This document shows, one piece after another, positions 1-64,000 of a DNA stretch of 64,000 bases. The notes beneath the pieces are model-generated. The model did not search any database. It was not told the DNA's origin and was given only the letters and a program-made list of their open reading frames with translations. Each line of letters begins with the position of its first letter. Within the stretch, counting starts at the first letter, position 1. Both the position numbers and the translations under genes were made by a program. This DNA is from a virus. Location of the stretch: IMG/VR virus record IMGVR_UViG_3300047551_001325, positions 1 through 64,000 of that record; one strand, 5' to 3'.

Positions 1-63
1 CTTGAACGGTGGATACTTGCCCACCACTCGCATGCCGTCTCTCAATTCTTTTGTGCTTGCCAT
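1..63 (-). CDS. 5' part of a small early gene running off the window (MASTKELRDGMRVVGKYPPFK...)
   Basis: ATG at 63-61 with upstream AAGGAAG; frame open to the window edge. Confidence 0.5.
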   Translation of the reverse strand, partial: MASTKELRDGMRVVGKYPPFK

Positions 64-147
64 GTTCTTCCTTGTCTCTTGTTGTGTTTGCTTTTGTTAC
101 ATCCCACAAACTTATGTAAAGTTGAGGGAAACTTGATGTGACCTATG

Positions 148-348
148 TCACTTGTGGTTCATGTACGACTTGTTGGCAGTAACCAACTTGTCTTTTGCCG
201 AGCAGATGATAGGGGTACTTTTGTGTACACCTAACACGTAGTACTCTGCTTGTTTGAAACCAAGTGCATAGCATTCTGGTTCCAAACAGTAATCGTACGG
301 TCGCTCGTCTGGCATCTCTGCGTTACAAAACGCACAAAGTTTGGACAT
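148..348 (-). CDS. small Cys-rich hypothetical protein (CxxC...CxxxxC)
   Basis: ORF track; start MSKLC after a GGAG RBS. Confidence 0.65.
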   Translation of the reverse strand: MSKLCAFCNAEMPDERPYDYCLEPECYALGFKQAEYYVLGVHKSTPIICSAKDKLVTANKSYMNHK

Positions 349-358
349 GATTACTCCT

Positions 359-607
359 TCACTCTTCTCCAAACCAATAGTCAACTATGAACTCAGAATT
401 ATTTGTTATCTCTTTCAACACTTCAAGCAGTTGTGTTGAATGCCTAACGATTACAAAGTCTTCTGTTTGTTCAATTGTTTCTGAATAAAACCAACATTGA
501 ATTGGAGTTGGTTCACCATTCATTTCTACGGACACTGATACACCGTATTGAATGTCTCGTATAACAATTGAAATTCTTGGGTACTCTCCCAATGCTATTG
601 AAATCAT
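359..607 (-). CDS. hypothetical protein
   Basis: ORF in the tightly packed leftward operon. Confidence 0.6.
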   Translation of the reverse strand: MISIALGEYPRISIVIRDIQYGVSVSVEMNGEPTPIQCWFYSETIEQTEDFVIVRHSTQLLEVLKEITNNSEFIVDYWFGEE

Positions 608-619
608 TTGTTCTCCAGT

Positions 620-862
620 TCACTCGGACTCCTTGGGGGGATTGACTGGGTAACGCCGATCATAACGATCGATCTTCTTCAGTTCTTCCATCTTCTTACG
701 CAACCACCGGCGTGTGCCCCAGCGTGTGAGTCCTTGGAACTTCCAAATTTCACGCCAATCGGAGCATTCTCCGGAGTCCGTAACTGCCCGTACGTACAGA
801 CGCCCCACGTGGTGTGTGGAGTTGATCTTGACGATGGTGAACTTGTAACTGTACATTGTCAT
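620..862 (-). CDS. hypothetical protein
   Basis: ORF with GAGG RBS, packed operon. Confidence 0.6.
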   Translation of the reverse strand: MTMYSYKFTIVKINSTHHVGRLYVRAVTDSGECSDWREIWKFQGLTRWGTRRWLRKKMEELKKIDRYDRRYPVNPPKESE

Positions 863-864
863 GT

Positions 865-1110
865 TTATACCTCTTCCGTTTCTGTCCAGGCTGTCCAGAC
901 TGTTGCTTCCAATGTTGTTGCTCCGAGTTTCTCCATGGAGTCTCGGACTATTTTTTCAATGTGGAGTTCTCTCAAATACAAATCCACATCATCCTTGTCT
1001 AACCAAAGATTTATTTCTTCTACCTCCTCTTTAGTTGGGGCAAGGGTCTCTGGAAGATACATGTTTTCATCAATCTCCCAAGTCACTGTCACTGTCACCT
1101 CTTTCTTCAT
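865..1110 (-). CDS. hypothetical acidic protein
   Basis: ORF with GGAGGTG RBS. Confidence 0.65.
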   Translation of the reverse strand: MKKEVTVTVTWEIDENMYLPETLAPTKEEVEEINLWLDKDDVDLYLRELHIEKIVRDSMEKLGATTLEATVWTAWTETEEV

Positions 1111-1414
1111 TGCTCACCTCCTTTGTTGCTTCAAATACTTCTTGAAGTCTAAGATGCTCTATGAATGGGTCCACACACAACAGAAGGTCTGACAACTCTT
1201 TCGTGTCGTAGAAGTACGCAAAATGGTGCGTCACATCCAATCTGAGTGGCTCTTCGTACCAATACCAAGAACTAGCTGGTAGTGTTTGCCCGTCTTTCTC
1301 AACGGAAAAAGACGGAGTTGGCCCGTCGTATCTAACACATACGACGTAACCATCTACTCCAGTAGGGACTCTACACTGCCCCCACGATGAGACTATTTGT
1401 TTTTGTTTCTTCAT
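1070..1414 (-). CDS. hypothetical protein (start MKKQKQ)
   Basis: 3' part of the 186-aa ORF; ATGA overlap with the upstream gene and GGAGGG RBS. Confidence 0.6.
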   Translation of the reverse strand: MKKQKQIVSSWGQCRVPTGVDGYVVCVRYDGPTPSFSVEKDGQTLPASSWYWYEEPLRLDVTHHFAYFYDTKELSDLLLCVDPFIEHLRLQEVFEATKEVSNEERGDSDSDLGD

Positions 1415-1617
1415 TCTCCCTCCAAGTATTCCTGGCCTCGCAAGACCATGCCAACGTACTTGAGTACTACGTCGACTTCCGGTGTTTTGTTGTTGATCCC
1501 AAGGTTTCGCTGAAGCCAGCGGAGGTTGGAATCTTCGGACATGTCTCTTCTTTCCAATGGAACATCCATTGGTATGAGCATCATCCTGATTGCCGCTCTG
1601 ATTGACATTGACGTCAT
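1411..1617 (-). CDS. hypothetical protein
   Basis: ORF overlapping both neighbours by 4 nt. Confidence 0.55.
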   Translation of the reverse strand: MTSMSIRAAIRMMLIPMDVPLERRDMSEDSNLRWLQRNLGINNKTPEVDVVLKYVGMVLRGQEYLEGE

Positions 1618-1952
1618 GATTGTTCTCCATTCATGTAAGCCCACTCGCATTCCATCGAGCAGATCCCAGTGAGTAAGTGCAACTTTTCCTCTGTGGACAT
1701 GTACGAAAGCGTGTCCAAGTATTCCTTGAGTTCGTTCAAGGCTTTGGTGATGTTGTCATCACCTGTCACCCCACCTAAAATTAGCTGGAATTTATCCCCA
1801 ACCTCAGATGGAACTATGTAACTCCACTTATCGTTACACACAGGGCACTTGAACGTACGCAGTACACAAAGTTCTGCGGCCTCTGGAAAGTACGTGTCAT
1901 CCACGACTAGCGTCGTGTCGTGTTCGCTTTCCTTGTGCTTGATGAGTTTCAT
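1614..1952 (-). CDS. hypothetical protein with CxxC pairs (possible Zn binding)
   Basis: CPVC...CSMEC; AAGGAG RBS before MKLIK. Confidence 0.6.
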   Translation of the reverse strand: MKLIKHKESEHDTTLVVDDTYFPEAAELCVLRTFKCPVCNDKWSYIVPSEVGDKFQLILGGVTGDDNITKALNELKEYLDTLSYMSTEEKLHLLTGICSMECEWAYMNGEQS

Positions 1953-2140
1953 TTCTTCTCCTTGTGATAACGCCTCCGACATGGAGGACAGTTGCATGGG
2001 CTTTGCTTGACATTGACTTTCTCTCTGCCGGCTAAAATAAGTTCAGTCAGCAGATGTCCGCAGGAATACTGCGTTTTGTTTACGGTTGCCATTTTTATCC
2101 CTTGAAGTCTCAGCTGAAATTTTCAGCCTGATTTTGAATA

Positions 2141-2187
2141 ACAAAAAAACGCTGGCTTCATATGTACAACATTATGAAACCAGCGTT
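2141..2187 (-). terminator. intrinsic terminator
   Basis: Minus strand AACGCTGGTTTCATA-loop-TATGAAGCCAGCGTT followed by a T run, right after the stop at 2191. Confidence 0.75.
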
Positions 2188-2190
2188 GTT

Positions 2191-2355
2191 TTACTTGTCG
2201 TTGTTCCAGCGGTACTCTCGGTACCACTCACGGAACTCGTTCACTGCCCACGGGATAACCGAGGCGGTAAAGAAGCCAAGCACGAAGAGCCGCCACGGCT
2301 CATCGTATGATAGGACAGCCAGCACGAAGCTGGCAAGGATCATTATCTCCATCAT
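2191..2355 (-). CDS. small membrane protein (two hydrophobic segments)
   Basis: IMILASFVLAVLSY / LFVLGFFTASVIPW. Confidence 0.6.
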   Translation of the reverse strand: MMEIMILASFVLAVLSYDEPWRLFVLGFFTASVIPWAVNEFREWYREYRWNNDK

Positions 2356-2498
2356 TTTTTCACCCCCTTCTTCTTGTCGTTGGCCTTGGTCTTGCACTTC
2401 GCACATAGTTCTGGGTTGTTCCAGGACTTATCTGCGTAGGGCTCGTCAATGTCTGCGGTGTCTTTGTGCCCGCACCGATAGATACATGTGTAAATCAT
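2352..2498 (-). CDS. small Zn-ribbon-like protein (CGH...CxxC)
   Basis: YRCGHKD...LCAKC; AAGGGAG RBS. Confidence 0.6.
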   Translation of the reverse strand: MIYTCIYRCGHKDTADIDEPYADKSWNNPELCAKCKTKANDKKKGVKK

Positions 2499-2632
2499 GT
2501 TGTCTCCCTTGTTTGTTGGTAGGTTGTGGTAGCGGGTTACCTTTCCCAAGGTGTTGTCCCTTGAGGGTCTAACGCAATAAGCGCAGGTAACCCATCTCCC
2601 AGAAAGGACTATGGGCTAGCTACCACAACCAG

Positions 2633-2705
2633 CGCAGTGGGTAGGGGTCGAACCTACAACCTACAGATTAGAAGTCTGTTGCTCTATCCATTGAGCTACC
2701 ACTGC
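2633..2705 (-). tRNA. tRNA-Arg(UCU)
   Basis: Cloverleaf: acceptor GCAGTGG/CCACTGC, D arm TAGCTCAATGGATAGAGC, anticodon loop CTTCTAA, T loop TTCGACC; CCA not encoded. Confidence 0.93.
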
Positions 2706-3233
2706 CGGCCATCGGTGGCCTTATAAGATGTGTATAGTATGCTAATGCACCGTGGGCACCTATTAATGCATTTAGCAGGGACCTCAAACAACTTATACTT
2801 ATAAGTTCCTTTGCTGATAATCAGCTACCCACCCGATGACACGTGGGCAATGATTATTAACGAGTAATCATGTCTCGAGTTGTATAAACCCCATAAACTT
2901 ATATACCACCTAAGAGGCAATGGTGGTTTTCGGTTACCACGGCTCCGTATTGTTCCTACAACCAAAGGAAACTAGAACTTGTGTGGGCCTACACGAAGTA
3001 ACGATGTTATGGGTAAACCCCAAATGGGTTTCGTTACAACATTTACCGTATACTGCCACGGCTGCAACCTGGACAACAAGGAATTGGAGGCACTTGTACC
3101 ATTGCCTTGGTTTATAAACCACTACCATATGGGATACCACCCAATACGTTCCCTTGCGCATCTGCACACTTATGACTCTGCAGTGTCATACACATCGCTG
3201 TGTCTAGGTCGGCTGTACATCACCGCCTAAGAT
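2706..3233 (-). ncRNA. candidate large structured ncRNA
   Basis: No credible ORF; nested long-range helices 2727-2735/3188-3196, 2736-2742/3164-3170, 2883-2890/3109-3116, 2915-2924/3098-3107, plus many local hairpins. Confidence 0.55.
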
Positions 3234-3479
3234 CTAGAGTCCGACATGCGGCTTGTACTTTCGTACAAGATCACCCTTGATAGCAGCATGCCGTTCTGAT
3301 GCCCACATGAAGGCGTTGATCTCCTGCATCACATCGACATACTGAATCCAGCCTCTGTGGGCTTCCGAAAGACGTACAATGGCGTCTTCCAGTTCTTTCT
3401 TTGAGTCCAACTCTGGGAGTTTGGCCTCAAGTTCGTCCATAACACGGACGAACTCTGCAAAAGATACTTTGTTAAGCAT
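3234..3479 (-). CDS. hypothetical helical protein
   Basis: ORF with AAAGGA RBS. Confidence 0.7.
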   Translation of the reverse strand: MLNKVSFAEFVRVMDELEAKLPELDSKKELEDAIVRLSEAHRGWIQYVDVMQEINAFMWASERHAAIKGDLVRKYKPHVGL

Positions 3480-3501
3480 CTTATTCCTTTCTACTAGGGA
3501 G

Positions 3502-3574
3502 TGGGGCGTGTAGGGATCGAACCTACGACCAAGGCATTATGAGTGCCCTGCTCTAACCACTGAGCTAACGCCCC
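3502..3574 (-). tRNA. tRNA with CAU anticodon (elongator Met or lysidine-modified Ile2)
   Basis: Acceptor GGGGCGT/ACGCCCC, TAGCTCAGTGGTTAGAGC, loop CTCATAA, TTCGATC; paired G1-C72, so not an initiator. Confidence 0.92.
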
Positions 3575-3706
3575 TCTTTACAGCGGTAAAGGATTTCACC
3601 GCAGTGTAGGGGAAAAGACTCGCACTTTTCTTCGTAAACAACATTGTGTTGTCACTACCTTACTCTAAGGGAACGATCCCAAAGAATCCCTACTTGGTGA
3701 GTAGTT

Positions 3707-3955
3707 TTACGACATACTCAGGGGGTTGAGACAAAGCCTGGGCTTCGCCACGTAACTTTCGATTCCTTTGATCGCCCGATCAAACAGGCGACGAGCGTTC
3801 TCTTCAAGCCAAGGGGCCGTGTGGCCGAACTCGGCTTGCTTCAACCAAATCATGCAGGTTGTGGCATCCTCCTTGAGGCGCATCCACCCTGAGTGGGTGG
3901 TTGGGGTCTCGCTCTCCAAAAGAACGAGAAACTGGTCGATTTCATCTAGTGTCAT
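3707..3955 (-). CDS. hypothetical protein (MTLDEIDQ...)
   Basis: AGGAGGTG RBS before the ATG. Confidence 0.7.
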   Translation of the reverse strand: MTLDEIDQFLVLLESETPTTHSGWMRLKEDATTCMIWLKQAEFGHTAPWLEENARRLFDRAIKGIESYVAKPRLCLNPLSMS

Positions 3956-4106
3956 GTCACCTCCTAGTGACTCGTAGTTGCGCCCGTCTCTCCGGACTGT
4001 CAAGCCTAGTGATTGGGGCACTTCCCCCGGCTTTCGGGTACTACATGACGCGCACATCCCGAAGCGCGTCCCCAAGAACTACTTGATGATGGACTGGGTT
4101 GACCAG

Positions 4107-4406
4107 TTACCATCCCGTGTATGCTGTTACATCGGTGGTCTGGAAGGCGCGAGATATGCCGTCCTTGACACCAATGAAGAGGGGACGATAATTCGGCCCC
4201 CCAGCACTGACCATCTCTGGGAAGTACGCTTCTTCCACATTTTCGAGAATCAACTGGGAGAATGAGGGGTCGGTCACATCGATCTTCCACAAACTATGTC
4301 CGTGGATGAAGGAGTAGTGGCTTCCACTACGCGTGTGGAACTCCCAAGAGGACCACGTAGTGCGGTTATTCCTCCTGTACAGCTGTACCTCATTGGTCAA
4401 TGACAT
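4107..4406 (-). CDS. hypothetical protein (MSLTNEV...)
   Basis: AAGGAGG RBS. Confidence 0.7.
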   Translation of the reverse strand: MSLTNEVQLYRRNNRTTWSSWEFHTRSGSHYSFIHGHSLWKIDVTDPSFSQLILENVEEAYFPEMVSAGGPNYRPLFIGVKDGISRAFQTTDVTAYTGW

Positions 4407-4663
4407 TTTGGCCTCCTTAGCCAATAAGTGCCCCACACAATGGTGGAAGCAATGGTTGATACAGACAACACGATCTTGCCAATGCGTGGATCAGCCAGTC
4501 TCGCAAGGGTAAAAAAGACGGCGATCAACACGCACTGGCGTATGCCATAGACAAACCTATGTGCTCATAGCAACTACAAATGGGGGGTAAGTAGTGCTAA
4601 AGCAGCAGTCACACTTACACAAGGTTGTGTAACGGCAGCATAGGCCCATACATAGGCACATGT

Positions 4664-4737
4664 TGTGACAATAGTCACATCAATGTGACATTTGTCATAG
4701 GTGAGACAATAGCCACAAGCGTGTGACAATAGTCACA
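4664..4737. promoter_or_regulatory. array of four TGTGA-N6-TCACA (CRP/GlxR-type) palindromic boxes
   Basis: TGTGACAATAGTCACA (4664), TGTGACATTTGTCATA (4684), TGAGACAATAGCCACA (4702), TGTGACAATAGTCACA (4722). Confidence 0.65.
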
Positions 4738-4865
4738 TAGAGCATCTAAACTGGACGGCGCGCCGTTTGCGACGCTATCCGGTCCAACCAGACGCAAGGA
4801 AGCATGGTTGCGTCACCTTGCCTCTACCCTAGGCAACGGGATTTCTCAGCCGGATTTCGGGCAAC

Positions 4866-4898
4866 AAAGAAAGCCCCCCACCCTTGCGGGCGGGGGGC
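4866..4898 (-). terminator. intrinsic terminator
   Basis: Minus strand GCCCCCCGCCC-GCAA-GGGTGGGGGGC-TTTCTTT downstream of the stop at 4923. Confidence 0.85.
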
Positions 4899-4922
4899 AG
4901 TCCCTGTGGGGTTGGGGTTGTG

Positions 4923-5474
4923 TCAGACGCCCTTGGCGAGAGCGACGACGAGCGACACCAACTGCTGTTGAGCAGGGGTACGCTGGTCAGCAGGTGTGGT
5001 CAGCAGACTCAGTTGGCACGAAGCCAGTTGAGCCACGGCACGTTCCGTTGCGATGCGAACCTCACGCTGTTGGGGCGTCTCCCCCGTCACCGTGTTGGTT
5101 TCGGTGAGGCGAGCCCAAGCCGCGTTCTGGTCGTTCACGCCGGCGAGCAATGCCTTGAGGACGTCCGAGGACTTCTTCGTCGAGATGAGGCGGTTCCAAA
5201 CCGTCTGTCCCGACTTGGCGTTGCCGACCGCCGGAAGCGAGAAGAAGATTCCCCAAACGATGAGGATTCCTTCCCAGCCCGCCGGAAGCGGTGAGTGCTG
5301 GTACGCCTTGCTGACGAGGTCGCCAATCTCCTTGCGGATTTCGGCTTCCTTGAGTCCCGCGATGGCGGTCGCGTGCGGGCGAAGCCCGTCCCACGACTCT
5401 TTCGCGGTCGCTTTGGCGTTGGACGCTGACGCGTCCGCGACCAGCACCTGCCTGACAGTATCTAACAGTGACAT
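4923..5474 (-). CDS. GC-rich hypothetical protein (MSLLDTVRQV...)
   Basis: AAGGGAG RBS, G/C-ending codons, own terminator. Confidence 0.75.
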   Translation of the reverse strand: MSLLDTVRQVLVADASASNAKATAKESWDGLRPHATAIAGLKEAEIRKEIGDLVSKAYQHSPLPAGWEGILIVWGIFFSLPAVGNAKSGQTVWNRLISTKKSSDVLKALLAGVNDQNAAWARLTETNTVTGETPQQREVRIATERAVAQLASCQLSLLTTPADQRTPAQQQLVSLVVALAKGV

Positions 5475-5678
5475 GGTTGTCTCCCTTGTGTAGTCTCCGC
5501 ACCGGTTGGTGGGGGACACCTAGGTTATGGGGCGAGCCGGAAACCGTCCTCGGTAGGGCCCACCCCCCAATGAACACCCCACTACGCAATAGACCTATTC
5601 TGCAATTAACCGGTTACAACGTAAATCCGCCCAACCGTCAAATGGTGTAATATAGACCTATTCTTTAAGGAGGTGCTT

Positions 5679-6290
5679 ATGTCACACGAGCATTTAACTA
5701 GTGAACAGATGCGGGGTATTCTCCAAAGTATGAAAGAGAACACAGGTGTTGACATTACGCCGGGGTTTGCCCACCTGCCAACTGGTCATACAGTTCCAAT
5801 ACGTCAGCCAGAGTATAGGCATACCCCTTATGATGAACATTATGGTAGTAACTTACACGCAGATATACCTTTAAAAAATAGAAAAATACCGGCTACTCTC
5901 ACTGTTGGCCAAATCGGTCGTGCTAAAGAAAAAGGCCACAAAGCTACAGTTAGAGCTGCTCCATGGGGGTTATACAGTGGTGGAAAAATACGGACTGAAG
6001 GGGACCGCATAGGTTTAGATGAAGAAGGTGCTAAGGAGCATGTTGACAAAGTACTAAGAGATAGGCCAGGTGCAAATCCTCATCCAGGGGACGTAATAGG
6101 TGAAGAAGAAGACCGTAAAAGAACTATGGATGTTCTCAGAAAATATGGGATAGACACAGACAAGGCGTCTGGGCGTAAAGATCATTTCTTAGATGGTTCA
6201 ACAAGCCACTTAAAGGTAGGAAGCACATCTTCTGGACCACTAATAAACCCTAGATATTTTAATTTGCACACCGGTGAATTTGATGACTAA
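5679..6290 (+). CDS. hypothetical His-rich protein
   Basis: TAAGGAGG RBS; first gene of the rightward arm. Confidence 0.75.
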   Translation: MSHEHLTSEQMRGILQSMKENTGVDITPGFAHLPTGHTVPIRQPEYRHTPYDEHYGSNLHADIPLKNRKIPATLTVGQIGRAKEKGHKATVRAAPWGLYSGGKIRTEGDRIGLDEEGAKEHVDKVLRDRPGANPHPGDVIGEEEDRKRTMDVLRKYGIDTDKASGRKDHFLDGSTSHLKVGSTSSGPLINPRYFNLHTGEFDD

Positions 6291-6324
6291 AACTATTCTA
6301 AACTATTCCTTAAGGAGGTAAGTA

Positions 6325-7170
6325 ATGGTAAGACCACTATTACGCAATGCATCTAATGCATATGGGCTTACCCCAACTTCTGTAGACGACTCAACTCGCC
6401 CTGGTAAAACCTTTGATGTCAGAGATCCAGAGGCACACATTCGCAGACTTATGCACTTTGGAGCTGGTATGGGGGAGCATCTAGCTTCAACACACCCTAT
6501 GTTTAGTAACAAATCGATGTATTTTGGTGCAAACGCTGCCGGCGGTATTAACGACGCAATAACATTTAATGAACACGACACAGATCACCCACTTACAGCA
6601 GGTGTACTTTCAAATACACACGCACGTCTATACGACATGGAAAAAAAGGGTTTGTTGGATAGAAACAAAATGAACATGGCAGTAAATGAGTTAGAGCATC
6701 GTGCTCCAATTAACCACTGGACTAGTACCTTACTACATCCAGATGCTCCAGATAGACGATTTAACCAAATTGTTAATCGTGACCCAACATTAATTCGTGG
6801 AAGTATTAATAAGCAAGTCACACCAACGTCTCTTCTTGGGAATGACTTTGCAACAAACATAAACGTTAATTGGGGTAGTGATATTGGAGATTTATCACTT
6901 TCAGACGCTAGATATCAAGTTCGTGAGAAACTTGCAAACTTTAATAAAACTCGTATAGTAGACCCACAAATTGAAAGTGTAATAAAAACAGCGTTAAACA
7001 ACCCACTAGAAGGTGGTTTTGGAAGACACGGTATAGCTACACGACAAACTCATCCTGAATTGTATTCATCTCAATTTTTTAAAGTTGCAGGAAAACATGG
7101 TGAAGATGTCATAGATCTTGGTACTGGTACTTGGGCCGAAGTCCACCCAGAAGGGTACTTCCCTAATTAA
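6325..7170 (+). CDS. hypothetical protein, paralog of 7217-8026
   Basis: Shared DPEAHIRRLxxFGAGMG and DVIDLxTGTWA motifs. Confidence 0.8.
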   Translation: MVRPLLRNASNAYGLTPTSVDDSTRPGKTFDVRDPEAHIRRLMHFGAGMGEHLASTHPMFSNKSMYFGANAAGGINDAITFNEHDTDHPLTAGVLSNTHARLYDMEKKGLLDRNKMNMAVNELEHRAPINHWTSTLLHPDAPDRRFNQIVNRDPTLIRGSINKQVTPTSLLGNDFATNINVNWGSDIGDLSLSDARYQVREKLANFNKTRIVDPQIESVIKTALNNPLEGGFGRHGIATRQTHPELYSSQFFKVAGKHGEDVIDLGTGTWAEVHPEGYFPN

Positions 7171-7216
7171 TGTATTATTGGTTAGTAAAAATTTGCCGGT
7201 TTGACTGGGGCAGTGT

Positions 7217-8026
7217 ATGGGCTTATTGAGAAATTCAACGGAATCGTGGATTGACATTGATAACAACGGTAGAGGGTTTGATCCTAGTAGAAAATTTAGG
7301 TTAAATGATCCAGAGGCGCATATTCGCAGATTAACCAGTTTTGGGGCTGGCATGGGAGTTAATTTATCATCTACCCGTCCTGCGTTTACTAATAAAGTAA
7401 TGATTATTGGAGCTAACGGTGGTTACTCAGGAGAACCTAACAATCGTCTGGAATTTGACGAGCAAGACGAAGGTTTAATACACCCACTTGGTGTATTACA
7501 TGAAGCGATTGGAAGAATAAACGAACAAAAGAGTAGAGGTCTCATAGATTCACAAGATGCTATTACTGCTGGTTTGCATTTAATGGGTACACACGTACCA
7601 TACCAACATGGAGTACATATCATTCCTGATTTAACTGAGCGTTACCCTAATGAGTATCAGGGTAACACAACCAAACTAATTACCCCTGAACCATCAGAAC
7701 TTCCTAGAGCTCGGCGCGCGGATTGGGAGGCAAATGCTGATGAAACAGGCGGTAACACCTTTAGAACTGCAATGTCTGACTTTAGGCATAAAATTCGTAG
7801 TGAATATAGACGTCCTGGAAATAACATAAGTGACCTTATAAATGCTTCGCTAGCTGACCCTGTAAGAGACGTGTCAAGACGTGGTGCTAACCCAGAACAG
7901 TATAGTTCTCAGTTTCTTAAGATCTTAAGTAAACTGCCAGGACATAACCCCACTGATGAAGACGTTATTGACCTTGAAACTGGTACTTGGGCTAAAATTA
8001 GTCCAGAAGACTACTTTCCGCATTGA
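7217..8026 (+). CDS. hypothetical protein, paralog of 6325-7170
   Basis: Same shared motifs. Confidence 0.8.
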   Translation: MGLLRNSTESWIDIDNNGRGFDPSRKFRLNDPEAHIRRLTSFGAGMGVNLSSTRPAFTNKVMIIGANGGYSGEPNNRLEFDEQDEGLIHPLGVLHEAIGRINEQKSRGLIDSQDAITAGLHLMGTHVPYQHGVHIIPDLTERYPNEYQGNTTKLITPEPSELPRARRADWEANADETGGNTFRTAMSDFRHKIRSEYRRPGNNISDLINASLADPVRDVSRRGANPEQYSSQFLKILSKLPGHNPTDEDVIDLETGTWAKISPEDYFPH

Positions 8027-8036
8027 TTGGTGACAC

Positions 8037-8522
8037 ATGAATCAAGAATTTGACGACGAAGAATTTGACGATGAGCCAGATGAGTCTACTCCAAAAGAGG
8101 TGCAAAGGCGTAATCATCCGAGCGCTAGTGGGCGTAAGAAGCTTCCACACCTAAGTGAGCGCCAATTTTACGCACAAGACATGCATTTTACTAAAGTAAG
8201 AGAGCTTATATCCCCTGATGGTGAGCGAACACACCGAGAATACGCCATTGGTAGCGATGATTTGGACAAACCATCAATATCTACCCACATAACTCCCTTC
8301 TTTCCAGGGTCAAGTGACTGGAGTGTCACTGTAATTGGGCCAAATGGGCCTGTTAAATCACCATTTAATAGCGTTCCTACCCGTGGTAGGGCCGAAATGG
8401 TAGAACGAGGCATGGTAAGTAGGCTAGCTGGACCCACTGGAAGCACTAAAAAGTCGGCTTTAAGGCAATACGACGAGGTTCAAGATGGCATAAATGCACT
8501 TGAAAATGAAGCAAACAAGTAA
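8037..8522 (+). CDS. hypothetical protein
   Basis: 161-aa ORF, acidic N-terminus, HLSERQF motif. Confidence 0.7.
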   Translation: MNQEFDDEEFDDEPDESTPKEVQRRNHPSASGRKKLPHLSERQFYAQDMHFTKVRELISPDGERTHREYAIGSDDLDKPSISTHITPFFPGSSDWSVTVIGPNGPVKSPFNSVPTRGRAEMVERGMVSRLAGPTGSTKKSALRQYDEVQDGINALENEANK

Positions 8523-8525
8523 AAT

Positions 8526-9104
8526 TTAAGCTAAATTTGGTAATCCTGAGGTATTTTGACCATGATGGTACCAATTCCACGTAATATCGGGTATTCCAAA
8601 GAATTTTGCCCCAAAATCATGCAAACTTTTCCAAAATGGAAAGTCTTGTACTCCCCAATTACCAGTGTTAAGTGTATCTGGACAGAATTTTGCGCCAGAG
8701 TCAAGTATTAGTTGACGCCTAACTAGGCAAGTTATTGGAAAAATATGTGGGTTATTGACGTCCCATTGCCTTCCTCGGTGCATTGGGAAAGGATCAGTGC
8801 CTCCAATTACCTCAAACCATCCCCAAACAACGTCTGCGTTGTTATTTTTAGCGGTGTTTAGTAGCAATTCAAAATGATGAGGAAGAAGTTCATCGTCATC
8901 ATCTAAAAATCCTACCCATTCAGTGGTTGCCATTTCTATGGCACGGTTTCTAGTAACCCATGCACCTGACTTTTCAGTATCTAAAGTAACAACTATTGAT
9001 GATACTGGTGAAGTCTGTGCTAACACACTAGGTATAGCCCGATTTACTAAATATTGTGACCTTTTTTGTATTGATGGTATACAAACAGTAACACCATTTC
9101 CCAT
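8526..9104 (-). CDS. glycosyltransferase family 2 (GT-A fold)
   Basis: VTVCIPS, TRNRAI, GFLDDDD (DxD), QDFPFW. Confidence 0.85.
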   Translation of the reverse strand: MGNGVTVCIPSIQKRSQYLVNRAIPSVLAQTSPVSSIVVTLDTEKSGAWVTRNRAIEMATTEWVGFLDDDDELLPHHFELLLNTAKNNNADVVWGWFEVIGGTDPFPMHRGRQWDVNNPHIFPITCLVRRQLILDSGAKFCPDTLNTGNWGVQDFPFWKSLHDFGAKFFGIPDITWNWYHHGQNTSGLPNLA

Positions 9105-9163
9105 TTTTGCACCTCTTTAATGCTATATTTATACCAAATAGCATGATACTACAGGACTCTTAC

Positions 9164-9817
9164 ATGATAACTAAAGTTGACGTCATAATTCCAACAAAAT
9201 CAAACTTTACAGGATTAGTTAATTTGCTAGATAGCATAAAAAACGATCCAGCTCTAGGGCAAATCGTGATTATTGCCGACGGTGAAAATGCCTATAACAC
9301 GTTGTTAGCAATATCACAAACTTATAAATTTGATTTGTTGTCAGTACCACTTGGTATTGGCATACACAAGATGTGGAATATGGGAATGGACAAGGTTCAG
9401 CCAAACAACCAACATATCGCAATAATTAATGATGATGTTGTGTTATCACCTAATACACTATCTATATCTTGCGACATATTAAACAATAATAGCGATATTG
9501 GACTGTTGTGCCCATGGTCAGATTTGTCATTTCAAGAGTACTTTATGCCAACCTCATCATTTGCTGGTTTTTGCATGATCATGCCGGCTGATTTAGTTAG
9601 CAAATGGCGTTTTGATGAAAGAATGAAGTGGTGGTACGGTGATGACGATGTAAAAAGTTGGGTTAGTAGAGTTGCAAACAAAAAAATTGGTATAACGGGT
9701 AAATGTCACGCAATCGGCAATATGTCTCATACAATAAATGGTGATCCACCGCCAAATTTTCATGCTGCGGTAATTAACGACGAAAAACTGTACAGAGAAA
9801 AATGGGGTAACAGATAA
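9164..9817 (+). CDS. glycosyltransferase family 2
   Basis: VDVIIPT, WNMG, IINDD, FDERMKWWYGDDD. Confidence 0.85.
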   Translation: MITKVDVIIPTKSNFTGLVNLLDSIKNDPALGQIVIIADGENAYNTLLAISQTYKFDLLSVPLGIGIHKMWNMGMDKVQPNNQHIAIINDDVVLSPNTLSISCDILNNNSDIGLLCPWSDLSFQEYFMPTSSFAGFCMIMPADLVSKWRFDERMKWWYGDDDVKSWVSRVANKKIGITGKCHAIGNMSHTINGDPPPNFHAAVINDEKLYREKWGNR

Positions 9818-10326
9818 TGCATCTTGAAGTGTTTAATTGGACAAATGAAGCATTTACTAATTGGCGTAAAAACACTCTATTTGATAAATACAGTGTTTTA
9901 GAAATCGGCAGTTTAGACATTAACGGATCAATACGCTCTATTTTCTCAGATTCTTCATATTATCTTGGGATTGACATGCAAGAAGGCCCGGGAGTAGATC
10001 TAGTTGCAAACGCTTCTTCATTTATTGTAGAAGAACCAGTTGACATTGTTGTATGTTGCGAAGTGTTTGAACACACTGGTGAATGGCCTCAAATAATTGA
10101 AGTTACTTATAAAAATCTTAAAAAGAATGGAATTTTTATAGGAACCGCTGCTGGTGAAGGTAGAAAACCACACTCAGCTATTGATGAAAACCCAATACGT
10201 GATTGGGAGTATTACTCAAATGTAAAAGCCGAAGATTTGCGTGGTTGTTTAGAGAATTCGCAGTTTAAAAATATTGTTATTAACAACCTTAATAGCGATA
10301 TACGTTGGACTGCTATAAAAATATAA
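9817..10326 (+). CDS. class I SAM-dependent methyltransferase
   Basis: VLEIGS, GIDMQEGPGVD, DIVVCCEVFEH, LKKNGIF. Confidence 0.85.
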   Translation: MHLEVFNWTNEAFTNWRKNTLFDKYSVLEIGSLDINGSIRSIFSDSSYYLGIDMQEGPGVDLVANASSFIVEEPVDIVVCCEVFEHTGEWPQIIEVTYKNLKKNGIFIGTAAGEGRKPHSAIDENPIRDWEYYSNVKAEDLRGCLENSQFKNIVINNLNSDIRWTAIKI

Positions 10327-10343
10327 AAACAACAAATGTTTGA

Positions 10344-10417
10344 GCCGGATGATGCGTCCGGTTGACGCAAGGTGTCTTATAAACACCCGTAGACGGGTTC
10401 AACTCCCGTATCCGGCA
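10344..10417 (+). tRNA. tRNA-Ile(UAU)
   Basis: GCCGGAT/ATCCGGC acceptor, TGCG/CGCA D stem, GGTGT-CTTATAA-ACACC, ACGGG-TTCAACT-CCCGT, A73; atypical G8/U14. Confidence 0.82.
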
Positions 10418-10433
10418 CTGCTACAATTGTTAG

Positions 10434-10571
10434 ATGGACAAAAGCCCTGCACAACAATGTGATACGTCTACGCAGTGTGTTTACTGCGGAGGTGAGCTCG
10501 TACCCGAGCACGCGCACTATAAGTGTAAAGAGTGTGGTAGACGTGACGCATGTTGTGAAGGAGTGTATTGA
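10434..10571 (+). CDS. 45-aa Zn-ribbon microprotein, not in ORF track
   Basis: MDKSPAQQCDTSTQCVYCGGELVPEHAHYKCKECGRRDACCEGVY; TGCTACAAT extended -10 just upstream; stop overlaps the next start. Confidence 0.65.
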   Translation: MDKSPAQQCDTSTQCVYCGGELVPEHAHYKCKECGRRDACCEGVY

Positions 10572-11800
10572 TTAAAAAACTATTTGGAAGAACAATAAGT
10601 GTTTTAAGGTGGTCTTTAATAGTTTTAGCAATATTTCCCATAAATACAGCAAAAGCAGAGGCTGAAACCTACACGGTTACTGGGGCAAACGATCTGTGGT
10701 TTACCTACACAGAACCCTCAGACTTTAAGGTTCGCACTTACGCTCAGCAATATGGAATTGACTCCATGCTGTGGTTTTATAACAGCGACGGCGTACTTCT
10801 TGCCCAAAACGACGATTACTTTGGGCTTGACTCATGGCTTGAAGTCCCTGTTCAACCGGGGTCGTATAGGCTTCGCACAGGTGTTTGTTGCGGAAATCCT
10901 GACGCTTGGTATGGGACGTCATATACACTTGAATTAAACAGTACCCCAACCAACACGCCGGAGACTACAACGACATGGCCGGAAACCACAACATCCACGA
11001 CTACAACGACGACAACTTCTACTACTGTCCCCGAAACGACTGTGCCTGTCACGGAACCCCCGACAACCTCGACAACCTCGACAACTACATCGACTACCTC
11101 CACAACTACCTCCACGGTGGTGGAGACGACAACTACGACAACCACTGTGGAGACGACTGTTACATCTGCGCCCCAAACAACATCAACGATTGGGACTACT
11201 GTTGCCCCCACTGTGGCACCTTCTATCCCAGTGACAAGCACGACAAATGCCCCGACTGTGGCTATCCCTCCTCAGGTCTCGTCTACCTCCACCACCACAA
11301 CGGTCGTCTCAACATCTACGAGCACCTCCATACCGGAGTCAACCAGTTCGTCTACCAGCACGACCATACCGACGACTGTACCTGTGGACAATGGCCCACA
11401 GATTTCTGAAGAAGAAATTGTAAATTTAACTGACGAAGAATTAGATAATCTAGTAGAATCTATAGAAGTAAGTGAACTAACCGAGGAATCAATTGCTGCT
11501 GTCTTCAGCGAAGAAGTACTTAGCGAATTAACTGATGACCAGGTAGTAGAACTTATTGACGCAATCGTCCCAGAAGAACTGTCTGAAGAACAAGCCCTGG
11601 CACTGTCTGAAGCGTTAACTAACGCTCCAGATAACGTAAAAGAAGAGTTTGAAGCTGAAGTAGACGTGTTTGGTGGTCAATTTGACACGTATGTACCAAC
11701 AGGGTCTGCTGTGTCTGTAGGAACACGAAGAGTGGTAGTTGCTGCGGCTGCAGCAAGTTTTGCGATGCCCGCCCCTACGAGTTCAAGGAAAGTTAGATGA
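10568..11800 (+). CDS. exported protein: signal peptide, PPC-like beta domain, long Thr/Ser/Pro linker, acidic domain
   Basis: AKA-EA cleavage-like site; DSMLWFYNSDG.LLAQNDD..GLDS; poly-Thr tract. Confidence 0.8.
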   Translation: MIKKLFGRTISVLRWSLIVLAIFPINTAKAEAETYTVTGANDLWFTYTEPSDFKVRTYAQQYGIDSMLWFYNSDGVLLAQNDDYFGLDSWLEVPVQPGSYRLRTGVCCGNPDAWYGTSYTLELNSTPTNTPETTTTWPETTTSTTTTTTTSTTVPETTVPVTEPPTTSTTSTTTSTTSTTTSTVVETTTTTTTVETTVTSAPQTTSTIGTTVAPTVAPSIPVTSTTNAPTVAIPPQVSSTSTTTTVVSTSTSTSIPESTSSSTSTTIPTTVPVDNGPQISEEEIVNLTDEELDNLVESIEVSELTEESIAAVFSEEVLSELTDDQVVELIDAIVPEELSEEQALALSEALTNAPDNVKEEFEAEVDVFGGQFDTYVPTGSAVSVGTRRVVVAAAAASFAMPAPTSSRKVR

Positions 11801-11976
11801 TTAAGAAATTATTTAAAGAAACCTCAGCCCTATCGTGGACACTTGGAGGAACAGCTTTAGTACTAATAACACTTAGCGGTCCAACAAAAGCAGTAGGTTT
11901 GTGGATATCTGCTGTATCATTAGTAATCCACTTTCTTGGTGTGCTTTTTACTAAGGAAACGGAGTCTGAAGAATGA
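11797..11976 (+). CDS. 59-aa two-TM membrane protein, not in ORF track
   Basis: MIKKLFKETSALSWTLGGTALVLITLSGPTKAVGLWISAVSLVIHFLGVLF...; ATGA overlaps at both ends. Confidence 0.7.
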   Translation: MIKKLFKETSALSWTLGGTALVLITLSGPTKAVGLWISAVSLVIHFLGVLFTKETESEE

Positions 11977-12092
11977 AAAAAGCTGTATTATTGTTAATAC
12001 CACTACTGGCATTATCAGCCTGTTCGGATAGATATAGGAACCCTGCAGATGACCCAAGAAACCAGACAACGACAAGTGTACCAACCCCGTAA
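11973..12092 (+). CDS. 39-aa lipoprotein, not in ORF track
   Basis: MKKAVLLLIPLLALSAC: signal II with LSAC lipobox. Confidence 0.7.
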   Translation: MKKAVLLLIPLLALSACSDRYRNPADDPRNQTTTSVPTP

Positions 12093-12345
12093 ACGCTTAT
12101 CACCAGAAGATCTAGAAGCTAGAACTAGAGCAGTGGTCATTATGACACTAGCTGGCGTCCTTCTGTTCAGTGTGTGCGCCCTGTTGTATTCATTGATTTT
12201 TGTTTATCAACCATCGGAGCAAAGCCCAAATGACGCGGCATTTCTTAAGATACTTGAGCCTCTTATGTTTAGCATTGGTGGCGCCCTTACTGGTTTGGCT
12301 GCTGGGCGTGCTATGTCTGCTGGTAAAAAAGAGGATAACGAGTAA
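12049..12345 (+). CDS. two-TM membrane protein
   Basis: Hydrophobic segments flanking QSPNDAAF. Confidence 0.75.
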   Translation: MTQETRQRQVYQPRKRLSPEDLEARTRAVVIMTLAGVLLFSVCALLYSLIFVYQPSEQSPNDAAFLKILEPLMFSIGGALTGLAAGRAMSAGKKEDNE

Positions 12346-12587
12346 TGGAACCGGTGTATATCCCTATTGTTGTAGCCTTAATAGGGGGACCAGTAATGTG
12401 GTTTCTACATCGTTTTGATAAACGTAATACCCAGCAACATGGTCAAAACATGAAGGTATTAGAGCGTATCGAAACTAAGCAAGATCGTATGGACGGAAAG
12501 GTAGATCGCCTAGACGAAAAGGTAGATCGGTTAGATGGACGAGTGACAAACCTAGAGTCCGTTAAGACACGCAAGAAAAGTGTATAA
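12345..12587 (+). CDS. N-terminal TM plus coiled-coil protein
   Basis: IPIVVALIGGPVMWFL followed by KVDRLD heptads. Confidence 0.75.
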   Translation: MEPVYIPIVVALIGGPVMWFLHRFDKRNTQQHGQNMKVLERIETKQDRMDGKVDRLDEKVDRLDGRVTNLESVKTRKKSV

Positions 12588-12607
12588 TTATTAACACGGA
12601 GTCCGAC

Positions 12608-12646
12608 TGGGGTGGGCTATCTGAGGGTGGCCCACCCCACATTCTT
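12608..12646 (+). terminator. GC-rich hairpin, probable terminator
   Basis: TGGGGTGGGCTATC-TGAG-GGTGGCCCACCCCA with a weak U tail. Confidence 0.55.
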
Positions 12647-12662
12647 AGGCTAGAATGGCATT

Positions 12663-13400
12663 ATGACTAATACAGTTAACTATTCTATATCTAAAGGCCT
12701 GCCTTGGGAACGTTTGATTATTGTTCGTGATCAACGCACACATAGGGTAATTTTCCCAACCTCAGCTAGGGGCAGTATAAAAACTAGCGTTACTGGTCGT
12801 AAAGAATTCAATATTACCCTTACAGCAGAAGGTGGCATACTTTTAGGCTTAACCGAGGAAGACACCACGGACTTACCAACTGGTGAGTTGGAGTTTGACG
12901 TATTAGCAACTTACCCAAGAAAAGCCCCATATGCAGGGGCTAGCGAGGAAGTAACAAGACCAGTAGCACGGGGTACAATTAGTGTAACGGGCTTGGAAAA
13001 TATTACCCCATTGGAGGACACACAAGCTATGGAAATCAGATTCAAACAGCATGTGGACTTCCGAAGAAACTTTACCTGGAGAGACAGTGCAGGAGTAATC
13101 TTGACGGTGCAAGATGCCTTTATGCAGGCAAAAGACAGTAGTGGTACTACGGTATTAGACCTAAGATGGTATTCATCAACTCCATCTGAAGCAACTGTGA
13201 TTGGGTTAGCTGGTAACAGACGAGGGTACATTGCGCCCATAACAGGAGCAACCCTTGAACTTCATATATCTGATAAAAACACAGTACCAGCTGGTAGACA
13301 TAGTTTTGATATGTTTGTAAAAGATTCTGCCGGAGATTGGGATTGTTTGGCTTCTGGTGTAGTCGTAGTCGAAGAGGCAATATCGGTACCACCATCATGA
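12663..13400 (+). CDS. virion accessory protein with two tandem beta-rich domains
   Basis: Repeated L/F.FD(V/M) motifs; fibre context. Confidence 0.55.
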   Translation: MTNTVNYSISKGLPWERLIIVRDQRTHRVIFPTSARGSIKTSVTGRKEFNITLTAEGGILLGLTEEDTTDLPTGELEFDVLATYPRKAPYAGASEEVTRPVARGTISVTGLENITPLEDTQAMEIRFKQHVDFRRNFTWRDSAGVILTVQDAFMQAKDSSGTTVLDLRWYSSTPSEATVIGLAGNRRGYIAPITGATLELHISDKNTVPAGRHSFDMFVKDSAGDWDCLASGVVVVEEAISVPPS

Positions 13401-13819
13401 GCACTGTCGACGTCACAAAACCCGCTAATAAATACGTTACAGTTACTAAAACTCAAACCGTATCCAGTGTTGAAAAGGCAGTTGAACAGGTACTTGAGGT
13501 ACACGATCCTGGGGTTGCTGGTCCTTCAAATGTACTTACCATAGGAACTGTAACAACTGGACCCGCAGATGTGACAATAACTGGAGTGTCTCCAAATCAA
13601 GTTCTTAATTTTGTAATACCAGTAGGTGCTTCATACATACATAATCAAATAACTTCTTCAACAACTTGGACAATAAACCACAACCTTGGATTTTTCCCGT
13701 CTGTTTCTGTTGTAGACAGCGGCGGTAACCATGTTATAGGTGATGTAACATATGTATCACAAAACGTTGTAACCGTATCATTCAACTCTTCCTTCGGTGG
13801 AAAAGCGTACCTATCGTGA
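13397..13819 (+). CDS. minor tail/fibre-associated protein
   Basis: WTINHNLGFFPSVSVVDS...GKAYLS motif common in phage fibre modules. Confidence 0.65.
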   Translation: MSTVDVTKPANKYVTVTKTQTVSSVEKAVEQVLEVHDPGVAGPSNVLTIGTVTTGPADVTITGVSPNQVLNFVIPVGASYIHNQITSSTTWTINHNLGFFPSVSVVDSGGNHVIGDVTYVSQNVVTVSFNSSFGGKAYLS

Positions 13820-13825
13820 GGTCTT

Positions 13826-15070
13826 ATGTCTAAGTTTCTTACAAATATTGATTTAACTGGTAATGAATTACAGAACGTTGTAATCCATAACGCCGGCACT
13901 GCACCTACCGCCAGCGCCAAGCTAGGCGGTTTGTACTTTGACACCTCAACTGGTGTCAACAAACTTAAGTACTACAACGGTAGCGCCTGGGTTGAATTAT
14001 CAGTTGGTGCTTCTGGTACATGGCAGCCTTACGATGCCGACCTTTCTGCTATCGCAGCCCTTACTGGAACTTCTGGTTTTCTTAAGACAAACGGTTCTGG
14101 AACTTGGTCGGTTGACACCAACACATATCTGACATCAACAACTGGCGTTACTACGGTAAATGGAAATAGTGGAGCGATTACTAACGTTGCACTAACGACT
14201 GGAACCCTTGCTCAGTTTGCATCCGGCACGACACCCACCGAATTACGCACACTAATATCTGGGACTACAGGGCTTGGAAACCTTGTATTTGCATTATCGC
14301 CCACAATTAGCACCAGTATTATCACCTCCTCTACCTCTTTTGACTTAATCAATACGACGGCAACAACTGTTAACTTTGCTGGTGCAGCTACTGCCGTAAA
14401 CATTGGTGCGGCCAACAGCACCACTACAATTGCTGGCGACCTAGTGGTGAACGGTACTACCACCACCATTAACAGCACAACTGTAACAGTTGACGATCTA
14501 AACATCGTACTTGGTTCTGTCACCACCCCAACTAACACCACCGCAAACGGTGGAGGTATTACCGTTGCAGGTGGTGTTGATGGTAACAAGACCTGGAACT
14601 GGGTGTCTTCTACCAGCTCCTGGACTTCTTCGGAGAACATTGATCTAGCTGCAGGTAAGGTTCTTAAGATTGCCGGTACCCAAGTGCTTTCTGCAACTCA
14701 GTACACTGGTAACTCTTCAACTGCTACTACCGCTACCAACGTAACTGGTGGCGCTGCCGGATCGTTGGTTTACCAAAGCGGTTCTGCTACCACTACTACC
14801 TTGGGTATTGGTACTTCTGGCTACGTCTTAACATCAAGTGGTTCGGCACCACAATGGTCAAAGAAGAAGCACTCCGAAACACTCGCCTCAAGCGCCACTT
14901 CATACTCGATTACTCACGGGTTGGGCACCGCCGATCTTGTAGTAGCAGTTTACGCAGTGTCAACTGGTGAGGTAGTTTACGCAGACATAGTTAACACCAG
15001 CACCACCACAACTCTGTCATTTGCAACAGCACCAAGTACCAACCAGTACCGTGTTGTTATACTTGCTTAA
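13826..15070 (+). CDS. tail fibre protein
   Basis: Thr/Gly/Ser-rich beta repeats, GDLVVNGTTTTINSTT, C-terminal ITHGLGT. Confidence 0.7.
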   Translation: MSKFLTNIDLTGNELQNVVIHNAGTAPTASAKLGGLYFDTSTGVNKLKYYNGSAWVELSVGASGTWQPYDADLSAIAALTGTSGFLKTNGSGTWSVDTNTYLTSTTGVTTVNGNSGAITNVALTTGTLAQFASGTTPTELRTLISGTTGLGNLVFALSPTISTSIITSSTSFDLINTTATTVNFAGAATAVNIGAANSTTTIAGDLVVNGTTTTINSTTVTVDDLNIVLGSVTTPTNTTANGGGITVAGGVDGNKTWNWVSSTSSWTSSENIDLAAGKVLKIAGTQVLSATQYTGNSSTATTATNVTGGAAGSLVYQSGSATTTTLGIGTSGYVLTSSGSAPQWSKKKHSETLASSATSYSITHGLGTADLVVAVYAVSTGEVVYADIVNTSTTTTLSFATAPSTNQYRVVILA

Positions 15071-15092
15071 TAAGTCGTTTTAAAGGAGCCTT

Positions 15093-18000
15093 ATGGCTAA
15101 CTTTCTAAAGTCCCTCTTTGTTAAGGGGGTTGAAATCGATACTGCCGGTGCATCCACCGGTAACGTCCTTTCATACAACGGTACAAAGTTTGCTCCTGCC
15201 GCTCCTGGGTCTGGGTCTCTTGCATTAGACGATCTATCAGATGTTGTTGTTACTTCTCCGGAAGAGTTCCAAGGTCTTTCATATAACGGAGTATCTTGGG
15301 TAAACAGCCACATCCCGTTAGTTTCGTATGTGCGTAATGCTGAAGCCACCACTATTACTACGGGTACGTGTGTTTATCTTTACGGGGCTACCGGGGATCA
15401 CGCCTCTGTAAAAAGGGCTGACAACACCAGTGACACCACATCATCCAAAACTATTGGTGTTGCTGGTGCAGGCATCACGGCAAGCAACAACGGCCCAATT
15501 GTTACCCGTGGATATGTTGATGGTATAGACCTTTCAACTGGGTATACCGCTGGTGATATCCTATGGCTTGGAACTAACGGGTCTTTTACCAAGACCAAAC
15601 CAACATCTCCAGCGCACTTAGTTTTTATTGGTGTAGTAGTTCGGGCAACCAATAACGGTATTATTTACGTTGCTACTCAAAACGGTTATGAACTGGACGA
15701 ACTACATAATGTCAGTGCTGGGTCTCCCTCAGCGGGGGATTTCCTTAAATACAACGGATCACTGTGGGTAAACGACGCAATTGATCTTGGTACTGATACC
15801 ACTGGAAGTTACGTTGCCTCGTTGGTTGCAGGAACTGGTATTTCTCTTGCTAACAACTCCGGTGAAGGTGCTACTCCAACCATTACAAATACAGGCGTAA
15901 CGAGCATCAATACAACTTTGACTGGCGCGGTTACTGGTGTTGTGACTACTTCCGACACCGGGACAGTTACTTCCGCAATGATTGCTGATGGGACAATTGT
16001 TAATGCGGATGTAAGTACTTCTGCCGCAATTGCCCATAGCAAACTGGCAAATGCAACCGCTGGTCAAGTTCTTTTAGGAACGACAACTACTGGAGTCGTG
16101 ACTGCAACAACTCTTTCGGGAGATGTGACCATTAACGGTGCTGGAGTAACGGCTATTGGGTCTGGTGTTATAGTTAACGCAGATGTAAACGCTTCTGCCG
16201 CTATTGCACTTTCTAAATTGGCAAGTGGTACAGCCGGTCAAGTTGTGGTGGCTAATGCTTCAGGAGTGCCTACATACACCACTATTTCTGGTGATATCAC
16301 TGTATCTTCTACTGGCGTTGCAACTATTGCCGCCAATTCCGTCATACTTGGTACAGACACCACTGGTAACTACATGTCTGACATTTCAGGGACCAGCCCT
16401 GTCTCTGTATCCCATACTCCCGCTGAAGGATCATCAGCAACTGTTTCATTGGCAACTGCGTATGGCGACACCCAGAACCCGTATGGTTCTAAGACTGCCA
16501 ACTACTTCCTAGCTTCACCTGATGGGTCTGCATCTAACCCATCTTTCCGAGCAATGGTCAATGCCGACATCCCGTCAGCATTGACTTCTAAAACATACAA
16601 CGGGTTGACAGTTACTAGTACCACCGGCACATTTACTCTTACTAACACTAAAACTTTATCAGTAACCAACACCCTAACCCTTTCTGGTACAGATTCCACA
16701 ACAATGACATTCCCTGCTACAAGCAGCACTGTCATGACGTTGGCTACCCCCGGAACACTTACTGGCACTTTGACGTTGCGGGCCGGAACTGCCACTGCTG
16801 GTACAGCTCCAATGTACCTTCAAAGTGGAACAAACCTTACAACAGCAGCGGCTGGAGCTCTTGAGTTTGACGGAACAAACTTATACTTTACTCCATCTAC
16901 GTCTCGTAAGACTGTTGCATTTACGGATTCAAACATAACAGGCACAGCTGCCAATATTACGGCTTCGTCAAACACGTCTATTACTTCATTGTCCAACCTA
17001 GCAACTGTTGGAACTATCACTTCAGGTACATGGTCAGGGTCATTTGGTGCGGTTTCCGGCGCAAACCTTACATCGCTTAATGCCAGCAATCTTGGGTCAG
17101 GTACTGTTCCTTCTGCCCGCATTTCCGGTTCCTACAGCGGTATTACCTCAGTTGGTACATTAAGTGGTCTTGCTGTTGCTGGAAATATCTCTTCGCAATC
17201 CGTTACTAACGGTGACATCATACAAATAAGCCCAGTAATGGCTGGTACTACGGGACGTGCGCTTATATTAACCAACGTTGCTCTAACTGCTACTACAAGA
17301 ACTATTACATTTCCAAATGCGGATGGAACTGTTATTACAACAGGAAACCTCACTGGCATCACGGCAGTAGGTACGTTGTCATCTCTTACTGTCGATGGTA
17401 TTTCATCTACCTCAATCACCCTTGGTGACTGGAGTGGAAATGGTGCGTATTCTTCAATAGGTGGGGTAAGCGGTTATCTGCTGTTTGGGTCAACTGGAGA
17501 CAGCAATATTTACCTGCGTTCAAACAATAACAACAATGTTTACATTGGAGCGAATGATCAAAACACACTTCATGTGACAAGCAGTCAAACACTCATTGCA
17601 ACAGGTTCAGCAACAACACCAACATTGGCTATCCAAGGTGATACCAATACAGGTCTCTATTCAGGTCTTGCAGACTGGCTTAACGTGACGTGTGGTGGAA
17701 CTGGAATGGCTACCTTTACGACAAGTGGGCCGTTCTTCGGAACAAACACGACAACTTCAACGGTAACATGGCGTGTTGACACTTTTAACCGCTTAGGAAC
17801 ACCCACTTCAACACGTGAACTAAAGGAGAACATTGAGGATTTGGCAGGCGAGCAAGCACTATCGATTGTTCGAGCATTACGGCCAAGGACATTTACTTGG
17901 AAACCCCAACCGGACGATGGTGAGTTCCTTTCATCTTTGAAACAAGGGGCTGTTCAAGCTGGTTTTATCGTAGAAGAAATTGAAGAAACTACACTGCCGT

Positions 18001-18185
18001 TATCAATGCTTGAATACAAACCCAACATTTCAGACAGTATGACTGAGGACGAAAAGGTTGAAGCAGCTACTAACCTTGCATCGTACATTCCGTATTACTG
18101 GAAAGAATCGCATTTGATTGCAATTCTTGCATCCGCAGTAAAGTCACTAGATGCTAGACTAGCAGTTCTAGAATCAACCCAATAA
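15093..18185 (+). CDS. long tail fibre with C-terminal intramolecular chaperone (peptidase S74-like)
   Basis: TSTRELKENI...LRPRTFTWK...GFIVEE...AVKSLDARLAVLE. Confidence 0.8.
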   Translation: MANFLKSLFVKGVEIDTAGASTGNVLSYNGTKFAPAAPGSGSLALDDLSDVVVTSPEEFQGLSYNGVSWVNSHIPLVSYVRNAEATTITTGTCVYLYGATGDHASVKRADNTSDTTSSKTIGVAGAGITASNNGPIVTRGYVDGIDLSTGYTAGDILWLGTNGSFTKTKPTSPAHLVFIGVVVRATNNGIIYVATQNGYELDELHNVSAGSPSAGDFLKYNGSLWVNDAIDLGTDTTGSYVASLVAGTGISLANNSGEGATPTITNTGVTSINTTLTGAVTGVVTTSDTGTVTSAMIADGTIVNADVSTSAAIAHSKLANATAGQVLLGTTTTGVVTATTLSGDVTINGAGVTAIGSGVIVNADVNASAAIALSKLASGTAGQVVVANASGVPTYTTISGDITVSSTGVATIAANSVILGTDTTGNYMSDISGTSPVSVSHTPAEGSSATVSLATAYGDTQNPYGSKTANYFLASPDGSASNPSFRAMVNADIPSALTSKTYNGLTVTSTTGTFTLTNTKTLSVTNTLTLSGTDSTTMTFPATSSTVMTLATPGTLTGTLTLRAGTATAGTAPMYLQSGTNLTTAAAGALEFDGTNLYFTPSTSRKTVAFTDSNITGTAANITASSNTSITSLSNLATVGTITSGTWSGSFGAVSGANLTSLNASNLGSGTVPSARISGSYSGITSVGTLSGLAVAGNISSQSVTNGDIIQISPVMAGTTGRALILTNVALTATTRTITFPNADGTVITTGNLTGITAVGTLSSLTVDGISSTSITLGDWSGNGAYSSIGGVSGYLLFGSTGDSNIYLRSNNNNNVYIGANDQNTLHVTSSQTLIATGSATTPTLAIQGDTNTGLYSGLADWLNVTCGGTGMATFTTSGPFFGTNTTTSTVTWRVDTFNRLGTPTSTRELKENIEDLAGEQALSIVRALRPRTFTWKPQPDDGEFLSSLKQGAVQAGFIVEEIEETTLPLSMLEYKPNISDSMTEDEKVEAATNLASYIPYYWKESHLIAILASAVKSLDARLAVLESTQ

Positions 18186-18195
18186 GGAGATAATT

Positions 18196-18348
18196 ATGTC
18201 CGATGTACAAGTAGACGTCAATGTTGTTATTGAGTCACTAGCAACTCAGGTTGCTCAGCAAGCCCAGCGTATTGCCATACTAGAGGCTACAATTAATGCT
18301 ATCCAAAAGGCCAAACAGGAGGTCGGTAATGCTGACAAAGCAGAATAA
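18196..18348 (+). CDS. 50-aa coiled-coil protein, not in ORF track
   Basis: AAGGAG RBS; MSDVQVDVNVVIESLATQVAQQAQRIAILEATI... Confidence 0.65.
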   Translation: MSDVQVDVNVVIESLATQVAQQAQRIAILEATINAIQKAKQEVGNADKAE

Positions 18349-18517
18349 AGCCCTAATCGCATCTTATGCTCGTAGCGTTCTAGGAGCTGGCGTAGCCACA
18401 TTTAGTGCTACCCAGGACTGGAAGCTAACCCTTAACGCCCTGTGGGCCGCAGCCATTCCTGTGGTCATGCGCTTCCTCAACCCCAAGGACACCGCTTTTG
18501 GTAAGGGGTCCGAGTGA
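18329..18517 (+). CDS. holin
   Basis: ASYARS...WAAAIPVVMRFLNPKDTAFG; immediately precedes the endolysin. Confidence 0.7.
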   Translation: MLTKQNKALIASYARSVLGAGVATFSATQDWKLTLNALWAAAIPVVMRFLNPKDTAFGKGSE

Positions 18518-19329
18518 ACTACCCATACATTAAGTTAGTTCTACCCTCAGCCCTAGCAAACCACAAGAACGGACAGCTCCCCCAAGAACTGCTAGCCAAA
18601 GTCAAAACCGGTGGCTTGATGTACAAGCCTGCCGCTGAGCAGTTCGACAAGATGTACGATGCAGCACTAGCTGCTGGTCACAAGCTTAAGAACGTCGGTG
18701 ACTACCGCTCGTTCCAGGGCCAGTTGAACATGTTCATGGACCGCTACGAAACGTCAGACACGGGCCGCGTACCCCAGGTTACCCGTCAGTACGAGGGTAA
18801 GACTTGGTACCTCAAGAAGGGCAAGGCTCCTAGCGCTGCCCCAGACCCCACCGGCAAGAAGGGCTCTAACCATGGTTGGGGCCTTGCTATTGACCTTGGT
18901 TACGAGGCCGGTGGAAAGCTTCAGTCAATGGGTGGAGCTTGCTTCGAGTGGATGTGCGCCAACGCTCCTAAGTGGGGTTTCTACCTTCAGACTGGTGACA
19001 AGAACTCCAAGGAGTTCGAGTCGTGGCACTGGCAATACTGCCTCGGTGATAAGGCCCCAGACGGCACTGTAGCGGCTCCTGTGGAGGCACTCAAGCCCTC
19101 AGGTGGCTCGCCAGAGGCTGGCCCAATGAAGTTTGATTACCCAGGCACCCCAGTACAGCGTGGCTCTAAGGGACCAGCTGCTGCCCTGGTTCAGGCAATC
19201 ATTGGGGCTACCGCAGACGGTGACTTTGGCCCACGCTCAGAACAAGCCCTCAAGGCTTGGCAAACCGCTAATGGGCTCAAAGCAGATGGCATCGTTGGTC
19301 CTGTAACATGGAAGAAAATGTTTGGCTGA
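18514..19329 (+). CDS. endolysin: M15/VanY-like Zn peptidase plus peptidoglycan-binding domain
   Basis: YRS..Q, SNHGWGLAID, ESWHW; DGDFGP..ALKAWQ..NGLKADGIVGPVTW. Confidence 0.88.
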   Translation: MNYPYIKLVLPSALANHKNGQLPQELLAKVKTGGLMYKPAAEQFDKMYDAALAAGHKLKNVGDYRSFQGQLNMFMDRYETSDTGRVPQVTRQYEGKTWYLKKGKAPSAAPDPTGKKGSNHGWGLAIDLGYEAGGKLQSMGGACFEWMCANAPKWGFYLQTGDKNSKEFESWHWQYCLGDKAPDGTVAAPVEALKPSGGSPEAGPMKFDYPGTPVQRGSKGPAAALVQAIIGATADGDFGPRSEQALKAWQTANGLKADGIVGPVTWKKMFG

Positions 19330-19341
19330 TAGGAGCCGTAA

Positions 19342-20292
19342 ATGGCAGTTAGAATACAGATGCGTCGTGGTACCACGGCACAGTGGGCTGCAGCAGCAGG
19401 TACAGCTAACGCTGTACTAGCAGCAGGTGAAATAGGCGTAGACACCACAAGTAAACAACTTAAAGTTGGTGATGGTACAACTACTTGGGCTTCTTTACCT
19501 TTCTTTAACTCTGGTACCATCACTGGAGTTGTAGCTGGTACTGGTCTAACTGGAGGTGGAACCTCAGGATCGGTAACACTTACCGTTTCTACGTCAGGCT
19601 CAACTGGGTTAGTTACACGTGGAACATTAACAACTAAAGGCGACATCCTGGTTGCCACAGCTGCAAGTACACCCACCAGATTGGGTGTTGGTACAAATGG
19701 TCAAATGCTGGCAGCTGATTCTAGTCAAACTACGGGCCTTACTTGGGTTAACGGTGCTACAATCGCCGGAACAGAAACATTAACAAATAAAACACTAACC
19801 AGCCCCACCATAAACAATGGGACTATATCCACAGCTACCGTTACCAACCCAACAGTTAGTACTGGTACGTTTACATCACCATCTTTAGTTACACCAGTGT
19901 TTACCTCCCCCATAGAAGTATGGAACGTTGTAGGATCAGCTCCATCAGCTGCTCAAGATATCAACGTAAAGACTTCTACAGCATGGTTGTACACCAGTAA
20001 CGCAACTGCAAACACTGTTTTAAACATACGTGGGGATGGTTTAACAACCTTAAACTCCATGCTTTCTAACAACCAAAGCATTACGGTTGCTGTTGGTGTA
20101 ACAAATGGTACAACTCCTTATTACCCAACTTCTTTAAAAATTGACGGCACAACCATCACTGCAGTTAAATGGCAGGGTGGAACCTCTCCAACGACCGGAA
20201 ACGCAAGCAGTATAGACGTGTATGCTTATACAATAGTAAAAACTGCTACTAACACATATACGGTGCTTGCCTCACAAACTAAGTTTGCGTAA
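19342..20292 (+). CDS. minor tail protein with Mtd-N-like N-terminus
   Basis: IQMRRGT.AQW...LAAGEIGVDT...LKVGDG.T.W.SL. Confidence 0.75.
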   Translation: MAVRIQMRRGTTAQWAAAAGTANAVLAAGEIGVDTTSKQLKVGDGTTTWASLPFFNSGTITGVVAGTGLTGGGTSGSVTLTVSTSGSTGLVTRGTLTTKGDILVATAASTPTRLGVGTNGQMLAADSSQTTGLTWVNGATIAGTETLTNKTLTSPTINNGTISTATVTNPTVSTGTFTSPSLVTPVFTSPIEVWNVVGSAPSAAQDINVKTSTAWLYTSNATANTVLNIRGDGLTTLNSMLSNNQSITVAVGVTNGTTPYYPTSLKIDGTTITAVKWQGGTSPTTGNASSIDVYAYTIVKTATNTYTVLASQTKFA

Positions 20293-21788
20293 TGCCCTTA
20301 ATATCTACGTTTTCCTCTGGGTCATCTCGTTCCCTTGGTTTGGGTAGTGGTATTAGACCTGGCGCTCCAACTATAACCAGTGTTGATTATCTTAATGGTA
20401 CTACTGGGGGGCGTTTATCAGTCTCTTTTACGGAGGGAACAACAGGTACTACAGTTACAACTGATTACCAGTACTCAACTGATAATGGTGTAACGTGGGC
20501 AACCCGTTCTGGTACTGCATCACCAGTAGTAATTACTGGTCTAACAAACGGCACAAACTACACTATAAGACTACGGGCTGTAAACTCAATTGGCCCATCA
20601 AACCAATCCAACTCAATAGTTGGACGTCCAGTGGCTCTACCAGGAGCGCCAACTGTCGCTGTTACCACACACGCAACCGACCTTGGTAAGATAAACGTAG
20701 CTGTAACAGCCGGAACAGCAGGAACAGACAACTTAAATGGTTCTACACCATATGAGTACAGTCTTAATTCAGGGTCTACCTGGACTGGTGTGTCTTCAGC
20801 TAACTTCACTATAAGTGGATTAGCTAATGAAACTTCTTATACTGTTACTGTCAGGGCAATAACCACAAACAACGACCGATCTACTAGTGGTAGTGGTAGT
20901 GGTTCTACAATGGCAATTGCTCCAGTTATACCAACACCCACTAGCTCAATTAGCGGAACAACTGTAACGGTTTCCTGGGGTGCTATAACAGATGCTAATA
21001 GTGGTGTTGCATCGGCAACTCTTTATGAGTTATTTATTGGAAGCAGTAGTGGTTATGTTTCTGGATCAAGTTATTCAATACCCTCTAACCAATGGTCTGG
21101 TGGGTCTACTACATTTACAACACCGTCTAATAGAAGAACCACGCCTAGTGGTGAAAGTTGGTTAGTTACTTATTACATAATAGCTACTGACAATGTTGGG
21201 AAATCTGGACAAGGTAGTACAGCCACTAATAAGTGGACTAAACCACTTGGTACATTTTATATTACTACTTCCAGCCACGGTACATACGGATCAACAGGTG
21301 GTTGGCGTAGTGACCTAGCTAATATTGGAAGCATATTTGTTGGTTGGATTGGTAATACGTATGCATACCAATATGGACACTGGTTTTATGGATCAAATGT
21401 CTATAACACAGCAAAAGGTTTTGTACCAGACAGTGCAACAATTAGAACATATAGAAGCAGTGCTGATGGATGTACTGGCGCAACAGTAGCTTTTGCTACG
21501 CATAACTACGCTTCTCAACCTTCTGGTGCTCCAGCAAATGACATTACATATTACTCTGTAGGTACAGAACAATCTCAAGGTAATGCTAGAGAGTTTGATT
21601 TAAGCGCTGCAACGCGCGGTCGCATGGCGGTTGATTCAAACTTTGGTATGTTTATGTACCCAGGTAACTCTAATGGAACCATAAATGGAACAGCAGCTAC
21701 AAACTGTGCCGGCGGCACTACTTACAGAATCTTTGATTCACCATTTTCGGATGTAAACTCAGGTCGTTTAACACTTGTCTACAACTAA
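20292..21788 (+). CDS. fibronectin-III domain tail/receptor-binding protein
   Basis: PGAPT...YQYS.DNG.TW...ITGLTNGTNYTIRLRAVN repeats. Confidence 0.75.
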   Translation: MPLISTFSSGSSRSLGLGSGIRPGAPTITSVDYLNGTTGGRLSVSFTEGTTGTTVTTDYQYSTDNGVTWATRSGTASPVVITGLTNGTNYTIRLRAVNSIGPSNQSNSIVGRPVALPGAPTVAVTTHATDLGKINVAVTAGTAGTDNLNGSTPYEYSLNSGSTWTGVSSANFTISGLANETSYTVTVRAITTNNDRSTSGSGSGSTMAIAPVIPTPTSSISGTTVTVSWGAITDANSGVASATLYELFIGSSSGYVSGSSYSIPSNQWSGGSTTFTTPSNRRTTPSGESWLVTYYIIATDNVGKSGQGSTATNKWTKPLGTFYITTSSHGTYGSTGGWRSDLANIGSIFVGWIGNTYAYQYGHWFYGSNVYNTAKGFVPDSATIRTYRSSADGCTGATVAFATHNYASQPSGAPANDITYYSVGTEQSQGNAREFDLSAATRGRMAVDSNFGMFMYPGNSNGTINGTAATNCAGGTTYRIFDSPFSDVNSGRLTLVYN

Positions 21789-21798
21789 GGAGTAGTTT

Positions 21799-22479
21799 AT
21801 GGCTAATGAGCCCATGGACCCAGAAACTCGTAAAAAATTAGCTGCTCTAAAAAAACGTAGAGGTTTAGGCAGAAGTTTAGGAGAAATCTTAGAGGAACAA
21901 GAACCATCAGAAGTTCTTGGAAAAACTTTATTTGCTGATACTTCATCTGATTTTGACACTTTGTGTGAGTCACTAGCTAATAGTATTACTACAGAATTAT
22001 CTGATGAAACTCTTGAGTTTGGCCAAGCTGAGGAATATGGAGAAGGTACTTCTTTAATGAGTACAAGAGTTAAAAGCATCAGATTCTTACCTTATTTTGA
22101 AAAAGTAACATGCGAAGATATAAAAAAGCTTGATAATGCTGAAGAACTTGTACAAAAAAAAGATATACCAATGATCGTTCAACAGCTTGGATTAACGGGA
22201 ATCCTAGAAGTGGTATTTTGGAAATGGGGATCAATTGGGCACTACGGACCAAGTGGTAACTTTCCATACTCAGAATTCTATTTATGTAAATTACAAAAAG
22301 TAGCTTCTGTTGGTAGTAAAGTGCTGGATTGGGAGCGAGACTATGGCTATAGTCAAATTAGCAAGGGTCAACCCCCTGAAGGGCATGAAGAGCGAAAACT
22401 TATAAGAAAAAGTCGAGATTCGTTTGCAGATGAAGCTGCTCAATTTGGTGTAAACATCAGAAGTAGAAGTAGAAAATAA
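21799..22479 (+). CDS. hypothetical protein, possible KTSC-like domain
   Basis: STRVKSIRF...LEVVF...YG...SVGS pattern. Confidence 0.55.
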   Translation: MANEPMDPETRKKLAALKKRRGLGRSLGEILEEQEPSEVLGKTLFADTSSDFDTLCESLANSITTELSDETLEFGQAEEYGEGTSLMSTRVKSIRFLPYFEKVTCEDIKKLDNAEELVQKKDIPMIVQQLGLTGILEVVFWKWGSIGHYGPSGNFPYSEFYLCKLQKVASVGSKVLDWERDYGYSQISKGQPPEGHEERKLIRKSRDSFADEAAQFGVNIRSRSRK

Positions 22480-22498
22480 CAAAGAAAGAGCACATATT

Positions 22499-22828
22499 TT
22501 GATAGTTTTACTTAGTTTAATAATAATAAGCTTATGTTTGTATTTACTGTTTAGAAACACTTTAAACAGGCTTCAGTATATAGGGCCTGTTTATTGGATA
22601 ACACGTGATAACACACCAAAAGGAACCCCATTGTTATCTATTGGTTTTATGAGACAAACAAGTTTTCCTTGGAAAATTGGAAAAGGTATACAAGTAAGCT
22701 TACATAATTATTCTTTTCAACTTGGTATTTGTAAAAAATCAAACCATTCCGATGAAACAGAAGGTATCCTGGGGGCCCTAGGTGGTAGGTACTTAGATAC
22801 GTCAACAAAAGATATACGGGAGTGGTAA
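22499..22828 (+). CDS. hypothetical protein
   Basis: ORF track. Confidence 0.55.
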   Translation: MIVLLSLIIISLCLYLLFRNTLNRLQYIGPVYWITRDNTPKGTPLLSIGFMRQTSFPWKIGKGIQVSLHNYSFQLGICKKSNHSDETEGILGALGGRYLDTSTKDIREW

Positions 22829-23064
22829 TGTTTTTTAAAAAAGAACAACAAACAAAAACTGTTAAAAAACTTCCTAGGATTGAAAAAATGGATACACCAT
22901 CCATTATTAACTGGATGGATTTGACCATAATGAATCTTGGTCAAACTTTTGATAATTGGCGATACAAAGATCTCCCAGAGGAGGAAGTATCTCAACATTT
23001 GGAGATTGTAAACGGACTTTGGGAAGAACTTTTGAGTAGAAAATCAAATTTGAACAACAAGTAG
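22828..23064 (+). CDS. hypothetical protein
   Basis: ORF coupled to the previous stop. Confidence 0.6.
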   Translation: MFFKKEQQTKTVKKLPRIEKMDTPSIINWMDLTIMNLGQTFDNWRYKDLPEEEVSQHLEIVNGLWEELLSRKSNLNNK

Positions 23065-23093
23065 TGTATTATTAATCGCATAGGAGATAACTA

Positions 23094-23393
23094 ATGGTAA
23101 ATCTAAATAAACGAGACAAAGAAAACCCTCATCCAAATAGAAAAGCCTTGTTAAGAGGGAACGGAAGAGATCGTGAGTACCTACACGAGTTGGTCAAAAG
23201 TATTAACCATCTTGGGTACGAATTTGGTTCTGTGTCACAAATAGTCTCTGGTGAACCCGAGGATTACGGTTACCTAGTTAGCTTGCCAGATTTGTTCTAT
23301 TTAATTGACAGAATTGCAGAATCTATCGGCATGCCAAAAAAGCCTCTAGACATCCCCAATCAGGGAATACTTTTTACTGACGAAGAAGTATAA
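23094..23393 (+). CDS. hypothetical protein
   Basis: AGGAG RBS. Confidence 0.6.
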   Translation: MVNLNKRDKENPHPNRKALLRGNGRDREYLHELVKSINHLGYEFGSVSQIVSGEPEDYGYLVSLPDLFYLIDRIAESIGMPKKPLDIPNQGILFTDEEV

Positions 23394-23400
23394 TTAAGTA

Positions 23401-24960
23401 ATGCAACAAGTAGCAGAAGAAGGTTCAATACCTGAAGATATTGAAGCTCTAGAGCTTGACGAAACTTCTCAGGAGTTTATTGATCAGTTAGTTATGAAAC
23501 TTATACTCTTTACCGAAGAGTTCTGTAACGTAACTTTTTTCCCGTATCAAATACCTATTGCTTATCGGATGATTGAATCAATAGTAATTGGTGATGGTGA
23601 AGAAATAACACTTGTAGCTACCCGTCAGTCTGGAAAGTCCGAAGTTTTGTCAAACGTTTTGGCATCGATGATGGTGATTCTTCCTAAGCTTTCAAAGGTG
23701 TACCCAACATGGTTGGGTAAGTTTGAAAAAGGCTTTTGGTGTGGAGTTTTTGCCCCGGTTGAAGACCAAGCCGACACTGTGTTTAGTCGTATAGTAAGCA
23801 AGCTTACTAGTGATCATGCAATGGACTTTTTACTTGACCCTGAGATTGACGATAAGGCTACCTCTGGTGGGTCCCGAGGTAAAGGCAGGATCATAAGCCT
23901 TAAGCATTCAGGCTCTCTTTGCCGTATGCAAACTTGTAACCCAAAAGCCAAAATTGAGTCTAAAACATACCATTTTGTGCTTGTGGACGAAGCTCAGGAA
24001 GCTGACGAGTTTATGATTACCAAATCAATTAAACCCATGTTGGCATTCAATAACGGAAGCATTGCATTAACAGGCACAGCTACCAGGAATAAATCTTATT
24101 TTTATAAGATGATTCAATTTAATAAACGCCGCGATGTTAACTCTCGTCGTAACCACAGACAATGCCATTTTGAATACGATTGGAAAACGGCAGCAAAATA
24201 CAACGAAAACTACGCAAAATTCATCTCTAAAGAAAAGATAAGAATCGGAGAAGATTCAGACGAGTTTCAAATGTCTTACTGTAACAAATGGATTCTAGAA
24301 AAAGGAATGTTTGTTTCAGATGAACGTCTATCACGTATGTACGATCAGTCTATGGGCCTTGTAAAACAGTGGTGGAGAACACCAGTCGTTGTTGGCATTG
24401 ACGTAGCTAGATCAAACGACTCAACTGTTGTGACAGTTTGTTGGGTGGACTGGGACCATCCTGATGGTTTTGGGTTCTACGAACATCGAGTTTTAAATTG
24501 GTTGGAGATCAACAATGAAGAATGGGAATCACAGTATTTTGAGATTATTGATTTTCTTCGTAATTATAATGTTTATAGAATTGGTGTTGATGCCCAGGGT
24601 GTTGGAGGTGCTGTAGCCGAGCGCCTACAAATACTTCTTCCAAAAATAGAAGTGCTAGCAGTAACTTCTGACGCCAAAAACCAAAATGAACGCTGGGTTC
24701 ATTTAACAGAGTTAATACAAAGAGATCAGTTGATTATTCCTGGCCATTCAAAAGCACGACGTACACGATCTTGGAAAAGATTTAATCAACAAATGTCAGA
24801 CCTAGAAAAAGTGTACAGAGGACCATATCTTTTAGCTGCGGCCCCTGAGGAAAAAGGCGCTTTTGATGACTACCCAGACTCCCTAGCCATTGCTTGTTCA
24901 ATGTCTGTTGCAGACACTATGCCGATGGTGACGGTATCCGAGAGCCCATTCTTCAGATAA
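23401..24960 (+). CDS. terL: terminase large subunit
   Basis: Walker A TRQSGKS, Walker B VLVDEAQ, nuclease VGIDVA...DDYPDSLA. Confidence 0.92.
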   Translation: MQQVAEEGSIPEDIEALELDETSQEFIDQLVMKLILFTEEFCNVTFFPYQIPIAYRMIESIVIGDGEEITLVATRQSGKSEVLSNVLASMMVILPKLSKVYPTWLGKFEKGFWCGVFAPVEDQADTVFSRIVSKLTSDHAMDFLLDPEIDDKATSGGSRGKGRIISLKHSGSLCRMQTCNPKAKIESKTYHFVLVDEAQEADEFMITKSIKPMLAFNNGSIALTGTATRNKSYFYKMIQFNKRRDVNSRRNHRQCHFEYDWKTAAKYNENYAKFISKEKIRIGEDSDEFQMSYCNKWILEKGMFVSDERLSRMYDQSMGLVKQWWRTPVVVGIDVARSNDSTVVTVCWVDWDHPDGFGFYEHRVLNWLEINNEEWESQYFEIIDFLRNYNVYRIGVDAQGVGGAVAERLQILLPKIEVLAVTSDAKNQNERWVHLTELIQRDQLIIPGHSKARRTRSWKRFNQQMSDLEKVYRGPYLLAAAPEEKGAFDDYPDSLAIACSMSVADTMPMVTVSESPFFR

Positions 24961-25019
24961 GTCCATTAAAACGTGGTAATCTACATATATACACGTCCAT
25001 TCCAACAGGAGGATAACCT

Positions 25020-25421
25020 ATGGCTGTAGCCCCCGCCCCAATGTTCCCAGAAAAGGGTGACCCACAATTTGAGCTTGCACTTGCTCCAAGCATCCCAATG
25101 AACCGTGGTCCACTCCGCTTTGAGGAAGGCGTAGCAACCGACACCGACGTTCCAATGGACTTTAGCATTGGCGCTTATGAGGACACCGCTCCTTCGCCCA
25201 TGCGGATGAACCACAACAATCCCGAGATGTTTTATAAGTACCCTGAGGAAACCATGCGTGAGCGCGCTCACGTAGGTTCCGCTACCTGGATTGAAGCCCC
25301 TGATCACCTCCGTGAGTTTGTTATGGGTTCAATGTCCGGAGATGGCATGCCCCAGTTTGAGTACTCCTATAACACAGGTGGGCACATGAATCTTCCCAAC
25401 AAGACAGTTGTTTCTGGCTGA
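25020..25421 (+). CDS. hypothetical protein (possibly virion-associated)
   Basis: AGGAGG RBS; C-ending codons like the capsid gene. Confidence 0.7.
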   Translation: MAVAPAPMFPEKGDPQFELALAPSIPMNRGPLRFEEGVATDTDVPMDFSIGAYEDTAPSPMRMNHNNPEMFYKYPEETMRERAHVGSATWIEAPDHLREFVMGSMSGDGMPQFEYSYNTGGHMNLPNKTVVSG

Positions 25422-25460
25422 GATCTGATACAGTAAATGCTCCGTCTAAAAGGAGCATTT

Positions 25461-25622
25461 ATGAACATTCTTCAAATAGCAGCAGCTCTGAAGTACCTTC
25501 AGCGTGTAACAGCTCGTGGAGTTGAAGAAGAGCAGGAACTGTACGCATTAATCCAATCACTTTCAAATGCGTTGCATAATGCAAAACCTGTGTATACTAC
25601 AAGTGGCTCAACCGCCGCATAA
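25461..25622 (+). CDS. small hypothetical protein
   Basis: AAGGAG RBS. Confidence 0.55.
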   Translation: MNILQIAAALKYLQRVTARGVEEEQELYALIQSLSNALHNAKPVYTTSGSTAA

Positions 25623-25661
25623 ACACACTCTTAACTAGAGTGGTATCACAAGGAGTATTAG

Positions 25662-25937
25662 ATGTCAGATTCCAACGGTCTTATAAAAGACTTAATGGAG
25701 CGTCATACGGGCTCTATAAAACAAAAGTGCTCGTACACTCGCATCAAAGAAAGCATGCCCGCTGATGAAGCGGAGGCTGTTGAAAACGCAGAGAAAGCCA
25801 TAAAAACTGATTCTGGCAATGGTAGAGCAAAAATCTATTCATGCACTTGGTTGTCAGAAATCCTAACCAAGAATGGCTATTCAATAAGCGCAAGCACAAT
25901 CTCCCGTCATATGAATGGGCGGTGTGGTTGTGAGTGA
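25662..25937 (+). CDS. small HTH-like protein ending in CxC
   Basis: LSEILTKNGYSISASTISRHMNGRCGC. Confidence 0.6.
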   Translation: MSDSNGLIKDLMERHTGSIKQKCSYTRIKESMPADEAEAVENAEKAIKTDSGNGRAKIYSCTWLSEILTKNGYSISASTISRHMNGRCGCE

Positions 25938-26910
25938 TCTTGTCAAAGCCTTAACAATTGCTCCAGAGTGGCCTGTAGTACAACCAGGGCCGTCTGTGCG
26001 TATGCCAAAGCTTTCTACAAAAGCTTCATCAAGTAAAGATGGCTACGAAACATGTGTTGTTCTTCCAGACATGCAAATTGGTTATTTTAGAGCACGTTCT
26101 GGTGAGCTTGAACCAACACACGATGAGAACGCAATAGACATTGCTTTTTCAATTATCAAAAACTTAAATCCAGACTTAGTTGTGCTTGTCGGAGACAACC
26201 TTGATTTTCCTGAGTTTGGAAAGTACAGATTAAGTAGTGCTTATGCACTAACTACACAAGCATCAATTGACAGAGCAACTGTCCTTTGTGCTCAGTTAAG
26301 AACTGTTGCACCAAACGCTAAAATAGTTTGGTTAGCAGGAAACCACGAAGAAAGATTGGTGAACTTTGTCCTCGACAACGCAAAAGCAGCATTCGGAATC
26401 AAACGTGGGGTCAGCCCTGACTCTTGGCCTGTTCTTTCTATCCCTTATCTCTGTCGCTTCGATGATTATGGGGTGGATTATGTACCGGGCTATCCAGCGG
26501 GACAATTTTGGATCAACCAAAGACTCCGTGTCATCCACGGCACAAAAGTACGCAGTAACGGGTCGACAGCGCATGCGTACCTCAACACTGAAAAGTCCTC
26601 AGTTTTATATGGGCACATCCACCGCCGCGAATGGGCAGAACGCTCACGCGACGATTTCGATGGCCCAAAAACCATCATGGCCGCATCCCCTGGTACGTTG
26701 GCAAGATGTGACGGAACCGTACCATCGACAAAAGGATCTATAGATCTAGATGGTAGACCAATGACTATTGTTGAAGATTGGCAACAAGGTATTGGCATTG
26801 TGACCTACCAACCTGGTGAGGGAAACTTTTTCTACGAACAAATTCCATTCCATAATGGAACAGCATTTTTTAGAGGGAAGTTTTACAATGCACAAACCCA
26901 AAAAGTCTAA
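25930..26910 (+). CDS. calcineurin-like metallophosphoesterase
   Basis: PDMQ, GDNLD, GNHE, HG, GHIH motifs. Confidence 0.85.
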   Translation: MSDLVKALTIAPEWPVVQPGPSVRMPKLSTKASSSKDGYETCVVLPDMQIGYFRARSGELEPTHDENAIDIAFSIIKNLNPDLVVLVGDNLDFPEFGKYRLSSAYALTTQASIDRATVLCAQLRTVAPNAKIVWLAGNHEERLVNFVLDNAKAAFGIKRGVSPDSWPVLSIPYLCRFDDYGVDYVPGYPAGQFWINQRLRVIHGTKVRSNGSTAHAYLNTEKSSVLYGHIHRREWAERSRDDFDGPKTIMAASPGTLARCDGTVPSTKGSIDLDGRPMTIVEDWQQGIGIVTYQPGEGNFFYEQIPFHNGTAFFRGKFYNAQTQKV

Positions 26911-27238
26911 AAACCCTACTACTCCCAAGTTAGCCATTATCACGTGGTTAGACGCATTTGATGGACCAACTGGGTGGGTAGATCCCTTGGATTATAAACC
27001 CCGCCCAGTTCGTCCCATCTCAGTTGGATGGGTAGTAGACGACTTTTTGAAAGACCATATAACGCTGGTCGGTACCTACTTAGTAGATCTCAATGATTCA
27101 CAAAATCCGGTGTACTATAGCAATCCCTCTCATATCCCTTTGGGAATGGTACAATCAATAACATACATTGACGTTCCAAGTTCAATAGAACAACTCATTA
27201 TTAATGATTTAAACACCAGGGGATTTAATGCCGATTGA
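26888..27238 (+). CDS. hypothetical protein
   Basis: ITWLDA...SVGW...IPLGMV. Confidence 0.65.
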   Translation: MHKPKKSKNPTTPKLAIITWLDAFDGPTGWVDPLDYKPRPVRPISVGWVVDDFLKDHITLVGTYLVDLNDSQNPVYYSNPSHIPLGMVQSITYIDVPSSIEQLIINDLNTRGFNAD

Positions 27239-28919
27239 TTTCTGGTCACCAAGTTACAGAGCTTCTTCTAGTGACTTAACTGTTGCTATATCACCCCTTG
27301 GTTTAGTTGAGTTAGCTGACGAAGAGTTTGAGGTACACGGACCTAGGCTGAACAGATACAGCGCTTGTTGGGCTTGGTACCTTGGTCACCACTGGTCTTA
27401 CCGTCGTGAACAGGGTGAGCAAAACATCACTCTAAATTACACAAGAACGTTTGCTGACTACATTACAAACTTTTGTTTTGGTAAAGGTCTTCAATGGAAA
27501 GTGCCAGAACAAAATGCTGCAATCATTCCCCATCTATTACATAAAGTCTGGGAAATAGACAACTCAAAGCATAATGTGCTTTGGGAAATGGGGCAGTTAG
27601 CCGGCGTTACTGGTGACTGCTTCGTAAAGGTTGCTTACGAAGAGCCATACATTGACCCACTAGGAATCATGAATGAGGGACGAATCAGAGTAATTCCTCT
27701 AAACCCAGCGCACTGTTTTCCCGAGTATCACCCACACGACCGTGATCGACTACTTCGGTTTAAACTTAAATACCGATTCTGGGGTACTTCACCTGAAGGA
27801 ACACGCCAGGTATACACCTTTACAGAAATACTTACTGATGACAGCATTGAACAGTACATCAATGACGAACTAGTAGATCAGTACCCTAATCCAATTGGTC
27901 GTATTCCCGTAGTGCATATACCAAATATGACAATCTCTTCGTCACCTTGGGGTCAGTCTGATATCTGGGATATCATCCCCTTAAACCGTGAGTTAAACGA
28001 AAAGATGACCGAAATATCGGACATCATTAACTATCACGCAGCTCCGGTAACAATCATTATTGGAGCAAAAGCCAGTCAACTTGAACGCGGTCCAAAGAAA
28101 GTTTGGGCAGGTTTGCCAAAGGATGCATCTGTAACCAACCTAGAATCTCGTGGTGACATGGCTGGAGCGCTTCAGTACATTCAATTCTTAAAGCGTGTAA
28201 TGCATGAAATAACAGGTGTACCTGAGACTGCATTAGGTCAATTCCAGCCGGTGTCAAACACGTCTGGTGTGGCGCTGTCTATTCAGTACCAACCTCTAAT
28301 GAACCGCTATAACATGAAACGGATTCACTTTACAAAAGGTCTAGAGAAAGTTAATGAAATAATTATAAGAACTGCTGCTATTTTCCAACCAGAGTTGCTT
28401 ATATACGACCCCTCTAAAGCTGAGGCCCCAGAGGGCGATCAACTACCACAACTAGATCCATCTGATCCCCTTACCTATAAGACACAGGTTCACTGGCCAG
28501 AACCACTGCCAGTTGATGTACTCATTAAACTTAATGAAGCTCAGGCCAAAATGGCAATGGGTCTTGAATCCAAAGAAGGCGCTTTGCGTACTCTTGGTGA
28601 AGAATTCCCACGTGAAAAACTTGCTGAGATTTTTGAAGAACTGCGAGATGACGCTGTTGATCAGGGAGCGCTTGACATGCTTCGCGCACAGATTAACCAA
28701 GCAGTTATGCTTGCCACAGGCTTGTTACCTGGCCCCGAAGGTACCAGCACGGTACCCGCTGGAGGTGCTAATGTAACAAGTGCAGGTTCACCACAATCTG
28801 GAGGTCCATTACCTGGTCCTCAAGCAGTTGGTGGTCCTGTAGAAGGAATGGTAAACAATATAGTTGCAAAGGCATACGGAGCTAGGCTCGCCCAGCGCCG
28901 TGTTCCTGATGAAGAATAA
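27228..28919 (+). CDS. portal protein (SPP1 gp6-like)
   Basis: NPIGRIPVVHIPN, GQSDI, SNTSGVAL; position before scaffold and capsid. Confidence 0.88.
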   Translation: MPIDFWSPSYRASSSDLTVAISPLGLVELADEEFEVHGPRLNRYSACWAWYLGHHWSYRREQGEQNITLNYTRTFADYITNFCFGKGLQWKVPEQNAAIIPHLLHKVWEIDNSKHNVLWEMGQLAGVTGDCFVKVAYEEPYIDPLGIMNEGRIRVIPLNPAHCFPEYHPHDRDRLLRFKLKYRFWGTSPEGTRQVYTFTEILTDDSIEQYINDELVDQYPNPIGRIPVVHIPNMTISSSPWGQSDIWDIIPLNRELNEKMTEISDIINYHAAPVTIIIGAKASQLERGPKKVWAGLPKDASVTNLESRGDMAGALQYIQFLKRVMHEITGVPETALGQFQPVSNTSGVALSIQYQPLMNRYNMKRIHFTKGLEKVNEIIIRTAAIFQPELLIYDPSKAEAPEGDQLPQLDPSDPLTYKTQVHWPEPLPVDVLIKLNEAQAKMAMGLESKEGALRTLGEEFPREKLAEIFEELRDDAVDQGALDMLRAQINQAVMLATGLLPGPEGTSTVPAGGANVTSAGSPQSGGPLPGPQAVGGPVEGMVNNIVAKAYGARLAQRRVPDEE

Positions 28920-28969
28920 ATAGTTGTTTTAAAACAGTCATTATCAGCCCAACTAAAAGAGGTTAACTT

Positions 28970-29743
28970 ATGTCAAAATTTGAAGATGGTATTCAGGTTC
29001 CCGTAGATCCGGAAGAAGCGCCGGCTCCAAAGGTTCAGGAAGAAAAGTATTTCTCCGAAGAGGACATCCAAAAGGTGCGCCAACAGGAGAAGGAAAAGAT
29101 GTATAAGCGTCTTGAAGACGCTGACCATCGTGTCAAGTCAATGGAAGAAAAGCTAAACATTCTTAGTAGCGAGCGTGAAAAGGCTATTAAAGAAGCCGAA
29201 GATCGCGCTAAGAAGGAAGCTGAACTCATTCGTCAACGTGAGCTTGAAGAACTGAGCGCCAAAGAACTCCTCATAAAGAAAGAGGATGAGTGGAGCCAGC
29301 GCATCAACCAAGTTGAGCACGAATGGGGCCAGAAGTTTGCTGAGTTAGAAAAGCAACGTCAGGCGCAAGAAGCCATGCTTGATAAGGAGCGCTATCTCCA
29401 GCAACTAGAGTCTTACCGCCAAAGAAGAATCCAGGCGGAATCAGAGACGATCATTCCAGAGCTGCGTGATCTTATTTCAGGTAATACTGAAGAGGAGATT
29501 GAAAACAGCATCACCGTACTTCGTGATAGAAGTACTGCTATAATTGAATCAATCCAGCAGGCGAGTACCCCTCGTTTGAAGGGGGCTCCGGTAACGGCTC
29601 CCCCGTCTGGGCCACTGGACAACCAAACGGATTACCAAACGGTCAGCGCGGAGGATATCCGCAATATGCCGATGGATCAATATGTAAAAATGCGTGAAAG
29701 ATTACTGTCAGCAACACGGACTCAGCAACGAGGACGTTACTAA
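28970..29743 (+). CDS. capsid scaffolding protein
   Basis: Highly charged coiled coil directly upstream of the capsid gene. Confidence 0.75.
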   Translation: MSKFEDGIQVPVDPEEAPAPKVQEEKYFSEEDIQKVRQQEKEKMYKRLEDADHRVKSMEEKLNILSSEREKAIKEAEDRAKKEAELIRQRELEELSAKELLIKKEDEWSQRINQVEHEWGQKFAELEKQRQAQEAMLDKERYLQQLESYRQRRIQAESETIIPELRDLISGNTEEEIENSITVLRDRSTAIIESIQQASTPRLKGAPVTAPPSGPLDNQTDYQTVSAEDIRNMPMDQYVKMRERLLSATRTQQRGRY

Positions 29744-29778
29744 ACCCAAACTAACCCTATCCATCGGAGGATATTAAC

Positions 29779-30885
29779 ATGGCATTACCCGCACCCGCAG
29801 GTGGAGCAATTACAGGTACAGCTACCGGTTCAGTGACCGGTTATACTGACGGTAGTTCCGCTCTATCCCCAGCAATCCAGCAAATTTGGTCAAAGGAAAT
29901 CCTTTTCCAGGCCATGCCCGTACTTCGCTTTGAACAGTTCGCTGTTAAGAAGACCGAACTCGGTGTCATGCCCGGTTTGACCATCAACTTCATGCGTTAC
30001 AACAACCTTTCAGTTGATGAGTCAGCAGGAGCTACCCTTAGCGAAGGCACCCGTATGGAGCCCGTAGCTTTGTCCGCAAGCCAAATTCAGATCACCGTAA
30101 GCGAGCATGGTAAGGCTGTGGCTGTTACCGAGTTGCTGCTCAACGCATCTTTCGATGACGTCATGGCATCAGCTTCTCGTCTACTTGGTCGTCACATGGC
30201 CCAGAGCATGGACATCCAAGCTCGTAACACCCTCTACAAGAACGGTGTACCGTTCGGCGGTGGATCAGCAGTTCCTCCAAGCGTTGTGTTTGGTCGTACG
30301 GCTGCTTCTACCCGTGGAGCAATAAGCCCCTACGACGCCGGTACCCTTGGCACCGCTTCTTCACCCGGTTACCTCAGCCCAGCATCCATCAAGGATGCCG
30401 TTGAAGTTCTCGCCGGACAGAACATCCCACGCCTTGGTGACACCTACGTATGTTTCGTACACCCAAGTCAGAGCCGTTCACTTCGTGACTGGCCCGAATT
30501 CATCGAAGTCACCAAGTACGCCGCTCCCGGCAACTTCATGCTTGGTGAAATCGGTCGTTTGTACGACGTAGTTTTCATTGAAACCACCCAAGTCAAGAAG
30601 GGCCTAGATGCTACTGCATCAACTGCTCCTCTGTACGGAATGGGTTCAACCCTTGACACCAGTGCTACTTCTGGTTTCCAAGAAAACGCCGACGCTTACA
30701 ACGCCATCATGATCGGTGACAACGCCTTCGGTCACGCAATCAGCCTACCGGTTGAGCTACGTGACGGTGGTGTCATCGACTTTGGTCGTGAGCACGGTCT
30801 TGCTTGGTACGCCATCTGGGGCTTCGGTGTCATCACCCACGAAAGCCGTGTGATTCTAAACACACTCGGTGGCGCAATTTCCTGA
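29779..30885 (+). CDS. major capsid protein (N4-gp56-like family)
   Basis: YVCFVHP, GEIGRLYDVVFIET, DFGREHGLAWY. Confidence 0.88.
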   Translation: MALPAPAGGAITGTATGSVTGYTDGSSALSPAIQQIWSKEILFQAMPVLRFEQFAVKKTELGVMPGLTINFMRYNNLSVDESAGATLSEGTRMEPVALSASQIQITVSEHGKAVAVTELLLNASFDDVMASASRLLGRHMAQSMDIQARNTLYKNGVPFGGGSAVPPSVVFGRTAASTRGAISPYDAGTLGTASSPGYLSPASIKDAVEVLAGQNIPRLGDTYVCFVHPSQSRSLRDWPEFIEVTKYAAPGNFMLGEIGRLYDVVFIETTQVKKGLDATASTAPLYGMGSTLDTSATSGFQENADAYNAIMIGDNAFGHAISLPVELRDGGVIDFGREHGLAWYAIWGFGVITHESRVILNTLGGAIS

Positions 30886-30907
30886 ACTTAACGTTCAGAT
30901 GATGTAG

Positions 30908-30942
30908 TATGGTGGGGGGTAATTCCCCCACCATATTGCTTT
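30908..30942 (+). terminator. terminator after the capsid gene
   Basis: TATGGTGGGGG-GTAATT-CCCCCACCATA-TTGCTTT. Confidence 0.7.
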
Positions 30943-30969
30943 ATATGGTAAAACAAAAAGGAGAATACA

Positions 30970-31227
30970 ATGCCTCGTAAAATTACAACCACTACAAATT
31001 GGGCAGAACCAGCAGAAAATCAGGAAGAAGACGAAGTAGTCGTTGAAGAGCCAATTACGGTTTCTAACACCGACGGTGATCTTGTTAAGGCAAGAGTAAA
31101 AGGTACATGGCTCATGATCTGGGGCCAAGCCAAGTTTGACTTCAAAGACGGTAAGACCTACAAGCTTCCTAAGGATCTTTTTAACTATCTTCGCGCAAAC
31201 GGAAACATCTACGACACTATGGCTTGA
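30970..31227 (+). CDS. small head-associated hypothetical protein
   Basis: AAGGAG RBS; position after the capsid gene. Confidence 0.65.
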   Translation: MPRKITTTTNWAEPAENQEEDEVVVEEPITVSNTDGDLVKARVKGTWLMIWGQAKFDFKDGKTYKLPKDLFNYLRANGNIYDTMA

Positions 31228-31234
31228 GGTGTAA

Positions 31235-32683
31235 ATGCCTTATATAATCCCCAACGCAACTGATGTTGACGGTACTAAGTTTATTGCCCTTGATCAGGCT
31301 GAGCCAGACTCACTTGATTTTCAAATATTGGGCGATAGATCTACTGGAGTATTGTCTGGTTGTGCCGTAACTGCTTCTACAACATCTGGAGCGGTAGCTA
31401 TCGCTAGTGGGTATGTTGCGCTAAGTGGAGTAGTGTACACAGTATCTGGTGATTCAAGTAAGGCTTTAAGCACCGGCCCGTCATCTGGGTATCGTTTTGA
31501 TGTCGTTGTTATAAGGTGTAACCCTGCAACAAACACATCAGAAATAACCATTATTGATGGTGTACAAAGTGTTACAAACCCAACATATCCAAAGTCTGCT
31601 GCTAGACTACTTACAACAACTGGGGTAAGTACCTCAACTTACATAACAGAAAACGATGTTGTCTTAGCAGTCGTGTTCCGACAAGGAACAACCGCTCCAT
31701 CTAACGCAAACATCATTGACAAACGTGTTAATGTTCCGTCAACTACATCTTTGCGTGGTAGCGCAATACCATCAAACGGCATTGGTTCTGATGGAGACTT
31801 TTATTACAAAACCACGGTTGGAGCCAGCTCTGCTGGGGTTTACGTAAAACGAGATGGGGTTTGGGTTGAACTTTTGTTGAGCGGTGATTCAGGCTCTGTT
31901 ACACCCATTGGCGCAATAATAATGTGGCCAAGTAACTCCACTAGCCCCAACCCAGCTGGTAAATCTTATTGGTTAGAGTGTGACGGAAGTATGGTATCTA
32001 AAGCAACTTATTCAGAGTTGTCCGTATTGCTTGGAACTACTTATGGAGCAGACACTACTACACAGTTTAAACTTCCAAATATGTATTCCGCTACATCAAA
32101 CTTTGTATCTGGCAGTTCAACTGCAGGAACAATTGGTGGTAGTTCAACAATAAATATATCTACTAGTAATTTGCCCGCGCACAGCCACAGTTTGAATGGG
32201 CATACACATCCTGTTGGTGACCACACACACAATATGGCACATGGTCACGGTTCTGGAGAAACAGTGACCAATGGTCAACATAGTCATCAACCTTTGGGTG
32301 GACAAGATGAAACACCATCAGAAGGTATTGGTTTTGTTACTAGGCTTGGTCAAGCAATAACAGGTGTTTTGTACGGTGGTACTTTGGGCTGGTTGAAGGG
32401 GTATGTTGTTCCTGGCTCAGCAACTAATGACTTAATAGCTGATGGTCTTACCGGTGTTGTTGGACAAGGAATGCAAGTTCACTATACATTTAATACTACT
32501 GAGCACACTGGTCATAGGCACGTGTTTGTGACTCCAGATTATACTGGTACAAGTGGCGGCCTTGTTAATGCATCAGCTGCAACCGGAGCCAGCAGTGGTA
32601 ATACGGGAAACACAGGAGATGGTTCTCCAATAACCTATACACCACCAAACATTAGTATGCGCTGGTTTATTAGAGCAAAATGA
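31235..32683 (+). CDS. collar-domain fibre protein with HxH repeats
   Basis: PIGAIIMW...WLECDG...Y.EL...GTTYG...FKLPN; LPAHSH, HTH repeats. Confidence 0.75.
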   Translation: MPYIIPNATDVDGTKFIALDQAEPDSLDFQILGDRSTGVLSGCAVTASTTSGAVAIASGYVALSGVVYTVSGDSSKALSTGPSSGYRFDVVVIRCNPATNTSEITIIDGVQSVTNPTYPKSAARLLTTTGVSTSTYITENDVVLAVVFRQGTTAPSNANIIDKRVNVPSTTSLRGSAIPSNGIGSDGDFYYKTTVGASSAGVYVKRDGVWVELLLSGDSGSVTPIGAIIMWPSNSTSPNPAGKSYWLECDGSMVSKATYSELSVLLGTTYGADTTTQFKLPNMYSATSNFVSGSSTAGTIGGSSTINISTSNLPAHSHSLNGHTHPVGDHTHNMAHGHGSGETVTNGQHSHQPLGGQDETPSEGIGFVTRLGQAITGVLYGGTLGWLKGYVVPGSATNDLIADGLTGVVGQGMQVHYTFNTTEHTGHRHVFVTPDYTGTSGGLVNASAATGASSGNTGNTGDGSPITYTPPNISMRWFIRAK

Positions 32684-32835
32684 CAGAAAAACTGCCTAAA
32701 CCAACTGGTACTGCTGACCAAATTAAATTACGAAAAGTAACAGCTGTTACGTCTATGCGGGTTGAACAGCCGGCGCTAAACCAACCGTTGCAAAAAACAG
32801 TGCCTGGTAAAGACTCTGCAGATACCCCTACATAA
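32680..32835 (+). CDS. 51-aa hypothetical protein, not in ORF track
   Basis: ATGA overlap; fills the gap to the next gene. Confidence 0.5.
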   Translation: MTEKLPKPTGTADQIKLRKVTAVTSMRVEQPALNQPLQKTVPGKDSADTPT

Positions 32836-32849
32836 GGTAAACTTATATC

Positions 32850-33650
32850 ATGGCAACAATTACAGACATTGAAAATATAGCAAGAACTTATCTTCGAGAT
32901 TTTCCTAAGTTCTTTCAAACGTCTTTTGATATTGTTGGTAGAACTTATGATTTAAGTCATATAAATGTTGACTCAGACTCACTATGGGTTGCTGTGTACG
33001 CAACGGGATCTGGCTCTGCATCTGCACTTAGCGCAACTGATTATAGTCTTGATGAAAGAAACGGCGTACTAAGACTATCTAATACATATTCTTCTGGAAC
33101 AAAGGTTATGGTAGAAGGCTACTACTATGAATGGGTAACCCCGACCGATTTATCTTTCTACACTCAACGCGCACTAGAAAAACACTTACACACAATTAAC
33201 CTATCGGTTGACCAATTAGCCGATGTAGTGATAAACGCAATTGGTATTGCAGCTATATGTGAATGTTTGTGGGCGTTGATGACTGAATACAGCCGGGACA
33301 TTGACGTCATTACTTCGGAATCCGTGCATATTCCAGCCAGCCAAAGGTTTAGAATGGTTCAAGGTTTGCTGGCACAATGGGAAAAAGAGTACGAACGTCA
33401 CGCCGCAAACCTTAACATTGGATTTGACCGCCTTGAGGTTATGAACTTGCGCAGAGTTTCTCGCACTACTAATCGTCTTGTTCCGTTGTATAAGCAAAAA
33501 GAACTTGGCGATTTTTCTCCAATGGAACGGCTATGGCCAGAAATTGATGATGGCATCGTTACTCCAGAAGTTAAGGGAGACCGACTACGCGAAGACGTGT
33601 ATGTTGACACAACACCACCATCTGGTGCTACTACCAACGCATTCTACTGA
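32850..33650 (+). CDS. head-tail adaptor/neck protein
   Basis: Position; DYSLDERNGVL, IPASQRF. Confidence 0.6.
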   Translation: MATITDIENIARTYLRDFPKFFQTSFDIVGRTYDLSHINVDSDSLWVAVYATGSGSASALSATDYSLDERNGVLRLSNTYSSGTKVMVEGYYYEWVTPTDLSFYTQRALEKHLHTINLSVDQLADVVINAIGIAAICECLWALMTEYSRDIDVITSESVHIPASQRFRMVQGLLAQWEKEYERHAANLNIGFDRLEVMNLRRVSRTTNRLVPLYKQKELGDFSPMERLWPEIDDGIVTPEVKGDRLREDVYVDTTPPSGATTNAFY

Positions 33651-34192
33651 TGAACCTTCATACTGAACTTTCATTAATAAACAAGCATTTCACAAAGCGT
33701 CATAAAGAAGCTGGTGAAGAATTCATTGTATGGTATGAGTTTGTTCCACTAGGAACTTCCGCAGCTACAAACAGTGTGTATGACGATGTGTACGACGAGT
33801 CTCCATCAGGTATTGGTGGACGCAAGTATAAAACTGGTGTTGTTTTACCAGTGCTTTTGGTTTCCGAAGCAGAAGACCAGCGTAGAGCAATTCCAGAAGG
33901 TCGTCTAACTTTAGAAACAATTGATGCTTTTATACCAATAAAAGCTATGCGAGATTCTGGTATATCAAATGTGTGGGAATACCGTGAGCATTTAAACGAC
34001 GTTTTTATGTATGATGGCCGATTTTATTCAGTGTTTGACTACAGGGTTAGGGGCCGCCTAAAAGAGGAAGTGTTTGTACTACTGCAAGGTCAAGAATTGT
34101 ATGTTGACCAGGAGTTTGTCAATGATGACACATTTCCTACTCTTACAAGCAACAACTTGCCGTGGCCTACATCCTTACCTCAAATAGGGTAA
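33650..34192 (+). CDS. head-tail stopper/neck protein
   Basis: Position; D.FMYDGRFYSV. Confidence 0.55.
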   Translation: MNLHTELSLINKHFTKRHKEAGEEFIVWYEFVPLGTSAATNSVYDDVYDESPSGIGGRKYKTGVVLPVLLVSEAEDQRRAIPEGRLTLETIDAFIPIKAMRDSGISNVWEYREHLNDVFMYDGRFYSVFDYRVRGRLKEEVFVLLQGQELYVDQEFVNDDTFPTLTSNNLPWPTSLPQIG

Positions 34193-34252
34193 AATTAAGA
34201 TAGTTATAGCGAGCGCTATAACAGTCAACGCCTAGAACTGTAAGGAGACCCA

Positions 34253-34663
34253 ATGTTTGGGAATTCTAAATCTGTATCTCCTACGTCCAGTTCTGACGTT
34301 CAAATCTCAAAGCCAAAACCACGAATGCCGTGGGCTATACATTCCTGGATTACTCGGCTAGAGAAATTTAATGACGGCATTGAAAAAGCCGTAAGTAAGT
34401 ACCAGGAAGAGGTCAGGCAAGAAGCAGCTCCCAACTGGGGTGAAGTTGCATCAACTATAGTGGTTGAGTTTGACAAAAAAACTATGACCGTTAATATTTA
34501 CTCACCACACCCTGATGCAACACATCTTGAATATGGTACACCTGAGGTACCACCAGCACCAGTTATACGTATGGCAGCAATACGAGCTCAGGAAAAGTTA
34601 ATACCATTTATTAAAGAAGAGTTTGCCAAAATTGGGCTATCTAGAGGTGGTGCTCATGCCTAA
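34253..34663 (+). CDS. HK97 gp10-like neck protein
   Basis: HLEYGT...P.PVIR motif. Confidence 0.6.
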   Translation: MFGNSKSVSPTSSSDVQISKPKPRMPWAIHSWITRLEKFNDGIEKAVSKYQEEVRQEAAPNWGEVASTIVVEFDKKTMTVNIYSPHPDATHLEYGTPEVPPAPVIRMAAIRAQEKLIPFIKEEFAKIGLSRGGAHA

Positions 34664-35354
34664 TAAGGGATTTCTCCTTGCAGAAGATGCCGCTGTAAAA
34701 AACAGGTTTAGCAACTTAACTGTATCTGACGACAGAAACGCAAGTAGAGAAGTTCAAGTATTTTTTAGATACCCAGAAGGCGAAACAGAGAAAATATACC
34801 CATTTATAACCGTCGAAATGGTGGGGTTATCTCATGACACTCGACGCCAGTTATCAGAGACTACTCTGTATTACAGCAACAGTGCGTCAGCCTCAAATAA
34901 TGCTAATTACATTAATTACTACCCATCAGAATTAACTGCATCTGAGATGTCGTCAATGGTAAATAACTCTAATGTTTTAGCTGTACACTCATTTATACCA
35001 GTTAGTTTGGTTTACCAAATAACCACGCATACCAGAAGCGCTCTGCATGACCGGCAACTTTCAAGTAAAATACTACGTAGAGTAGTGCCGTTTAGGCAGG
35101 GCTTTATTGAAATACCTGAAGATGGTACTATTAGAAGGTTTGATTTGATGTCATGGTCTACTTCTGACCTATTGGATAGAGAATCTGGTTATAGAAAACG
35201 CATATTTAGAAAGATGTTTACAATCCAAATGAACGCTGAGATAGCTGCAACTGATCTGACATCAATCAGGAAGGTAGCTTCTGTAGTTGGTAATATATAT
35301 GATAACGATACGGAAATTCACACCCTAACACCCCAAATTTCAGAGGAGTTTTAA
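34656..35354 (+). CDS. tail terminator/completion protein
   Basis: YPFITVE, YQITT; precedes the sheath gene. Confidence 0.6.
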   Translation: MPNKGFLLAEDAAVKNRFSNLTVSDDRNASREVQVFFRYPEGETEKIYPFITVEMVGLSHDTRRQLSETTLYYSNSASASNNANYINYYPSELTASEMSSMVNNSNVLAVHSFIPVSLVYQITTHTRSALHDRQLSSKILRRVVPFRQGFIEIPEDGTIRRFDLMSWSTSDLLDRESGYRKRIFRKMFTIQMNAEIAATDLTSIRKVASVVGNIYDNDTEIHTLTPQISEEF

Positions 35355-36875
35355 ATGCCTGAATATAAGAATCCAGGAGTATACGTATCCGAGTCGGCAT
35401 TTTTGCCGAAGGTTCGTAGAGGAGTAACCTCAAGATCAGCCGCTGCCTTTTTTGGTGAGGCTTCGCGAGGCCCTTCAGACGCTACTTTAGTGCAATCATG
35501 GTCAGAATATAAGACCCTCTATGGAGATCTTTCTCAAACCTCTGATCTTGGTTTTGCTGTTTACCACTATTTTTCAAACGGTGGTAGAGACGCCTGGATA
35601 ACTCGCGTAATTGGAAGCACTGCAGTAACTGCTACTACGGTTGCAAGATACTACCCTAATGGTTCCGGTAATGCTTCAGCAACACTCTTTACTGCTTCTG
35701 CAAAGAGCAAGGGTGCCTGGGGCAACAGTCTTACTCTTGAATTTTCAAATGGTAACACTGCTGCTACTGGAACAGTAATGCCCAGTTTTAACCTCGTTAT
35801 TAAACTTAGCGGTGAAGAAGTTGAACGTTGGAACGACTTGTCTCCAGACATTTCAAATAGCCGTTACTTTGTTACTATTCTTAATAACTACTCAAGTTAC
35901 CTTGCTAGTGTTGTAGCAGGCTCATCCATTACAGCAAACTCTAGCTGGGTATTTAACTCAACAGCCATAAGCTTTACTAATGGATCTAACGGAAGCGCCG
36001 TACAGGATTCTGACTATGTAACAGCACTAAGTAAACTTGATGCAGTTGAAGGAGTTTTGCTACTTAATGCAGTTAACAAAACTTCTGCAACTATCATTAA
36101 CCAGTTCTTGTCAAAGGCAGAATCGCGTGGTAACTCATTTGTGATCATTGATCCCGACATGACCGCTTCAGATGTTTCTACCATTGGTGGTTCTGTAGTT
36201 GGAAGCTACACAAGTTCTAACTACGGAGCTGTGTATTACCCACACCTAACCATGGTTGATCCTTCTAAGACTGGTCCTGGTGCCGTACGCGCAACTGCTC
36301 CAGGAGGCGCAATTGCTGGTACATACGTCCGCACAGAGATTGAGCGTAATGTTGCCAAAAGCCCAGCTGGTTACAACGTAACTGTTCGCAACGCCCTTGG
36401 TCTTGGTACTTCATTTACTGAGGCCCAAACTGGCACGTTGTACTCAACATACAATGTGAACGTGTTGAAAGCCGTTCCAGGTGGTGGAATCATCATCAAT
36501 GGTGCCCGCACCCTAGACAAGTCAGCTCCAGGCAAGTTCATTTCAGCTCGTAGAACCTTGAACTACCTTAAGCAAGCACTCAAGGAAGGTACTTCATCAG
36601 CAGTGTTTGAACCAAACGACTCAAGACTTTGGGATCAACTCACTGGTTCGGTTTCAGCTTTGCTTGGAGAGTTCTGGCGTCAAGGTGGCCTTAAGGGTAA
36701 GAACGCTTCAGAGGCTTACTACGTAATTTGTGATGAGTCAAACAACACGGCTGTAACAGTTGACAATGGAGAAGTACATATTGAGGTTGGCGTTGCACTC
36801 CAATACCCAGCCGAATTTGTGGTAATAAACCTGTCCCAATGGACCGGTGGTTCAAACGCAACAGAAACACTCTGA
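35355..36875 (+). CDS. contractile tail sheath
   Basis: PGVYVSE, YFSNGG, GARTL, VFEPND, VGVALQYPAEFV. Confidence 0.92.
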   Translation: MPEYKNPGVYVSESAFLPKVRRGVTSRSAAAFFGEASRGPSDATLVQSWSEYKTLYGDLSQTSDLGFAVYHYFSNGGRDAWITRVIGSTAVTATTVARYYPNGSGNASATLFTASAKSKGAWGNSLTLEFSNGNTAATGTVMPSFNLVIKLSGEEVERWNDLSPDISNSRYFVTILNNYSSYLASVVAGSSITANSSWVFNSTAISFTNGSNGSAVQDSDYVTALSKLDAVEGVLLLNAVNKTSATIINQFLSKAESRGNSFVIIDPDMTASDVSTIGGSVVGSYTSSNYGAVYYPHLTMVDPSKTGPGAVRATAPGGAIAGTYVRTEIERNVAKSPAGYNVTVRNALGLGTSFTEAQTGTLYSTYNVNVLKAVPGGGIIINGARTLDKSAPGKFISARRTLNYLKQALKEGTSSAVFEPNDSRLWDQLTGSVSALLGEFWRQGGLKGKNASEAYYVICDESNNTAVTVDNGEVHIEVGVALQYPAEFVVINLSQWTGGSNATETL

Positions 36876-36892
36876 TAAGGAGAGATGATTAA

Positions 36893-37510
36893 ATGGCACG
36901 TTCAGCGAGCACAGATCCGGTAAGGAACTTTAAGTTCCAAGTCCAAATTCAACCCACCAGCAACACAAGACTCGCTACTGTCCTAAGCGGGATTGGAGAC
37001 CTTGGTTTTGCGGCCATGACCGGTGTTTCAGTACAGCACCAAATGGTTGGGTACCGAGAGGGTGGGATGAACACCCACACTCATAAACTAGTAGGCCAGT
37101 CCGACTTTGGACCAGTTACATTTAGTCGTGGTGTAATTGCCGAACAAAGCCATTTGTGGAAGTGGTCAGAGTTTATTCACTCATGGAACCAAGCTGCAAA
37201 CAACGCAGGGTCAGATTCTAACGTAGATAATGGTAACGATTATCGTTGCCATATTCTTGTACGTGTGTTTGACCACCCTCACTCAGTTGGTAACTACCAG
37301 GAATCTGGTGTTGTTCCATCATCTGCAACCAACCTTGGTAAAGCACGTCTTGGTATTAAGTTGTTTAACTGCTGGCCTGGTGCCTACACCCTCAGCGACC
37401 TTTCAGCTGGAGACTCAGGCATCATTGTTCAACAATTGACAGTTCACCATGAAGGGTTTAAACTTGCTTGGAACGCAACAGATATTGCTGCCCTTGCATC
37501 TGTTAACTAA
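36893..37510 (+). CDS. tail tube (T4 gp19-like)
   Basis: DPVRNFKF, YREGG, VTFSRGV, NCWP. Confidence 0.88.
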   Translation: MARSASTDPVRNFKFQVQIQPTSNTRLATVLSGIGDLGFAAMTGVSVQHQMVGYREGGMNTHTHKLVGQSDFGPVTFSRGVIAEQSHLWKWSEFIHSWNQAANNAGSDSNVDNGNDYRCHILVRVFDHPHSVGNYQESGVVPSSATNLGKARLGIKLFNCWPGAYTLSDLSAGDSGIIVQQLTVHHEGFKLAWNATDIAALASVN

Positions 37511-37535
37511 TTTATAAAATAACAAGGAGAACAAA

Positions 37536-38330
37536 TTGGAAAACTCAGTAGAAGTTGAGTCGTTTGATAACGCATTTAAAGACCCAGCACCTTCAATTGC
37601 TTTACCTGAAACAGTAATTGTTGAGCTCCACAGAGGTTTGTTAAACCCCAGCACTGGGCAATGGCAAACAACAGCCGAAGTTCGAGAACTTACAGGTAAA
37701 GACGAAGAGTTTTTAGCATCCCTTGAAAGTAACAAAACAATAACGTACGCCATGTACGTTAATCAATTAGTTAGCCGAGCTACTGTGCGTATTGGTGATA
37801 CACAGATTCAAGGAAACAAATCCCTTATTGAAGAGCTAATCACCGGAGACAGAGACACGTTGTTGCTTGGAATCATTAAGGCAACCTACGGACCAGAGCG
37901 CACTTTTACATATCCATGTGATTCTTGTAGAACACCAAACTCGATAACTATCGAACTTGACACTGACTTTCCAATGCAAACAGCAAAAGAAAATCTACGT
38001 GAACCTTTTGAAGTGGTATTTAAAAAAGGAAAAAAGGTAAAGTTTAGGTACCCAGTCGGTTCAGACAACATTGCAATGGGTAAAGGTGAAACCACAGCTC
38101 AACAAAGTACAATATTAATATCTCGTTGCGTGGTGTGGCCTGAGCACAGAGACTCCCTGTTTAACGAAGAGTGGGCAAAAAACCTATCTATGAACGATAG
38201 AAACCTAGTACTAAAGGCTCTACTTTCACCAAAAGTTGGCCCCAAGCTAGGGGAGGTGAATACCCAGTGCGTGCATTGTGGCGCTGATATAACTGTAAAT
38301 ATCGACTGGGTATCCCTTCTACTCGCCTAA
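37536..38330 (+). CDS. tail assembly chaperone / hub assembly protein
   Basis: VRELTGKDEE, GDRDTLLL, two CxxC; between tube and tape measure. Confidence 0.7.
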   Translation: MENSVEVESFDNAFKDPAPSIALPETVIVELHRGLLNPSTGQWQTTAEVRELTGKDEEFLASLESNKTITYAMYVNQLVSRATVRIGDTQIQGNKSLIEELITGDRDTLLLGIIKATYGPERTFTYPCDSCRTPNSITIELDTDFPMQTAKENLREPFEVVFKKGKKVKFRYPVGSDNIAMGKGETTAQQSTILISRCVVWPEHRDSLFNEEWAKNLSMNDRNLVLKALLSPKVGPKLGEVNTQCVHCGADITVNIDWVSLLLA

Positions 38331-38475
38331 TCTAAAAAGTATATACTGGGAATACGAAGGTGTGGCCTCTGTATACAAAGGGTTTAGTTTAAACGACATA
38401 CAGGACATGAGCGTCCGCCAAAGAGATTTTTGGTTTCGTATGGCTAAGTGGCGACTAACGGACGGAGGTGGTTAA
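38299..38475 (+). CDS. second chaperone segment, probably reached by frameshift
   Basis: Open 58-codon frame (+1 to the chaperone) ending at TAATG of the tape measure; no well-placed start. Confidence 0.55.
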   Translation: MSTGYPFYSPNLKSIYWEYEGVASVYKGFSLNDIQDMSVRQRDFWFRMAKWRLTDGGG

Positions 38476-41400
38476 TGGCAACTGATGACGACATTCAGAA
38501 AATGGTTTCAAAAGAAACCCAGTCGATGGCTAGAGCTGAAGTTGGTATTAACGCCGACACCACCGATCTAAAAAACATTACAGACGCCCTCAAGAAAGCA
38601 AAAGAAGAGGGAGAACGTCTAGCTGTATCTTTGGGCAAAGCTGTACAAGCTATGAAGAGCTTGAAAGAAATGGGCCTTGTTCAAGTATACGACCAGTCCG
38701 CGCATTGGAGCGGTGGTCAAGGAGGAGCAGGAGGTGCCGGCCAATTAAGTGTTGGAAGCACTCCCGTAGCTGGGTCTAAGCCAAGCCACCCAGCTCCTGT
38801 TGTTCCAGCACCAAACGCTGTTGTTGCGGCAGGAGGAGCTTCACCAGGTATATCAGCGGTTGCAGCTGGGTCACCACTTGGTTCCGGATTTGCGGCGCAG
38901 TTCTTAAGAGGAGCAGCAGGTGCTGGAGCACCAGGTGTTCCTGGAATCCTCGGTGGTGGTGGTACTGGTGCAATTGGTACTGCCGGACAGCTTGGAGCAG
39001 GTGGTTTTGGGGCCGGAAACATTGGAGCAATAGTTGGCAGTCTAGGTAGCCAAATTGTCCAAGCAATTGACAAACGTGTTGAATCTGGCAGAGCCTACAC
39101 CTTAGCCGCAGACAAGAGCACATTGGTTATGCAGCAACTCACTGGTATGAGCCAAAGTGGGGTTATGAATAACTTAAGAATGCCATTAACCCAATACAAA
39201 CTTGGCGTTAACGGCATCAATGAGATGATGGACTTACAAGCAAGGACGGGCATAAACGCGGCTGGACAGGCTAGAAGCGTTGAGTTCATGAGAACCCTGA
39301 GTGGGTTTACAATGGGGGCTGCTGGAGCTACTGGAATCATTGAAAGCCTTGCTGATCCAGAGACTGTAAACAAAATGTTTATGATGACTGGTATGAGTTT
39401 AATTGGACCAGGTGGTAAACAGCGTTCAACTCAGTCCCTGATTGAAAACCTTGCAAAACGCGCTGGGTTAATGGACCCTAAACTTGCAGCAACAGCAATG
39501 GCCCCGGGTTCGGTATCAAGAGCAACCCTTTCACAAATGGGTGTTACTGGCGATATGCAAGAACAAGTTTTAAGATTTGCCCAATCAAACGCAGCGTTTC
39601 GTAAACGTGGTGGAAAAGGTACATACGATCCAACAAAAGAAGAAGATCGTAAACTTATGGGTATTGACGACACCTTCGCTATGGAGGCAGAGGAGACCCA
39701 ACGCAGACGAGGCAAGCGTGAAGAACAGTTTTATAGAGACCAAGCGGACGCTTATGCAAAACTTGAAAGGCAGACCCAAAGACTTACTGACGCTATGGCT
39801 AAGTTTGAACACGCAATGGAAGGGATTATTGGTGCAAGAACCGGAAGTCGAGTAGGTCAAAAGTTGCTTGGTGGATTAGCCGGTGCAGGAGGAATGGGTT
39901 TACTTGGCATGGGTGTTGCAACTTTAGCTACTGGTGGAGCTGCTGGTGGGTTATTGCTTGGTGGAGCCGTTCTTAGCGGCATAGGAAAAATACTTGGTGA
40001 CCCCAACACAAGTGATGACTTTGCATCGTCTATCTGGACACCACGTTCAAGTAGTTCTACTGTTGTTGGTAGCAGTACAGCTACTGTGCCAGCAGGCACA
40101 CCAGCAATACCTATAACTCCTGATGTCCCTGCGGCAATAACTCCAGACCCAGAAACCGCTCCTTTGCAGCTTTGGGAAGCTGGTCAATACGATGTGTTTA
40201 GGACTGGGTTAAAGTCAACCTTTAGCGATTCATTTTTGCAAACTCAATATAGCGGTAAAAGTGAACACACTATAAAAAATAGTGGTGAGTTTAATGAGTT
40301 AAATGGTGCCCTTAGAAAAGCCATAAACAGTATGGCTGACAGGGCAATGGTTGAGGCTGGCTTGGACATCAACCTTGTAAGCGGTCGCCGTTCTACCGAT
40401 GAACAGTTAAAACTTTTCCTTGAAAGATACCAAGTAGCACCACCTGGGGTAAAAGAATACAAAGACGCTTTTGATGGTAAATACTATAAAGTTAAAAACT
40501 TTTATGGTTCTAATTGGATGAAAAAGCCTCAAAATAGTGATCCTCCAGTAGCTGTGCCAGGAACTTCTTTACATGAAATTGGAATGGCCGCAGACATTGA
40601 TATGTCTGATCCAAGAGTTGCTCAGTGGGTAAGAAACAACAAATGGAGATTTAACCTAGTCAATGGAGAAGGCGAAGAACACCACTTGCAGCTTGCTTGG
40701 ACAAAAGATATGACCTTAAGTCAATTCTTAGGAAAAACAGGTTTAAGTATTGAACAGGCAACTAAGAACACACATGTTGCTATGCAAGGTAGCAGTCGTT
40801 ACACAAACTCATTTAGACCTGGATTTGGAGTAGATATAAATAGATTTTCTGAAGCGCTTCTTAGAAGATGGGGTTACACAGTAACACCAGAGAAGGTAAT
40901 GCTTCTTAGAGCATGGTCAGATAAAGAAGGAACAGGTGGTTCCTATAACCCAATGAACGTCATTTCTGGAAACAACAGAGTTGATCCGTCTACTGGATAC
41001 GAGAGAGCCGAAACAAACTATAACAGTAATGGTGGTGGCATGTATCCAGTACAAAACTTTGATAGTTTTGAACAAGGCGTTGAGTACACTGCTCTTCATT
41101 TAGGCACAAACAACCAAGCACTTATGGGAATCTTGGCTCAACCACGTCCAACAATTGACCAAATTAGAACAGTGCTGTCATCTGTAAACAGAAAAACAAT
41201 GCTTAACATTTTTAACGGGTATGCAAATCGCTACCAAGATCCTGACTATGGGGTAAAAGGGCTCTACAATATAAATGGAATGGATTTTGGAAAAAAACTA
41301 GCTGGTTATTCTGGAGATCCACAGCGATCAATGAGTGGTTCTACATTGTCTCCAATTTCTATGCCATCAACTGCTGCTGCTGCAACTCCGGTTGTTGGTA

Positions 41401-41570
41401 ATAACCCTGTAGTTCAACAAGGTAGCACTATAACTATATCTCCAGTAATTAACATGACTACTACTGGGGCTTCAGGCAGTGTTAGTGAATATGACCTAAG
41501 ATTAATGGCAAAACGAATTGCCAAATTAATTGAACAAGAAACCAACCTTGATAAAATTAGGAGATCATAG
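38475..41570 (+). CDS. tape measure protein with C-terminal cell-wall hydrolase domains
   Basis: Ala/Gly helical body; SGRRS..Q, PGTSLHEIGMAADI, EEHH (M15-like); further YNPMN...F...G segment. Confidence 0.85.
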   Translation: MATDDDIQKMVSKETQSMARAEVGINADTTDLKNITDALKKAKEEGERLAVSLGKAVQAMKSLKEMGLVQVYDQSAHWSGGQGGAGGAGQLSVGSTPVAGSKPSHPAPVVPAPNAVVAAGGASPGISAVAAGSPLGSGFAAQFLRGAAGAGAPGVPGILGGGGTGAIGTAGQLGAGGFGAGNIGAIVGSLGSQIVQAIDKRVESGRAYTLAADKSTLVMQQLTGMSQSGVMNNLRMPLTQYKLGVNGINEMMDLQARTGINAAGQARSVEFMRTLSGFTMGAAGATGIIESLADPETVNKMFMMTGMSLIGPGGKQRSTQSLIENLAKRAGLMDPKLAATAMAPGSVSRATLSQMGVTGDMQEQVLRFAQSNAAFRKRGGKGTYDPTKEEDRKLMGIDDTFAMEAEETQRRRGKREEQFYRDQADAYAKLERQTQRLTDAMAKFEHAMEGIIGARTGSRVGQKLLGGLAGAGGMGLLGMGVATLATGGAAGGLLLGGAVLSGIGKILGDPNTSDDFASSIWTPRSSSSTVVGSSTATVPAGTPAIPITPDVPAAITPDPETAPLQLWEAGQYDVFRTGLKSTFSDSFLQTQYSGKSEHTIKNSGEFNELNGALRKAINSMADRAMVEAGLDINLVSGRRSTDEQLKLFLERYQVAPPGVKEYKDAFDGKYYKVKNFYGSNWMKKPQNSDPPVAVPGTSLHEIGMAADIDMSDPRVAQWVRNNKWRFNLVNGEGEEHHLQLAWTKDMTLSQFLGKTGLSIEQATKNTHVAMQGSSRYTNSFRPGFGVDINRFSEALLRRWGYTVTPEKVMLLRAWSDKEGTGGSYNPMNVISGNNRVDPSTGYERAETNYNSNGGGMYPVQNFDSFEQGVEYTALHLGTNNQALMGILAQPRPTIDQIRTVLSSVNRKTMLNIFNGYANRYQDPDYGVKGLYNINGMDFGKKLAGYSGDPQRSMSGSTLSPISMPSTAAAATPVVGNNPVVQQGSTITISPVINMTTTGASGSVSEYDLRLMAKRIAKLIEQETNLDKIRRS

Positions 41571-41572
41571 TC

Positions 41573-43846
41573 ATGGCTTATAAGACTGATCGTAATAGCT
41601 TATTTAGTCAGCTTCCTCCTGGCGTAAGACAGGGTGAAGTCACTAACGGTCAAACCGTTGAAAACCAAGCATTTCAATTTCCAACTAATATTGCTAGGGT
41701 TGCTAGTAGTGCTAATCTACAAAAAGGTGCATTGTCCGACGCTAACGCTGAGAGCGTTACATTAACGCGTGGATTTATGCGAAACCTAATGACCGATCTT
41801 GGTGAAAACCAACCAAGATTCCCTGACGTTAGGTGTTTTTTTCAGTTTAACCCACAGGATATTGAACACGTAATTGAAGCACGAAAAGACATGTATCTTC
41901 CGATACTCCAAGATCCTCAACAGCTACGCCAACCAATGGCCGGTAATGCAATGTTCAACTTTGAACTAATCTTTGACAGGACAATGGAAGTTAACACACA
42001 GACATACAAAACCGTTTCTCGTGGTGGTGAACCTATACCAGATTCAACATCACCAGGTACTGTTGGTGTGTTTCATGATTTAAGAGTGTTGTATTCAATA
42101 ATAGGCCAAGGCCTTAGTGAAGAGCTACTAGCCGCACAGCAAGTAAAACTAAAAAATGATGCTAAAGCATTTGCTATAAAAAACTATAGTTCTTTAAACG
42201 TTCAATACAACGCAGAAAGTGACGCGTTCACGTCAAATAAAACTCTTACAAACCCAGAAGACGATGTGTATTCCGATGATCCCAACTCAGTTGCAACTGC
42301 CGACTTCCTAAACAAACTAACGTCTGATCCAACGTCAATTAACAGTTTCCTTGCTGATTTTAATATTGGAAACTCTGCATTTTTAATACCGCAACCATGT
42401 CGAGTAGTGTTCTCCCCTGTGTTTATGGTTGATGGATTTGTTATGGGTACCAAAGTATTGTTTACTAAATTTAGTACAAAAATGATACCTACTCAATGCA
42501 AAGTATATATAACTATGCAAGCAACTTATTTAGGGTTTGCTAGAGCAAAAACATTTGTAACTGAGCAACTTGATGAAACAGCTAGGCAAAACACCGAGGA
42601 TGAACGCACGGCGGTTTCCGAGGTTGGAGCCGTAGGTACTGAACTTTCTTCAGCTGTTTCAAACACAGTAGTAGGGTTTTCTAGTGATCCAAGGGTAATC
42701 ACACAACCAAGTGGTTCTTCTTCTGGTGAAAACTCTATAGTGTATTATGAATCAAAATTAAATAACATATCAACTCGTGTTGGCTGGGCTTACCAACCAT
42801 TATGGTTATTTGCTACAAAAGACTTTTGGTATACTCGCCCAACTGTAGCCCAGTATGTTGGAGCACCACCAGGTGTTGGTTCAAAAGAGTTCGTAGTTGG
42901 AAGTGGAGAGTATGACCCAACGTACTCACTACAGTCCCCTACATACACTAGAACTCCCGCGTTTCAACCGCAACTTTCAGTGCGTGTCTGCCCAAGTGAA
43001 GCAGACAAAACTAGAATAAAAGAAAAGATATTTGAAGCACTGCAGTCATCAAATCCAAAACTTAACTTTGAAATAAAAGTTCATTTTTTTGGGCCATTTT
43101 CAACCGAAGGTGCTGCTAATTCATTTTTGTCTACAAACATAGGACAAACGCCTTTTCAATCTCTCTCAAAAGAGTCAATTAGTGCTCTCTATGTAGGAAA
43201 GTATGGAATTACTAAAGAGATTGGCACAAAAGAAAAATGGGATGATTACGCAAAAGATCCGCAAAACTGGTCGATGGACATGGGTTCTTCTAATGACGAT
43301 ACAAACAAACGTAACACGGCTCCAAACCCTATTACAATAAATACTAAAAATTCATCAAATATTTCTATAGCAGATGCTGTGGACTCAAGAATTACAGCTG
43401 CATACGCTTCTGCTGTTTCTGAGTATGGGAGTACTGTAAACAATGCAATAAACTACACAAAAGCTCTGTACTACGATGGTGTATCCAGCAAAGTTGAAAA
43501 AGTAGACCCTAGGTGGAATGGTACAACTAATAATTTTAGAGATCAAATAGGAATGCCTGTAGAGGTTTACCAAATCACTACTGGGTATGCTAATCAGCAA
43601 GGAAGCGCTGCAGATAGATTGGACTCTCTTCTTCAACTAGTTGACTCTGTTCACCAATTGAGCAGTAAATACTTTGCGGTTGTTGTCGACGCAGTTGTTA
43701 AATACTCTATTGAAACAGAAGCTGGTATCTACAAACAGGCATCTCCCGGTGGTGTTAGATCATCGTTTGTTGCTTTGGGGGGAACAATTGGAAAACAAAC
43801 GTCACTTAACTTTGGATGGGGAGGGTTGGCAATAGTGCCAATTTGA
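41573..43846 (+). CDS. tube initiator/baseplate hub protein
   Basis: FQFNP, FELIFDRT, FSTKMIP; follows the tape measure. Confidence 0.65.
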   Translation: MAYKTDRNSLFSQLPPGVRQGEVTNGQTVENQAFQFPTNIARVASSANLQKGALSDANAESVTLTRGFMRNLMTDLGENQPRFPDVRCFFQFNPQDIEHVIEARKDMYLPILQDPQQLRQPMAGNAMFNFELIFDRTMEVNTQTYKTVSRGGEPIPDSTSPGTVGVFHDLRVLYSIIGQGLSEELLAAQQVKLKNDAKAFAIKNYSSLNVQYNAESDAFTSNKTLTNPEDDVYSDDPNSVATADFLNKLTSDPTSINSFLADFNIGNSAFLIPQPCRVVFSPVFMVDGFVMGTKVLFTKFSTKMIPTQCKVYITMQATYLGFARAKTFVTEQLDETARQNTEDERTAVSEVGAVGTELSSAVSNTVVGFSSDPRVITQPSGSSSGENSIVYYESKLNNISTRVGWAYQPLWLFATKDFWYTRPTVAQYVGAPPGVGSKEFVVGSGEYDPTYSLQSPTYTRTPAFQPQLSVRVCPSEADKTRIKEKIFEALQSSNPKLNFEIKVHFFGPFSTEGAANSFLSTNIGQTPFQSLSKESISALYVGKYGITKEIGTKEKWDDYAKDPQNWSMDMGSSNDDTNKRNTAPNPITINTKNSSNISIADAVDSRITAAYASAVSEYGSTVNNAINYTKALYYDGVSSKVEKVDPRWNGTTNNFRDQIGMPVEVYQITTGYANQQGSAADRLDSLLQLVDSVHQLSSKYFAVVVDAVVKYSIETEAGIYKQASPGGVRSSFVALGGTIGKQTSLNFGWGGLAIVPI

Positions 43847-43849
43847 TAT

Positions 43850-44095
43850 ATGAAAACAAAATATTTATCATCCGACAGATACACTCTTGATGACTCCGGA
43901 CAAACAGCTTCAAGAACGCGCTTTATTGCTAGTGGCTATTCCGTGTACACATCAGTACAGGGTGACACTTTTATGTCATTAAGCATCCGATTTTTAGGAG
44001 ATCAATCGCGTTACTGGGAAATTGCCGACATTAATCCTCAAGTTGAATGGCCAGATAGGATACCTGTTGGAACAACACTTAGGATTCCAATATGA
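43850..44095 (+). CDS. LysM/tail-X-like baseplate protein
   Basis: QGDTF..LS.RFLGD...YWEIADINP...IPVGTTLRIP. Confidence 0.8.
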   Translation: MKTKYLSSDRYTLDDSGQTASRTRFIASGYSVYTSVQGDTFMSLSIRFLGDQSRYWEIADINPQVEWPDRIPVGTTLRIPI

Positions 44096-45255
44096 TTGGA
44101 CCGTCAATAAATAAGTTTTCTGCAAACTGTGTGTTTAAACTAAACGGTGTTGCTGTTGACTATTCAACAATTATTGAACATGAACTGGCTCTTTCTGAAA
44201 ACAAACATGATCTACTTATAGTCACAATGGCCGGTGTTCCGGCAGCTGCCGTAACAGACTACATTGGAGTTCCCGTTTCTTTTTCTCTTGGAGAAGGTTT
44301 TGGAACATCTCAAAAGTTTGTTGGGTATGTATCATACGTAGAGCCAATGCATAACGCCAAAGATGGGTTGATCAACAAAAGCCCAATACAACTTGTAAAA
44401 GTTTACTGCATTGGTGCTTCAATGGTTATGAAAGAAGTTAGATCAAAAGTTTGGGAAAATCCAACACTGTCGGAAATAGTCACATTTATAGCCGAGACTC
44501 ATGGGTTTAGTGCCGACTTTCCAAAGGAAGACTACCGACCACTTAGATTGGTTCAATCAAACGAAAGTGACTGGTCTTTCTTAAATAGAGTTTGCAAAAA
44601 GTTTGGTTTGTCATTTTCCCTGCATGGAACACATCTCCATTTATGGGATCGTAATAAGTTTACTGGGAGAACTTCATCATTCCACAGGGCTTTAACCAGC
44701 AACAACACTCAAGATAACCGCCCATTTTATGTTCTTAACTTTGAAGCAACTCTTGGAAAGATATCGTCTTCCGGCGATAGAAGTAGAAGTGTTGTTACTG
44801 TTCTAGATTCGCAAAACAATATACATGTAGTTGTTGATGAATCGTCAGAGTATTTTCCAGGGTCATCTGATTCTCCAAAATTGTTTAAAAAACCACTTAC
44901 CCTTTCTTTAAACTCATTGGAAGAAGGAATAAGAACTATTGATTCTTACGATAAATACAACTCAATTTATAACGCAAAAATTAATGTAATGTATGGCGGA
45001 GGAGCTGTACCCGGTGGCATACTTTACCTTGATGGGTTTTCATCAAAATTTGACGGATTTTGGTACATATCTGATGTTACGCATTTTATTAAATCTGAAA
45101 ACTATGTAACAGAATTAGTTTTAGCAAAATCAGAAGAATTTAGTGAAATTATAGATACATCTAATGTCACTAGTTTTAAAGAACCACCGGAGTACAAAAT
45201 GAATTTTAATGAGCAGTGGGTTGCCAGCACAGTAAAGGTCTCTGAATATGCCTAG
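44092..45255 (+). CDS. baseplate hub (GpD/gp27-like)
   Basis: QSNESDWSFLNR, FDGFWYISDVTH. Confidence 0.8.
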   Translation: MIGPSINKFSANCVFKLNGVAVDYSTIIEHELALSENKHDLLIVTMAGVPAAAVTDYIGVPVSFSLGEGFGTSQKFVGYVSYVEPMHNAKDGLINKSPIQLVKVYCIGASMVMKEVRSKVWENPTLSEIVTFIAETHGFSADFPKEDYRPLRLVQSNESDWSFLNRVCKKFGLSFSLHGTHLHLWDRNKFTGRTSSFHRALTSNNTQDNRPFYVLNFEATLGKISSSGDRSRSVVTVLDSQNNIHVVVDESSEYFPGSSDSPKLFKKPLTLSLNSLEEGIRTIDSYDKYNSIYNAKINVMYGGGAVPGGILYLDGFSSKFDGFWYISDVTHFIKSENYVTELVLAKSEEFSEIIDTSNVTSFKEPPEYKMNFNEQWVASTVKVSEYA

Positions 45256-45481
45256 TTCTGATATAACCCTTCACAGAGCTTTGGTAGTTCGTCGATCTGG
45301 AAACGATATCTACGTTAAGATACCAAGCCTATTGGGCGCTACCGAATCAATCGCAGTACACACCCCAAAGACTCCTTCCGCAAATTGGCCTCCTGCAGAT
45401 AACTCCCAGATAATCGTGGCAGTTGAAGGGGAAAACTTTAATAAAGTGTATGCTGTATCAAATATAGATATTGGAATTTAG
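45248..45481 (+). CDS. short spike-like OB-fold protein
   Basis: HRALVV...IYVKIPSL...P...IIVAVEG. Confidence 0.55.
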   Translation: MPSSDITLHRALVVRRSGNDIYVKIPSLLGATESIAVHTPKTPSANWPPADNSQIIVAVEGENFNKVYAVSNIDIGI

Positions 45482-45494
45482 TTTGAGGTGATCT

Positions 45495-45893
45495 ATGAAA
45501 TCAATAAAAATACCATTCTCTTTTGTTGGTGGAAAAGTTAACGCAACCACAGATGAATCTTCTATTGCTAACCAAAAAATAGAAAGTGTTCTGACAACCT
45601 CACGAGGAGAACGCATTTTAAATCAAACTTTTGGAAGTGACATAAAGAAGCTTGTTAACGAAGTACCTACCGATAGCATTTTAGCTGATGCTAAAATAGA
45701 ATCTATGTATGACTTAAAAAGTCAAGTATCTGGTGTACAAATAATTGATATGAATTTTGATCTTGATTCACTAACTAGCGACGACCCAACACTAAATGTG
45801 TATGTTACATACAAACTACCGTTGGGTACATTTAGAACTGGAAGAGTTAAACTTGCTGTTCCTGGAATAATTACAGAAGATACGATTGTGTAG
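45495..45893 (+). CDS. baseplate wedge gp25-like
   Basis: VLTTSRGERI...FGS. Confidence 0.82.
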   Translation: MKSIKIPFSFVGGKVNATTDESSIANQKIESVLTTSRGERILNQTFGSDIKKLVNEVPTDSILADAKIESMYDLKSQVSGVQIIDMNFDLDSLTSDDPTLNVYVTYKLPLGTFRTGRVKLAVPGIITEDTIV

Positions 45894-45900
45894 GTAACTA

Positions 45901-47373
45901 ATGGCATCTGATCAAACATTCAACTACGCAAGTAGAACATACGGAACAATCCGACAAGACCTTCTGGCTCGGGCATCAACCGTTGTCCCCGAATGGACTG
46001 ACCGAGATGCATCTGATTTTGGTATGTTGTTTGTAGACCTATGGTCTTATATGGGCGACATCATACACTACTATGTCGATAGGACTGGTAGAGAGTCTTT
46101 TATATCAACTGCTACGCAAAGAGAGAGCCTTATTGCATACGCAAACATGTTTGGGTACAAACCAAGCGGTAGAGAATCAGCAAGAGGTTCTGTGTATATT
46201 TCAAACTCTTCTGGTGCATCTGCATACACTTTGCCAATAAACTCCCAGTTGCGTGCTACTTACGACAACATTAACTACAACTTTTACACCACAAACGCAA
46301 TAACTATTGCGCCAGGTACTACTGAAGAAGTAGAAATAGTTGAAGGTAAAATAACCACTAATGATGTTTTAACAACATCTTCTTCTGGTGCTCCAAACCA
46401 ATCCTATATCCTTACAAATGCAGACCCAGCAATTTCCACTATTGAATTAACGGTCACTGAGGACGGCGTTGATGTACCCTACCTACAATACGCAGATGCT
46501 CAAGATATGTCATCTGGATCAAGAGGTTTTCTTGTAAAGCTCACCTCAGCAGGAACAGTCCAAATAACTTTTGGTAACCGTATTAATGGGTTTGTGCCGC
46601 CGGCTGGATCTAGGATAACAGCCTCGTACACTAGAAGTTCTGGCGTAAATGGAAACCTTGGTTCTAACTTAATAACTTCGTTTGTTGAATCACACCCTAG
46701 TTACATAACTATTTCCTCTTCCACTACAACAACTGGTGGAACCAACGGGGAGACTGCGGAGAGTCTTAAAGCCAACATTATCTCGTCAATACGCACGCAA
46801 GATAGGGCCGTAACTCTCCAAGACTACGCTGATATAGCTAAAAGTGTTTCTGGTGTTTACAAAGCTGTGGCTGCATACACACCAGCGTCTGCTGGAAGTT
46901 CGGCTGGAGCTTCTGTAACTGTTTATGCATTGCCATATGTGAGTGACTTTTTAACAACGTCTAGTTACTCAATTACTGTTCCATCTACCATTAAAACAGA
47001 CGTAGTAGACAAGTTGTCCACTAGAAGTATGGTTGGTGTTACGCCAGTCGCTGCAAGTTCAGTTACCTTGCGACGATTAGATATTATTGCATCTATACAA
47101 GTTTCGGAAGGGTTTGTAAAAAGCTGGGTTGAAGCAAATGTAAGAAACGCCCTGGACGGATTATTTACATTTGATAACGCAGACTTTGGAAAAGAAATAA
47201 AAAAGGGTGAAGTTTACAAACTTTTGATGAACCTTACTGGTGTTGACTACATTGACATATCATCTTTTGTAATAAAAGATGGGTCAAATAACACTATTAC
47301 TGCTCTTGATCCAGCACACGTACTACGAAAGGGGACTATAACACTTACGTTCTCTGGAGGGATGGGTAGCTAA
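45901..47373 (+). CDS. baseplate J-like wedge protein
   Basis: PEWTD...DFG, FGN...G.VP, RAVTLQDY. Confidence 0.85.
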   Translation: MASDQTFNYASRTYGTIRQDLLARASTVVPEWTDRDASDFGMLFVDLWSYMGDIIHYYVDRTGRESFISTATQRESLIAYANMFGYKPSGRESARGSVYISNSSGASAYTLPINSQLRATYDNINYNFYTTNAITIAPGTTEEVEIVEGKITTNDVLTTSSSGAPNQSYILTNADPAISTIELTVTEDGVDVPYLQYADAQDMSSGSRGFLVKLTSAGTVQITFGNRINGFVPPAGSRITASYTRSSGVNGNLGSNLITSFVESHPSYITISSSTTTTGGTNGETAESLKANIISSIRTQDRAVTLQDYADIAKSVSGVYKAVAAYTPASAGSSAGASVTVYALPYVSDFLTTSSYSITVPSTIKTDVVDKLSTRSMVGVTPVAASSVTLRRLDIIASIQVSEGFVKSWVEANVRNALDGLFTFDNADFGKEIKKGEVYKLLMNLTGVDYIDISSFVIKDGSNNTITALDPAHVLRKGTITLTFSGGMGS

Positions 47374-47376
47374 CAA

Positions 47377-49167
47377 ATGGCCCGCAAATCCTTTGTAGTT
47401 AGAAGTACAGCACCTAGCGGTGGTTCATACCTACAGTACTACCCATCTGGAGCTTCTTTAGGTTCAGCTAGTGCTACTGGAGCAGCATCTGCTGCCTATA
47501 TACGCGGAGATGGCGTTCAAGTACCACCTACTCTAGGTACGGCTGTACCGGTTGGTAATACGCTATACAACGCTGCTTATTTTGAAGCAGCGGCTTCTAG
47601 TTACAATGAAGTAACACTGTCTTGGGATTTAACTCTGTATGATACAGACCCAACTAACCCGTCCTCTACAAGACCATACTCAGTATTGATTGTGTATTCA
47701 AACTATGGTTGCCCAGACACTATCGATGAGGGTTCCATAATAGTTGAAACGCGTAACATATCTAGTTTTGTTCATACAGAAGTTATAGGTGTATGGGCTT
47801 ACTATTCAATGTTTATTAGATATAGATCTTATGAAGGAGACGACTACTATGAGATCGTTTCAAAGATGCCAGTACTACTACCCAGTAACCAGGATTCTTT
47901 GGAAGATCTATACTCAAAAATTCCTGAACACTACCGGGCTTTAGACGAGGCAGATTCAGGGCATTTACAAAAATATTTGTCAATATTCAGTTGGGACTTG
48001 GACAAAATTAAATCTACGCTACGGTATGCATTAGCAATGCGTGACCCATTGGTGTCCGATGAAGAATTACTTAACTATGTGGCTCAAGATTTAGGAGTGA
48101 CACTAACAACAGATGACGTAGGTTCTCAACGTTTAAGAGATTACTTAATAAGTTTTTCAAAACTTAAAAAGAAAGCAGGATCAAAAACATCTATTGAAGC
48201 ACACCTTGAAGCTTTGTGTGGAGCAGATGTAATATTAAACGAATCTGCTAAAACAATAAAAGTATACCCACAAAGAATAAACCTTTTATCTGACCCAGCA
48301 TTCACCAGTGGAGTTGCATCTGGCCTTGATGGTGGAGAGCCAACTGTAACAAACAGTGCAATAGCATATGATTCTGGTGTCTTAGGAGATTCACAGACCG
48401 TGGTGTACAGTGGTGGATCAACGCCAAACGAAACACTTAGCTCAGGAGTTGCCACTACCGAACGGTGGTCAAGTTTTCCAGACCCAATAGACACTACCTA
48501 TACGTACCTTGAGACAGCCTCTACGGCAAGTCCTGGTTCTCCAAAATACATAAAAGTAATAGGTGGAGACATTCTGTATTTTTCAATCTCTGTACCTCCT
48601 GAAACAGATGTTGCTGCGTATATACAAGATTCTATTAACTCAGTATCTTTGTATGCACCAGGGGGTGCCTCTGGAGGATCTGCTGGGTTAATAACCACGG
48701 ATAGCACTGCTCAAATTTATGCTGGAAAAAGTTATTGGAGATTAGAAGTACCTTCTTCTGTAACGTCCTACACAAATGCTGTTTTAAGCATACGCTTTGC
48801 TAACTCTGTTGGATCGGTGTCTATATCTTATAATGACTTCCAATACGCCCTTCTTGAAAGAGACTATATTGGAGAATACTTTGATGGAAACACATCTCGT
48901 GGTGGGTGGTTGATCGGGTCAACTGGCTCAATATCAGACTATCGTTGGAAGGGGACAGCAAACGATTCTGAATCCGTGTACTCATCCAACTGGGCAAAGA
49001 CTCAAAATGTAATAGACAGACTCCTTCAGTTCATAATCCCCGTAACCGAATCAATTTCTTCTGGAACCCTGTACAGTAATGGTTACTACAAAAACACAAG
49101 TAACGTTATTTCAAAGATACCAACTTACAAATACGTAATAACATACGACAACATACCAGGAGTTTAA
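47377..49167 (+). CDS. baseplate wedge/tail protein (gpI-like)
   Basis: IPEHYR..D, LLNYVAQDLG, YFDG; follows baseplate J. Confidence 0.6.
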   Translation: MARKSFVVRSTAPSGGSYLQYYPSGASLGSASATGAASAAYIRGDGVQVPPTLGTAVPVGNTLYNAAYFEAAASSYNEVTLSWDLTLYDTDPTNPSSTRPYSVLIVYSNYGCPDTIDEGSIIVETRNISSFVHTEVIGVWAYYSMFIRYRSYEGDDYYEIVSKMPVLLPSNQDSLEDLYSKIPEHYRALDEADSGHLQKYLSIFSWDLDKIKSTLRYALAMRDPLVSDEELLNYVAQDLGVTLTTDDVGSQRLRDYLISFSKLKKKAGSKTSIEAHLEALCGADVILNESAKTIKVYPQRINLLSDPAFTSGVASGLDGGEPTVTNSAIAYDSGVLGDSQTVVYSGGSTPNETLSSGVATTERWSSFPDPIDTTYTYLETASTASPGSPKYIKVIGGDILYFSISVPPETDVAAYIQDSINSVSLYAPGGASGGSAGLITTDSTAQIYAGKSYWRLEVPSSVTSYTNAVLSIRFANSVGSVSISYNDFQYALLERDYIGEYFDGNTSRGGWLIGSTGSISDYRWKGTANDSESVYSSNWAKTQNVIDRLLQFIIPVTESISSGTLYSNGYYKNTSNVISKIPTYKYVITYDNIPGV

Positions 49168-49168
49168 A

Positions 49169-49423
49169 ATGGATTTGATTATAGCTGGGTTAGCTGTATA
49201 CAAAGTATTACAGTTTATTGATTCCTTGCTACCAAAAGAAGCCATGCCATGGGTAAAACTACTTGCATCACTGTCACTGTCGTACGGTGCATGCGCATTA
49301 ATTTCTACCGAGAATATTTTAATTAATGGAGCGGCAGTTGCCGCACTATCTGGTACAGTGCACTCAGTCCTTCGCTTGTTAACTCTAAGTGGAGACGCAG
49401 CTTCCAGAAAAAATATTAGATAG
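49169..49423 (+). CDS. small membrane protein
   Basis: Hydrophobic helices. Confidence 0.6.
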   Translation: MDLIIAGLAVYKVLQFIDSLLPKEAMPWVKLLASLSLSYGACALISTENILINGAAVAALSGTVHSVLRLLTLSGDAASRKNIR

Positions 49424-49431
49424 GAGATTTA

Positions 49432-50232
49432 GTGGGTACTAACACAACTTACGGAATACTCGGAACTTCTGATGTTCCAAGAGAGGTCATCGTTGCGTCA
49501 CTGACGGACAGTGGTAAAGGCCGATATGTAATTCCTTGGTACGGAACTAAAAAGATATCCCCAGCTCTTGAGTATGTTTACGATTGGCTGTTGGATAACG
49601 AGATGGAATACGTAGTCATCGAAGCTACTGATGGTAGACCGTTGCCAAACGCAATTAAAAAGTCAGCTGCATCTGTAGAACAAACGGATGAAGTAGACAT
49701 GGAAATCATGTCTCTTCTTGAGGCAACAAAGGACAGTGCTGCATTAATTATGTGGGATGAGTCAAACCCACAGCGTTCATTGTTTTTGGCATCAACAGCG
49801 TTGGGTATGGGTATTAAGTCTCTTGAGCTTACAAACGGATTAGTGCCGATAATTGTAGAAGATTCAGATTTAATCATACCCGCTTCTAACAATCAGTCTG
49901 GTGTTATGCAATTAACAACCAAGAGCAACACTGACGCACACATTGATAACTTGTTAAATCTAGACACAAGTAGTTTTGATAGAGAAACACTTGAGGTTAT
50001 GCCAGCAGTATCCGTTAAACGAATGGCTGCAAACGCAGGGTTTAACGTTAAGACAAAAGAGGAAGCAATTAATGCCTTGACAGGAACACCTATTGAAGAA
50101 CAGATTGCTAGTTTGGATGTAGGAACTGTTTTGTTAATGTTTAATGATGGTACAGAACTTGGATTTTCCATGAATAAAGATCTACTAAAAAAGATCATGG
50201 ATGTAGTTTTAGATCATCAAGCAAACTTGTAA
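49432..50232 (+). CDS. hypothetical protein with a Rho-N/HeH-like C-terminal motif
   Basis: LEVMP..SVKRMA...G...KTKEEAINAL. Confidence 0.6.
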   Translation: MGTNTTYGILGTSDVPREVIVASLTDSGKGRYVIPWYGTKKISPALEYVYDWLLDNEMEYVVIEATDGRPLPNAIKKSAASVEQTDEVDMEIMSLLEATKDSAALIMWDESNPQRSLFLASTALGMGIKSLELTNGLVPIIVEDSDLIIPASNNQSGVMQLTTKSNTDAHIDNLLNLDTSSFDRETLEVMPAVSVKRMAANAGFNVKTKEEAINALTGTPIEEQIASLDVGTVLLMFNDGTELGFSMNKDLLKKIMDVVLDHQANL

Positions 50233-50250
50233 TCTGCACAAGTTGCAAAT

Positions 50251-50286
50251 AAAAAAGCCCCAGGTTTTTCCTGGGGCTTTTTCTTT
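50251..50286. terminator. bidirectional terminator
   Basis: AAAAAAGCCCCAGG-TTTTT-CCTGGGGCTTTTT between convergent genes. Confidence 0.88.
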
Positions 50287-50313
50287 ACCTACAACTGCAG
50301 GTAATCAATGAGT

Positions 50314-50430
50314 TCACTTCTTTTTGGGGGCTGCCTTCTTGGCAGGTGCTGACTTCTTGCCCTTGGCGGGACCTTTGCCGTAACCGGGGTCCTTCTTGTC
50401 CTTGAGGCCACATCCACATGATGCACACAT
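50314..50430 (-). CDS. 38-aa CxxCGC / Lys-rich microprotein, not in ORF track
   Basis: MCASCGCGLKDKKDPGYGKGPAKGKKSAPAKKAAPKKK; GGAGG RBS. Confidence 0.7.
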   Translation of the reverse strand: MCASCGCGLKDKKDPGYGKGPAKGKKSAPAKKAAPKKK

Positions 50431-50431
50431 A

Positions 50432-50680
50432 CTACTTACCTCCCTTCCTATGTTTTGCTGTTTTCTTAGCAATTGCTTCAGGCTGTTTTACAAACTGTTT
50501 ACCTTCGCTGTTGCCTTTTGCTTTAGCTCTATTTGTAGCAGCTTTTTCTGCAGGAGACAACGAATCCCAAGCTTTATCTGGAAGATAACGTTTTTTTCCT
50601 TTTGACTCTGATCCGTCTGAGGTTCGCCACTTTTCTTTAGTCCACTTGTCAAGATCTTTTTGTGGTTCCTTCTTGGCCAT
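50432..50680 (-). CDS. small basic protein
   Basis: PQKDLDKWTKEKWRT...RYLP.KAW. Confidence 0.75.
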   Translation of the reverse strand: MAKKEPQKDLDKWTKEKWRTSDGSESKGKKRYLPDKAWDSLSPAEKAATNRAKAKGNSEGKQFVKQPEAIAKKTAKHRKGGK

Positions 50681-50682
50681 GA

Positions 50683-50874
50683 TTAATCCTTGTAACCGCC
50701 GCCAGCTTCTTTATAACGCTTGGCTAGCAGTTGTGCTTTGCGTGCTGACCATTCACCAGGGTCTCCTCCCTTGGTGCCAGCTTTGATCTCATTGAACAAG
50801 CGTTTACGTAGAGCGGGTTTGGTGTAGTTGCCGGCTTCGTTGACTTTTGATTCAGTTTTCTTTTTAGCGGCCAT
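50683..50874 (-). CDS. small basic protein
   Basis: NYTKP..R...GTKGG.PGEWSARKAQ...Y...GGGY. Confidence 0.75.
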   Translation of the reverse strand: MAAKKKTESKVNEAGNYTKPALRKRLFNEIKAGTKGGDPGEWSARKAQLLAKRYKEAGGGYKD

Positions 50875-51161
50875 CAGCAATCCCACTTACGCAAAGACTT
50901 GTTAATCCGTGAATTGGGATCATTTGCTGTCTTCTTTGAAGTGTTCTTCTTCTTCATACCTTCCATGCGTGCACAAAAAGAGTCACGTCTGGCAGCGTCC
51001 TTCTTGGATTTAGCTGCCTTTTCTTTTGACACGGGTGGTTTTAGGTCGCTACCTGGGTGCTCCCGCTCATAAGATCTGCGGCCTTCAGCATTAAGACCAC
51101 CCTCAGGATTTTTTCCTTCAGATCTAGTCCAAGCAGCGGACTTTTTCTTTTTAGCAGTCAT
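50874..51161 (-). CDS. small basic protein
   Basis: AWTRSEGKNPEGGLN..GR.SY...SFCARM...SLRKWDC. Confidence 0.75.
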   Translation of the reverse strand: MTAKKKKSAAWTRSEGKNPEGGLNAEGRRSYEREHPGSDLKPPVSKEKAAKSKKDAARRDSFCARMEGMKKKNTSKKTANDPNSRINKSLRKWDC

Positions 51162-51168
51162 AGTTACC

Positions 51169-51603
51169 TCACTTAGTCGAAGCGCGGAGTTGCCACGCCC
51201 ATTTTTTGTGCATGTCAATTCGTCCAGATATAAAATCCGCAATACCTTGTTCATCTGCTTTAGTTGCTTTTTTAAAGGTATCATTAAGTGATTTAATTAC
51301 AGATTCATTGGCGGTAAGCAAAGCTTTTGCCATTGCTTTTGGGGACGGTTCAACATCTTTAAACTGTACCGTAGTTAACTCATTAAACTTCTTTAAACTA
51401 AATGGAGCGTAGTCATCTAACTTACGGATGTTCTCTGCAATAGGGTCGATGCTCCCGTAGGCGTCTTCATAGATGTCTGAGAACAAATCGTGGTATTGAC
51501 TGAAGTCAGGCCCTTCTACATTCCAATGGTACCCATGGGCCATAAAGTAAAATGTAACTACGTCCGACACGAGTACTTTTAAAGCTTTAATTAATTCTTC
51601 CAT
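51169..51603 (-). CDS. dps: Dps / ferritin-like protein
   Basis: HGYHWNVEGPDF...H.LF..IY....IDPIAENIRKL; HKKWAWQL. Confidence 0.9.
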   Translation of the reverse strand: MEELIKALKVLVSDVVTFYFMAHGYHWNVEGPDFSQYHDLFSDIYEDAYGSIDPIAENIRKLDDYAPFSLKKFNELTTVQFKDVEPSPKAMAKALLTANESVIKSLNDTFKKATKADEQGIADFISGRIDMHKKWAWQLRASTK

Positions 51604-51691
51604 TGTGCTCCTAGTCAAACGGTCACCCCAAATAATACCATCTCGACAATGGTTGCGGACAGCAACAGGTGGCGCTAACCTCAGTGGTCCA

Positions 51692-52945
51692 ATGGGAACT
51701 AATAACGTATTTGGTGGGCGTTTTGTCGCTGTACCTGAGTGGGCATTGACCTACGTAAACGAGCACGGACAGCCACGTGATCTACAGATACTAACATGTA
51801 TTGTGTCAATGATAAACTTTCATGACAAGTCTGTAACCGTGTCTGTGACTGAGCTGGCAAAGATTGCCCACACATCAAAAGAAACTGTAAAACGATCACT
51901 AAAATGGTTAGCTGACAACTTTGTAATCAGTGTAACTGTTGATAAAAAACCAAACCCAAACACATACACAGTACATTACACTCAGCAAGTGATGGGGTCA
52001 TCAGTGACCCCATCTAGGGTCATGGATGACCCATTCATGGGGGCATCAGTGACCCCTACTACGGTAGGGGATAGGGTCGTACATGACCCTATTAAAACGC
52101 TTGAACTGCCAGCGTGTGAGGGGTTTTCTGAAACTCCTAGAGTAATACTATTACTAAACAGAGAAAATACAGAAGTACTACAAAAGGCCGATGGCGGAGA
52201 TGGTAAGGTTAATGACATGATTTTAGGCGCAGATCCAAACGATGTTGTGAAGAGTGATGAACCGGTTAAACGCAAGCCACGTCCTGAAGTAAATCACTTA
52301 GTAAACTACTTTGTTTATCATCCACGATCAGTAATGGCGTGTTCGTACACGTTTCAAGAAACACAAATACTCAGAAGAACTATACGGTTACTCCTAGACT
52401 CTGGGCTTACACGGGCATCAATTGCAAAAATGATTGACAAGTTCTTTAGCACCGACCGAATGCGCTCAGCAGATTCTCCTGTACACATGTTCTCAAGCAA
52501 AGCAGTTCAACAATCTTTGATGGACAAAGTTGAAACTGAATTAGATGAGAACACCAACCCAGTTCTGACATTGATGCTCAATGACTTCAACAGAGATAAT
52601 GTACATCTACCGTGGGATTCATCAGCAGACGAGCATCTTCGTAAAACAGTTATCATGTCTGGAATGGATGCTTGTTATCGCTATCCAGAAGTAGTTGCTA
52701 AAGTAATTGAATCCTACACAGACTTCTCTCATCCAGAGTTTAAACGTAAACTATCTGCACTTAACTCTCTGGTTAAGTGGCACTTAAACGAAGAGGACTG
52801 CGATAAAGAAGAACTTTTAAAAATTCTTTCTGATACCACACTTCCAAAAGAGTTGCTTGCAAAAACTAGGTCAACCCTTAGACCAGCAGCTGATACGATT
52901 GTTTCAGCAATTTACAATTATCGAAGAGGTTCTCATGGGGTATGA
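51692..52945 (+). CDS. replication initiator with N-terminal HTH
   Basis: SVTELAKIAHTSKETVKRSLKWL...NTYTV; upstream of the DnaC-like loader; internal iterons. Confidence 0.7.
   Translation: MGTNNVFGGRFVAVPEWALTYVNEHGQPRDLQILTCIVSMINFHDKSVTVSVTELAKIAHTSKETVKRSLKWLADNFVISVTVDKKPNPNTYTVHYTQQVMGSSVTPSRVMDDPFMGASVTPTTVGDRVVHDPIKTLELPACEGFSETPRVILLLNRENTEVLQKADGGDGKVNDMILGADPNDVVKSDEPVKRKPRPEVNHLVNYFVYHPRSVMACSYTFQETQILRRTIRLLLDSGLTRASIAKMIDKFFSTDRMRSADSPVHMFSSKAVQQSLMDKVETELDENTNPVLTLMLNDFNRDNVHLPWDSSADEHLRKTVIMSGMDACYRYPEVVAKVIESYTDFSHPEFKRKLSALNSLVKWHLNEEDCDKEELLKILSDTTLPKELLAKTRSTLRPAADTIVSAIYNYRRGSHGV
51991..52092. repeat. four GGGTCA-N4-TGACCC palindromes (putative origin iterons)
   Basis: Copies start at 51995, 52017, 52040 and 52074. 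Confidence 0.75.
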
Positions 52946-53150
52946 CGGTATGTTTGCGTTTGCAAGTTTTGAAGACCTTATCAACTTTGTGACTTGGGTC
53001 ACAGCATCGTTTGATGACCCACAAGAGTTCATGGAATGGGTAGAGTCACGGACCTCAGACTTTTCAAAAATTGACAATGAATTTTGGAGCATAATTGAAA
53101 ATGGCTATTACACGGAAAGTACCAACACAGACGTTCCCGGTTCCGACTGA
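52935..53150 (+). CDS. small acidic hypothetical protein
   Basis: GAGG RBS before MGYDG. Confidence 0.55.
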   Translation: MGYDGMFAFASFEDLINFVTWVTASFDDPQEFMEWVESRTSDFSKIDNEFWSIIENGYYTESTNTDVPGSD

Positions 53151-53730
53151 TTGGAAATCTGAAAAGTGGTGGCGTAACCGCTCAAAAGACGAACGTGTGT
53201 TCCACACACGCATACCAGCAAGATGGACGAGCTTCGCTCTAGAAAATCTAGAAGTAAGTGACTCCACTAAATCTGAAGTATCAAAGTGGTTGAATAATTA
53301 TCAACCAGGTGACAGTCTTTTCCTACACGGAAAATCAGGTTGTGGAAAGAGTGTTGTTGCTCAAGCAGTCCTATCTGAGATTGTTTCTAACCACGAGCTT
53401 TCTGGCCGCTTTGTAAGTAGCGATCGGTATATCGACATGCTCAAAGATACATTTGAACAGGATGGTGGACTACTTCCTGAAATGTACTCAATGCCATACT
53501 TACTGAAGTACATTCAAGGTGTCTTTGATGTTGTCATGCTTGATGGTGTTGGTCAAGAAAGAGAAACTGATTTCTCAACACACGAAATCGGTAGCCTCAT
53601 TAGGCGCAGATATGAAGACACCAGATCAATGATCATCACAACAACGATGGGTGTAATGGACTTCAATCGACGTTATGGGGATCGGGTAAAGGTCGCAACA
53701 ACGGAGATGACAGAGATTAGAGTTTCGTAA
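53101..53730 (+). CDS. DnaC/IstB-like AAA+ helicase loader
   Basis: IPARW, GKSGCGKS, MLDGVG, RRYE...IITT. Confidence 0.8.
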   Translation: MAITRKVPTQTFPVPTDWKSEKWWRNRSKDERVFHTRIPARWTSFALENLEVSDSTKSEVSKWLNNYQPGDSLFLHGKSGCGKSVVAQAVLSEIVSNHELSGRFVSSDRYIDMLKDTFEQDGGLLPEMYSMPYLLKYIQGVFDVVMLDGVGQERETDFSTHEIGSLIRRRYEDTRSMIITTTMGVMDFNRRYGDRVKVATTEMTEIRVS

Positions 53731-54173
53731 TGGAACGCGGAGACATATCCGATTACACAATTATTTCCCAAGCCTGTATCTGGGAAGGCGTACTTGCTAA
53801 TCCACCTGAAGGGCTTACTTCTAAAACTCGTTATCGTTTCTACGAGCGTGCCAACAACTGGGATTCAGCCATACCAATGTGGAAACCAAATGACTTGTCC
53901 GTCAGATCAATTGCTGACTGCACCAACAGATTGCATATTGGTACTGACGTGATCACATTTCTATCTCAAGATGCTGTAGACCCCATCTATAACTGGTTGC
54001 TCAGAAAAGGAATTACTACTACCGTGTTGTATTACCCCTCAGCTGAGGAGTATGCTCTTGACCTTCGCTACAACCGTGGAATAAAAACCGTCTACGTTGC
54101 CAACGATGACGACGCACTAACGATAGGGTTACGAGCCCATGTCGTACAACCAAACACTGCTTGGAGAATCTGA
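53730..54173 (+). CDS. hypothetical protein
   Basis: Translationally coupled ORF. Confidence 0.65.
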   Translation: MERGDISDYTIISQACIWEGVLANPPEGLTSKTRYRFYERANNWDSAIPMWKPNDLSVRSIADCTNRLHIGTDVITFLSQDAVDPIYNWLLRKGITTTVLYYPSAEEYALDLRYNRGIKTVYVANDDDALTIGLRAHVVQPNTAWRI

Positions 54174-55426
54174 TGGCTTCCAGTGAGCTGTATTTAGTTT
54201 CAAAAATAATTCAAGAAAAAGATATAACTACTCCGGTACGAGCCGGACTAAAACCAGACCACTTTACTGGTTCTTGGGTTGAGGTTTGGTCTTGGTTGCT
54301 TGACTTCCAACGTACTCACGGTGCAGTTCCTACTGAACGTGTGTTTTCACAAGAGTTTGGCGACATACATCTTGAGGATGCATCCGGAGAAACTTTCTCC
54401 AGACTTATTGATGAAGTCCTCGCTGCGTACCGGCAGAGAACCATCATGGATTCTCTATCCCATGCAATCCCCGCGATCAACAACAACGACATTGATGAAG
54501 CAATGTCAGCCCTTGCGGCGGGTCTTCAAAAAGCCTCAGTTGAATCATCACGTCTTAGAGACATTGACATTATTCAAAACTGGGAAAACAGAATGTCGCG
54601 TTATGAAGAGATGCGTAATACACCAAATGCTCTTCGTGGCATACCTACAGGTTTTCATGGGCTAGACAGAATCACACACGGTCTTCGTCCGCAACAGTTT
54701 ATTGTGTTTGCAGGAGAACCAAAGCGAGGAAAATCTTTGTTTGCATTGATCCTTGCCAACTCCGCTCACATCCATGGAAAGCGCCCATTGTTTGTTTCTT
54801 TTGAAATGAGCATTGAGGAACAAGAGGCTCGTTATGACTCTCTTATTTCTAAAGTTCCGTATACGCGTATCCTTTCGGGCGACCTGTCTAACTCTGATAT
54901 GGCAAAGATCAAACGTGCGCTGAGTATAAGAAAGAACATGCAACCCTTTGTGTTTAGCGAGGACACATCGTCGTTGACAACAGTTACAGCACTGGCAGGA
55001 AAGGTTCAGGAATATCAACCAGACTTGCTTGTTGTAGATGGTGTGTACCTGATGGACGACGAAGAGGGTGAGGCAAAAGGCTCACCACAGGCTTTAACAA
55101 ATATCACCAGAGCGTTGAAGCGACTTGCCCAACGATTTGATATTCCGGTAGTTGCAACAACACAGGTGTTGTCATGGAAGCTACAGAACAGAAAAACACG
55201 AGCCGTAACCGCGGACGCAATCGGTTACACATCTTCGTTTGCTCAAGACGCAGACTTGATACTTGGTGTAGAACGAAATCCTGATGTAGACGATCAAGCG
55301 ATTATCAGAGTTGTGCTAGCAAGAACTGCCCCAACTGGAGAAGTACACGTAAAATGGGATTGGGCTACCATGGAGTTTGAGGAAGTAAACGATTATGACG
55401 ACTACATCAACCCATCATTCGATTAA
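54173..55426 (+). CDS. dnaB: replicative DnaB-like helicase
   Basis: IPTGF..LD, GEPKRGKS, SFEMS, VVDGVYLM, QDAD. Confidence 0.9.
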   Translation: MASSELYLVSKIIQEKDITTPVRAGLKPDHFTGSWVEVWSWLLDFQRTHGAVPTERVFSQEFGDIHLEDASGETFSRLIDEVLAAYRQRTIMDSLSHAIPAINNNDIDEAMSALAAGLQKASVESSRLRDIDIIQNWENRMSRYEEMRNTPNALRGIPTGFHGLDRITHGLRPQQFIVFAGEPKRGKSLFALILANSAHIHGKRPLFVSFEMSIEEQEARYDSLISKVPYTRILSGDLSNSDMAKIKRALSIRKNMQPFVFSEDTSSLTTVTALAGKVQEYQPDLLVVDGVYLMDDEEGEAKGSPQALTNITRALKRLAQRFDIPVVATTQVLSWKLQNRKTRAVTADAIGYTSSFAQDADLILGVERNPDVDDQAIIRVVLARTAPTGEVHVKWDWATMEFEEVNDYDDYINPSFD

Positions 55427-56312
55427 CCTAGCTCAAGTTCTTGAGTCGGTTGGCGTTGAGATTAAGCGCGTTGGCGACAGAGAGATAACAGGCAAATGCC
55501 CTGTGCACATTCGTACTGTTGGACGCCAAGATAACTCCCCGTCATGGAGCATGAACGCCACAACAGGTTTGTGGATATGCTTTTCATGTGGTGCTCGCGG
55601 GTCGTTATCATCGTTACTCTATGAACTTACTGGTGATTCTGATTCTCTAGGCATACAGAAGATGCTTGTTGAATCTTCTTTTGAAGCTTTAAAAGCACCA
55701 AAAGTTCAACAAGAAGAAGTTTACGTAGACCGCGATGCATTCTTTGGTTTTGCAAGAGTGCCAGAAGCACTTTGTGCATCAAGAAACCTTGATCCAGAAC
55801 TAACCCACAAACACGGCGTACGCTGGAACAAAGACCGTAGGGCGTGGGCCATACCGATTATGTCGCCTACCGGAAGACTAGAGGGGTGGCAAGAGAAGAG
55901 ACTTGGCAGTGTTCTTAATTATCCAAATGGTGTAAAGAAATCTAAAACACTTTTTGGTATTGAGCGTTTTAAAAGCAAGACAGCCGTCCTTGTAGAATCC
56001 CCACTTGACGTAGTTAGGTTTGCAGCCATAGGAACTGATGCTCAAGCGTTAGGTACATTTGGTGCTTATGTATCCGATGAACAACTTAGATTAACTTTGT
56101 ATGTTGCCGACAAAATTGTCGTAGCAATGGACAACGATGACGCAGGCGTTGCTTCTAGCAAGAAGATATACAAAGCACTAGGTACCCCACGAGCAGGTCT
56201 TTTGTGGTGGAACTATAGTAATTCAAACTGCAAAGACATAGGTGACATGGAAGACGAGGAAATTAAGGTAGGATTAGATACCGCAACTGTCCTACCACCT
56301 TGGATTACCTAA
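55395..56312 (+). CDS. DNA primase (CHC2 Zn finger plus TOPRIM)
   Basis: CPVH...CFSC; VESPLD; MDNDDAG; KDIGD. Confidence 0.88.
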   Translation: MTTTSTHHSINLAQVLESVGVEIKRVGDREITGKCPVHIRTVGRQDNSPSWSMNATTGLWICFSCGARGSLSSLLYELTGDSDSLGIQKMLVESSFEALKAPKVQQEEVYVDRDAFFGFARVPEALCASRNLDPELTHKHGVRWNKDRRAWAIPIMSPTGRLEGWQEKRLGSVLNYPNGVKKSKTLFGIERFKSKTAVLVESPLDVVRFAAIGTDAQALGTFGAYVSDEQLRLTLYVADKIVVAMDNDDAGVASSKKIYKALGTPRAGLLWWNYSNSNCKDIGDMEDEEIKVGLDTATVLPPWIT

Positions 56313-56313
56313 T

Positions 56314-57861
56314 ATGTTTACAGGATCACTATACCCATATCAAGAGGAGTCTGTTGAGAAGATGCTCGACAGAGGTCAAGTACTACTTGGGTTGGTGATG
56401 GGTGCTGGTAAGACTGTTACAACCATCGCCGCAATAGAGTCTTTGTTTGACGCTAACGAAATAGACCGTTGCCTAGTCGTAACACCAGCATCACTTAAAT
56501 ACCAGTGGAAACGAGAGATTGAACGTTTTACTAACTCTCGTGTAACTGTAATTGACGGTACTGTAAAGGAACGAGAGCGGTGTTGGAAGTCAGCGTTATC
56601 GGCAAAATATGTAATTGTAAACCCCGAGTGTTTGATTCGCGACCTGGTGCTATTTAAAAAAGTTGATTGTCAAGCCATAGTGGTAGACGAGGCAACAATG
56701 CTTAAATCTAGAGTCAGCAAACGCTCAAAGTTGGTAAAGAAAATTGCAAAGCCTATGCTCTATCGGTATGCCTTAACCGGTCAACCAATCGAAAACAAGC
56801 CAGAGGAATTGTTCTCAATTATGGAGTTTGTTGACCCAAGTGTTCTTGGCGCGTTTACAGACTTTGATAGAACATTTATCGTACGAGATCATTGGGGCAA
56901 ACCACTTAGGTATCGAAACCTTGCGGAACTTCACAAGTCTTTGACGCATTGTATGATCAGAAAGACAAGAGAAGATATTGCAGATCAACTACCAGAGATT
57001 ATCCATCAAGTAATACCTGTGCCATTTGACGAAGCTGGTGCTTCTTTGTACAGGTCTATATCAAAAGATTTGCTTTACCATCTACAACAAGCAATGTCTA
57101 AACACGGTGGATCTTTTAATCTATGGAAGCATTACAACGACCCGGAATCAAACGAAGCTCAGGGTCAAATAATGTCTAGGTTAACTGTGCTAAGAATGTT
57201 ATGTGATAATCCACAATTAGTAGTTAGATCTTCAGAAATCTACGCTGATCCAAAAAGGCCCGACGAGGGTAGCGCTTATGCTCATGATATATATTCTAGG
57301 GGGCTTATGTCTAAAGTTACAGCTGCTCCCAAACTTGACGCTGTAGTGGAGTACATTCAGGAAGTCCTATCAGCTGACCCTAAAAACAAGGTTGTATTAT
57401 TTTCTTTCTTTAAAGAAAACTTAAGACTAATACAACAAGCAACCTCAAAGTTAACAAATAGTGTGTTGTTTATGGGAGGAATGAGCGCTGAAGAAAAGGA
57501 TAAAGCCAAGCAGCTTTTTGGTAACGATGCAAACACTCGTTTGTTTTTATCCTCGGATGCCGGTGGGTACGGAGTAGACTTGCCAATGGCAAACTACTTA
57601 ATATCATACGACCTACCATGGAGCAGCGGTAAGTTGGAACAGAGAGAAGCCAGAATCATTAGATTGTCTTCACAATTTCCTCACGTAACTATTGCAACTT
57701 TTGTTATGCAGGGTAGTATTGAAGAGAGACAGTATGAGATGCTTCAACAAAAACGTTCAATCAACGAAGCGTTTGTTGATGGTAAGCACCATGATCATAA
57801 AGGTGGCTTTGACATAACGTTAGGGAGTCTCTCAAACTTCTTAAAACAATCACACGTATAG
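56314..57861 (+). CDS. SNF2-family helicase
   Basis: MGAGKT, VVDEA, LTGQPIEN, YDLPW....EQREARI. Confidence 0.88.
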   Translation: MFTGSLYPYQEESVEKMLDRGQVLLGLVMGAGKTVTTIAAIESLFDANEIDRCLVVTPASLKYQWKREIERFTNSRVTVIDGTVKERERCWKSALSAKYVIVNPECLIRDLVLFKKVDCQAIVVDEATMLKSRVSKRSKLVKKIAKPMLYRYALTGQPIENKPEELFSIMEFVDPSVLGAFTDFDRTFIVRDHWGKPLRYRNLAELHKSLTHCMIRKTREDIADQLPEIIHQVIPVPFDEAGASLYRSISKDLLYHLQQAMSKHGGSFNLWKHYNDPESNEAQGQIMSRLTVLRMLCDNPQLVVRSSEIYADPKRPDEGSAYAHDIYSRGLMSKVTAAPKLDAVVEYIQEVLSADPKNKVVLFSFFKENLRLIQQATSKLTNSVLFMGGMSAEEKDKAKQLFGNDANTRLFLSSDAGGYGVDLPMANYLISYDLPWSSGKLEQREARIIRLSSQFPHVTIATFVMQGSIEERQYEMLQQKRSINEAFVDGKHHDHKGGFDITLGSLSNFLKQSHV

Positions 57862-57868
57862 GAGAACC

Positions 57869-58309
57869 ATGGAAAAGGTTGTTGAAATTGCACGTAAATA
57901 CCCAGAGCAAGAGTTAGCTCTGATCAGCAAAGAGTACAATGATCTAAAGAGTTTGATTGATAAGTACCAAACAAGACTTGATCAGCTTAAGAAAGAGTTG
58001 AACCAACAAGCAGACCTTTTTGGAGATGAAGACGACAAAGGCCACAAGTGGCTTAGAGCTGGCAATTTTCAAATAAAAAGAGAACGTAGAGTTTCTGTAA
58101 ACCTTGATGTTAATGGCGCAGAAGTTTGGGCAAAAGATAACAACATCTGGGATGACATATCAGAAGTAGTGCGTGTCCTTGATGAAGACAAACTACTAGG
58201 CAAAGTTTGGGAAAATCCTGAACTAAAGCCGGCACTAGACAACCTGTATGTAAAGAAAGAAACCTGGGCGTTTAAGCTTTCAGAAAGCAAGAGCTATGAC
58301 GACGAATGA
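57869..58309 (+). CDS. hypothetical protein (coiled-coil N-terminus)
   Basis: AGGAG RBS. Confidence 0.7.
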   Translation: MEKVVEIARKYPEQELALISKEYNDLKSLIDKYQTRLDQLKKELNQQADLFGDEDDKGHKWLRAGNFQIKRERRVSVNLDVNGAEVWAKDNNIWDDISEVVRVLDEDKLLGKVWENPELKPALDNLYVKKETWAFKLSESKSYDDE

Positions 58310-58469
58310 CATTTACAACTGGTTAAAAGATCACGCAGTAGTACACACTGGATCTGGTGATACCTACGATGTAGTAAGGTTTAAAGAAGCAATCTCTTTG
58401 ATTGAGTTCTTAATGGAAGAACGTGATTATTGGAAGAACGCATACATGGAGGCAACTAGTGCCCCGTGA
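58296..58469 (+). CDS. 57-aa hypothetical protein, not in ORF track
   Basis: MTTNDIYNWLKDHAV...; overlaps both neighbours. Confidence 0.55.
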   Translation: MTTNDIYNWLKDHAVVHTGSGDTYDVVRFKEAISLIEFLMEERDYWKNAYMEATSAP

Positions 58470-58893
58470 TCCTCTTGACCTATTTAACGACCTTCCTGAT
58501 TTCCCTGGAAAAACACCACCTAAAAACCGTTCTATAAAAAAGTCAGATAATAGGCTTGAGGATAGATTCAACGGAGCAAAAGGTAAGGTCTTTAGGATAG
58601 GTGGAGAAGAGCGTATGTTCTTCTCAGTAGGAGAACTTGCTAAATGCTTGAATCGTAAACCAGTAACTATTAGGATGTGGGAGCAACAAGGGTGGATACC
58701 AAAAGCCACCTACAGAACACCAACACCCAAAGGCGAACAAATTCCTGGAAAAACTTTAAAAGGTCGTAGACTTTACAGTTTGGAACAGGTAGAGTTCTTG
58801 ATGGATGCCCTAGAGCATTTCAAGATAGACGATCCCAACAAGGCCAATTGGGATGGTTTTAGAAAACACATAAAAAACAAGTGGCCCAACTAA
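58459..58893 (+). CDS. MerR-like HTH DNA-binding protein
   Basis: FSVGELAKCLNRKPVTIRMWEQQGWIP...RRLYS. Confidence 0.78.
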   Translation: MPRDPLDLFNDLPDFPGKTPPKNRSIKKSDNRLEDRFNGAKGKVFRIGGEERMFFSVGELAKCLNRKPVTIRMWEQQGWIPKATYRTPTPKGEQIPGKTLKGRRLYSLEQVEFLMDALEHFKIDDPNKANWDGFRKHIKNKWPN

Positions 58894-58912
58894 CAAAAGA
58901 AAAGAGAAAAAC

Positions 58913-59608
58913 ATGTCAAGATACGATGATGACGAAACAGAAATGATGGACGAGGAAGCTGCAGCGCCGCGTCGGCGTCTGACGGTAGTAGAGGATGAAG
59001 AAACGCCGGCCCCGGTTGCTGCTTCAAACTCAATCCGTAGAGGATGGGGTGCGGTTGAGCAGGCAAAATCTGCAGACTCTCCTTACGCACAACGTCTTCG
59101 TGTTAGCGAAGACCCAATCATCATCAAGTTTCTTGAAGATGAGCCCTATGCAACATACAGACAGCATTGGATTGAACGAACCGGACAGAAGTCATTTACC
59201 TGCATTGCAGACCTAGACCCAAAGGGTTGCCCACTGTGTGATGCTGGTAGTCGGCCTTCAACTAGATTTGCGTTCAATGTTGTTTTGTTGTCTCCCGACT
59301 CAGAACCAGTGTTGAAGTCCTACGAAGTAGGTCCTCGCGTCATTGACCAGCTCAAGAACTTCCACATCGACCCACGTCAGGGTCCTTTGTCAAAGCACTT
59401 CTGGGCAGTAAGTCGCTCCGGTAAGGGAGCTACCTCGGCAACCAACCACCAACTGGTCAAGGAGCGTGACTTGGAAGAATGGAATATTGATGTGCTTGAT
59501 GAAGCAGACTTCAAAGTTCTTCGCAAGTCGGTGTACACCTCAGATATCATTCAGATACCCGTCCGTAAGGACTTGATCCAAATCGCATTGGAAGACCTGT
59601 CTGACTGA
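58913..59608 (+). CDS. single-stranded DNA-binding protein (gp32-like, Zn)
   Basis: IIKFL...QHW...C...CPLC...FNV. Confidence 0.7.
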   Translation: MSRYDDDETEMMDEEAAAPRRRLTVVEDEETPAPVAASNSIRRGWGAVEQAKSADSPYAQRLRVSEDPIIIKFLEDEPYATYRQHWIERTGQKSFTCIADLDPKGCPLCDAGSRPSTRFAFNVVLLSPDSEPVLKSYEVGPRVIDQLKNFHIDPRQGPLSKHFWAVSRSGKGATSATNHQLVKERDLEEWNIDVLDEADFKVLRKSVYTSDIIQIPVRKDLIQIALEDLSD

Positions 59609-59609
59609 G

Positions 59610-61697
59610 ATGACAAACCTAACGAACGACGTGGGGGGTCTTATGGCCCCCCACGTGGTGTCTTCAATAGAAGAACTACACGAGATAGTCCAACACATAC
59701 AAAGTGTTGGAGCTTTTGCTTTTGACGTAGAAACACGTGGCAACGTTGAACGTCACAGTGATGTGCTTGCGTGGATTGAACAAGAGTGGAAGCAACACGA
59801 AAGCACTTTAAAAACAACTTCCGAAGAAGTCTTAGCTAGATCAAAAGAGGCCATCATCTTAAGATGGCAAAACACCTTGGCCCTTGATCCAATGCGAAAC
59901 GAAGTGTTTTGGATAGGCATAGCAACGGAAGGAAAATCATGGGCTATCCCAATGGGTCATCCAAATGGGGAAATCCTTGTACCCGAAGAGCGTGGAGATG
60001 GAACAACCGTACCTCCCCCTGGGTATCGCAAACTTTTAGCAAATGGCAAAGAATCTCTAGCAAAAGCTAGGTACTATATACCAGCACAGTACTCAGAAGC
60101 CCCAGAGCAACTATCACGCACCGATGTGTTTCAAGCTCTAGAACCCCTGTTCTTTAGTGATCTGGTTAAGGTGGGGCACAACATCAAGTTCGATGCTAGG
60201 TCAATACGTAAGTATTACAATGACTGTCTGCCGCACGGGCCGTTTGTAGACACGATGATCATTCAACACATTCTCAACGAGAACTTGCTTGAATACAGTC
60301 TTGACAAACTTATTGCCCATAACTTTGGTGGCTTTAATCCTTACTACATGGATGGAAAAATAGGAGCCATAATTACTCAGGTTCCATTCTCCAAAGCAGT
60401 TAGGTATGTGCATCTAGACGTTAAGTGGACTTGGCATTTGTACAAACTTCTTTGGCAGAAGATTCAAAACAAGGAAGAACTGTTGTCATGTCTACGTCAA
60501 GACATGGATGTAATCCGTGTTCTAATGGACATGGAGGACACAGGCATACCCGTAGACCATAGGTCTATGACAAAACTTGGCAAAGAACTAGACACACATC
60601 TAAACGAACTTCTTCTACAAATGATGGATTACGCACCACCTGGTTTTAATCCAGATAGTCCAAAGCACAAACAACAGTTACTGTTTAGTGGCAAACGTGA
60701 GGGCGGGTTAGGCCTAAAGCCAACTAAATATACTGAAAAAGGTTCAGCATCAGTTGATGAGGAAGCTTTGCGCAACTTAGAAAACAAACATCCTGTAGTA
60801 CCATTATTACTTGATTGGGCAGAAACAAAGAAAACAAAGTCTACTTATGTAGACGGTCTACTTACTAAACTGCACAAAGGTTCTCTTCATCCATCTTTTC
60901 ACCTACACAGAACTGCTACTGGAAGACTTTCATCTAGTAACCCAAACTTGCAAAACATTCCAAGAGACAGCAGCGTACGAGGACTGTTTGTAGCCCATCC
61001 TGGTTATGTTCTCCTTGTAGCTGACTATGACCAGATTGAATTGCGTGTTATGTGCATGTTCTCTGGAGACAAGAAGATGAGTGAGTTCTTCCTTAACAAC
61101 GAAGATATTCATGCTGGAGCAGCGGCTTTGATCTTAGGCAAAGATGTGTCTGAGATTACACCAGAAGAACGTCAGCTTGGTAAAGGTGTCAACTTCTTGA
61201 CAGCGTATGGTGGTGGTCCACAAAAACTTGCCAGAACTACCGGAGTAGACGTTGAGCATGCCCGTTCAGTAATTGACCAGTATTACAAACAGTTTTCTGG
61301 AATTACAAAATGGAAAAAGAGTGTAATAGAATCGGGTATCAAGAATGGTTACGTTGAAACTATCTCCGGTAGACGCCGGCGTTTACCCGATCTACGGTCA
61401 GACGACAACTCCCTAAAATCTAGGGCAGAGCGCCAAGCAGTCAACGCTGTAGTTCAAGGGTCTGCCGCTGATATTTGTAAAAAAGCTATGATCGATGTAA
61501 ACGCTCTTTTGCAAGACACAGGAGCCAAAATCCTGGTACAGGTGCATGACGAATTGGTGGCCATGGTTCCTGAGGACTTGGTAGACGAGCTACAGCCCAA
61601 GTTTATTATGTCCATGGGAGATGGTAATATTATTAATGGTATTCCATTAAAAGTTTCATGCCACTCAGCCTATAATTGGTCGGAGGCGAAAGGGTAA
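59610..61697 (+). CDS. polA: family A DNA polymerase (3'-5' exonuclease plus polymerase)
   Basis: FDVET, HNIKFD, TGRLSSSNPNLQNIP, DYDQIELR, KGVNF..AYG, QVHDE. Confidence 0.93.
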   Translation: MTNLTNDVGGLMAPHVVSSIEELHEIVQHIQSVGAFAFDVETRGNVERHSDVLAWIEQEWKQHESTLKTTSEEVLARSKEAIILRWQNTLALDPMRNEVFWIGIATEGKSWAIPMGHPNGEILVPEERGDGTTVPPPGYRKLLANGKESLAKARYYIPAQYSEAPEQLSRTDVFQALEPLFFSDLVKVGHNIKFDARSIRKYYNDCLPHGPFVDTMIIQHILNENLLEYSLDKLIAHNFGGFNPYYMDGKIGAIITQVPFSKAVRYVHLDVKWTWHLYKLLWQKIQNKEELLSCLRQDMDVIRVLMDMEDTGIPVDHRSMTKLGKELDTHLNELLLQMMDYAPPGFNPDSPKHKQQLLFSGKREGGLGLKPTKYTEKGSASVDEEALRNLENKHPVVPLLLDWAETKKTKSTYVDGLLTKLHKGSLHPSFHLHRTATGRLSSSNPNLQNIPRDSSVRGLFVAHPGYVLLVADYDQIELRVMCMFSGDKKMSEFFLNNEDIHAGAAALILGKDVSEITPEERQLGKGVNFLTAYGGGPQKLARTTGVDVEHARSVIDQYYKQFSGITKWKKSVIESGIKNGYVETISGRRRRLPDLRSDDNSLKSRAERQAVNAVVQGSAADICKKAMIDVNALLQDTGAKILVQVHDELVAMVPEDLVDELQPKFIMSMGDGNIINGIPLKVSCHSAYNWSEAKG

Positions 61698-62155
61698 TGA
61701 TGTCCTCAAGTCCAGTAGAAGAGCGCAATTTTTATCTAACCCTTTCTATATTAGAAGGGCAGAAACTTGCTCATGCGGCTGGGTTTTCTGTGCCATCTGC
61801 CGATGTCCAGGAACACGAGATTATGGACATTATGCAAAAGTGGTTTACATTGTCCCATGCTGGAATACTAGATAGTGTAAAAGAATGTGCTAACTGGATG
61901 ATTAATGTAATCAAAGATACAAATGATCTAGATGACGAAAGTTTGGCCGCAACCGAAAACATCATAACTGCATTTGGTATAGCTGCCATATCTCATTTGA
62001 TTGACCAAGAGATGTTGAGCATACTAGAACCAGAAAACTATGACCCATCATTAGTTGAAACTAATATTGTGTCCTTGCTAGGCTTTATGCTATCGTCATC
62101 ACTATCAGATGACGACGAGTTAGATCTAGAGGATGGTGAAGAAGATGAGCAGTGA
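61697..62155 (+). CDS. acidic hypothetical protein
   Basis: Coupled ORF. Confidence 0.65.
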   Translation: MMSSSPVEERNFYLTLSILEGQKLAHAAGFSVPSADVQEHEIMDIMQKWFTLSHAGILDSVKECANWMINVIKDTNDLDDESLAATENIITAFGIAAISHLIDQEMLSILEPENYDPSLVETNIVSLLGFMLSSSLSDDDELDLEDGEEDEQ

Positions 62156-62555
62156 TTGGTGGTCAAAACGTTTAAGTAGCAATCAACCTGCTGCCTCTAG
62201 ACCTACTACAACATCTATGCCACCAGTGACACCACCCATACGCATACCATCAGGGTTGGTTCACTCAAATCCACAACCTTATCAAGACACGACTATCCCC
62301 CAACAACACAATCCTAATGAACCCATAACTATGGGAGAAGCCCTCAGACAACCCCACCTATGGGAAGGTCGTGGAGAAGCTGCTAAAAAACAAGGCAACC
62401 TAACTTGCCCAGACTGTGGTAGTGGTAACGTTTTTGTGCGCACAGCAAAAGGTGGGAATACAACAATCAACGGAAACAGCCCAGCTCCACGATGCTTTGA
62501 ATGCGGTTGGAATGGGATGTACGACCAAGCCTCCCAATCTTCTTGGGGAGTATAA
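62145..62555 (+). CDS. Pro-rich protein with C-terminal Zn ribbon
   Basis: CPDCGS...RCFECG. Confidence 0.7.
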   Translation: MSSDWWSKRLSSNQPAASRPTTTSMPPVTPPIRIPSGLVHSNPQPYQDTTIPQQHNPNEPITMGEALRQPHLWEGRGEAAKKQGNLTCPDCGSGNVFVRTAKGGNTTINGNSPAPRCFECGWNGMYDQASQSSWGV

Positions 62556-62569
62556 CAACAAGGAAAACA

Positions 62570-63589
62570 ATGAAAAGTGAAACTAGCCGTGAGAGCCTTG
62601 AATCAATCATCTCTTCTATCAACAAGAAGTACGGTGAGAATGTAATAGTACAAGGTAACCAAGTAAAAGAAGAAGTACCACGCATTACTACTGGTGTGTT
62701 GGCGTTTGATTTAATGCTTGGTGGAGGGTGGCCCATGAACCAATGGTCTGAAATCATTGGTGATGAATCATCCGGTAAAACAGCTCTTGCATACAAGACT
62801 ATTGCAGCAAACCAAGCCGCTGACCCAGAGTGGGTAGCAATGTGGATTGCTGCTGAAGAGTTTGTTCCAGACTACGCTAAGGCGATTGGTGTTGACCTTG
62901 ATCGTCTGTGGGTAGTTGAGACCAATGTTATGGAACAGGTCTACGATCTAATTCTACGAGCTATGGAAAATAGGGCTGTTGATTGTATAGTTCTTGATTC
63001 ACTCCCAGCCTTAGTACCTGGTGATGAAGCTGAGAAGATGATGGATGAGTTCTCCATGGGTCTTGGGGCCAGACTTACTGGTAAGTTCTTCCGCAAGAGC
63101 AGCAAGGCTCAGAAGCGTTCATTGATTAATGACGACCGTGGGTGTACCGGGTTGATCATCAATCAGTGGCGTGAAAAGATTGGTGTTATGTATGGTGACC
63201 CCAGAACCACACCAGGTGGTAAAGCTAAAAACTTCCACTACTTCGTTAGACTAGAAGTAAAGAGAGATGAATGGTTGAAGTTTAAAGACGAACCAGTTGG
63301 TCAAACCATCAAAGCTCGTACAATGAAGAACAAGACATACAGACCACAACAGGTTGCTGTTGTTGACTTTTACTTTGCTGATTGCCAATCATTTAAACTT
63401 GGTGACTTTGACGTTATCAAAGACATAGTAAACATCTGTATTGCAACAGACATAATTACAAGAGCTGGTGCCTACTACAACTACAAAGACCAAAAGTGGC
63501 AAGGAAAAGATGCCCTATTGCTTGGTGTTCGTGAAGATCTAGAGTTACAATCAGAGCTCAAAGAGAAAGCAAAGGAGTATTTCCTATGA
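62570..63589 (+). CDS. recA: RecA-like recombinase
   Basis: GDESSGKT, VLDSL.AL, INQWREKIGVMYGDPRTTPGG. Confidence 0.92.
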   Translation: MKSETSRESLESIISSINKKYGENVIVQGNQVKEEVPRITTGVLAFDLMLGGGWPMNQWSEIIGDESSGKTALAYKTIAANQAADPEWVAMWIAAEEFVPDYAKAIGVDLDRLWVVETNVMEQVYDLILRAMENRAVDCIVLDSLPALVPGDEAEKMMDEFSMGLGARLTGKFFRKSSKAQKRSLINDDRGCTGLIINQWREKIGVMYGDPRTTPGGKAKNFHYFVRLEVKRDEWLKFKDEPVGQTIKARTMKNKTYRPQQVAVVDFYFADCQSFKLGDFDVIKDIVNICIATDIITRAGAYYNYKDQKWQGKDALLLGVREDLELQSELKEKAKEYFL

Positions 63590-63921
63590 TATTTGGTAGA
63601 GAAGAAAAGCAGAGCATAATGAAGGCTTCAAAAAAGCAGGAAAAGCGCTCAGCAAAAATCTATAAGGGTAGCCGTAATGCTGGTTCAGGTTCTGGTTGGT
63701 TGCGTAAGAATGATGTACGTACCCATGAACTACTAATTGAGAATAAACTTACAAACAACCTAAAGTCTTACTCAATCAAAGCCAGTGAGCTTGTGGACTT
63801 AACACAACGAGGTGTATTGGAAGATCGCTTGCCGGTAATGCAGTTTGACTTGGGTGGAAAGCACTATGTCATTCTCAACGAAGCTGACTTTCAAATGCTT
63901 ATAGGAGTAGACGGGAACTGA
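63586..63921 (+). CDS. PD-(D/E)xK Holliday junction resolvase-like protein
   Basis: QEKR.A....GSG...K.DV.....IENK. Confidence 0.7.
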   Translation: MIFGREEKQSIMKASKKQEKRSAKIYKGSRNAGSGSGWLRKNDVRTHELLIENKLTNNLKSYSIKASELVDLTQRGVLEDRLPVMQFDLGGKHYVILNEADFQMLIGVDGN

Positions 63922-63923
63922 CC

Positions 63924-64000
63924 GTGACAGACACTCCTTGGTACGCCAAGACTTACAAAGAATCAATTAAGTCCAAAGGCCGGATACTTCCAGTAATACA
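63924..64000 (+). CDS. 5' end of the next gene (truncated by the window)
   Basis: GTG start, frame open to the window end. Confidence 0.4.
   Translation, partial: MTDTPWYAKTYKESIKSKGRILPVI

Follow-up and report, generated by a model that had tools for sequence, protein, structure and literature searches.

The question raised by this locus is what is specified by positions 2706–3233, an ORF-poor, non-coding stretch lying between a tRNA-Arg gene (2632–2705) and the stop codon of an 81-aa ORF on the minus strand (3234–3479). The window analysed is the whole 64,000-nt stretch of DNA taken from IMG/VR virus record IMGVR_UViG_3300047551_001325. A preliminary description proposed that the region specifies a large, ornate noncoding RNA beside the tRNA-Arg, with one helix that favours the minus strand, belonging to a GOLLD- or ROOL-like class or to a new one. 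A covarying fold, the lack of a conserved ORF and records in RNA libraries uphold the proposal of such an RNA, and it is very probable that a real, expressed and new structured RNA is released next to the tRNA, taking together what is observed and the first steps that we infer from it. The best explanation, which we consider fairly probable, is that a free-standing noncoding RNA of ~520 nt, highly structured, is encoded here; a role as an RNA-only structural particle would be its most speculative step. The contig with the large RNA also encodes terminase, portal, capsid and sheath proteins, the capsid protein being closest to those of actinobacterial phages, and a tRNA-Met lies 800 nt upstream of the RNA. 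The layout of the locus is as follows.

2706–3225, minus strand: large noncoding RNA, ~520 nt in its approximate mature form, recognised from conservation, the covarying fold, the lack of a conserved ORF and the RNA-library records
2632–2705, minus strand: tRNA-Arg with anticodon UCU (TCT), found by ARAGORN and by Rfam (74.2 bits), abutting the 3′ end of the large RNA
2522–2630, minus strand: structured trailer with a 12-bp closing stem and inner arms, beginning 2 nt past tRNA-Arg and separate from the large RNA
2352–2498, minus strand: gene of a basic 48-aa protein that carries a CxxxC...CxxC pattern, downstream of the RNA in every RNA-bearing clade

The first homologue is syntenic and was reached through a neighbouring protein; the 81-aa and 186-aa neighbour proteins, used as bait, brought up no IMG/VR relatives. 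Pattern scans then gave true matches in 4 of 6 cases in IMG/VR and in 7 of 18 in the JGI metagenomes. The large RNA is found in 11 other contigs (4 distinct sequences, three clades). L015 is a 95%-identical variant of this phage's RNA, and L002 and L006 represent the other clades. The remaining pattern matches were due to chance. L004 and L005 were dropped after alignment, blastn or nhmmer, and the same procedures disposed of L011, L013, L014, L017, L018, L020, L021, L022, L024, L026 and L027. L113, a gut MAG, has only the 28-nt pattern region in common. L114–L119 were likewise chance matches; the gap range of the scan was too narrow for the trailers of this phage and of the L006 type. Further block patterns yielded no additional homologue.

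Two models, R1 for the 5′ domain and R2 for the core of the 3′ domain, were used to ask how widely the RNA is distributed. Since a MAFFT alignment of the 3′ domain alone was poor in its last 150 columns, R2 was made from a 77-column core that includes the twin hairpins of that domain. In 40 records of related phages, of which 7 are near-complete, neither model finds a genuine match, and phages of this group can therefore do without the RNA. A match of R2 in G014 (16.8 bits) was rejected, as it lies inside a 611-aa ORF. One of the 40 RNA-free relatives, a complete genome with a 93% identical capsid protein, has ~105 nt of non-coding sequence upstream of its tRNA-Arg, and the corresponding slot in the relative G001 shows no R1 homology. 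Among GenBank phages, a blastn search in distant mode matched 531 records, only at the two tRNAs and over at most 8% of the query. The carriers form one narrow lineage of tailed phages, uncultured and of freshwater origin. The sequence is present in DNA runs of at least 11 studies on freshwater and drinking water, and the RNA may therefore be a common molecule of lakes.

Mechanical ORFs of 77–84 aa are present on both strands of the stretch. The 77-aa ORF, whose conservation the preliminary description had named, together with translation, among the observations that would speak against an RNA, is broken by stops and frameshifts in both L002 and L006. Mismatches are spread evenly across codon positions (16/24/23 and 23/22/23), and the RNA strand of L006 is without an open frame of 40 aa or more. 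The stretch is thus conserved in the three clades as non-coding sequence.

Within 2706–3233 there are seven perfect inverted repeats of at least 8 nt, compared with a mean of 2.08 in 300 dinucleotide shuffles, one of which reached seven; the longer classes (at least 9 nt, 2 vs. 0.57; at least 10 nt, 1 vs. 0.13) are not significant alone. In the comparison of folding with shuffles that the preliminary description recommended, the minus strand has a z of −2.76, matched by one of 100 shuffles (a second estimate is −2.12), and the plus strand a z of −1.27, with 5 of 100 shuffles as good. For the RNA strands of L002 and L006, z is −3.15 and −2.04. The homologues also provide the compensatory changes that the preliminary description had called for. 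Of the 102 pairs predicted by RNAalifold, 24 are compensatory, and a curated fold has 18 helices and 96 pairs, with 98.4% of 381 alignment cells paired. In this fold, 27 of the 96 pairs change on both sides, as against 0–5 in controls in which the partners were slid by 1–3 columns, a contrast that is inflated because the 18-helix structure was derived from the same sequences used to score it. The observed covariation score was reached by none of 500 shuffles. With four sequences in three clades, each compensatory pair amounts to 2–3 independent contrasts, which precludes a statistic of the R-scape type. The principal parts of the RNA, from 5′ to 3′, are these.

2985–3237, minus strand: conserved 5′ domain, ~77–79% identical between clades and the source of model R1
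3204–3237, minus strand: conserved 5′ block, seen in the alignment and unique within the 64-kb stretch
3204–3226, minus strand: invariant 23-mer of the alignment, inside the 5′ block
3222–3230 with 3204–3213, minus strand: candidate hairpin H1, paired in 97.2% of cells, with no two-sided change
3221–3225 (CGGUG) with 2713–2717 (CACCG), minus strand: candidate terminal helix (helix 1), both strands invariant
3214–3219, minus strand: invariant palindrome UGUACA, in the conserved 5′ block
3172–3189, minus strand: hairpin with a 5-bp stem (helix 4), with two-sided change at 4 of 5 pairs
3178–3183, minus strand: loop hexamer CUGCAG of that hairpin, which never changes
3085–3127, minus strand: three-way junction in the 5′ domain
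3045–3062, minus strand: hairpin GCCGUG/UACGGU in the 5′ domain
2993–3042, minus strand: long hairpin in the 5′ domain
2930–2985, minus strand: hypervariable linker between the two conserved domains, with a 20-nt indel between clades
2850–2871 and 2826–2849, minus strand: twin hairpins of the 3′ domain (helices 15 and 16), with two-sided changes at 4 of 7 and 2 of 7 pairs
2800–2805 with 2720–2725, minus strand: medium-range helix of the 3′ domain (helices 17 and 18), 4 of 6 pairs changing on both sides

The medium-range helix illustrates the pattern well, being CUUAUA/UAUAAG in this phage and UCAACA/UGUUGU and GUAAUA/UGUUAC in the other clades; its extension, 2788–2790/2729–2731, has a two-sided change at one of three pairs. 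Comparison of close relatives points the same way. Between this phage and L015 there are 28 differing columns, only one of which falls within the 192 paired columns of 617 (8.7 expected, P = 4e-4). The linker holds 15 of the 28, and outside it one of 13 differing columns is paired (4.4 expected, P = 0.033). Only the minus strand suits the fold: it pairs 375 of the 381 cells, 33 of them as G-U, where the plus strand would pair 344.

The preliminary description rested its architecture on nested long-range complements, and as complements these are there: 2915–2924/3098–3107 (10 nt), 2727–2735/3188–3196 (9 nt), and 2883–2890/3109–3116 and 2806–2813/2963–2970 (8 nt each) are perfect Watson-Crick matches, and 2736–2742/3164–3170 pairs at 7 of 7 positions with one G-U. 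Their conservation as helices does not hold, however, since four of the five are not retained in the homologues and the fifth keeps just an invariant 6-bp core. The stem that was thought to close ~470 nt is paired in only 71% of alignment cells, and the helix beside it (2736–2742/3164–3170) in 78.6%. The 10-bp helix retains 4 of 10 pairs in the clades of L002 and L006, and the suggested pseudoknot, 2806–2813/2963–2970, is already lost in the 95%-identical L015, with 4 of 8 pairs. Save for a single cell in the closing stem, none of these long-range helices has a compensatory change. Six local hairpins had been named as well, and three of them, at 3171–3190, 2850–2871 and 2828–2847, match covarying helices.

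Two-sided changes are confined to local and medium-range helices, with spans of at most 86 nt, and in the four-sequence alignment no two-sided change is found in helices joining the 5′ and 3′ domains. Candidates for inter-domain helices are 3221–3225/2713–2717, 3204–3213/3064–3071, 3117–3126/2846–2855 and 3217–3225/2834–2842; they are invariant or vary on one side, and several are mutually exclusive. When each sequence is folded by itself, the terminal helix 3221–3225/2713–2717 forms in L002 and L006 and is absent from this phage. As seen in four sequences, the conserved fold consists mostly of local and medium-range helices, plus some invariant long-range complements that may pair.

Six RNA-library runs contain 53–62% of the sampled words of 2480–3300. 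Assembled records of 233–507 nt within the stretch were present in all four metatranscriptome runs examined, from four studies of natural waters (lakes and rivers), and cover 2720–3219, 2733–3215, 2780–3215, 2757–2996 and 2989–3221. Four of the five lie completely on the stretch (500, 436, 240 and 233 nt). The fifth, of 507 nt, has 483 nt on the stretch, the remaining 24 nt being adapter-like; this loose end, at 2733 in run X16, resembles an Illumina adapter, and we take it not to be an RNA end. The upper ends of the contigs from the four studies cluster at 3215–3221 without a loose end, a weak hint of a real RNA end, as read from assembled contigs that give neither strand, level nor true ends. 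No RNA-library contig examined joins the large RNA to the tRNA, and this stopping short of the tRNA is what an RNase P cut freeing the 3′ end would give. The flanking genes (1201–2640 and 3241–4800) and the trailer (2522–2630) have no RNA-library cover, a kind of gap that proves nothing; exceptions in the flanks are a piece of 38 nt at 1526–1563 and some short, tRNA-like ones that stem from other organisms.

The tRNA-Arg(TCT) follows the large RNA immediately in every homologue contig long enough to reach it, and an invariant CCACCGAUG sits 4 nt upstream of the tRNA. As read from the sequence, no CCA is encoded at 2632–2705. For the trailer beyond, 35 pairs are predicted, 6 of them compensatory, and G001, which is without the large RNA, has a reduced version of the trailer after its tRNA-Arg. 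No sigma-70-type promoter bounding the RNA was found (3 promoter-like sites vs. 2.8 expected, none suitably placed), nor an intrinsic terminator bounding it, and by eye no −10 element upstream of 3221 is common to all clades.

We propose that the region would be transcribed leftward with the early genes, giving one precursor that includes tRNA-Arg(UCU). Host RNase P would cut this precursor at the 5′ end of the tRNA, and the 3′ end of the large RNA should accordingly lie at 2706, where RNase P would process the adjoining tRNA. The 5′ end, placed approximately at 3221 or a few nt upstream, would be made inside the invariant 23-nt block, either by a cut or by a transcription start, and the conserved 5′ block may be that processing or start site or, alternatively, a 5′ terminal structure. 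The released RNA would be stable and would accumulate.

The most speculative step is that the RNA may form an RNA-only structural particle like those of GOLLD and ROOL. Copies might join through two invariant self-complementary hexamers, the CUGCAG of the hairpin loop and the UGUACA near the 5′ end, which as self-duplexes have energies of −7.7 and −4.8 kcal/mol. No change is seen in the CUGCAG loop, though 4 of the 5 pairs of its stem have changed. Among 50 invariant hexamer windows, 2 palindromes compare with 0.78 expected, which is not significant (P = 0.18), and self-assembly by the two palindromic segments is a guess that we hold to be doubtful. Somewhat more doubtful still is the extension, by analogy, to a third and unrelated class of large phage RNA that would form a protein-free symmetric multimer, be released by RNase P and reach very high levels in infected freshwater bacteria. 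If that were true, RNA cages beside tRNAs would be a recurrent, convergently evolved phage device.

Other explanations have to be weighed against a free-standing structural RNA. The RNA might be a decoy or scaffold that, like 6S or OLE RNA, binds and sequesters, or else organises, a protein of the host or of the phage, and the 48-aa CxxxC...CxxC protein is one candidate for the partner. This protein is found after the RNA and the tRNA in three clades, with ~50% identity across them, and some loops and single-stranded segments of the RNA are invariant. Five complete relatives that do not carry the RNA show no match to the protein at E ≤ 1, in a search of low power for a protein so short. A precedent is provided by OLE RNA, which acts with protein partners according to bioRxiv 10.1101/2024.12.08.627333. 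The co-occurrence, however, may be mere linkage in one inherited block, and the protein matched no Pfam or PHROG family, so that we regard a protein-organising role as unlikely. A second line of thought holds that the stretch is not one RNA: the leader of a tRNA operon would here consist of small structured modules, each independent of the next. The span limit of 86 nt for helices with two-sided changes would agree with this, as would the division of the stretch in two by the hypervariable linker and the existence, past the tRNA, of a trailer that is an independent module. Yet both domains and the linker are crossed unbroken by the 500-nt record and also by the 507-nt one, of which 483 nt lie on the stretch. 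Moreover, the 5′ domain is always accompanied by the 3′ core, neither being found alone in the 40 related records, where the sole weak R2 match is the one inside the 611-aa ORF, and invariant complements connect the two ends and the two domains. A chain of modules is therefore improbable.

The fusion of the RNA to tRNA-Arg(UCU) in all contigs that reach it, together with the invariant CCACCGAUG, could also be read as the mark of a cis-acting leader that serves only the making of tRNA-Arg, protecting or presenting the precursor for RNase P and having no later role. We consider this very improbable. The close relative with the same tRNA has only ~105 nt upstream, and the RNA-library records span the stretch nearly end to end in four studies, unjoined to the tRNA. 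Released tRNA leaders are normally degraded, and 520 nt with 18 conserved helices exceeds by far the needs of any known tRNA leader. Finally, the mechanical ORFs on both strands might suggest a decayed or unusual protein gene, and the inverted repeats, which are typical of DNA origins too, might suggest an element that works as DNA, for instance an origin or a packaging site. The ORFs are broken in the other clades, though, substitutions have no codon periodicity, the stretch is recovered from RNA libraries, and the 33 G-U cells make the fold strand-specific, unlike DNA hairpins, which form on both strands; this reading is scarcely credible. The free-standing structured RNA thus remains the preferred explanation.

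How does this RNA compare with known ones? At the gathering level, Rfam 15 finds only tRNAs in this phage, L002 and L006, and at E ≤ 10 only scattered and inconsistent matches (e.g., HOTAIR_3, SNORA62, OrzO-P, RsaA). No Rfam model for group I or II introns, RNase P RNA, tmRNA, 6S RNA or known self-cleaving ribozymes matched, in accord with the preliminary description, which had seen no intron, tmRNA or RNase P core by eye; the group-II-D1D4-1 model (RF01998) gave nothing in the record. With the GOLLD model (RF02032), nothing is found at E ≤ 10 in the complete record of 73.5 kb, nor in the Rfam searches of this phage, L002 and L006, and the ROOL model (RF03087) has none at E ≤ 10 in this phage, L002 or L006. 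A separate search of the 73.5-kb record with a ROOL model was also without a match and carries little weight alone, the control genomes being equally silent. Being neither GOLLD nor ROOL nor a member of any Rfam family, the large RNA is a new one, which settles the choice that the preliminary description had offered. The invariant 15-mer is absent, on either strand or as RNA, from the main literature texts searched, and the abstracts examined on ornate or noncoding phage RNAs in metatranscriptomes and in freshwater actinophages hold nothing on this RNA.

Large, intricately folded RNAs of bacteria and phages are rare, and nearly every class studied has given unusual biochemistry. For GOLLD and ROOL, cage structures have been solved and the function is still unknown. 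According to PMC5737381, both are large RNAs of phages and prophages, often near tRNAs, and according to bioRxiv 10.1101/2024.12.08.627333 they form homo-oligomeric cages, held in part by symmetric palindromic kissing loops. ROOL is a large noncoding RNA of phages and prophages with a mean length of 581 nt (vs. ~520 here), often near tRNA genes, with many junctions, few invariant nucleotides and a variable mid linker, and is abundant where measured (PMC5737381; bioRxiv 10.1101/2024.12.08.627333). The present RNA, of ~520 nt and with 18 helices that include a three-way junction, is likewise adjacent to a tRNA. On the other hand, the helices of ROOL do not correspond to those of this RNA, and the known range of ROOL is three bacterial phyla, whereas this RNA is found only in one narrow freshwater phage lineage. 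GOLLD is a large ornate RNA that was found first in lake metagenomes, lies in phages and prophages near tRNAs, sometimes has an embedded tRNA, accumulates during lysis and has self-interacting palindromic kissing loops (PMC5737381; bioRxiv 10.1101/2024.12.08.627333). The RNA described here shares the location in a phage near tRNA genes. It differs in size and in the distribution of conservation, GOLLD often exceeding 800 nt with a conserved 3′ and a variable 5′ part (bioRxiv 10.1101/2024.12.08.627333), as against ~520 nt and a better conserved 5′ domain here.

Two further comparisons concern the setting. The RNAC and RNAD of phage T4 are much smaller, at <150 nt. According to PMC3014915, they are stable non-tRNA RNAs from the phage tRNA region, of unknown function. 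The present RNA may be of this kind: it adjoins a tRNA, and the RNA-library records that cover it are not joined to the tRNA. Among eukaryotic RNAs, MALAT1-mascRNA is a long noncoding RNA whose 3′ end is made by an RNase P cut at a downstream tRNA-shaped structure; here the downstream element is a genuine phage tRNA, and the analogy is one of mechanism only. With a third RNA, unrelated to the first two but alike in size and setting, it becomes more likely that lying beside a tRNA is no accident and matters for function, and at 520 nt this RNA offers a compact object for the ideas common to such RNAs, namely, RNase P release, self-assembly and tRNA-related cargo.

The window codes for terminase, portal, major head and tail sheath proteins. 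It covers the first 64 kb of a 73.5-kb IMG/VR record, the completeness of which is estimated at 81%. Genes left of ~5600 lie on the minus strand. As the preliminary description had it, positions 2706-3233 contain no convincing gene; 528 bases separate the end of an 81-aa ORF (3234) from tRNA-Arg. The flanking small proteins have no Pfam family match, and PHROG gave a single weak match of unknown function. The features of this region are as follows.

2352-2498, minus strand: 48-aa basic protein with CxxxC...CxxC, kept at ~50% identity in all three clades of homologues
2522-2630, minus strand: structured trailer starting 2 nt after tRNA-Arg, 35 predicted pairs, 6 compensatory
2632-2705, minus strand: tRNA-Arg(UCU), ARAGORN and Rfam
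2930-2985, minus strand: linker of the large RNA, hypervariable, with a 20-nt indel
2985-3237, minus strand: 5′ domain of the large RNA, well conserved
3501-3574, minus strand: tRNA-Met, ARAGORN and Rfam

Three further observations concern the surroundings. A hairpin of 7 bp capped by a GAAA tetraloop (CTTGTAC-GAAA-GTACAAG; 3252-3269, minus strand) is situated within the final codons of the 81-aa ORF, immediately upstream of the large RNA, and has no T-run after it. The first 40 codons (3956-4075) of a 122-aa, TTG-started ORF (3707-4075, minus strand) are interrupted by stops in the homologous stretches of contigs L025 and L015; the true gene start is probably an internal ATG, and 3956-4075 may be non-coding. 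ARAGORN also calls a tRNA-Ile (anticodon TAT) at 10344-10418 on the plus strand, where the Rfam tRNA model is silent at gathering level.

GenBank phages have nothing in common with the region beyond the tRNAs. With a 198-aa neighbour protein as bait, one syntenic IMG/VR contig was found, L002, in which a 600-nt ORF-free stretch directly 5′ of tRNA-Arg(UCU) aligns with the window. A search of IMG/VR with a 16-mer of an invariant block gave six stretches (four true, two chance), and a two-block pattern retrieved 18 from JGI metagenomes (seven true, 11 chance); three more block patterns and a scan of 185,579 species genomes gave no further real homologue. The element is present in 11 other contigs, some of which may be one assembly entered twice (e.g., L008 and L023, both 75,482 nt), and these give four distinct sequences in three clades. 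tRNA-Arg(UCU) is directly 3′ of the RNA in all homologue contigs that extend that far.

Distinct sequence 1: window, identical in L025; L016 differs by one base
Distinct sequence 2: L015, ~95% identical to the window
Distinct sequence 3: L002, identical in L010 and L012
Distinct sequence 4: L006, identical in L007 and L019; L008 and L023 truncated

Between window 2462-3281 and L025 4030-4849, the RNA and tRNA are identical at 650 of 650 positions, the protein encoded just downstream has 86% amino acid identity, and the homologue of the upstream 122-aa ORF has ~40%. This contrast looks like mosaicism.

The stretch yields a conserved, covarying, strand-specific and noncoding fold. It contains seven perfect inverted repeats of at least 8 nt versus 2.08 in dinucleotide shuffles, a number reached in 1 of 300 shuffles. 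Folding beats that of shuffles on the minus strand (z −2.76) but hardly on the plus strand (z −1.27), and is likewise better than shuffles in the homologues L002 (z −3.15) and L006 (z −2.04). From four sequences, RNAalifold predicted 102 pairs, 24 with compensatory change. The curated structure has 18 helices and 96 pairs, with 98.4% of 381 cells paired; two-sided change occurs in 27 of the 96 pairs versus 0-5 when partners are slid by 1-3 columns, and the observed covariation score was reached by none of 500 shuffles, this scoring covering only three clades and a structure derived from the same sequences.

Pairs with two-sided change, best helices
3185-3189/3172-3176, minus strand: 4 of 5 pairs
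3031-3037/2998-3004, minus strand: 3 of 7 pairs
2865-2871/2850-2856, minus strand: 4 of 7 pairs
2843-2849/2826-2832, minus strand: 2 of 7 pairs
2800-2805/2720-2725, minus strand: 4 of 6 pairs
Single junction pair, minus strand: U-A, A-U and G-C across the three clades

Between the window and L015, one of 28 differing columns falls within the 192 paired columns (expected 8.7, P = 4e-4); 15 of the 28 are in the linker, and when it is left out the count is one of 13 (P = 0.033). The 3′ domain has a conserved core and an unconserved periphery. The preference for the minus strand, already proposed in the preliminary description, is borne out, since 375 of the 381 cells pair on that strand versus 344 on the plus strand, the fold being strand-specific because of 33 G-U cells. 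The 77-aa ORF at 2934-3167, earlier named as the competing reading, is not conserved; in both L002 and L006 it is broken by stops and frameshifts. The three codon positions carry substitutions evenly (16/24/23 and 23/22/23), and L006 has no open frame of at least 40 aa on the RNA strand. Judged by these comparisons, the stretch is an RNA and not a protein gene.

The large structured RNA of the preliminary description thus stands, but its long-range helices do not hold in relatives, although every complementary pair is present in the window where it had been placed. The closing stem 2727-2735/3188-3196 is paired in 71% of cells across homologues and the adjoining helix 2736-2742/3164-3170 in 78.6%; of the 10-bp helix 2915-2924/3098-3107, L002 and L006 retain 4 of 10 pairs, and even L015 retains no more than 4 of the 8 pairs of the pseudoknot 2806-2813/2963-2970. 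In the 8-bp pair 2883-2890/3109-3116, a 6-bp core is invariant, but the whole helix is not kept. Other long-range complements are fully kept, yet show either one-sided change or none.

5′ CGGUG with 3′ CACCG, minus strand: terminal helix candidate
3204-3213 with 3064-3071, minus strand: long-range complement
3117-3126 with 2846-2855, minus strand: long-range complement, 10 bp
3217-3225 with 2834-2842, minus strand: long-range complement, 9 bp

Several of these are mutually exclusive, or incompatible with hairpins that covary. As a set, these complements might reflect either tertiary contacts or alternative states.

Nearly the whole stretch was recovered from RNA libraries. Among the public runs listed, 14 DNA runs, from at least 11 studies of freshwater or drinking water, each contain 77-100% of the sampled words of 2480-3300, and six metatranscriptome runs 53-62%. 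Four RNA runs from four studies were aligned to 1201-4800 as contigs, which carry no strand or level information, and all four gave assembled records inside the stretch.

2720-3219: complete record, 500 nt, zero mismatches
2733-3215: 507 nt, including 24 nt beyond the stretch, presumably adapter
2780-3215: complete record, 436 nt
2757-2996 (240 nt) and 2989-3221 (233 nt): both complete

The only variant in the RNA-library records is A>T at 2859, by our reckoning in a hairpin loop (column 421), where L015 differs. The upper ends, 3215-3221, agree across the four studies and none is loose, which weakly hints at a genuine RNA end. Their location is the loop of a candidate hairpin, H1 (3222-3230 with 3204-3213), inside an invariant 23-mer; this would put the 5′ end at 3221 or a few bases further upstream, with H1 possibly outside the mature RNA. 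The lower ends (2720-2780) are all short of the tRNA and, allowing for the usual loss of coverage at ends, fit a 3′ end at the predicted RNase P site, 2706.

We suggest that the RNA would be transcribed together with tRNA-Arg, its 3′ end being released by RNase P and a defined 5′ end being made within the invariant block, and that the released product would be stable. RNase P releases the 3′ end of any tRNA leader, and a mere tRNA leader is one rival reading. The RNA might also be a chain of modules, or a protein-binding decoy or scaffold. As to function, the reading we favour is analogy with the large phage RNAs GOLLD and ROOL, with self-assembly via palindromes a tentative idea. The loop CUGCAG is invariant, on a stem with 4 of 5 pairs changed; UGUACA, near the 5′ end, is invariant too. 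Predicted self-duplex energies are −7.7 and −4.8 kcal/mol, respectively. Two palindromes among 50 invariant hexamer windows versus 0.78 expected is statistically weak (P = 0.18).

The 12-bp closing stem of the trailer covaries across the three clades, and inner arms are present. A reduced trailer, with a wholly different stem sequence, is found 3′ of tRNA-Arg in G001, a complete relative (stretch L111, 1571-1660; 26.4 bits with the trailer model R3). As the large RNA is absent there, the trailer is a separate tRNA-linked module outside it. Once the tRNA is excised, it could stabilise the 5′ terminus of the downstream mRNA; alternatively, it could be a signal for 3′ processing. The 48-aa CxxxC...CxxC gene is directly downstream of RNA, tRNA and trailer; its product has no Pfam or PHROG family match and, in a weak test, was not found in five complete relatives that lack the large RNA.

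IMG/VR contains more than 598 relatives of the capsid protein. Our models were searched in 40 of 80 retained capsid-relative records, the longest contigs, 7 of the 40 being at least 94% complete. In these 40, the 5′-domain model R1, which recovered 12 of 12 known copies, gave nothing at E ≤ 1, and the 3′-core model R2 gave no true match. G001 (capsid identity 93%) carries tRNA-Met, three mechanical ORFs and tRNA-Arg; the non-coding DNA ahead of the latter measures ~105 nt. It follows that the RNA is an accessory feature carried by a narrow lineage. The G001 slot upstream of tRNA-Arg (L111 850-1494), which shows no homology to the large RNA, has a folding z of −3.89 against 20 shuffles only and mechanical ORFs of 74-89 aa; either a coding region or some other RNA may lie in that position. 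Among cultured phages, Streptomyces phage BRock has the nearest capsid (61.7%), and an actinobacterial host is plausible.

Against Rfam 15 (4227 families), only the two tRNAs are found at gathering level, and at E ≤ 10 nothing is consistent across the window, L002 and L006. Neither the GOLLD nor the ROOL model matches anywhere in the 73.5-kb record, the ROOL model being silent in control genomes too. An invariant 15-mer was not found in the main texts of the papers searched, and topical searches, at the level of abstracts, gave nothing on this RNA. Of the two affiliations proposed earlier, a GOLLD/ROOL-like class or a new one, the second is retained: the large RNA is a new, unrelated family of a kind already known. 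Abundant large noncoding RNAs near tRNAs are described for phage K, and one, unplaced, for ICP1 (PMC9241854, PMC7567579); in T4, the tRNA region includes the small RNAs RNAC and RNAD (PMC3014915). What is unusual about the present RNA is the evidence of environmental expression, and the limit is the narrow phylogenetic base. GOLLD and ROOL are large phage RNAs near tRNAs (PMC5737381), described as forming RNA-only cages, partly via symmetric palindromic kissing loops (bioRxiv 10.1101/2024.12.08.627333). The present RNA is likewise large, phage-encoded and near a tRNA, and it has palindromic invariant segments, which might mediate assembly.
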